Origin: an uncultured Candidatus Saccharibacteria bacterium
GTDB taxonomy: Bacteria > Patescibacteriota > Minisyncoccia > Phycocordibacterales > UBA12088
Reading direction: 5' to 3'
Length of the DNA stretch: 25,157 nucleotides
Assembly (NCBI GenBank): GCA_964507945.1
Contig: CAZDRD010000001.1
Coordinates: 1-25,157 of the forward strand
Position numbers and translations under genes: made by a program. The notes under the pieces were generated by a model, which did no database searches, was not told the origin of the DNA, and saw only the letters and a list, made by a program, of their open reading frames with translations. Positions within the stretch are counted from its first letter, which is position 1, and every line of letters starts with the position of its first letter. Shown here one piece after another: positions 1-25,157 of the stretch.

Positions 1-47
1 TTTCTTTCAGTCCTTCTCAAAACGTTATACTATAGCTATACGATACT

Positions 48-728
48 ATGGCGAGTTTCAGAGGACACGTGGCGGTGGGAGGCGCAACCGCGGCAACGAG
101 TGTTGCGGCGCTTTCGGCATTTACGCCGGTCACCGATATACCCACGCTCGCAAGCGTGTGCGGACTGGTGCTTGTGGGATCAGCACTCCCAGACATCGAC
201 AGTGACACAAGTATGCCGTTTTACTTGGCATTTGGCACCGCGACACTCGTTGTCTTGGCAATGGTCATACATCGTACGTTTCTTGTTACGACAGATTCCA
301 ACCAACTGATCCTCATCCCGCTTGCCACGCTCGTGTTCTTTTGGTTTATCATCGGCGGCATCGTCAAACACCTTACTCGCCATCGCGGAATGATACATTC
401 TATTCCGGCACTCTTGGTCGCCTCGCTCGGCACGGTGTATCTTGCACATACCGCCGGCTTTGATAGCCTTCACGCAACGCTGTTTGGCATAGCCATTGGT
501 CTTGGATTTTTGAGCCACCTCGTCCTGGATGAAATATACGCGGGCGTCAATATACACGGCATACCATTCATACCGAACAAAGCTTTTGGTTCAGCGCTTA
601 AGTTCGGATCCCGTTCGCACGTGGCAAACATTTTCTTTTACGCCATCACCGCGCTATTCCTTTTCCTCACATTCCCCATACTCAGCTCGTCAATCCCACT
701 CATTGCACCATACGTGTGGGGTGTATAA
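48..728 (+). CDS. YdjM-like membrane-bound metal-dependent hydrolase
   Basis: 226 aa, multiple hydrophobic segments; motifs H at N-terminus (FRGHV), SALPDIDSD, HRGMIHS, SHLVLDE typical of YdjM/DUF457 family. Confidence 0.8.
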   Translation: MASFRGHVAVGGATAATSVAALSAFTPVTDIPTLASVCGLVLVGSALPDIDSDTSMPFYLAFGTATLVVLAMVIHRTFLVTTDSNQLILIPLATLVFFWFIIGGIVKHLTRHRGMIHSIPALLVASLGTVYLAHTAGFDSLHATLFGIAIGLGFLSHLVLDEIYAGVNIHGIPFIPNKAFGSALKFGSRSHVANIFFYAITALFLFLTFPILSSSIPLIAPYVWGV

Positions 729-764
729 AGAATGCATGTTACTTTCTTGGGGGGCGGCTTTTCT

Positions 765-1271
765 TTACTTATACACCGCGATCAACTGCCGGATGATGAG
801 GTCGTCCCATGAGGTGATGTATGCCGGTTTGAAATCAAACCACACACGCATGAAGTCATCGCGATCAAGAGTGCGCAACTTCCCTATCTCGGGATCTTGC
901 ATATATATATTTTCCCCATCAAGCCCAACCACGACCGAGAGGTGGCCATCGGGAACTTCTGATTCGTCATAGTCAGTCCTTCCTCGTGTAAACCAGTTGA
1001 CGATCACGGGTATCTTTTTATCGAGCCACGCGTGAATGTCGTCAAATGAACTGTTGTTGTGAATTTCAGCCGTAAAGCCGAGTTGCTCTACTGCCTTTTT
1101 GATCCCTTCGTCGGTCGTTCCCAGATCACGGTCAGTGCCACAGAGTTGTGCCAGCTCTTCTTCGGTTTTGTCCACGCCCCAGTACGCAAGCACCATCTTT
1201 AAACTCGCCGGACCGCACATGCCGGCGTTTACTGTTTCTTGAAAAGGTTGGACGGGTAAAAGAGTGGACAT
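765..1271 (-). CDS. Stand-alone C39-like (papain-fold) cysteine peptidase
   Basis: 168 aa; FQET..MCGPASLKMVL (oxyanion Gln, catalytic Cys), GHLSVVVG (His), MQDP (Asp); no fused ABC or TM domain. Confidence 0.8.
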   Translation of the reverse strand: MSTLLPVQPFQETVNAGMCGPASLKMVLAYWGVDKTEEELAQLCGTDRDLGTTDEGIKKAVEQLGFTAEIHNNSSFDDIHAWLDKKIPVIVNWFTRGRTDYDESEVPDGHLSVVVGLDGENIYMQDPEIGKLRTLDRDDFMRVWFDFKPAYITSWDDLIIRQLIAVYK

Positions 1272-1296
1272 GGAAGGTTATAGAGTAAGTATACCG

Positions 1297-1305
1297 TGTT
1301 ATCAT
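1297..1305 (+). promoter_or_regulatory. Extended -10 promoter (TGtTATCAT), leaderless start of tspO
   Basis: TG-n-TATCAT ends 6 nt before ATG 1312; no SD. Confidence 0.55.
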
Positions 1306-1311
1306 ATTCAT

Positions 1312-1788
1312 ATGAAGCTTGCTCTCTTTTTCAAACTCATCATTGCCATCGTCATCTCCGAACTTGCCGGTATTATCGGGGCGATATTTACGACTGAAGC
1401 GATCCCCACCTGGTATGCGACACTCATAAAGCCCGCTCTCAATCCGCCAAGCTGGGTCTTCGGTCCGGTTTGGACGACACTCTACGCCCTGATGGGTATT
1501 GCCGCGTTTTTTGTATGGAAACACGGTTGGGAGCGGAAGGATGTGCGGAAAGCCCTTTCTCTTTTTGGTATTCAACTTATTCTCAACGCAATGTGGTCAA
1601 TCGTTTTCTTTGGTTTGCATAGTCCTTTTTGGGCACTCGTGAATATCGCAGCCTTGTGGCTTGCTATCGTGTGGACCATGATCCTATTTTACAAAATCTC
1701 GAAACCGGCAATGTGGCTCCTGGTGCCGTACATTCTCTGGGTGAGCTTCGCTGCGTATCTTAATTATTCGATCTGGGTACTTAACTAA
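1312..1788 (+). CDS. tspO: TspO/MBR family tryptophan-rich sensory protein
   Basis: WYATLIKPALNPPSWVFGPVWTTLYALMG and LLVPYILWVSFAAYLN motifs; start moved from GTG 1264 to ATG 1312 (158 aa) to avoid overlap with the divergent gene and fit the -10 element. Confidence 0.92.
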   Translation: MKLALFFKLIIAIVISELAGIIGAIFTTEAIPTWYATLIKPALNPPSWVFGPVWTTLYALMGIAAFFVWKHGWERKDVRKALSLFGIQLILNAMWSIVFFGLHSPFWALVNIAALWLAIVWTMILFYKISKPAMWLLVPYILWVSFAAYLNYSIWVLN

Positions 1789-1822
1789 TGATGTGCGCCC
1801 GCTCGTCAGTACGGAGCACTAC

Positions 1823-1869
1823 TTGACATTTTAAAATAAAATGATAAAGTCATTTTAGGCAAGAAGGAG
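1823..1869 (+). promoter_or_regulatory. Sigma70-type promoter plus SD for GNAT gene
   Basis: TTGACA 1823-1828, 16-nt spacer, TG-a-TAAAGT 1842-1850; AGGAG 1865-1869, 7 nt before ATG 1877. Confidence 0.65.
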
Positions 1870-1876
1870 ATGGCCA

Positions 1877-2344
1877 ATGGGTGACCTTGAAATCAGGGTT
1901 ATGAAAGAAGATGACGTAGAGAATGTTTTACGGCTCATTGTCACTGTTTGGGGTTATAGACTGCTCGAGGATGCGGAAAAAGATCTTCGGGCAATGTTCC
2001 ATTATTCTTCGACTGCCCCAGCATACACGCTCGCCGTATCAGACGGAGAGGTTGTAGGCCTCTGCGGACATGGCCCAACTTTGAGGGACTGGAATGTCCA
2101 AGCTGTGTTTTGGGTGACCGTTGCCCCGGAAAGACAAAGACAGGGTATTGGTTCCCTTCTCATGGGGAGAGTTATCCAAGATATACGTTCCGATGAAAGT
2201 GCCCGCGCAATAGAACTCACTACTCAATCTCCAGAATATTTTAAGCGCCATGGATTTAGCGCTTCCTACCAATTTTTGGGGTCAGATCCAGAAGATCCCA
2301 GACCTTATCACGTCATGTTTCTCAAAATAAATACTGGCGAATGA
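1877..2344 (+). CDS. GNAT family N-acetyltransferase
   Basis: 155 aa; motif A VTVAPERQRQGIGSLLM (Q/RxxGxG acetyl-CoA loop) and YFKRHGF. Confidence 0.8.
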   Translation: MGDLEIRVMKEDDVENVLRLIVTVWGYRLLEDAEKDLRAMFHYSSTAPAYTLAVSDGEVVGLCGHGPTLRDWNVQAVFWVTVAPERQRQGIGSLLMGRVIQDIRSDESARAIELTTQSPEYFKRHGFSASYQFLGSDPEDPRPYHVMFLKINTGE

Positions 2345-2369
2345 TTCGAACCCATTCCGCCTCTACAAT

Positions 2370-2413
2370 CGCCCAATGGAAGCCGTCGGCTCCTGCGGGC
2401 GGTTTTTGTTTTT
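2370..2413 (+). terminator. Rho-independent terminator
   Basis: CGCCC(2370-2374)/GGGCG(2397-2401) outer stem enclosing AGCC/GGCT inner stem, followed by GTTTTTGTTTTT. Confidence 0.6.
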
Positions 2414-2466
2414 ATCCATTGTTCAACAAAAATGCTTTGCTCTACATGTCACCATGAATCACAAAC

Positions 2467-2805
2467 TTACATTCCTGGCATTTCGACCCATTCCAATACT
2501 TCGATGTACCCTCCAGGCAGTGCAAAGTGCGGACTGTCCTGCATGAGCTGTGCGGCCGCTTCGTGCGACTGTGCCTGAACGACCGTGAACCCGCTGACCT
2601 CATTCCTCACGTCAGAGATGCCGTCTTTGGTGACGCGCTTGTTTTTGCCAAGCGGAGCGCCAGTGTCGGCCAGATCCGCTTTGTGCGCGTCCATCCACCG
2701 CTGCCAGTCGGCCATTCCCTGCTTTTGTTGCTCCGGCGTGGCGTTTTTCATCATCTTTTGCATCTCTTCGATGGGGGCCATGTATATTGCTACGAATTTT
2801 TTCAT
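2467..2805 (-). CDS. YCII-related (DGPF-like) domain protein
   Basis: 112 aa; MKKFVAIY N-terminus, GAPLG...V....., SGFTVVQAQSHEAA, P...GGYIEV pattern of YCII-related proteins. Confidence 0.7.
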   Translation of the reverse strand: MKKFVAIYMAPIEEMQKMMKNATPEQQKQGMADWQRWMDAHKADLADTGAPLGKNKRVTKDGISDVRNEVSGFTVVQAQSHEAAAQLMQDSPHFALPGGYIEVLEWVEMPGM

Positions 2806-2862
2806 ATGATCTTTTATTATTTTTTATACTATATATAGTATACCCTCGTAATAAAATAAATT

Positions 2863-3324
2863 ATGAAAAAGATTACCCCGCATCTATGGTTCGACAAGGA
2901 GGCAAAAGAAGCTGCCGAGTTTTACACTTCTCTGTTTCCTGATTCAAAAATTACCCATATAACTACGCTGCACAACACGCCCTCGGGAGACTGTGACGTG
3001 GTCTCCTTTGAATTGTCCGGGCAGCCATTTATGGCGATCAGCGCCGGTCCGCTTTTCACATTCAACCCGTCCGTTTCTTTTATTGTGCACTGCGACACAC
3101 AAGAGGAGATTGATTACTTTTGGGAGAAGCTTTCAGCGGTCCCTGAAGCAGAGCAATGCGGCTGGCTCAAAGACCGATACGGCCTCTCTTGGCAGATCGT
3201 CCCTACCGTTATGGATGAAATGATGCAAGACAAAGATGAAAAGAGCGTGGCGCGCGTAACGGAAGCATTCCTCAAAATGAAGAAGTTCGACATCAAGGCC
3301 TTGGAGAAGGCCGCTACGGGATAA
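2863..3324 (+). CDS. VOC/PhnB-like protein (3-demethylubiquinone-9 3-methyltransferase-like family)
   Basis: KITPHLWFDKEAKEAAEFYTSLFPDS, FNPSVSF, CGWLKDRYGLSWQIVP, MKKFDI motifs. Confidence 0.9.
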   Translation: MKKITPHLWFDKEAKEAAEFYTSLFPDSKITHITTLHNTPSGDCDVVSFELSGQPFMAISAGPLFTFNPSVSFIVHCDTQEEIDYFWEKLSAVPEAEQCGWLKDRYGLSWQIVPTVMDEMMQDKDEKSVARVTEAFLKMKKFDIKALEKAATG

Positions 3325-3337
3325 TTCACTTTTCGGT

Positions 3338-3409
3338 CCTATCCCTTTATCACATACCTTCCGCTCCCTGCAAAGCGACTACGCTTCAGGTATGTGATAA
3401 AGGGATAGG
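3338..3409. repeat. 22-bp perfect inverted repeat with 28-nt structured loop
   Basis: CCTATCCCTTTATCACATACCT (3338-3359) is the exact reverse complement of 3388-3409; loop contains AAGCG-acta-CGCTT mini-hairpin. Confidence 0.95.
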
Positions 3410-3506
3410 TGTGCACTTTTCCACAGCGACACTATTTTGCAGTAACGTACCCACCGTACGATGCTATACTGAAATCATTATTGAATAAATTTAGAACTGC
3501 TTAATT

Positions 3507-5687
3507 ATGTTATCTTATCGGTCCATTTTTTCGATCTTCATACTTTTTGTGTTATCTCTTGCGGTCGTGATACCGGCGATATCACGTGCTGCTTCCACCT
3601 GTAGTGACAGTTATTCATCATCGGTTGCCGTCCCCACCGGTTACGGTGCCGCATACAACCCCTTTTCTTCGGCAAAGGAACTCTTAGTCAAAACCACATC
3701 CTGTACTGACACCAGTGCCAGTATTACGGTGGGCAATGGCGACACTGCCCTGTATGTGTACAAGGAAGGTTACTACTGGACCGGTAGTGCATGGCAGAAG
3801 ATCAACTTCACGAGCAGTAATGCACTGGATGGTGTGTGGTATAAAGGGCAAGCCAACGCATCGGTACCCATGGCAGCAGGTAACAGTGAGCGCTTTTATG
3901 TGGGCTATACCTGCCAACAGGTCAGCAGTGTCTGGAAGTGTGGCTGCAGCAATACCACCTGTGCCACACCGGCATGGCAGTTGCAGAAGGTAAATAAGAT
4001 CTCGACTGCCGTTGATCCGACGGCAACCTTCAGCGCTAATCCGACTTCGATCACCGCATCGGGCAACTCCACCCTGACCTGGACTTCCACCAATACCACT
4101 GGTTGTACCGGCAATGGCTTTTCCACCGGCGGTAACACCTCAGGTAGCGTCACCGTCTCTCCTACCAACACGACGACCTATACGTTGACGTGTATCAATA
4201 TGGCGCAGAGCGTTACCAAGAGCGTGACCGTCACCGTCGGTTCTTCTGGCCCGGTCTGTGGCAATGGTATCTGTGAGGCTGGTGAGACCACCGCCAGCTG
4301 CTCATCGGACTGCAGGCCTGCGGGCAGTGCGAACATCATCATCAACTACGCGAGTGCGGCGAGTATGGGGACACTTAATCATGTAGCGGCAGGACTTCTG
4401 CATGGGCTTGAGGATGCACTCAGCAACAAGATCTCCCCTGCTTCGCTGTGGACCGACCTTTCTATGAACTTCCTTCGTACACGACCTGGAACAGTCGCGC
4501 GAGTATATACGGAAGACAAGCGCCTACGTGGCGGGTCGACGGATGTCGCTATGGTCATTACTCTCTCAGGCAGCTGGGGATACGCGACCAACCCGAGCGT
4601 CACGCCTCCATGGGGAAACAACTACAACGCTCCCGATTACAGCGCATGGCTTAACTATGTGGTGACGCAGGTCAATCAGATGAAAACCGCTGTTCCCGAC
4701 GCCAACAAACGCATCTATGACCTTTGGAATGAGCCGAACGGGGAATATTGGTGGAAGACACCTGCAAGTGAAGCGTCAACGTATTCACACTTCAAGGAAA
4801 TGTATCGCCTCACCTACAAATTGCTCAAAGAAGGTCTTCCCGGGTACAACGGCGGCGTTGCACTTGACCCGACTGCACGCTTCACTGCACCAGGTACGTC
4901 AGTCGGGCTCAACAACCTCAACGAGACGTTTACGACTGACTTCATGAAATATGCCAAAGACAATAACGTTGTACCTGATCTGTGGAACTGGCACTTTGGC
5001 GATCCGAAGACGCTCGAACGGTTCAATACGTACATGAACTATGCTGCGTCGATCGGTGCCGCACGCGATGCGATGGTACTCGAATACTTGCGCGAGAACG
5101 ATGGCAAGCGCCCCGGCCGTGCAGCGTATGAAATCGCATTGCTTGAGTCAGCGACGCATGCAGGTTCTGGTAAAAAAATCATCGGCGCTACGGATGCAGA
5201 CTGGCCTTCGACTGGCGAGGCAGGAAACGGCTTATTCTACAGCGGCGGTACCTGGCGCAAGCATGGCATATGGTACATCTTTGCCAACTACGCCAAAATG
5301 AGCGGAGCGGAAGCACCTTTTACCAGCGTCACCACATCGCCTAAGATCGGTGCAGTCGCTTCCATCAACTCCAGCAGTCAAAAAGCATGGGCGCTCTTAG
5401 GCAACGACGTCTTCGATCAACGGTGGAGCCCCAGTGACACCGCAACCGTCGGCAATACGACCATCCGCCTTGACGGTATCCGTTCCGCAGATTCAAGTAA
5501 CAAAGTCAATGTGACGGTCAGTCGTATCCCCTACAAAAATTTCGGTGAAGTGAACGACAGCGACATCACGAAGGTGATCAACAACGCGGAGTACACCGTA
5601 ACGGACAATAGTATTTCGGTGGCTATTCCGTGGGGACTAGGCGTGGATGGATATTTCATGGAAGTGAGTAACGTCATCCCCCGTTAG
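3507..5687 (+). CDS. Secreted modular protein: Cys-containing N-terminal domain, Ig/PKD-like repeat, Cys-rich motif, GH39-like (clan GH-A) glycoside hydrolase domain
   Basis: Signal peptide (hydrophobic stretch to ISRA); TATFSANPTSIT..STLTWTS Ig-like unit; CGNGICEAGETTASCSSDC; WNEPN (E409 acid/base) and VLEY (E526 candidate nucleophile); C-terminal beta-sandwich-like region. Confidence 0.7.
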   Translation: MLSYRSIFSIFILFVLSLAVVIPAISRAASTCSDSYSSSVAVPTGYGAAYNPFSSAKELLVKTTSCTDTSASITVGNGDTALYVYKEGYYWTGSAWQKINFTSSNALDGVWYKGQANASVPMAAGNSERFYVGYTCQQVSSVWKCGCSNTTCATPAWQLQKVNKISTAVDPTATFSANPTSITASGNSTLTWTSTNTTGCTGNGFSTGGNTSGSVTVSPTNTTTYTLTCINMAQSVTKSVTVTVGSSGPVCGNGICEAGETTASCSSDCRPAGSANIIINYASAASMGTLNHVAAGLLHGLEDALSNKISPASLWTDLSMNFLRTRPGTVARVYTEDKRLRGGSTDVAMVITLSGSWGYATNPSVTPPWGNNYNAPDYSAWLNYVVTQVNQMKTAVPDANKRIYDLWNEPNGEYWWKTPASEASTYSHFKEMYRLTYKLLKEGLPGYNGGVALDPTARFTAPGTSVGLNNLNETFTTDFMKYAKDNNVVPDLWNWHFGDPKTLERFNTYMNYAASIGAARDAMVLEYLRENDGKRPGRAAYEIALLESATHAGSGKKIIGATDADWPSTGEAGNGLFYSGGTWRKHGIWYIFANYAKMSGAEAPFTSVTTSPKIGAVASINSSSQKAWALLGNDVFDQRWSPSDTATVGNTTIRLDGIRSADSSNKVNVTVSRIPYKNFGEVNDSDITKVINNAEYTVTDNSISVAIPWGLGVDGYFMEVSNVIPR

Positions 5688-5706
5688 TCGGATAGCTTCC
5701 CTGTTC

Positions 5707-5740
5707 ACAACAGCTCCCCTTGGGGGAGCTGTTGTTGTTT
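5707..5740. terminator. Bidirectional intrinsic terminator between convergent genes
   Basis: 13-bp perfect stem ACAACAGCTCCCC / GGGGAGCTGTTGT with TTG loop, T-rich 3' flank. Confidence 0.8.
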
Positions 5741-5752
5741 GTATGGCGATTA

Positions 5753-6199
5753 TTATTTCTTCTCTGCTTTTTTCTCCTGACATTTGGGACAACGGCAGCC
5801 ATATGGCTTTATGTGTTCATCCCAATACTCACGGCCATAATCATACGAAAGCTCTTCACCTTCTTTGATAGCACGTCGCGACAAGATAAATACCCTGCCC
5901 TGGTGAATTTCCGGTTCGCAGTTGGGCCTGCACGAATGATTGATGTACCGCGCGGTATTGGTACGTGCCGTACCGTCTATCGTTTTGCGCGCATTGATCT
6001 CGAAAAGATATTTGCTGCGGCTGGTATGATGTTCCTCTTTGGAAATGACCCGACCGACATACTCGATGATGCACGCTCCTTTGGGTATGGGCTCGCCCGC
6101 AAAGAGTCCCAGGCCCGCGCTTGAACGTTTTACCAAAAGACGATACCCGCCCGGTTCGAATTTCTTTTTTCTTGTTTTTGTTACTGTTTTTTCTTTCAT
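5753..6199 (-). CDS. SET domain protein-lysine N-methyltransferase
   Basis: GLGLFA (motif I), IIEYVG, RYINHSCRPN (motif III), ELSYDYG (motif IV), post-SET CRCPKC. Confidence 0.93.
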   Translation of the reverse strand: MKEKTVTKTRKKKFEPGGYRLLVKRSSAGLGLFAGEPIPKGACIIEYVGRVISKEEHHTSRSKYLFEINARKTIDGTARTNTARYINHSCRPNCEPEIHQGRVFILSRRAIKEGEELSYDYGREYWDEHIKPYGCRCPKCQEKKAEKK

Positions 6200-6254
6200 A
6201 AAAAAATATAGTACCCTACAATGCCTTGCGACACCAGTATGTTATGCTCTAGAG

Positions 6255-6878
6255 ATGTGGGGACTTACCGCAGCAGAACTCCGCGTGTTCAGAAAATTGA
6301 CGACACCGATCAAGATACAAGATTTTCTCGACACATTTCCCATCAATTGGGAGAAGGATGGCGAGACGTATTTTTCGCCGCGAAAGGTGCTGCGGGAACA
6401 AAAGATGCATTGTTTTGAAGGCGCACTTCTTGCCGCCACGGCACTGTGGCTTTCGAACAAGCCGCCGCTTATCCTCGACCTCAAGGCGCCTGGCGACATC
6501 GATCATGTCGTCACGCTTTACAAAATGAACGGCTATTGGGGCGCGATCAGCAAGACCAACCATGCCGTGCTTCGCTTTCGCGATCCGGTATACAAGACCC
6601 TGCGCGAACTTGCCCTCTCATACTTTCATGAGTATTTCGACAATGCGACGGGCAAAAAGATGCTGCGTTCGTATTCGAAACCTCTCAACCTCAAACGGTT
6701 CGGGACGGCATGGATCACTGCCGAAGAAGACTTGGATTTCTTGGCCGAAGCGCTCGATGCATCTACGCATTTTCAAATTTTTCCCAAGGAAAACAGAAGG
6801 TATGTGCGAAAAGCCGACTCGATGGAGCGGCGAGCCGGAGAACTCATCGAATGGCACGAGCGTGATCCACGAACGTAA
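6255..6878 (+). CDS. Vasohibin-like / transglutaminase-fold cysteine protease (putative)
   Basis: 207 aa from ATG 6255 (extended -10 TGtTATGCT 6 nt upstream; the 6039 start overlaps the SET gene); HCFEGALLA (C53), DHVV (H84), WGAISKTN..L..RDPVYKTLRELALSY resemble the vasohibin core recalled from memory. Confidence 0.65.
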   Translation: MWGLTAAELRVFRKLTTPIKIQDFLDTFPINWEKDGETYFSPRKVLREQKMHCFEGALLAATALWLSNKPPLILDLKAPGDIDHVVTLYKMNGYWGAISKTNHAVLRFRDPVYKTLRELALSYFHEYFDNATGKKMLRSYSKPLNLKRFGTAWITAEEDLDFLAEALDASTHFQIFPKENRRYVRKADSMERRAGELIEWHERDPRT

Positions 6879-6930
6879 CATCGTGGTATTGTATCCGATT
6901 TTTTTGTAGAATAGTGGTACGTATCCGCAC

Positions 6931-7836
6931 ATGCGTCCCATATATTTCTTTTATGCGCTTTCGTTTGGTTTGCTGATCGCATTTGCGGGGCTCGGTTTTG
7001 GCGTCTACAAATACCGCGAGCTCGCCGCCGCACACCAGGAACTCGTGACAGCGTACCTCGGCAGTCAAACCACCGCCAACGAACGGTTTGCCGCACTTGA
7101 AGAAAAGGTGGGCATCGCGGTCAATGAAAATCAGGAGTTGTCAGCGAGCCTAGAGGAGCAGAGTAACAAAAACGAAGCGCTTCAGGAAAAATTGCAGGGT
7201 AAGCTTGAGGACATATCCGGCACCGTGGGCGATCTGGAAAAACTCTCGAAGACCGATCCCGAGATCTTGAAAAAATATTCAAAGATCTTTTTCCTCAACG
7301 AACACTACGAGCCGGATCGCCTCGTACAAATTCCCAATGACTATGTTTATAACGACAACCGCGTCGAGCGCATCTCGGCTCCGGTATGGCCATACTTGCA
7401 AAACCTCCTCAAAGCGGCAGAAAAAGACGGCGTCAAGCTCTATGTGAAATCCGCTTTCCGCTCCTTCGAGGAACAGCGCAACACCAAATCATCGTACACG
7501 GTCACGTACGGTGCCGGGACCGCAAATACCTTTTCCGCAGACCAAGGCTACAGCGAACATCAACTGGGCACCGCGGTCGATTTCATCACGACGGGCCTTA
7601 GCGGGCAACTTGATGGCTTCGATACGACGGCAGCATACACATGGCTTCAGGAAAATGCCTATCGATACGGTTTCGTACTTTCCTATCCTCAAGGCAACCA
7701 ATACTATATCTTCGAGCCGTGGCACTGGCGGTTTGTCGGCGATGCACTTGCTCGAGATCTACATCGCAAGAGTCAAAACTTTTACGATATGGATCAGCGC
7801 GATATCGACGCCTATCTTATCAAGGTGTTTGACTGA
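6931..7836 (+). CDS. Membrane-anchored D-Ala-D-Ala carboxypeptidase, VanY/M15B family, with coiled-coil stalk
   Basis: N-terminal TM helix, heptad-rich segment, SAFRS..EQ, SEHQLGTAVD (SxHxxGxAxD zinc motif), EPWHWRFVG. Confidence 0.88.
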   Translation: MRPIYFFYALSFGLLIAFAGLGFGVYKYRELAAAHQELVTAYLGSQTTANERFAALEEKVGIAVNENQELSASLEEQSNKNEALQEKLQGKLEDISGTVGDLEKLSKTDPEILKKYSKIFFLNEHYEPDRLVQIPNDYVYNDNRVERISAPVWPYLQNLLKAAEKDGVKLYVKSAFRSFEEQRNTKSSYTVTYGAGTANTFSADQGYSEHQLGTAVDFITTGLSGQLDGFDTTAAYTWLQENAYRYGFVLSYPQGNQYYIFEPWHWRFVGDALARDLHRKSQNFYDMDQRDIDAYLIKVFD

Positions 7837-7838
7837 GA

Positions 7839-7863
7839 CAAATCCCGCATGAAGCGGGATTTG
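7839..7863. terminator. Hairpin terminator between convergent genes
   Basis: 10-bp perfect stem CAAATCCCGC / GCGGGATTTG, loop ATGAA, directly after TGA 7836. Confidence 0.7.
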
Positions 7864-7896
7864 CCGTATCGTATAATGCAAGACTGAAGCAAAATT

Positions 7897-8085
7897 CTAT
7901 AGATTGCGTTCTACGGTCGTATCAGCGCGATCGGCGACTCGAAACAGAAGAGACGCGACGAACAAAACCAAGAACAGCACGAACAGCAGTTTTGCTACTC
8001 CTGCTGCCGCAGCCGCGATACCGAAGAATCCGAAGACACCGGCGATAAGCGCGAGCACAAAGAATATCAAAGCCCAGGATAACAT
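7897..8085 (-). CDS. DUF1328 (UPF0391/YtjA-like) small membrane protein
   Basis: [40 protein letters not shown] consensus. Confidence 0.88.
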
Positions 8086-8206
8086 AGCAAGTATTTTTAG
8101 CTGTTAATATCTTCCATTGTGAACGATCGGAAGTGAAGCCGCAGTGAACGAGTAGCGGGCCACAAAAACCCGGCATTGCAGCCTTTTCTCATGGTATACT
8201 ACGGGG

Positions 8207-9448
8207 GTGAAAGTACGGCTGCGCGCATTACTGAACGACACCTTTCTACGCCACAACGCGGTGTTTTTCATAGGTTCGATGCTCGTGGCTTTCCTCAACT
8301 ATCTTTATCACCCGCTCCTCTCGCGGCTCATGGAAGTCTCGCGCTTCGGCGAGGTGCAGGTGCTCTTTTCCTTATATACCCAAATCTCGGTCGTGCTCAG
8401 CGTTTTCGGTATGGTCGCGCTCAACATGTTTGCAAACAAAAAAGAGCACGACGATCTGCTTGAGACGCTCTCCACGCTCGTGATGTATGTCATGGGCGGC
8501 GGCATACTCGTATTGTTTTTATGCACGCCGTATTTGACACGATTGTGGCATTTGGAAACCTCATTCGAAGTGGTGTTGGTAGGACTTACCCTTTTCGTCG
8601 CCGCGCTTGCAAATCATGGCAGATTTTATTTGCAAGCAGAGCGGCGCTTTGCCGAGCTTTCGGTCGCTAACATGATCGCCGCGCTTGGCAGACTTGTCTT
8701 TGCGGCACTTTTGGTCATCATCGGATGGAATGCGTTTGGCGCCGTCGCGGGACTTTTCATCGCGACCTTACTTTCGTTCTCGTATATTTTTATAAAAACG
8801 AAACATGCGGTATCGCTTCCTCGTCCTAAAAAAATAGTTTGGAACGATCGCTTGCGGCGCGAACTTGCCTATGCGGTGCTGGTGTTCTTTGCAACGGGTT
8901 TCGTAACGCTCCTCTACACTGCCGACGTCGAGATCGTCAAATACCTCTTTCCTCCCGATATCGCGGGATACTATAGCGGTATCGCGACCGTTGCGCGTAT
9001 CATCTTTTTTGCAACCGGTTCGGTAGCGGCGGTGCTTTTACCCTACATCACCCTCACCGCAACCCCCAAGGAGAACAGAAAATACCTCCTCAAAGCGCTT
9101 GCCATAACCGCTCTGCTTGGCTCTGTGGGACTTAGCATCATGATAGTTGTACCGGAGTTTGTGGTGCAAGCCCTCATCGGAGCGCGTTATCTAGCGCTTG
9201 CATCGATGTTGCCGCTTTTGGCATTACACACGCTCGTCGTCGCCCTTATCAACGTCTTCATATTTTATTTTCTTGCGCTGCGTACCATGATACTCATACC
9301 GATAAGTATCGCAGGGACATGCGGCATCGGTGTATTTCTTTTCTTTTTTCACGCTTCGCCCGCACAGGTAGTCGCAAGTTTTCTTGCGGGCAGTGTCATA
9401 TCGCTTATCATGCTTGCGGTCATGTATGTCAGCTATGGAAAACACTAA
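8207..9448 (+). CDS. Wzx-like polysaccharide flippase (MOP superfamily)
   Basis: 413 aa, about 12 hydrophobic segments, LSRLM....FG, D...VKYLF...AGYYS motifs; GTG start with TGgTATACT 6 nt upstream; first gene of glycosyltransferase run. Confidence 0.85.
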   Translation: MKVRLRALLNDTFLRHNAVFFIGSMLVAFLNYLYHPLLSRLMEVSRFGEVQVLFSLYTQISVVLSVFGMVALNMFANKKEHDDLLETLSTLVMYVMGGGILVLFLCTPYLTRLWHLETSFEVVLVGLTLFVAALANHGRFYLQAERRFAELSVANMIAALGRLVFAALLVIIGWNAFGAVAGLFIATLLSFSYIFIKTKHAVSLPRPKKIVWNDRLRRELAYAVLVFFATGFVTLLYTADVEIVKYLFPPDIAGYYSGIATVARIIFFATGSVAAVLLPYITLTATPKENRKYLLKALAITALLGSVGLSIMIVVPEFVVQALIGARYLALASMLPLLALHTLVVALINVFIFYFLALRTMILIPISIAGTCGIGVFLFFFHASPAQVVASFLAGSVISLIMLAVMYVSYGKH

Positions 9449-10373
9449 AAAACATATCAGCATCGTCGTGCCGGTCTACAACGAAGAAAAAAATGTATTG
9501 CCTTTTTTCGAGGAACTGAAAAAAGCAACCGACCTTTTGCCCTATCGTTTTGAAACCATTTTTGTGGACGACGGCAGTACGGATCATTCGCTTGAGAACA
9601 TACGCCAACTTGGAAAGCTGCAGGAACAGGTACGATGTATTACATTTTCCCGCAACTTCGGCAAAGAAGCCGCGACCACGGCAGGAATACACGCAGCCCA
9701 AGGCGACGCCGTGATTTGCATTGACGCCGATTTGCAGCACCCTCCCGAAATGATCCGCTCATTCATCGATGAGTGGGAACAAGGCGCCGAGATCGTCATC
9801 GGCATACGCCGCGAAAGCAAGAGCGATCTCTGGGTCCGACGCGCCGGTTCCGCACTGTTCTACAACATCATGAATATGATTTCCGAGACGCGCATCGTAC
9901 CGCACGAGACCGATTTTCGTCTCATTGACCGCATCGTCGTAGAAGAATTCAATCGCCTCACCGAACATAACCGCATGACGCGGGGGCTCATCGACTGGCT
10001 GGGTTTCAGACGCCATTACGTGCACTTTGACGCGCACCCCCGTACGCGCGGCAAGCCTTCCTATTCGACGTTCAAATTGATCGAACTTGCATTTGCGAGT
10101 TTCATTTCCCATTCGCTCATGCCGCTGCGGCTGGCCGGTTACTTAGGCGTGATTATCACGTTCCTCTCGGGAATGCTCGGCCTCGTGATGTTTGCCGACC
10201 GATACATCCTCCCGATGGGATTCAACTTCTCGGGACCCGCGATACTCGCATGCATCATTTTGTTTTTGGTGGGTATCGTACTCACCTGCATCGGCCTCTT
10301 GGCATTTTACATCGGCAACATCCATACCGAAACACAAAATCGCCCGCTCTATATCGTGAGAAAAAAGAATTGA
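9435..10373 (+). CDS. GT2 polyprenyl-phosphate glycosyltransferase (GtrB/DPM-like)
   Basis: ISIVVPVYNEE, VDDGSTD, SRNFGKEAA, IDADLQHPP, two C-terminal TM helices, RPLYIV tail; start at ATG 9435 (312 aa). Confidence 0.88.
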   Translation: MENTKKHISIVVPVYNEEKNVLPFFEELKKATDLLPYRFETIFVDDGSTDHSLENIRQLGKLQEQVRCITFSRNFGKEAATTAGIHAAQGDAVICIDADLQHPPEMIRSFIDEWEQGAEIVIGIRRESKSDLWVRRAGSALFYNIMNMISETRIVPHETDFRLIDRIVVEEFNRLTEHNRMTRGLIDWLGFRRHYVHFDAHPRTRGKPSYSTFKLIELAFASFISHSLMPLRLAGYLGVIITFLSGMLGLVMFADRYILPMGFNFSGPAILACIILFLVGIVLTCIGLLAFYIGNIHTETQNRPLYIVRKKN

Positions 10374-10384
10374 CCATTTTCCGT

Positions 10385-11488
10385 ATGCACATCCTCTGGC
10401 TTTCATGGAAAGATCTCTCGCATCCGCAGGCAGGCGGCGCGGAAGTCGTGGCACATGAGCTTATGGGGCGGCTCGTTAAAGACGGCCACACGGTCACCTT
10501 GTTCACGGCAGGCTTCTCCGACGCCGCGCCAGAGGAGAACCGTGACGGGTATCGCATCGTGCGCTCGGGCAATCGCTACAGCGTCTATTGGCACGCATAT
10601 CGGTATTATAAAAAAATGCATTCGTCTTTCGATCTGGTGATAGAAGAAATAAATACCATACCATTTTTTACCTCATATTATGTACATGAGAAAAATATCC
10701 TATTGGTACACCAGCTTGCCCGGCAGATTTGGTTTTATCAGATGTCGTTCCCTCTTTCTGTCGTAGGCTACGTACTTGAGCCGATCTATCTTTGGCTTTT
10801 GCGAAAAAATACGATCATTACTGTTTCAGAAAGCACCAAGCATGACCTCGTGCGATATGGTTTTAAACGAAATCACATACACATCATAAGCGAGGGGATA
10901 CAGACAGAGCCGGCGCACAACCTCGCTCCACTCAAAAAATATCCAGCTCCTACCCTGCTCTCCCTCGGCGCGATACGGCCCATGAAGCGCACACTCGACA
11001 TAGTAAAAGCTTTTGAGATAGCCAAACAAAAGATTCCCGCTCTTGTACTCATCATTGCAGGCGACGGTTCAGGCGCATATGGAGAAAAGCTACAAACATA
11101 CGCAAAACACTCTCGTTTTGCTTCTTCTATCGTCACGCTCGGAAAAGTAAGCGCAGAAAAGCGTTTGGAACTTTTACAGCAGTCGCATGTCCTTGCGGCG
11201 ACTTCCGTTCGCGAAGGTTGGGGACTCGTCGTTACCGAAGCCGCAAGCCAAGGAACGCCCGCGGTCGTCTATGACGTGCACGGCCTACGCGACAGCGTAC
11301 GAAATGGCGTCACTGGGTGCGTCACCTCGCGCAATACGCCCCAGGCGCTTGCCGATACGCTTGTTGCACTTTTAAGCGACGAAAAACGATATGACATGCT
11401 GCGCACAGCCGCCTGGGGCTGGAGCCGTGAGATCAATTTTGAAAAAAGTTACGAAGATTTTTTGAAGATTATCCATCCAAAATCCTGA
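10385..11488 (+). CDS. GT4 family glycosyltransferase
   Basis: HPQAGGAE N-terminal motif, EGWGLVVTEA (EX7E); start at ATG 10385 just after upstream stop (367 aa). Confidence 0.88.
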   Translation: MHILWLSWKDLSHPQAGGAEVVAHELMGRLVKDGHTVTLFTAGFSDAAPEENRDGYRIVRSGNRYSVYWHAYRYYKKMHSSFDLVIEEINTIPFFTSYYVHEKNILLVHQLARQIWFYQMSFPLSVVGYVLEPIYLWLLRKNTIITVSESTKHDLVRYGFKRNHIHIISEGIQTEPAHNLAPLKKYPAPTLLSLGAIRPMKRTLDIVKAFEIAKQKIPALVLIIAGDGSGAYGEKLQTYAKHSRFASSIVTLGKVSAEKRLELLQQSHVLAATSVREGWGLVVTEAASQGTPAVVYDVHGLRDSVRNGVTGCVTSRNTPQALADTLVALLSDEKRYDMLRTAAWGWSREINFEKSYEDFLKIIHPKS

Positions 11489-11491
11489 CCT

Positions 11492-12316
11492 ATGCAAAAC
11501 CCGCTTGTTTCCGTGATCGTTCCGACAAAAAACTCCGCGCAATTTCTTGATGTATGTCTCGCCTCGATCAAAGCGCAAAGGTATCCAAACATTGAGCTCA
11601 TTGTGGTCGACAACTTTTCCACCGACGCGACGCAAGCCATCGCAAAAAAGTACACTAACAACGTATTTGAAAAAGGTCCGGAGCGCAGCGCACAAAGGAA
11701 CTTTGGCACAGCGCAGGCACAAGGTCAGTTTGTCGTCTTCATAGACAGCGATATGCACCTTTCACAAGGAGTTATACAAAGCTGCGTTGCTGCTATGAGT
11801 AATGAAAACATCAAAGGCATCATCATTCCCGAAGAATCATTTGGTGAAGGTTTCTGGGCACAATGCAAAAAACTCGAGCGCAGTTTCTATGTCGGCCTCG
11901 ATGCAGTCGAGGCGGCGCGCTTTTTTCGCAAAGTCGACGTTGATGCGGTACACGGCTATAACGAAGCATTAATATCGGGCGAAGATTGGGACCTCGCGGA
12001 CCGGATCGAGATGCGCGGACCTCTTGCTCGTATTTCTGATCTCATATATCACAACGAAGGGCGTATCAGTCTGATGCAAACGCTCAAAAAGAAATACTAC
12101 TACGCACAAAACGCAGGTCAGTACCTTTCGTACGCGACCGACATCCCCACTGCTGTCAAACGCAAACGAGGGATCATCGGCCGTTATGCCACCTTCTTCA
12201 AACATCCCCTCAAACTTTTTCGCAATCCCCTCCTCGGCCTCGGTGTGCTCTTTATGAAGACCTGCGAGTTTGGCGTCGGTGGCGTCGCTTTATTATGGTA
12301 TAAGCTGAAAAAATGA
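11492..12316 (+). CDS. GT2 family glycosyltransferase
   Basis: VSVIVPTKNS, VVDNFSTD, RNFG, FIDSD (DxD), GEDWDL. Confidence 0.88.
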   Translation: MQNPLVSVIVPTKNSAQFLDVCLASIKAQRYPNIELIVVDNFSTDATQAIAKKYTNNVFEKGPERSAQRNFGTAQAQGQFVVFIDSDMHLSQGVIQSCVAAMSNENIKGIIIPEESFGEGFWAQCKKLERSFYVGLDAVEAARFFRKVDVDAVHGYNEALISGEDWDLADRIEMRGPLARISDLIYHNEGRISLMQTLKKKYYYAQNAGQYLSYATDIPTAVKRKRGIIGRYATFFKHPLKLFRNPLLGLGVLFMKTCEFGVGGVALLWYKLKK

Positions 12317-13485
12317 AAGTGGCATTTTACATGACGACCGTACTGGAAAACGCAGGCGGTATGGAACAATATTTCATAGATACCGCAAAGGAACTTTCCG
12401 CGATGAAAGATACCACCGTCGATATCATCACGCTCGATGACCAGTTTACACTGAGGCTGGAGAAGATGCTCGATATCTATTATTTGAAAAAAGCGTATGT
12501 TAAAAATATTCGCAAACGTGAGGAAGTCCGGGCCGACATACGGTCACAGCTTGGAACTATTCCATACCACAAGATGCCTTCATTCAGAGCGCTTTCGGCA
12601 AAGCTTAAAGAATATGATGTCATTTATGCGAAAAATGAACTTCTTGAAGCTATGATATTTGCAAGCATTTTAAGATACGTGCATATGCCGCCGGTCGTCT
12701 TTTGTTGTGCGACACCGCTTGGTTATCCGCAGCCACAATCCATACGGGAAAAATTACACAACTTTCTTTATCAAGGCCGGATCTATGCATTTCTTACAAA
12801 AGGAGTGACCGCATTCCATGTCAAAAATATGCAGGATGAGCATATTGTCAAAAGAATGTTTCCCAAAAAGCGCGTGACAAAGATCCCAAATGCGATCAAT
12901 ATCCGCACCTTTACGGAACATGCGACAAAATATGTATACCCGTATCAATGGGATTCTCGGAAATTCAATATCGTATGGGTGGGAAGGCTCACGATGCAAA
13001 AAGGTATCGATCGCCTGGTGAACGTCATCAGAATGCTCAACGACGGTATACGGTACGATGAAAAAATCTTTTGGCATATCGCAGGAGACGGCGAAGAAAA
13101 AGAGACTTTGAAGAAAGAAACAAGGGACTGGAAAAATGTACATCTTCACGGTCATATACCCCATGAACAGATGCCAAGCGTCTATCGTCATTGCGATCTC
13201 TTGCTTTCAACCAGCAGATGGGAATCATTCGGCTTGACGCTCATCGAAGCGAATGCATCGGGCATACCTGCGGTTGCCTACGACATACCCGGACCCAACG
13301 AGATAATCGTGAACGGCCAAAACGGTTTTCTGATCACGAACGAACGAGAGATGGCGGATACGATACGATCGCTCATAGATCATGAGCGATATTGTTCCGA
13401 TCCGACAGAGGTCGTACGGAAGAAATTCAGTTCAGAACAGCATAGCGTGCACTTGTACGACCTTCTCAAGTATGCGGCGGGATGA
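12313..13485 (+). CDS. GT4 family glycosyltransferase
   Basis: AGGMEQY, VGRLTMQKG, ESFGLTLIEA (EX7E); ATGA overlap with upstream GT2. Confidence 0.87.
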   Translation: MKVAFYMTTVLENAGGMEQYFIDTAKELSAMKDTTVDIITLDDQFTLRLEKMLDIYYLKKAYVKNIRKREEVRADIRSQLGTIPYHKMPSFRALSAKLKEYDVIYAKNELLEAMIFASILRYVHMPPVVFCCATPLGYPQPQSIREKLHNFLYQGRIYAFLTKGVTAFHVKNMQDEHIVKRMFPKKRVTKIPNAINIRTFTEHATKYVYPYQWDSRKFNIVWVGRLTMQKGIDRLVNVIRMLNDGIRYDEKIFWHIAGDGEEKETLKKETRDWKNVHLHGHIPHEQMPSVYRHCDLLLSTSRWESFGLTLIEANASGIPAVAYDIPGPNEIIVNGQNGFLITNEREMADTIRSLIDHERYCSDPTEVVRKKFSSEQHSVHLYDLLKYAAG

Positions 13486-16435
13486 AAAAATATATCTGGC
13501 TCTATTGCTTGCGATCGTATTGACGACCTACCATCAATGGTTGTTCACGTTCTCGATCATCACCAAAGGCGACTGGCCGTACCTTTTTGTTGAGACGTTG
13601 AAAAGTCTTCGTGCGGATTATTTTTCGCTCTGGCTTTCCGACTTTAACTTTGGAAGAATCCTTCTGGATGTCGGGCAGGCGCCCACCTATGCAGGCGCTG
13701 GCATGCTTGCAAAATATTTCGGATTGCCATGGGAAGCGATCGAGCGGATCGTATATTTCTTTCCCGCGATCATCATGGGGGTGTTCGGTTCATATATACT
13801 GATTCGCAATATATTCAAAAGCGCCTCCGTCGCGTTTATCGGCGCTATCGTTTTTTCCTTCAATACCTACATCCTCACGCTCCAGACCGGACACATGACC
13901 TTGGGGGTGGCATTTGCCTTGTGTCCGATTTTATTTCTTCTCTTCAATCGCGCATTGAAACGAGGGTCGCTCACCGATACGATTTTGACGAGTCTGGTAT
14001 TTTTTGTGGTCTGCGCATACGAACCACGAGCGGCGTATGTGATCGCGATGGCGCTTGGCCTGTATGCCCTCTGGTGCCTTCTTCTGTATCGTACCCAAGG
14101 CGGTATGCAGATCATATACGTCTGCATGATTTTCGGAGTCATTTCTATGTTGCTCAATGCATACTGGCTTTTGGGGTTGTTGCACATTACCGACCTCACG
14201 CAACAGGACCTCCTCACGAGGACCTTGTGGGGTGGACAATATTACGATTTCTTAAGCGCTGCGACGCTTTTTCATCCGTGGTGGACGGGATCTGAAATCG
14301 CGATCTTCATAAAGCAATCGGTGCCGATATATTTCCTTTTCATACCTCTGTTTGCCGGTGCCGGACTATGGTTCGAGAGGCGCCGTCCGGTAGTGATTTT
14401 TTTCGGAATACTCGCGTTTGTAGGCATATTCCTTGCCAAGCAAGAAGGAACGCCGCTTCCTGGTCTTTATCCTTGGCTTTTTGCTCATGTGCCCGGTTTT
14501 AGCGCATTTCGAGAAGCAAGCAAGTTCTATTTTCTCATTGCACTGTCGTATTCCGTACTTATCGCTTCGTTTGCAAACTGGATTTGGAGGGGAGATGCGA
14601 TGATATATCTGACAAAATATACGAGAGTGGCGCTCTTGGGATGTATCGCGTTTATCTTTTTGGTCAATACCAGACCATTCATCACGGGAGACATACAATC
14701 GCTTTTCGTGCCACGAACGATACCGCAGGAGTATCTTACGTTTCGGGAAAAAATGCTCGTCGAAAACGATCGCTTCAACGTTTTATGGATGCCCATTTCT
14801 TCGCGTTGGGGTATATACACCGATACGCATCCGAAGATCGACGCGGTGACCGTTTCCGAAAATGCTTGGAAGCCATTTGTTGACGAGACGATACCTTCGA
14901 ATGAACAGCAGTATCGAATCATCAGCACGCTCCAGCATAATTTTTCGCACTTCTTACTTACGTCGTCTAATGTAAAATATGTCGTGGTTCCTCTCCAAGA
15001 TACGGCAAATGATGATGATTTCTTTATCGACTATGGTGGGCGGACGGATCCGAACATACGACAGTGGTATATCAATGCACTTGATAGCCTTCCCTATCTC
15101 ACGCGTGTAGACATAGGCACGAAGGAACTGGCCATCTATGAAAACGCATATTATAAGCCATATGTCCATGCATTCACGACACTCAGTACATTTCCCAATT
15201 TCGACCGTTTGGAAGAGCGATATGATTTTGTGACGAAAAATCTCGGTAAGGAATTTTATTTCATCGCGACCGATACGTCGCCGGTATACGCCGGAGAGGT
15301 TCGTGAAGTATTTTTTGACGTTAATGCACATCATATCCAAAATGGTGCGATCGTATCGTCCCCTCTTGATTCCACGCCCTATACCCTGTATACCCCAAAC
15401 ACCACGATGGTAGAAAAAATATCGGATGGCACGACGACCAGATACACGAGAAGCAATACGTCGACAAACGTCGTACGCAATGCTTCTTTCGAAGAAGGCG
15501 CCTGGACCGACAGGGTCGGAGATTGCAATGCATACGATGATTATCCACAGCTTGCTATGCGTCTTGTCTCCGATGCATACGCGGGAGATCGCGCTCTTGA
15601 GCTTGAAGCGACACGGCATGTCGCCTGCACCAATCAAAAGATACCGCTTGCCGGCGGCCAGACGTACCTGCTGACTTTTGCCTACCAAGGGAGACCCGCA
15701 CAACAAGCAGGATACTACCTGGGTTTCTTTAGCGACGAACATGCGACCAGCGCGTCCGAAATTATTAACGAACAAATTCCGATCAAAACCAATGATGAGA
15801 TGTGGCATGAATTCAAAAAAATCATACACGTGCCCAATGATACGATCGGGGCGTATCTGTATGTATACGCTTATGCCACCGACAACAAAAGCGTGAATCG
15901 GGTACGTTACGACACGATAGCGATGACGCGACTACCGAAAGATCTTTTCGACTATTGGCTTGTCAACGCGACGACGACTTCCCTCACCGTACCGCAGAGC
16001 ATTGCTTTTGAAACGGTACATCCTACAAAAAAATTGGTACATGTTAAAGGCGCGTCGACACCTTTTTATCTTGCGATGAGCGAAAGCTACCATCCACAGT
16101 GGCAGCTGGAGTTCGATAACGAGCACGTGCGCGGTTTTTTCAAAACATGGGTCCCATGGATAAGCCCGGACCGTATTCCTGACGATGATCATTTCAAGCT
16201 CAATGGTTTTCTCAACGGTTGGTATATCGATACGCAGACGTATTGTGTAAAACAAACACTTTGTACCCGCAATCCAGACGGCACCTATGATATGGATCTT
16301 GTTATTGAATTCTTCCCGCAGCGGTGGTTCTATGTCGGACTCGTTATCTCGGTGGTTACGTTCATCGGCTGCATCATGTATCTGATGTATGATTTCATAA
16401 GGCGCGACAGGCGTCGTGCGGCATCAAAAAAATAA
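13472..16435 (+). CDS. GT-C fold membrane glycosyltransferase (AftD/YfhO-like) with extracytoplasmic CBM-like domain
   Basis: 987 aa from ATG 13472; about 11-12 N-terminal TM helices, GDW in first loop, FSFNTY, FREASKF, CBM4/9-like NASFEEG segment, LNGFLNGW, C-terminal TM helix. Confidence 0.7.
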   Translation: MRRDEKIYLALLLAIVLTTYHQWLFTFSIITKGDWPYLFVETLKSLRADYFSLWLSDFNFGRILLDVGQAPTYAGAGMLAKYFGLPWEAIERIVYFFPAIIMGVFGSYILIRNIFKSASVAFIGAIVFSFNTYILTLQTGHMTLGVAFALCPILFLLFNRALKRGSLTDTILTSLVFFVVCAYEPRAAYVIAMALGLYALWCLLLYRTQGGMQIIYVCMIFGVISMLLNAYWLLGLLHITDLTQQDLLTRTLWGGQYYDFLSAATLFHPWWTGSEIAIFIKQSVPIYFLFIPLFAGAGLWFERRRPVVIFFGILAFVGIFLAKQEGTPLPGLYPWLFAHVPGFSAFREASKFYFLIALSYSVLIASFANWIWRGDAMIYLTKYTRVALLGCIAFIFLVNTRPFITGDIQSLFVPRTIPQEYLTFREKMLVENDRFNVLWMPISSRWGIYTDTHPKIDAVTVSENAWKPFVDETIPSNEQQYRIISTLQHNFSHFLLTSSNVKYVVVPLQDTANDDDFFIDYGGRTDPNIRQWYINALDSLPYLTRVDIGTKELAIYENAYYKPYVHAFTTLSTFPNFDRLEERYDFVTKNLGKEFYFIATDTSPVYAGEVREVFFDVNAHHIQNGAIVSSPLDSTPYTLYTPNTTMVEKISDGTTTRYTRSNTSTNVVRNASFEEGAWTDRVGDCNAYDDYPQLAMRLVSDAYAGDRALELEATRHVACTNQKIPLAGGQTYLLTFAYQGRPAQQAGYYLGFFSDEHATSASEIINEQIPIKTNDEMWHEFKKIIHVPNDTIGAYLYVYAYATDNKSVNRVRYDTIAMTRLPKDLFDYWLVNATTTSLTVPQSIAFETVHPTKKLVHVKGASTPFYLAMSESYHPQWQLEFDNEHVRGFFKTWVPWISPDRIPDDDHFKLNGFLNGWYIDTQTYCVKQTLCTRNPDGTYDMDLVIEFFPQRWFYVGLVISVVTFIGCIMYLMYDFIRRDRRRAASKK

Positions 16436-16437
16436 GC

Positions 16438-18099
16438 ATGTCGAGATATATCCCCTGTTTTTTCATACTGCTCACGCTCCTCATTTTGGGGCCGATGCTC
16501 ACGCCCGGTTATATCCTGACCTTGGACATGCCGTGGACGCCAACTGTGCCGCTTGTCTGGAGTAGCGACGCTTTCAACAATACATTTATTTTACAAGCAT
16601 TGCTCTATGTCTTTTCCCTGATCATACCTTCGTGGCTTGTACAGAAAATGATCCTTCTCATGATTTTTTTCCTGCTCTTGTACGTGCCGTGGCGATTCTT
16701 GCCCCTGATCTCATCGGGTGCGGCACGAGTATGCGCAGCGATGCTCTACGCACTCAATCCATTCGTGTATTCGCGGATGCTTGCGGGACAATGGACGGTT
16801 TTGCTCGGGTATGCCCTGCTTCCCTTGCTTGTGTATGCACTCGTGCAACTTACCAAAAAACCAGGCCCACGATCAATGGTCTTGTTTGCGGGCGCGTTGT
16901 GGTTGATCAGCCTCGGCACGATTCATTTCGTCTATCTCTCGCTTTTATTCTCACTCTTTTTTGTCAATACGTATGCAGGCTTGCAGGTCGGGAGAAAAAC
17001 GTATGACGCTGCGGGGCGGATGGTGAAATGGACAGGACTGGGAGTGGTAGCGTTTCTTTTGGTCAGCATGTACTGGATGGTACCGGCATTGATACGTCAT
17101 GCGCCACTTGAAGGCGAGTTCGATGAGCGACATTTTTCGGCTTTTGCCGCAGCACAAAACGAAAGCACGTCCGTGATGCTCAACGTCGCGGCGCTGGGAG
17201 GTTTTTGGGGAGAACAACAGGCGTGGAGATATTATTTCGTCTGGCCACAAGATACGTGGCTATTTTGGATCACTGCGTTCATACTCGCACTTATCGCGAT
17301 GTACGGCATGTATCGCGGCATACATGATCCAGACACGCATTTTCTGACCGTGTTTTTATTTTGCATTGGTATACTCACATACATCACCGCACTCGGCACG
17401 GCGGACACGCCATTTCGTTCATTCAATCTGCTGCTTTATCAACATTTTCCCGGTTGGAGTGGTTTACGCGATAGTCACAAAATAGCCGCATTTCTTTCAC
17501 TGGCCTATGTGCTGCTTGCGGGAATGGGCTTTGCATCTATTTTTGCATATTTCGAAAAAAGACGTGCGAGACCGTTCGTCATCGCCTTTGCACTTTTGCT
17601 GCCGATGTTGTTTGGCATGTATCAGTGGAACGGGTTCCATGGACAGCTCACGCCCGTATGGTATCCAGAATCATGGCACCAAGCAAAGATGGTGCTCGAT
17701 CAGGCCCTACCTGAAGAAAAAGTCTTGGTGCTTCCATGGCATCAATACAGCTCCCTTCCCTTTGCGCATCAACTTCTCGTCGCCAATCCCGCGCCTGATT
17801 TTTTCGGACGGGATCGCATGATTGTCGCACGAAACGTCGAGATAGGCGGCATTTACCATCAAGAAAACGACGATGCATACCGAGCTATTGATACGCTGGT
17901 AGAGCACGCATCGCAGTATCCTCAACAAGCATTACTTGAGGCGTTACAAAAACAAAATATTCACTATATCCTGTACATTGAAAACCTTGCCGCCACCACA
18001 AGCGATGCACAAGACGCAAATCTGCACGCCCTCATAAGCCTGCCGTCTGAAGCGATGCATTGGGATGATATCTCACTTTTGAGATTGAAAGAAAAGTAA
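16438..18099 (+). CDS. Second GT-C fold membrane glycosyltransferase (AftD/YfhO-like)
   Basis: 553 aa; LDMPW in first loop, YALNPFVYSR..G....LGYALLP, LRDSHK (parallels FREASK of upstream gene), soluble C-terminal domain. Confidence 0.68.
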   Translation: MSRYIPCFFILLTLLILGPMLTPGYILTLDMPWTPTVPLVWSSDAFNNTFILQALLYVFSLIIPSWLVQKMILLMIFFLLLYVPWRFLPLISSGAARVCAAMLYALNPFVYSRMLAGQWTVLLGYALLPLLVYALVQLTKKPGPRSMVLFAGALWLISLGTIHFVYLSLLFSLFFVNTYAGLQVGRKTYDAAGRMVKWTGLGVVAFLLVSMYWMVPALIRHAPLEGEFDERHFSAFAAAQNESTSVMLNVAALGGFWGEQQAWRYYFVWPQDTWLFWITAFILALIAMYGMYRGIHDPDTHFLTVFLFCIGILTYITALGTADTPFRSFNLLLYQHFPGWSGLRDSHKIAAFLSLAYVLLAGMGFASIFAYFEKRRARPFVIAFALLLPMLFGMYQWNGFHGQLTPVWYPESWHQAKMVLDQALPEEKVLVLPWHQYSSLPFAHQLLVANPAPDFFGRDRMIVARNVEIGGIYHQENDDAYRAIDTLVEHASQYPQQALLEALQKQNIHYILYIENLAATTSDAQDANLHALISLPSEAMHWDDISLLRLKEK

Positions 18100-18123
18100 A
18101 AAATATCGAGTTTTAAAGAAAAC

Positions 18124-18152
18124 TTGACATAGTGTCAAAGTTTTGTTATATA
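18124..18152 (+). promoter_or_regulatory. Sigma70-type promoter for nucleotidyltransferase, leaderless
   Basis: TTGACA 18124-18129, 17-nt spacer, TG-t-TATATA 18144-18152, ATG 7 nt later. Confidence 0.6.
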
Positions 18153-18159
18153 AAAGCTC

Positions 18160-18843
18160 ATGCAAGCAGTGATATTAGCCGCCGGCCGTGGTACGCGTAT
18201 GCTACCTTTGACCCTCACGACACCAAAACCGCTCGTCAAAGTGGACGGCGAGCCTATATTGAGCCATATCATGCGTCAACTTCCTGAGGAAGTTGACGAA
18301 GTGGTGCTCGTGATCGGGCATTTAGGCCAGCAGATCGTGGATTTTTACGGAGACGAGTTTGAGGGGAAACGACTGGTCTACGTTTGGCAGGAAGTGGCGA
18401 CGGGCACGGCAGACGCGCTCAATTTGACCCGCGACCATATCAAAGGAAAATTTTTGCTTTTGCTTGGTGATGACATCGTCGGTCGGGAAAGTCTTGCGCA
18501 CGCTCTTGGGCATGAACTTGCAATACTGGCGTATGAACATCCCGAACCGCAGCGCTTCGGCGTCATCGTTACCAACGAAGACGGCACCATAAAAGAACTT
18601 TTGGAAAAGCCCGAGAATCCGCCCAGCAATCTCGTGAGTACTGGGTCAATGGTGCTCGATAATCGCATCTTTGAACTCATCAAGCCTACTCCCGTGGATC
18701 ACGAAAACTACCTTACCTGGTATATCGAAACATTGGCAAAAGAGCGTCCGATCAAAGTAGTGCGCCAAGAGCACTGGTGTCCTGTCGGACGCATCGAAGA
18801 CATACCGGACGCGGAGTTATTTCTGCGTACTCGCCTTGCCTGA
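18160..18843 (+). CDS. Sugar-phosphate nucleotidyltransferase (NTP_transferase; GlmU-N/RmlA-like)
   Basis: AVILAAGRGTRMLPLT..PKPL, GTADAL, LLGDD, FGV, EKP motifs; 227 aa, lacks C-terminal hexapeptide domain. Confidence 0.88.
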   Translation: MQAVILAAGRGTRMLPLTLTTPKPLVKVDGEPILSHIMRQLPEEVDEVVLVIGHLGQQIVDFYGDEFEGKRLVYVWQEVATGTADALNLTRDHIKGKFLLLLGDDIVGRESLAHALGHELAILAYEHPEPQRFGVIVTNEDGTIKELLEKPENPPSNLVSTGSMVLDNRIFELIKPTPVDHENYLTWYIETLAKERPIKVVRQEHWCPVGRIEDIPDAELFLRTRLA

Positions 18844-18850
18844 GTTTTAC

Positions 18851-19180
18851 CTAAGCGAAGCGCGAGAAGACGTTGGCCAGGATCTCGCGGACGAAGTCTC
18901 GTATACTGACTCCTTTGGGGCATTGCCCCTGTGCATCGGGATTGATCGCTTGACCACTGCTGATCCAACGATCGGCTATTTGCCGTGGTACCGACACTTT
19001 TACATACGGCGTAAACTGCGAACCAGTTGCGCGACAGACTTCGATCCTGCCACCGCCGTAACCGCTCCCTGCAACCTGACCAAAGAAACTACCGCTATTG
19101 CTTTGCGCGAGCACCGTTCCCCCGAGCGGAGCTGCAAAAAGCAACCCTGAAAAAACGATTGTTGCTGTTTGCTTGATCAT
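18851..19180 (-). CDS. Small secreted hypothetical protein with two-Cys domain
   Basis: Signal peptide to VLA-Q, Gly/Ser linker, VCRATGS..PY...GQCP domain, amphipathic C-terminal helix. Confidence 0.7.
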   Translation of the reverse strand: MIKQTATIVFSGLLFAAPLGGTVLAQSNSGSFFGQVAGSGYGGGRIEVCRATGSQFTPYVKVSVPRQIADRWISSGQAINPDAQGQCPKGVSIRDFVREILANVFSRFA

Positions 19181-19269
19181 AGAATAATAAATTAACGTAT
19201 CAACTTATTAAGTGTACCACGAAAGCCAATGAATGAGAGGTGAAGAACATGTTTATATCTTTTTATTAT

Positions 19270-19932
19270 TTACCACTCTATCGCTTTTTTACCATGTTCG
19301 ATAAGATACGCATTGGCACGACTGAAATGTTTGCATCCAAAAAAGCCGCGATCCGCTGAAAACGGTGACGGATGTGCCGCTTCAAGGATCAGATGCTTCG
19401 TACGGTCGATCACTTTTCCTTTTTCTTTCGCATAACTTCCCCAGAGCATGAAAACGAGATGTTCGCGCTCATTGGAAAGCGCTGCAACGGCAGCATCGGT
19501 AAACCGCTCCCAACCTTTCCCCTGATGCGAACCGGGTGCACGCGCCCGCACGGTAAGCGTTGCATTCAAGAGCAGTATGCCCTGCCTGGCCCATCGCGAC
19601 AGATCGCCACTATGGTCAACTTTTTTTCCAAGATCCGATTCGATCTCTTTAAATATGTTTTGAAGCGACGGCGGCACGGGTACGCTATCGCCCACCGCAA
19701 ATGCAAGGCCATTGGCTTGCCGCGGGCCATGATAGGGATCTTGTCCGAGGATGACCACTTCAACGCGATCAAAGGGACATAAGTCAAATGCATTGAAAAT
19801 ATTTTTCGGATTCGGATAGACGGTGTGGTGGCGATATTCTTCATGTACAAAATGAGAAAGATCAGCAAAGTATGGCGCATCGAATTCCGGCGCAAGATGT
19901 TTTTTCCACGATGCTTCTATTTGTATACCCAT
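19270..19932 (-). CDS. ung: Uracil-DNA glycosylase, family 1
   Basis: VVILGQDPYHG, LLLNATLTV, HPSPFS motifs. Confidence 0.96.
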   Translation of the reverse strand: MGIQIEASWKKHLAPEFDAPYFADLSHFVHEEYRHHTVYPNPKNIFNAFDLCPFDRVEVVILGQDPYHGPRQANGLAFAVGDSVPVPPSLQNIFKEIESDLGKKVDHSGDLSRWARQGILLLNATLTVRARAPGSHQGKGWERFTDAAVAALSNEREHLVFMLWGSYAKEKGKVIDRTKHLILEAAHPSPFSADRGFFGCKHFSRANAYLIEHGKKAIEW

Positions 19933-19949
19933 AGAGGTATACTAAACGT

Positions 19950-20147
19950 ATGGATCCGCAACTGCAAGAGAAACTTACCGATCTCGAACAAAAACTCGAC
20001 GCGGTTTATCGCTCGACCGAAAAAACACGTAGATACATTTGGACATTCGTGGTGATTTCCGTCATCGCACTCGTCTTACCACTCATCGGCATGGTGTTTG
20101 CCATCCCCGCATTTCTCAATACGTATTCATCGATACAGGATTTGTAA
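19950..20147 (+). CDS. Small membrane protein with N-terminal coiled coil
   Basis: 65 aa; LQEKLTDLEQKLDAVY heptads then one long TM segment; TATACT 6 nt upstream, terminator downstream. Confidence 0.75.
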   Translation: MDPQLQEKLTDLEQKLDAVYRSTEKTRRYIWTFVVISVIALVLPLIGMVFAIPAFLNTYSSIQDL

Positions 20148-20162
20148 AATTATGAAAGCAGA

Positions 20163-20195
20163 AAGGGGCACACGCGCAGCGCCCCTTGTTTTTTT
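20163..20195 (+). terminator. Rho-independent terminator
   Basis: AAGGGGC / GCCCCTT stem followed by GTTTTTTT. Confidence 0.6.
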
Positions 20196-20208
20196 CAATG
20201 ACTTGTGC

Positions 20209-21096
20209 TCACATCCCATAAAATATGATGAGCAGGATGCTTGCAAACACGGTTACTGCCGCAACAACTTTACGCCCAAGATCCTGCAATTCTCCCTTGT
20301 GTTTATGTACCATTAGGCCAAGCATAATACCGCCCACAATCGTAAACAGGACGAGACCTGCACGTTTGGCTGCAATGACGTACTCAACATCATGAGTATA
20401 TGTCAATGCAAGCATATGAGGAGCCACCGCAAATACCGACAACAGCCCCGCCGCTAGTGCATATAGGTCACCGCGTACTCGAGGATGGGTGTTATTTTTT
20501 ACCTTATCGATTACAAACGCTGCAACCGAAACGCAGAGAGAATAGAACGTGAGATAGAATGGGATATTGGATGTATCAATAGCAAGCTTATCGAGATTGG
20601 CAGTGATCGCGTATATTGCTGCGATCCCGATAAACGATGCGGTGCCATGCTCGCGACGAAGTTCAGCATAGAGCGCCCGTGGAGCAAGACCCTGCTTGGC
20701 ATTGGCGATAATGACGCCGACCACTACCCCGATGACTCCCATCACACCCCATAACGTGGGACGGGCTCCGGAGAAAAAGAGTGGTGTCGTGATGAGCATA
20801 AAAGCAGGTGTCAGCGCCATGTAAACGCTTGCGCCCGTCATCGACGCATTCCTATGCCCATGCACCGTCAAAAGCTTTGCCGCGAGCAAAAGAGGAACAT
20901 CGACAGCAAGAACAATCCAGAACACAAAGCTTACATGCGGTATTCCTCCCACAAAAAGCCAAGCGGCCCAAATGGGCAACGTAATGATGGTCGAAATCCA
21001 CACCATTCGTAGTGGTGGAATGCGAGATAACTTTACCGGAATTCGTGCAGACGCATCGAACGCGCCGGACAAGATCCCGAGGAGAATGCTCAGCAT
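20209..21096 (-). CDS. EamA/DMT family transporter
   Basis: 295 aa, about 10 TM helices in two halves; LTPAF, T.WG..G, DKLA, KR motifs typical of DMT. Confidence 0.8.
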   Translation of the reverse strand: MLSILLGILSGAFDASARIPVKLSRIPPLRMVWISTIITLPIWAAWLFVGGIPHVSFVFWIVLAVDVPLLLAAKLLTVHGHRNASMTGASVYMALTPAFMLITTPLFFSGARPTLWGVMGVIGVVVGVIIANAKQGLAPRALYAELRREHGTASFIGIAAIYAITANLDKLAIDTSNIPFYLTFYSLCVSVAAFVIDKVKNNTHPRVRGDLYALAAGLLSVFAVAPHMLALTYTHDVEYVIAAKRAGLVLFTIVGGIMLGLMVHKHKGELQDLGRKVVAAVTVFASILLIIFYGM

Positions 21097-21178
21097 GTTG
21101 TTATCCTATCATGATTGATTCCACGCGCCATAGTATCACATTAGACTGCCTCACACAAACGTGCTACAGTAACTGCAC

Positions 21179-21787
21179 ATGTCGAGTCTTATTGATGTCA
21201 TCGTAGCCTTTGGCTACATCGGTATTTTCGTGACCATTTTTGCCGAGTCGGGCATTTTGGTCGGTTTTTTTCTCCCCGGCGATTCCCTGCTCTTTACCGT
21301 AGGCCTGCTTGCCTCGCAAGGGTATTTCAATATCGCGTTACTTACTACACTCGTCGTTGCAGCTGCAATTTTAGGCGACAATTTCGGCTATTGGCTGGGG
21401 TGGAAATTCGGCCCGAAAGTGTTCAATAGAAAAGATTCATTCTTTTTCAAAAAAGAATATGTCGCTCGCGCCGAAGCGTTTTATGCCAAGCACGGGAAAA
21501 AAGCGATCGTCATGGCACGCTTTGTGCCGGTGATACGCACGCTCATCCCTATCACTGCGGGTATCGGTTCGATGCGTTACCACACATTTCTTCTGTACAA
21601 TATCATTGGTGCTGCGATATGGGGTGCCGGCGTGACATTGCTTGCGTACTTTTTAGGTACCCAATTTCCGTGGGTGGAAAAATATCTTGAATACATCATC
21701 ATCGCCATCGTGCTGACGTCATTTTTGCCGATTGCGATCGACATCCTGCGTTCGCGCATGCGCAAAAATACTGCGCGTATTTCGTAA
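21179..21787 (+). CDS. DedA family membrane protein
   Basis: FAESGILVGFFLPGDSLLF, GDNFGYWLG, ARFVPVIRT, F..YN..GA..W motifs. Confidence 0.95.
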   Translation: MSSLIDVIVAFGYIGIFVTIFAESGILVGFFLPGDSLLFTVGLLASQGYFNIALLTTLVVAAAILGDNFGYWLGWKFGPKVFNRKDSFFFKKEYVARAEAFYAKHGKKAIVMARFVPVIRTLIPITAGIGSMRYHTFLLYNIIGAAIWGAGVTLLAYFLGTQFPWVEKYLEYIIIAIVLTSFLPIAIDILRSRMRKNTARIS

Positions 21788-21801
21788 TATAAAAATGGTG
21801 A

Positions 21802-21824
21802 GGCCCCGACGTTGTGTCGGGGCC
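21802..21824. terminator. Hairpin terminator between convergent genes
   Basis: 9-bp stem GGCCCCGAC / GTCGGGGCC; T-rich tail on minus strand. Confidence 0.65.
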
Positions 21825-21842
21825 CTGAATGTGCATAGCGCC

Positions 21843-22346
21843 TTACGACGCCGTTTCGCGGACGTCGAAAAAGAAGTAGCCGTCCACGATCTTATGGATC
21901 TGCTTCGCAGCATCTTCAGCGGTATAAACTCGCGACCGTCTGAAACAAGAACGTCCAATTTTTAAGGAAATGACCCCATTCAGGCCAACTGCGGCAAAAA
22001 CGATAGTCTCGGGTATTTCCTCGCCAGTGCCACACTGGACAAGAAGACATGGCCCATCCTCTGCGTCCGGATCCACGCTTACTGTCATGAAGGCGTCTGG
22101 CCCGAGGCAGAGTCGGCCAGAACGGACCCTCTCATTCCATGTTGCGACAGTTGCCGCTACGGATGTTGCAAGCTTAAGGAACTCCCGCAGCTTTAATAGC
22201 TGCTGCTCGTGTTCCTCTTTTTCTCCCTTCCACTGAGTTATCAGCCGATACTCGCGACGATTCGCCACTTCGAGTAGGTGTCCCAACAAGGCAATCATGA
22301 TGCCCAACATTGCCACCGAAATGCACAACGCCAGAAAGTTGGCCAT
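21843..22346 (-). CDS. Orphan hypothetical protein with N-terminal membrane anchor
   Basis: 167 aa from ATG 22346; SD AGGAG 8 nt upstream; hydrophobic residues 4-25 then charged helix; the longer 22439 start lies in the promoter. Confidence 0.7.
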   Translation of the reverse strand: MANFLALCISVAMLGIMIALLGHLLEVANRREYRLITQWKGEKEEHEQQLLKLREFLKLATSVAATVATWNERVRSGRLCLGPDAFMTVSVDPDAEDGPCLLVQCGTGEEIPETIVFAAVGLNGVISLKIGRSCFRRSRVYTAEDAAKQIHKIVDGYFFFDVRETAS

Positions 22347-22410
22347 TCTATATACTCCTCTAAGACCAGTTTGAAGACAACAAAAAATACTGACTTTTGA
22401 TACCGTGCAC

Positions 22411-22439
22411 ATTGTATCATTAAAAATGATATGTGTCAA
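22411..22439 (-). promoter_or_regulatory. Near-consensus sigma70 promoter for orphan gene
   Basis: Minus strand TTGACA (22439-22434), 17-nt spacer, TG-a-TACAAT (22419-22411). Confidence 0.75.
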
Positions 22440-22507
22440 TATCCTTCATTTGACAAATATTTGAGTCTGTGAGACTCTTGCTTGGTCTTACTACATATTC
22501 ATTTTCT

Positions 22508-23926
22508 ATGTCCAATTTCAAAAAAACCAAGATCGTCGCCACGCTCGGGCCCTCGTGCGCCGACGAAAAGACCATGACCGCCATGGTAAAAGCAGGCATG
22601 AATGTCGCGCGAGTCAACTTCTCGCACGGCTCGCATGACGAGCATCGTGTGCTTATCGAAAAAATGCGCGCGGTCTCTGAAAAGACCCGCATCCCTGTCG
22701 CGATATTGCAAGACCTGTGCGGCCCCAAGATCCGTATCGGTGATTTTGTTGACGGAGCGATCACCCTCAAAAAAGGTGCGACGTTTACCCTTACTGCAAA
22801 AAAGGTGCCGGGCACCGTCGAGCGCGTCTATCTCAACTACAGCAAACTCCCTCGCGAAGTAAAAAAGGGACAGGACATACTGCTCAATGACGGCAAGGTA
22901 CGTTTACATGTCGAGAAAACCACGCCCACTGACATCGTCACGACCGTGGTCGTCGGCGGCATGATCAGGAGCCGCCGCGGCGTCAACGTGCCGGGCGCCA
23001 ACCTCTCGATCCCTGCGATCACCGCAAAAGACAAACTCGATATCGTATTTGGCAAAGAAGTCGGCGTCAATTTCGTCACACTTTCTTTTGTGCGGCATGC
23101 GCGCGACATTGAAAACCTGCGCACGCTTTTGGGAGAGACGGCGCGCGAAGTCGGCATCATCGCAAAGATCGAAACGACACAAGCAGTTGAGAACATCGAC
23201 GCGATCATCGCAGCGGCAGACGGCATCATGGTTGCGCGCGGGGATCTCGCGATCGAGATCCCCAAAGAAGAAGTGCCGATCGTGCAAAAGACGATCATTC
23301 TCAAATGCAACCAAGCAGGCAAGCCGGTCATCACCGCAACACAAATGCTCGACTCGATGAAAGAACATCCTGTCCCCACGCGCGCTGAAGTCAGTGATGT
23401 CGCCAATGCGATCTTTGACGGCACCGATGCAGTCATGCTCTCAGACGAGACAGCAGTAGGTGCAAACCCGGCACTTGCGATCGAGACTATGACAGGTATC
23501 GCGCAAAAGATCGAAGCGAGCAGCCTCTACCGCGACGAATATTACAGCCGCATACATCCTTCACAAAATGGTGTCGATGCGGTAACAAGCTCCATCGTAC
23601 ACGCCGCCCACACGACAGCGGCAAAAGCGATCGTCGCGTTTTCCGAGTCCGGCTATACCGGACGACTGGTTGCACGGCATCACCCCGAGCAGCCGATCAT
23701 CGTTCTGACACCCCACAAAAAGACCTTCTTCCAATCATTGCTCAATTTCGGCTGCTATCCGCACGACGCGCCCATCATCACTTCCCTGGATGAAGCGATC
23801 ACGCTCGCGAAACAAGCTATCAAAGACTATGGCCTAGGCAAAAAAGGCGACACGTTCGTACTTGGCGCCGGCCTGCCCTTGGGCAAGAGCGGCCCCACCA
23901 ACACGATGTTGATTGAGCGGGTGTGA
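22508..23926 (+). CDS. pyk: Pyruvate kinase
   Basis: KTKIVATLGP, ARVNFSHG, DLCGPKIR, KIET, MVARGDL, ATQMLDSM, PTRAEVSDVANA, MLSDETA; start ATG 22508 (472 aa). Confidence 0.97.
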   Translation: MSNFKKTKIVATLGPSCADEKTMTAMVKAGMNVARVNFSHGSHDEHRVLIEKMRAVSEKTRIPVAILQDLCGPKIRIGDFVDGAITLKKGATFTLTAKKVPGTVERVYLNYSKLPREVKKGQDILLNDGKVRLHVEKTTPTDIVTTVVVGGMIRSRRGVNVPGANLSIPAITAKDKLDIVFGKEVGVNFVTLSFVRHARDIENLRTLLGETAREVGIIAKIETTQAVENIDAIIAAADGIMVARGDLAIEIPKEEVPIVQKTIILKCNQAGKPVITATQMLDSMKEHPVPTRAEVSDVANAIFDGTDAVMLSDETAVGANPALAIETMTGIAQKIEASSLYRDEYYSRIHPSQNGVDAVTSSIVHAAHTTAAKAIVAFSESGYTGRLVARHHPEQPIIVLTPHKKTFFQSLLNFGCYPHDAPIITSLDEAITLAKQAIKDYGLGKKGDTFVLGAGLPLGKSGPTNTMLIERV

Positions 23927-23944
23927 GAGTATTAAGCAATATAA

Positions 23945-24014
23945 AGGGAAAGAATATAACCTCGCTCCGGGAAAGCTCAATACTTATTCCCTCGCAAGCT
24001 TATATTCTTTCCCT
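23945..24014. repeat. 15-bp perfect inverted repeat with 40-nt structured loop (possible bidirectional terminator or REP-like element)
   Basis: AGGGAAAGAATATAA (23945-23959) / TTATATTCTTTCCCT (24000-24014); inner GGGAA/TTCCC stem. Confidence 0.9.
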
Positions 24015-24031
24015 GCTGTAATCCGCCTATA

Positions 24032-24742
24032 TTAAAATAAGAAATACTCCCTCCACTTTTGGTAGAGCGCGGCGGTTGCTTTGATGTCGCGTACGTTGTA
24101 GCGGGCGATATCGACAAAACGTTTGTCGTCGAACAATTCTTTGACGTTGTCGCCTGAAACGCCATCGGCCTTGGGGCTGTCGATGCCAAACACGCGGCAC
24201 CACAGGTGAAGGTTTCCCGGCTTGCGCACTGCACTGTAAAAAGAAAGTTGATCGTACAAATCAAAGTGTTTCGTGTCATGCGGCTGAAGACTCGTATAGC
24301 GATTGGCCATAAGGTTTTTGCTGGGCCTCACGCCATGCACAGCACTGCGCACCATCAGAAACGGCACGTCGAATGCGCGACCGTTGAAAGTGACGAAGTG
24401 TTGATACTTCCCCGCCCCATCCCAAAACTGCTGGAGCATTTCTTTCTCAGACAGTGCTTTGAACTTGATGCCGTTTTCTTCAAAGTCGGCAATGGTCTCG
24501 CCCGGCGCTTGAAAGTAGACACATCCCTTGTCACGCTCGAGATCAAGCACGCCGATCGCCACGATCGAACCGGTCAGGGGCGAGAAGCCAAGCCCTTCTT
24601 TGAGTTCCTTGAGTTCCGCTTCGTAGTCGGGGCCGCCACTTGACTGCTTTTTGAGCCACCATGTCATGATCTCTTTGGTGGTATCGTCAATCGCGTCAAA
24701 GTCTTCACCGACCGTTTCAATGTCAAATACGAGGGTAGACAT
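24032..24742 (-). CDS. Stand-alone PolB-like 3'-5' exonuclease (DEDDy)
   Basis: ExoI LVFDIET, ExoII TFNGRAFDVPFL, ExoIII YNVRD. Confidence 0.85.
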   Translation of the reverse strand: MSTLVFDIETVGEDFDAIDDTTKEIMTWWLKKQSSGGPDYEAELKELKEGLGFSPLTGSIVAIGVLDLERDKGCVYFQAPGETIADFEENGIKFKALSEKEMLQQFWDGAGKYQHFVTFNGRAFDVPFLMVRSAVHGVRPSKNLMANRYTSLQPHDTKHFDLYDQLSFYSAVRKPGNLHLWCRVFGIDSPKADGVSGDNVKELFDDKRFVDIARYNVRDIKATAALYQKWREYFLF

Positions 24743-24848
24743 GAGTTCTTAGTATACTGTGCGTGCATCTCGCAGTCCAGTTTTTGTGCTATGTTGCTAT
24801 TTCAATATATTTACTGTACTTTCTATACAGACAATAGGAGCAATCACG

Positions 24849-25157
24849 ATGACAGACAAGATCATCTCGTTTTCAAAAGCCAAGGCAAGGCGGCCTGGAC
24901 AGATCCGCCTTGTTGCCCAAAAAAGTGAGCGAGTAAAGGTGGCATACCTCCCCAATGATGACATACTTCGTTTCGGCGATAAGTCGGGGACTTTGAGGCA
25001 CACGTCACCCTTCTCCAAAATCAGGTTATTAAAGGTATCTTACCAAAAAGACCTCGCCGGGGTTGAGATACTTCAATTTGGGACCTTGCTTGAAGAACAG
25101 TGCGTTCCCTTCGGTACATTTCTACAGTGGGCAATGATGTCGGATCTTAAAAGACTT
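24849..25157 (+). CDS. Orphan hypothetical protein, 3'-partial (runs off window)
   Basis: Manual translation MTDKIISFSKAKARRPGQIRLVAQKSERVKVAYLPNDDILRFG...SDLKRL, 103 codons with no stop; AGGAG 24836-24840, 8 nt before ATG. Confidence 0.65.
   Translation, partial: MTDKIISFSKAKARRPGQIRLVAQKSERVKVAYLPNDDILRFGDKSGTLRHTSPFSKIRLLKVSYQKDLAGVEILQFGTLLEEQCVPFGTFLQWAMMSDLKRL

Follow-up and report, generated by a model that had tools for sequence, protein, structure and literature searches.

The window, by which we mean the whole stretch of DNA analysed here (25,157 nt), covers positions 1-25,157 of the forward strand of contig CAZDRD010000001.1 (assembly GCA_964507945.1) from an uncultured Candidatus Saccharibacteria bacterium, an ultra-small member of the Patescibacteria. 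Two of its genes lie head-to-head with 55 nt (6200-6254) between their ATG codons. Their open reading frames are exactly those claimed by the initial annotation of this DNA, which read the genes as a SET methyltransferase and a vasohibin-like protease. The locus contains the following features.

5707..5735, no strand: hairpin with a 13-bp stem, between a convergent 726-aa gene (ending at 5687) and the SET gene (ending at 5753)
5753..6199, minus strand: gene for a SET-domain protein lysine methyltransferase, 148 aa, monocistronic (PF00856, E 2.6e-24)
6200..6254, no strand: divergent intergenic spacer of 55 nt with two back-to-back -10-like elements (read from the sequence)
6208..6213, minus strand: -10-like hexamer TACTAT, 8 nt ahead of the SET ATG (6199-6197; read from the sequence)
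6240..6248, plus strand: extended -10-like element TGtTATGCT, with the hexamer TATGCT at 6243-6248, 6 nt ahead of the CPR-C4 ATG (6255; read from the sequence)
6255..6878, plus strand: gene for a predicted cysteine protease of the CPR-C4 family (vasohibin-like, transglutaminase fold), 207 aa (phmmer against the PDB, AF2 model, Foldseek)
6931..7836, plus strand: gene for a VanY-type D-Ala-D-Ala carboxypeptidase, 52 nt past CPR-C4 (Pfam PF02557, E 2e-33)

The hairpin at 5707-5735 probably works as a terminator in both directions, which would close off the SET unit from the convergent gene.

The assignment of the minus-strand gene to the SET methyltransferases was borne out by both Pfam and the PDB. 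Residues 29-122 of the product match PF00856 with 86.1 bits against a cut-off of 22.4, and its best solved relatives are the SET domains of KMT2C/D (E 5e-21), with EHMT and EZH2 also matched. The motifs G29-L-G31, N87-H88-S89-C90, and E116..Y119-D120-Y121 are invariant or nearly so in alignments of 16 and of 48 orthologues, and GLG, NHSC and EELxYDY are kept across the 48. A post-SET-like cluster, C135-x-C137-x-x-C140, is present (C135 invariant, C137 at least 90% conserved); its spacing is shorter than that of the canonical CxCxxxxC, and in one subclade the cluster is replaced. Both ends of the protein are Lys-rich and variable (N-terminal MKEKTVTKTRKKK..., C-terminal ...QEKKAEKK). At E below 0.001 the orthologous group counts over 4,000 proteins in the database, most of them patescibacterial.

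The 207-aa product of the plus-strand gene is a member of the published CPR-C4 family and, by homology, a predicted protease. A phmmer search against the PDB matched it to 7ob6, 7ob7 and 7pjo, all named 'CPR-C4', at E 1.8e-59, with residues 4-204 aligned to residues 23-230 of 7ob6_A at 51% identity; it matched no Pfam family at E up to 1 and no NCBIfam model. Residues C53/H84/L106 align with the published triad C61/H93/L115, and C53 and H84 are invariant across 56 homologues. The aspartates D75, D83 and D168, also invariant in the homologue alignment, correspond to D83, D92 and D182 of the published Zn site, so that the solved proteins (7OB6, 7OB7, 7PJO) and the window protein have the same triad, the same three aspartates and about the same length. 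The AF2 model of the window protein (pLDDT 92.7) was aligned by Foldseek to 7pjo at a TM of 0.90 and an rmsd of 1.5 Å. The next-best matches were VASH1/2 chains (ranks 6-28, E 2e-6 to 1.6e-4, TM 0.45-0.52), at merely 13-16% identity. The description "vasohibin-like" is thus right for the fold and the catalytic chemistry; it does not extend to the vasohibin sequence family, as there is no Pfam vasohibin match and the identity is at this low level.

The vasohibins VASH1 and VASH2 are tubulin tyrosine carboxypeptidases, and to our knowledge these bacteria have no tubulin. VASH1 and VASH2 with SVBP (6J4U, 6J8F) have the same transglutaminase-like core and unusual triad as CPR-C4, and the resemblance, including a Cys-His-Leu(carbonyl) triad, was described with the CPR-C4 structure (PMC9108980). 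The published CPR-C4, however, is a homodimer and is without the SVBP-binding helices (PMC9108980). It cleaves labelled casein (Cornish et al., J Biol Chem 2022, PMC9108980). Its pocket is positively charged, opposite to the vasohibin pocket (PMC9108980), which suggests an acidic substrate. Judged from the catalytic residues, which are kept in each, the SET and CPR-C4 proteins of the window are both predicted to be intact enzymes. No signal peptide or secretion motif is readable in the N-terminus of either, and therefore both are probably cytoplasmic.

The -10-like hexamers that the initial annotation placed close to both starts are present in the sequence, and comparison across loci supports them. 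A TAnnnT hexamer lies 6-8 nt ahead of the CPR-C4 start in all 14 divergent orthologous loci, 12 of which have a spacer of 40-70 nt. Among the 59 CPR-C4 loci whose start is secure, 24 carry TAnnnT 6-7 nt ahead of it; other offsets accounted for about one or two loci each. On the SET side, the motif GGTACT(A/G)T recurs in several orthologous loci. A generic sigma-70 scan listed a single site, TTCATA-16-TACAAT at 6195-6222 (+), and the number of promoter-like sites that it gave in the region was not above that in shuffled sequence; TGtTATGCT and TACTAT are absent from its output because the scan demands a -35 box. With a hexamer 6-8 nt ahead of each ATG, each transcript is probably leaderless or near-leaderless. 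For CPR-C4, the 6-nt gap from the -10-like element, typical of leaderless mRNA, predicts a leaderless message.

The pairing was followed in two censuses. Around CPR-C4 we collected 80 loci from species-representative genomes, or 81 with the window. A close SET orthologue lay within about 1.5 kb in 17 of the 80, head-to-head in 13 and downstream on the same strand in four, and SET was the commonest neighbour family of CPR-C4 (18/81 loci including the window; 14 divergent, 4 tandem/downstream). A Pif1-like helicase cluster was found about 1.6 kb downstream of CPR-C4 in 16/81 loci, and VanY in 7/81. The genes flanking the SET-CPR-C4 pair were mostly unique to each locus, i.e., shuffled. In the second census, centred on SET and made of 80 loci from JGI metagenomes, the top neighbour was CPR-C4, present within 3 kb in 17 loci (7 divergent, 10 tandem) and always on the 5' side of SET. 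Four of the tandem CPR-C4>SET loci have gaps of just 31-108 nt, a spacing that points to co-transcription.

A tree of 34 concatenated pairs contained one well-supported tandem clade, with a further tandem locus (L046) within the divergent group; a single inversion of CPR-C4 would convert a divergent pair into a tandem one. These linked pairs reach down to 40% identity for SET and 46% for CPR-C4, and the distances of the two proteins correlate (r 0.71; Mantel, 0 of 2000). Within the window's own, very large order, adjacency spans five GTDB families or more, and it was also found in lineages named Vogelbacteria, Moranbacteria and Paceibacterota. The pairing is therefore not confined to the window genome or its close relatives.

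Two evenly drawn samples put a measure on how often the genes adjoin. The first covered 400 Patescibacteria species, with CPR-C4 in 33, any SET in 75 and both in 14. SET directly adjoined CPR-C4 in only one of the 33 CPR-C4 genomes, and two genomes of one genus had the genes about 6 kb apart. The other sample comprised 200 genomes of the window's own order, itself made up of more than 100 families, and a SET orthologue was called in it at E of at most 1e-29. CPR-C4 was present in 45 of these genomes, a SET orthologue in 43 and both in 21. The two genes were immediate neighbours in 4/21 both-gene genomes, from four families (three divergent, one tandem), so that SET adjoined CPR-C4 in 4/45 CPR-C4 genomes. 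They lay 4-7 kb apart in 3/21 and were unlinked in 14/21. Under random placement, the binomial chance of at least four immediate neighbours among 21 is 4e-7, a value that ignores shared ancestry. By this value and the counts from the two censuses, adjacency is conserved above chance.

The genes are also associated irrespective of linkage. In the order sample, a SET orthologue was present in 21/45 (47%) of the genomes with CPR-C4 vs 22/155 (14%) of the others (odds ratio 5.3). High-scoring SETs in the phylum sample were found in 7/33 CPR-C4 genomes vs 8/367 others (odds ratio 12). The two genes are thus positively associated, in genomes that are not independent of each other, and Fisher and binomial values overstate the significance because of this relatedness. 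The nearest relatives of SET and of CPR-C4 sit on contigs of matching lengths.

CPR-C4 is also found outside the Candidate Phyla Radiation: it is present, on large contigs, in 28/151 genomes of Chthoniobacterales (Verrucomicrobiota), an order with cultivated members whose genomes here are of 2-4 Mb. A related SET is present in 27 of these 28 genomes vs 16 of the 123 that have no CPR-C4 (odds ratio 180), and no linkage of the two genes was found among the 28. Two CPR-C4 clades match two SET clades in this order, and the association there may therefore rest on about two clade-level events. One Verrucomicrobia CPR-C4 clade falls inside the Patescibacteria diversity with a support of just 80-91. 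The SETs there lie outside the Patescibacteria SET clade, and joint transfer of the pair into Verrucomicrobia is thus not supported. No conserved neighbours of CPR-C4 were found in the Verrucomicrobia loci.

About half of the CPR-C4 genomes are without a SET orthologue. Co-gain and co-loss were tallied by hand over 11 same-family contrasts in CPR-C4 from the phylum and order samples. SET was unchanged in nine, changed in the same way in one and in the opposite way in one, and therefore no co-gain or co-loss of the two genes was seen at shallow depth. In four families SET varies and CPR-C4 is constant. The window's own family includes one genome with SET only, in a different context (G337), and one with both genes on separate contigs (G708). 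Since each gene comes or goes alone within families, the pair is facultative. The proposal of the initial annotation that the two form a paired module consequently holds in part: recurrent adjacency and co-occurrence speak for it, and the facultative nature of the pair and the many CPR-C4 genes (the majority) without an adjacent SET speak against it. Prediction of a complex between SET and CPR-C4, from alignments of 48 and 56 rows, gave a score of 0.00 and weighs neither way.

Other neighbours help to place the pair. VanY follows CPR-C4 in the window and in three other loci (L034, L020, L060), and it lies near SET in 10/80 of the SET-centred metagenome loci. In another locus (L084) VanY is still near SET, and CPR-C4 is gone. 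VanY is probably part of an ancestral SET<CPR-C4>VanY> block and, as it belongs to the same recurrent block as the pair, part of the adjacency signal is ancestral synteny. Further recurrent neighbours of CPR-C4 are the Pif1-like helicase, GIY-YIG, an ArfB-like RF-1 domain, a PD-(D/E)XK nuclease, a P-type ATPase and a GSDH-like protein, among which no coherent theme was found. Two other affiliations were rejected: PADLOC gave no match for SET or CPR-C4 that would make them members of a defence system, and only marginal PHROG matches, for SET, would indicate a connection to phages.

Several known systems bear comparison with the pair. Cleavage and methylation of a single protein are combined in the prepilin peptidase PilD and, in eukaryotic CaaX processing, in the succession of Rce1 and Icmt. 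Like the proposed pair, these are dedicated enzymes encoded together or acting in sequence; the families, however, are unrelated to SET and CPR-C4, and the methyl group is placed on the new N-terminal amine or C-terminal carboxyl that results from the cleavage. SET methylates lysine side chains instead, so no chemical dependence of the PilD or CaaX type is implied. LapG is a periplasmic, calcium-dependent bacterial cysteine proteinase that cleaves the adhesin LapA. Its structure (4FGP) is the third-best fold match of the CPR-C4 model (E 4e-4, TM about 0.42-0.46, 12% identity), and it shows that a bacterial protease of transglutaminase-like fold can be highly specific for a single substrate; it has no link to a SET protein. 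On the SET side, Go1-SET of Methanosarcina mazei has the same minimal core (GxG/NHSC/ELxYDY) and a size similar to that of the window SET, and its action on MC1-alpha is a precedent for an endogenous, non-histone substrate in a prokaryote (PMC3980110). Chlamydia NUE and Legionella RomA/LegAS4 share the minimal SET core as well, but the window SET is without the ankyrin or secretion parts of these effectors.

The explanation that we favour, tentatively, is that SET and CPR-C4 are loosely coupled in one pathway and act on a shared endogenous cytoplasmic protein. The two genes would be transcribed outward from the 55-nt spacer, each from its own -10 element. The pair would have been ancestrally adjacent in a large clade of Patescibacteria, with the adjacency kept in many lineages and the surroundings reshuffled, and one clade would have converted it to the tandem order CPR-C4>SET, probably co-transcribed. 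The protein cleaved by CPR-C4 may be marked or protected through lysine methylation by SET, and neither enzyme would strictly need the other. What we observed is the identity of both genes, intact catalytic residues, adjacency that recurs and co-occurrence; that the genes are co-regulated, that the enzymes share a substrate and in which order they act is our inference. The main rival, possible though in our view somewhat doubtful, is that the SET<CPR-C4>VanY> block represents decaying ancestral synteny of genes with unrelated functions, which would co-occur only through a shared lineage distribution. The small remainder of adjacency (about 20% of the order-sample genomes with both genes), its clade structure, with one large tandem clade plus L046, and the independent turnover within families all fit such decay, as do the travelling of VanY with the pair in several lineages, its presence near SET without CPR-C4 in L084, and the fact that the genes are never linked in Chthoniobacterales, where the SETs lie outside the Patescibacteria SET clade. 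However, SET is a neighbour of CPR-C4 in 18 loci, 2.5 times the number for VanY (7), the next among the close neighbours, and the pair persists to 40-46% protein identity with nearly all other flanking genes differing between loci. It has also survived a change from divergent to tandem order, with gaps of 31-108 nt that suggest an operon, and SET and CPR-C4 co-occur in two phyla.

The remaining explanations differ in the substrate. SET could methylate CPR-C4 and so tune the protease, or CPR-C4 could trim the Lys-rich N- or C-terminal tail of SET and so turn the methyltransferase on or off, which would make the pair a self-contained regulatory couple with no third protein as substrate. Conserved divergent pairs often couple a regulator with its target, and the variable Lys-rich tails at both SET ends and the co-divergence of the two proteins agree with such a couple. 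We nevertheless think it unlikely, as the positively charged pocket of the published CPR-C4 (PMC9108980) would suit an acidic substrate better than a Lys-rich tail. Moreover, genomes with one of the two genes and not the other are frequent. Patescibacteria probably live attached to host cells, and the initial annotation had named a host protein as an alternative to one of the bacterium's own. The enzymes would then be effectors of an episymbiont that methylate and cleave a host-cell protein, much as Legionella and Chlamydia use SET effectors against the histones of their hosts; known bacterial SETs of defined role are mostly secreted effectors (PMC3980110, PMC2904774), and the window SET has a weak, sub-threshold NCBIfam similarity to Legionella AnkI/LegAS4 (37 bits against a cut-off of 550). 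The lack of a signal peptide or secretion motif in either N-terminus, the lack of secretion-system genes beside the pair and the presence of both families in Chthoniobacterales genomes of free-living size (2-4 Mb) make a host target the least probable of the readings considered here. An own-protein version that we hold to be very improbable is a prokaryotic 'tail code' with SET as its writer and CPR-C4 as its trimmer. The pair would methylate lysines of a conserved cytoplasmic protein that has an acidic C-terminal tail, for example FtsZ, SSB or a ribosomal protein, and process this protein at its C-terminus. If true, this code would be a bacterial counterpart, possibly a forerunner, of the methylation and detyrosination of tubulin in eukaryotes.

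Few proteins of unknown role are as conserved across the Candidate Phyla Radiation as CPR-C4, which has a solved structure and protease activity, and in the report that described it the position of the gene gave no functional clue (PMC9108980). That CPR-C4 came from a thermophilic metagenome and has ABC transporter genes as neighbours, whereas in the window and many relatives the neighbour is SET. A second paper citing CPR-C4 added nothing on gene context. Both enzyme families are already known, and the pairing of SET with CPR-C4 is the new part: no description of it was found in the searchable literature, and a literature search for work on SET proteins of the Candidate Phyla Radiation found none. 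The recurrent SET partner is a first, still loose, context clue to the role of CPR-C4, and the facultative nature of the coupling limits its value. It narrows the search for a CPR-C4 substrate to lysine-methylated cytoplasmic proteins. The presence of both families in Chthoniobacterales suggests a route through genetics that the uncultivated Patescibacteria do not allow.

Two minor observations concern the surroundings and the architecture of the genes. In nine of the metagenome loci a flavin amine oxidase gene is convergent on SET; a writer-eraser pairing with it was considered and rejected, as its solved relatives are phytoene/carotene desaturases and not demethylases of the LSD1 type. No fusion of SET with CPR-C4 was found among the longer proteins searched, and the single CPR-C4 match among these proteins is fused to a pilin-like part.

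The Candidate Phyla Radiation is not the sole home of the CPR-C4 protease family. In the Chthoniobacterales, 28 of the 151 genomes (G422 and 27 others) carry a CPR-C4 gene on large contigs, for example at L040:10001-10627 and in loci L189-L207. The encoded proteins form two monophyletic clades, whose members are 57-60% and 43-49% identical, respectively, to the protein encoded in the window. A related SET gene is present in 27 of these 28 genomes, where it lies elsewhere in the genome.

The sole long CPR-C4 homologue found was P0122, a protein of 389 aa from a 2.4-kb ENA contig. Its CPR-C4 portion covers residues 1-201; a prepilin-type N-terminal methylation motif comes next (residues 208-232), ahead of a T2SS-G-like part. 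Rather than a genuine fusion, P0122 probably represents read-through from CPR-C4 into the pilin gene downstream. A CPR-C4 copy at G771:C6:49942-50526 is interrupted by seven in-frame stops (1 TGA and 6 TAA) and is apparently a pseudogene, consistent with frequent loss of the CPR-C4 gene.

The genes adjoining or separating CPR-C4 and SET, in the window and in the other fetched loci, include the following.

Window 6931-7836, plus strand: membrane-anchored VanY-type D-Ala-D-Ala carboxypeptidase gene, 3' of CPR-C4 (also listed for loci L034, L020, L060, L083-L085 and L087)
L029:4873-5646 (minus strand), L132:4267-4986 (minus strand) and relatives: CofE-like gene, similar to F420-0:gamma-glutamyl ligase (PF01996, E about 1e-10)
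L085:3791-4969 and L084:3714-4952, both plus strand: GH18 (chitinase-like) gene
Window 3507-5687, plus strand: 726-aa ORF, convergent with SET

The trio SET<CPR-C4>VanY>, with the VanY-type gene 3' of CPR-C4, occurs in several distant lineages. In L084 the VanY-type gene is still near SET although CPR-C4 is absent, and the GH18 gene lies between the two; in L085 an inserted GH18 gene separates CPR-C4 from SET. Part of the tandem clade, comprising 4 genome loci and 8 metagenome loci, has the CofE-like gene inserted at that same position on the opposite strand. The proximity of a glutamyl-ligase-like enzyme to a protease with an acidic-substrate pocket may merit attention.

The 726-aa ORF matched no Pfam family; its product, which has an N-terminal hydrophobic segment and Cys-rich and Thr/Ser-rich stretches, is probably secreted or located at the cell surface. 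In 9 of the 80 metagenome loci (L088, L089, L091, L096 and 5 further), a flavin amine-oxidase-family gene converges on SET from its 3' side. The solved relatives are phytoene/carotene desaturases (CrtI-like) and not lysine demethylases.

In the Vogelbacteria locus L032 (1110-1280), the spacer between SET and CPR-C4 is about 170 nt long, compared with the usual 40-70 nt. Within it lies an inverted repeat, long and perfect (cccggcggaggccgggatcc ... ggatcccggcctccgccggg), that may represent either an inserted element or a hairpin with a regulatory role.

Follow-up and report, generated by a model that had tools for sequence, protein, structure and literature searches.

The window, which is the whole stretch of 25,157 nucleotides analysed here, belongs to a 678 kb genome assembly of the phylum Patescibacteria (CPR; 120 contigs, 79% complete). 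It contains a small cysteine protease gene, present as a single copy in this genome, which shares a short intergenic region with a divergent upstream neighbour:

5753-6199, minus strand: SET-domain protein methyltransferase gene, 148 aa, divergent and upstream (Pfam SET, E 2.6e-24).
6200-6254, no strand: divergent intergenic region of 55 bp common to the SET gene and the protease gene, delimited from the sequence.
6255-6878, plus strand: CPR-C4-family gene for a vasohibin-like transglutaminase-fold cysteine protease of 207 aa, translated as one open frame plus stop.

The homologue alignment, in which M1 is nearly invariant, supports ATG 6255 as the start codon. A longer frame from TTG 6039, which overlaps the opposite-strand SET gene, is unsupported, since Met1 is retained by nearly all homologues. 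Two minus-strand ORFs of 104 and 107 aa (6249-6563 and 6618-6941) overlap the protease gene in antisense and look 'conserved' across 18 loci; both were rejected as genes and regarded as shadows of the conserved sense frame. The GC content is flat at ~0.50 across the region, and a recent transfer was rejected on base composition. Neither a signal peptide nor a transmembrane segment is visible in the sequence of the encoded protein (P0001), which is predicted to be cytoplasmic.

The intergenic region carries putative promoter elements for both genes. An extended -10-like element (TGTTATGCT) is located at 6240-6248 on the plus strand, 6 nt ahead of the protease ATG, and the minus strand of the spacer contains a -10-like TATATT. 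The -10-like elements lie 6-7 nt from each ATG and no clear Shine-Dalgarno sequence was found in the 55-bp spacer, which suggests that the protease and SET mRNAs may be leaderless. A sigma-70 consensus scan returned only one weak site (6195-6222), no more than in shuffled sequences.

Downstream, the gene is followed by a membrane-anchored VanY-type D,D-carboxypeptidase gene and a polysaccharide/glycosyltransferase cluster. No small partner ORF fits either flank, as only 55 bp separate the protease gene from the SET gene upstream and 52 bp from the VanY-like gene downstream. Elsewhere in the window, two large plus-strand ORFs have no Pfam match at E<=0.01: 3507-5687 (726 aa) and 13382-16435 (1017 aa), the latter situated inside the glycosyltransferase cluster beside a DUF6541-like membrane protein of 553 aa. 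Positions 765-1271 on the minus strand encode a stand-alone peptidase of the papain-like type, 168 aa long (Peptidase_C39_2, E 2.8e-15; also C70/AvrRpt2-like); its gene adjoins a TspO/MBR gene (1264-1788).

Pfam and NCBIfam scans of P0001 gave zero matches even at E<=10, and PADLOC assigned neither P0001 nor the SET neighbour to a defence system. A phmmer search of the PDB sequences identified CPR-C4 (7OB6, 7OB7 and 7PJO) at E 1.8e-59, with residues 4-204 of P0001 aligned to residues 23-230 of the CPR-C4 chain at 51-52% identity. Three crystal forms yielded the structure of CPR-C4, a homodimer first known as a hypothetical protein on a CPR contig from a hot spring (Cornish et al., J Biol Chem 2022; PMC9108980). 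The same study describes a non-canonical triad (Cys61-His93-Leu115 carbonyl), a tri-aspartate Zn2+ site (Asp83, Asp92 and Asp182) that raises the melting temperature by ~30 °C and is not universal across the family, and a remote structural homology to human VASH1/2 that is stated in the title. It also reports cleavage of BODIPY-casein by CPR-C4, a generic assay that is the sole one published. Dimerisation, Zn binding, the geometry of the triad and the cleavage of casein have thus been demonstrated by others for CPR-C4, which is 51% identical to the window protein.

The model of the window protein superposes on CPR-C4 with an rmsd of 1.1-1.5 Å; the triad C53/H84/L106 corresponds to C61/H93/L115, the nearby S99 to S108, and the tri-Asp set D75/D83/D168 to D83/D92/D182. 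Both proteins are of similar size, lack a partner protein and originate from CPR bacteria. CPR-C4 derives from an Adlerbacteria-like contig of a 75 °C Icelandic hot spring and the window from a CPR genome of ~50% GC; two short insertions are absent from the window protein (one of 4 residues following F128, the other 1-2 residues at a different place); and the CPR-C4 gene is flanked by ABC-transporter genes, whereas the window gene is flanked by SET and VanY. Sequence, fold, triad and tri-Asp residues all place the window protein in the CPR-C4 family (3DM subfamily CP01A of PMC9108980). The gene is very probably a CPR-C4 orthologue; its product would be a small cytoplasmic cysteine hydrolase whose transglutaminase/papain-like fold is of the vasohibin variant.

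An alignment of 47 homologues (A1; 35-72% identity to the query) was used for both AlphaFold2 and an HMM. The AlphaFold2 model of the window protein has a mean pLDDT of 95.8 and a pTM of 0.92. Cys53 starts a helix (53-66), His84 starts a strand (84-91) and Leu106 lies just before the strand 109-113, a modelled layout that matches the classical papain/transglutaminase arrangement. The close superposition on the CPR-C4 crystal structure implies that C53 and H84 would be adjacent in the active site.

Comparison of this model with known structures identifies the vasohibins as the next relatives after CPR-C4, well above other transglutaminase-like folds; the original prediction therefore survives its own refuting condition, the lack of a vasohibin match. 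In a Foldseek search of the PDB, CPR-C4 entries occupy ranks 1-5 (TM 0.90-0.92, rmsd 1.2-1.5 Å, 51% identity) and every entry from rank 6 to rank 28 is a VASH1/VASH2 structure (E 1.5e-6 to 4.8e-5); PNGase, LapG and other folds do not enter the ranking before E ~6e-3. An exhaustive aligner run independently of Foldseek against 48,161 chains scored CPR-C4 at 30.4, VASH2 (6J4S) at 12.4 with 158 residues aligned, VASH1 (6WSL) at 11.2, LapG at 8.5 and all others at 7.4 or less. The core fold of the vasohibin type is present in the model. LapG (BTLCP; PDB 4FGO) differs in being periplasmic and calcium-dependent with a Cys-His-Asp triad; it shares 12% identity with the window protein and is clearly a more remote relative than the vasohibins.

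The relationship to vasohibins can also be traced in sequence. The original prediction was built on two segments of the protein, HCFEGALLA with C53 and H84-VVTLYKMNGYWGAISKTNHAVLRFRDPVYKTLRELALSY, both of which are present in the 207-aa translation, and on two VASH1 strings (KCLEAVILG and HIVLGVNFAGRYGALGMSRREDLMYKPPAFRTLSELVLDF), which proved to match the PDB VASH1 chains letter for letter. Its gapless alignment of about 40 residues from H84 holds as to register: it contains 12 identities counted by eye (H84, V86, G93, G96, A97, L106, P111, T115, L116, E118, L119 and L121), and the profile aligns in the same register. As evidence by itself it does not hold, as phmmer with the single window protein leaves VASH1 absent from the matches at E<=10 and the pairwise similarity alone is insignificant.

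The A1 HMM matched VASH1 in 14 distinct constructs (E 1.3e-4 to 1.2e-3), with Cys, His and Leu in register, and also matched VASH2 (E 0.04-0.3); below E 0.4 there was no further unrelated match. In the best of these alignments (E 1.3e-4), C53, H84 and L106 fall on Cys169, His204 and Leu226, the residues of the Cys169-His204-Leu226(carbonyl) triad defined in PMC6937246. PMC9108980 regarded the vasohibin link as undetectable by sequence alone, and the profile link to VASH1 at E ~1e-4 slightly strengthens the case for common ancestry. The gathering score of Pfam Vasohibin (PF14822) is not reached, with P0001 itself giving no match at E<=10; sub-threshold matches occur in 16 of the 47 relatives (best E 7e-4). 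Sub-threshold matches to DUF553 (PF04473; 20/47 family members) and Transglut_core (PF01841; 10/47) place the family in the transglutaminase-like superfamily, while no member reaches the curated thresholds of these two models and P0001 is without a match to either.

The predicted catalytic and metal-binding residues are encoded within the gene as follows:

6411-6413, plus strand: Cys53 codon, predicted nucleophile (CPR-C4 C61, VASH1 C169), from alignments and its place at the N-terminus of helix 53-66.
6504-6506, plus strand: His84 codon, predicted general base (CPR-C4 H93, VASH1 H204), from alignments and its place as the first residue of strand 84-91.
6570-6572, plus strand: Leu106 codon, its backbone carbonyl the predicted third member of the triad (CPR-C4 L115, VASH1 L226), from alignments.
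6477-6479, plus strand: Asp75 codon, predicted Zn2+ ligand (CPR-C4 D83), from the alignment with CPR-C4.
6501-6503, plus strand: Asp83 codon, predicted Zn2+ ligand (CPR-C4 D92), from the alignment with CPR-C4.
6756-6758, plus strand: Asp168 codon, predicted Zn2+ ligand (CPR-C4 D182), from the alignment with CPR-C4.

Conservation was measured in 234 full-length homologues, comprising 119 close ones and 115 representatives of 50% clusters. Cys53 and His84 are each kept in 232 of them and Leu106 in 208, with mostly V, I or C in the remainder. Position 101, the equivalent of VASH1 S221, is Ser or Thr in 233/234, and Gly96, Arg109, Glu118 and Tyr127 are nearly invariant. The three Asp residues are retained in 116-119 of the 119 close homologues and are less conserved in distant ones. 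Family membership, the fold, and the conservation and register of the triad are direct observations of this analysis.

By homology, these residues would act as follows. Cys53 at the helix N-terminus would serve as the nucleophile, activated by His84 on the adjacent strand. His84 would in turn be oriented by the backbone carbonyl of Leu106 instead of an Asp side chain, a role of the Leu carbonyl described in both PMC9108980 and PMC6937246. The active site may also be shaped by Tyr127 and by the hydroxyl that is invariant at position 101, and Asp75, Asp83 and Asp168 would bind a structural Zn2+. The protein is probably a homodimer like CPR-C4 and would require no SVBP-like chaperone to cut peptide bonds in a cellular substrate other than tubulin. 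We infer that the window protein is active and its triad catalytic. Membership of the CPR-C4 family together with thiol-hydrolase chemistry through Cys53-His84-Leu106(C=O) is held with high confidence; proteolysis as the physiological reaction is held less firmly.

The reading as a stand-alone bacterial cysteine protease of the transglutaminase fold, related to vasohibins, is borne out by the family profile, the fold comparison and the placement of C53/H84/L106 on the crystallographic triad. The absence of an SVBP-like partner was likewise confirmed: besides the lack of room for one at the locus, the structural alignments cover only residues 108-288 of VASH1 and 97-278 of VASH2, so that the N-terminal SVBP-binding helices have no counterpart here. 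The VASH1 helices that contribute W74, W78, V81, I95 and L101 to SVBP binding are missing in the window protein, and no SVBP-like gene accompanies it. CPR-C4 also lacks these N-terminal helices and an SVBP-like partner, and the charge of its pocket is unlike that of vasohibins (PMC9108980).

VASH1 and VASH2 are tubulinyl-Tyr carboxypeptidases (PF14822) with ~14-16% identity to the window protein, and the original prediction proposed an enzyme that processes C-termini. Its functional guess amounts to a genuine carboxypeptidase of the vasohibin type, which would take off a C-terminal aromatic residue from one particular bacterial protein. Vasohibins are indeed the closest characterised fold relatives and share the unusual Cys-His-Leu triad, and the hydroxyl equivalent to VASH1 S221, which is needed for detyrosination, is provided by Ser or Thr in all but one family member. 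However, K168, R222 and R223 of VASH1, basic residues that bind the tail and are all required, as is S221, for detyrosination of the acidic tubulin tail (PMC6937246), correspond to H52, N102 and H103 in the window protein. These replacements are conserved as such, with H at position 52 in 205/234 homologues, N at position 102 in 208/234 and H, F or Y at position 103. Only 5 of the 15 ligand-contact residues of VASH are conserved (PMC9108980), the dequenching of BODIPY-casein implies internal cleavage, and alpha-tubulin is absent from bacteria. CPR-C4 differs further from VASH1/VASH2 as a homodimer with a Zn site, and its substrate cannot be tubulin. With the tail-binding residues replaced and casein cleavage as the sole assay, the carboxypeptidase claim is unsupported, and we consider this activity unlikely. 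The window protein is vasohibin-like in its catalytic chemistry yet stands outside the vasohibin family proper.

The published evidence for proteolysis consists of the one generic casein assay, and the text of PMC9108980 contains no active-site mutant (C61A or other mutagenesis) and no cysteine-protease inhibitor control (E-64); proteolysis by the CPR-C4 active site is thus not rigorously proven. Some other thiol chemistry of the transglutaminase fold (isopeptidase, amidase, deamidase or acyl transfer) would make the protein a non-protease in the cell, with the cleavage of casein due to a weak side activity or to a contaminant. We judge this improbable and retain cysteine proteolysis as the preferred reaction.

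Gene neighbourhoods were surveyed by clustering the ORFs from 44 loci and by three contig look-ups. No universal neighbour of the protease gene was found among these loci and contigs; neighbours vary by lineage, and the heterogeneous contexts give no clue to the substrate. For CPR-C4, gene position likewise gives no function (PMC9108980). The loci of family f35 neighbour genes for an ArfB-like RF-1 protein, GIY-YIG and a PIF1 helicase. In Saccharibacteria and Doudnabacteria, the protease gene is the last of a tight same-strand run that starts with an AI-2E-family transporter gene, followed by a gene for a Gmad2-like membrane-anchored protein. The coordinates of the loci with an adjacent AI-2E gene are:

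L008, 4383-6603: AI-2E neighbourhood.
L013, 2608-4851: AI-2E neighbourhood.
L058, 4917-6627: AI-2E neighbourhood.

An AI-2E transporter gene also abuts the protease gene in L058, and one lies ~2.6 kb off on the contig that encodes P0008.

The divergent SET/CPR-C4 pair recurs at seven loci whose flanks otherwise differ: the window, the P0008 contig and five further loci in which the SET genes are located as follows:

L001, 5528-5929: SET gene of the pair.
L002, 5418-6113: SET gene of the pair.
L005, 684-1109: SET gene of the pair.
L058, 6673-7098: SET gene of the pair.
L074, 1719-2159: SET gene of the pair.

This recurrence among unrelated flanks raises the idea that the two enzymes form a protein-modification module with one shared substrate. 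In the 400-genome sample, SET occurs in 14/33 CPR-C4-positive versus 61/367 negative genomes, i.e. it is ~2.5-fold commoner, an enrichment that is overstated as related genomes are not independent. All seven pairs fall into one subclade of 16 rows, which is compatible with a single origin. Within the genome sample the pair is adjacent only in G324, the two genes are ~6 kb apart in two genomes of the same genus, and 19 of the 33 positive genomes have no SET match, including close f35 relatives at 60-70% identity. Such a module is quite unlikely in our view. Since those 19 genomes lack SET and adjacency is confined to G324, we treat the pairing as a lineage-specific lead and not as part of the mechanism; the SET protein is a possible, unproven functional partner and the pairing is not obligatory. 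The most specific version, in which a co-regulated pair in the window's Paceibacteria-like CPR subclade would join lysine methylation by SET to trimming of the same substrate by the protease, e.g. of a nucleoid or host-facing protein, is very unlikely. If true, a two-enzyme module would represent a prokaryotic pairing of two kinds of enzyme that are otherwise familiar from the regulation of chromatin and the cytoskeleton in eukaryotes. The preferred reading remains a stand-alone CPR-C4-type hydrolase.

The CPR-C4 family comprises at least 7,431 clusters at 90% identity, and 1,288 representatives of 50% clusters were retrieved at E<=1e-3. With P0001 as query at E<=1e-5, the family was detected in 33 of 338 high-quality genomes of an even phylum sample, or ~10% of the CPR genomes sampled. 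Copies were also found in MAGs labelled as DPANN archaea, Proteobacteria and others; archaeal and algal homologues had already been mentioned in PMC9108980. Close CPR relatives are 64-82% identical to the window protein and copies labelled as DPANN archaea ~50%. In the genome sample (G001-G400) and at L009, L012 and L015-L017, the tree of the protease gene disagrees with taxonomy: copies from the same order are 47-54% identical, f35 copies that share only the phylum are 60-70% identical, and the archaeal-labelled copies nest among CPR copies. This discordance suggests horizontal exchange of the gene, to which mis-binned MAG contigs could contribute.

Three longer relatives of 563-832 aa (P0176, P0179 and P0261) contain a CPR-C4-like domain fused to zf-MYND and fn3 (fibronectin-III) domains. 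In two of the three, Pfam Vasohibin falls just below the threshold (18.5-19.9 bits vs a cut-off of 24), and scores for the fused relatives span 18.5-20.5 bits. These fused relatives may form a bridge from the prokaryotic family to the vasohibins, and the zf-MYND domain would point to a eukaryotic origin.

The window gene is an unremarkable representative of a family that has already been characterised and published; the vasohibin reading is right and not new. The novelty claimed in the original prediction was overstated, given that the family already had three crystal structures, one activity assay and a paper naming vasohibin homology in its title. As a discovery the finding matters little, since the family, its structure, its relationship to vasohibins and its SVBP-free state were all published in 2022. 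The additions made here are modest: the patchy occurrence at ~10%, the missing family models and the SET pairing in one subclade. The sequence is very strongly conserved, yet the family is present in only about one in ten of the sampled CPR genomes. The CPR-C4 family is still without a model in Pfam and NCBIfam four years on from the structure paper, and wherever one of its best 120 database clusters bears a name, that name is 'hypothetical protein'. Providing such a model would close this widespread annotation gap in CPR and DPANN genomes.
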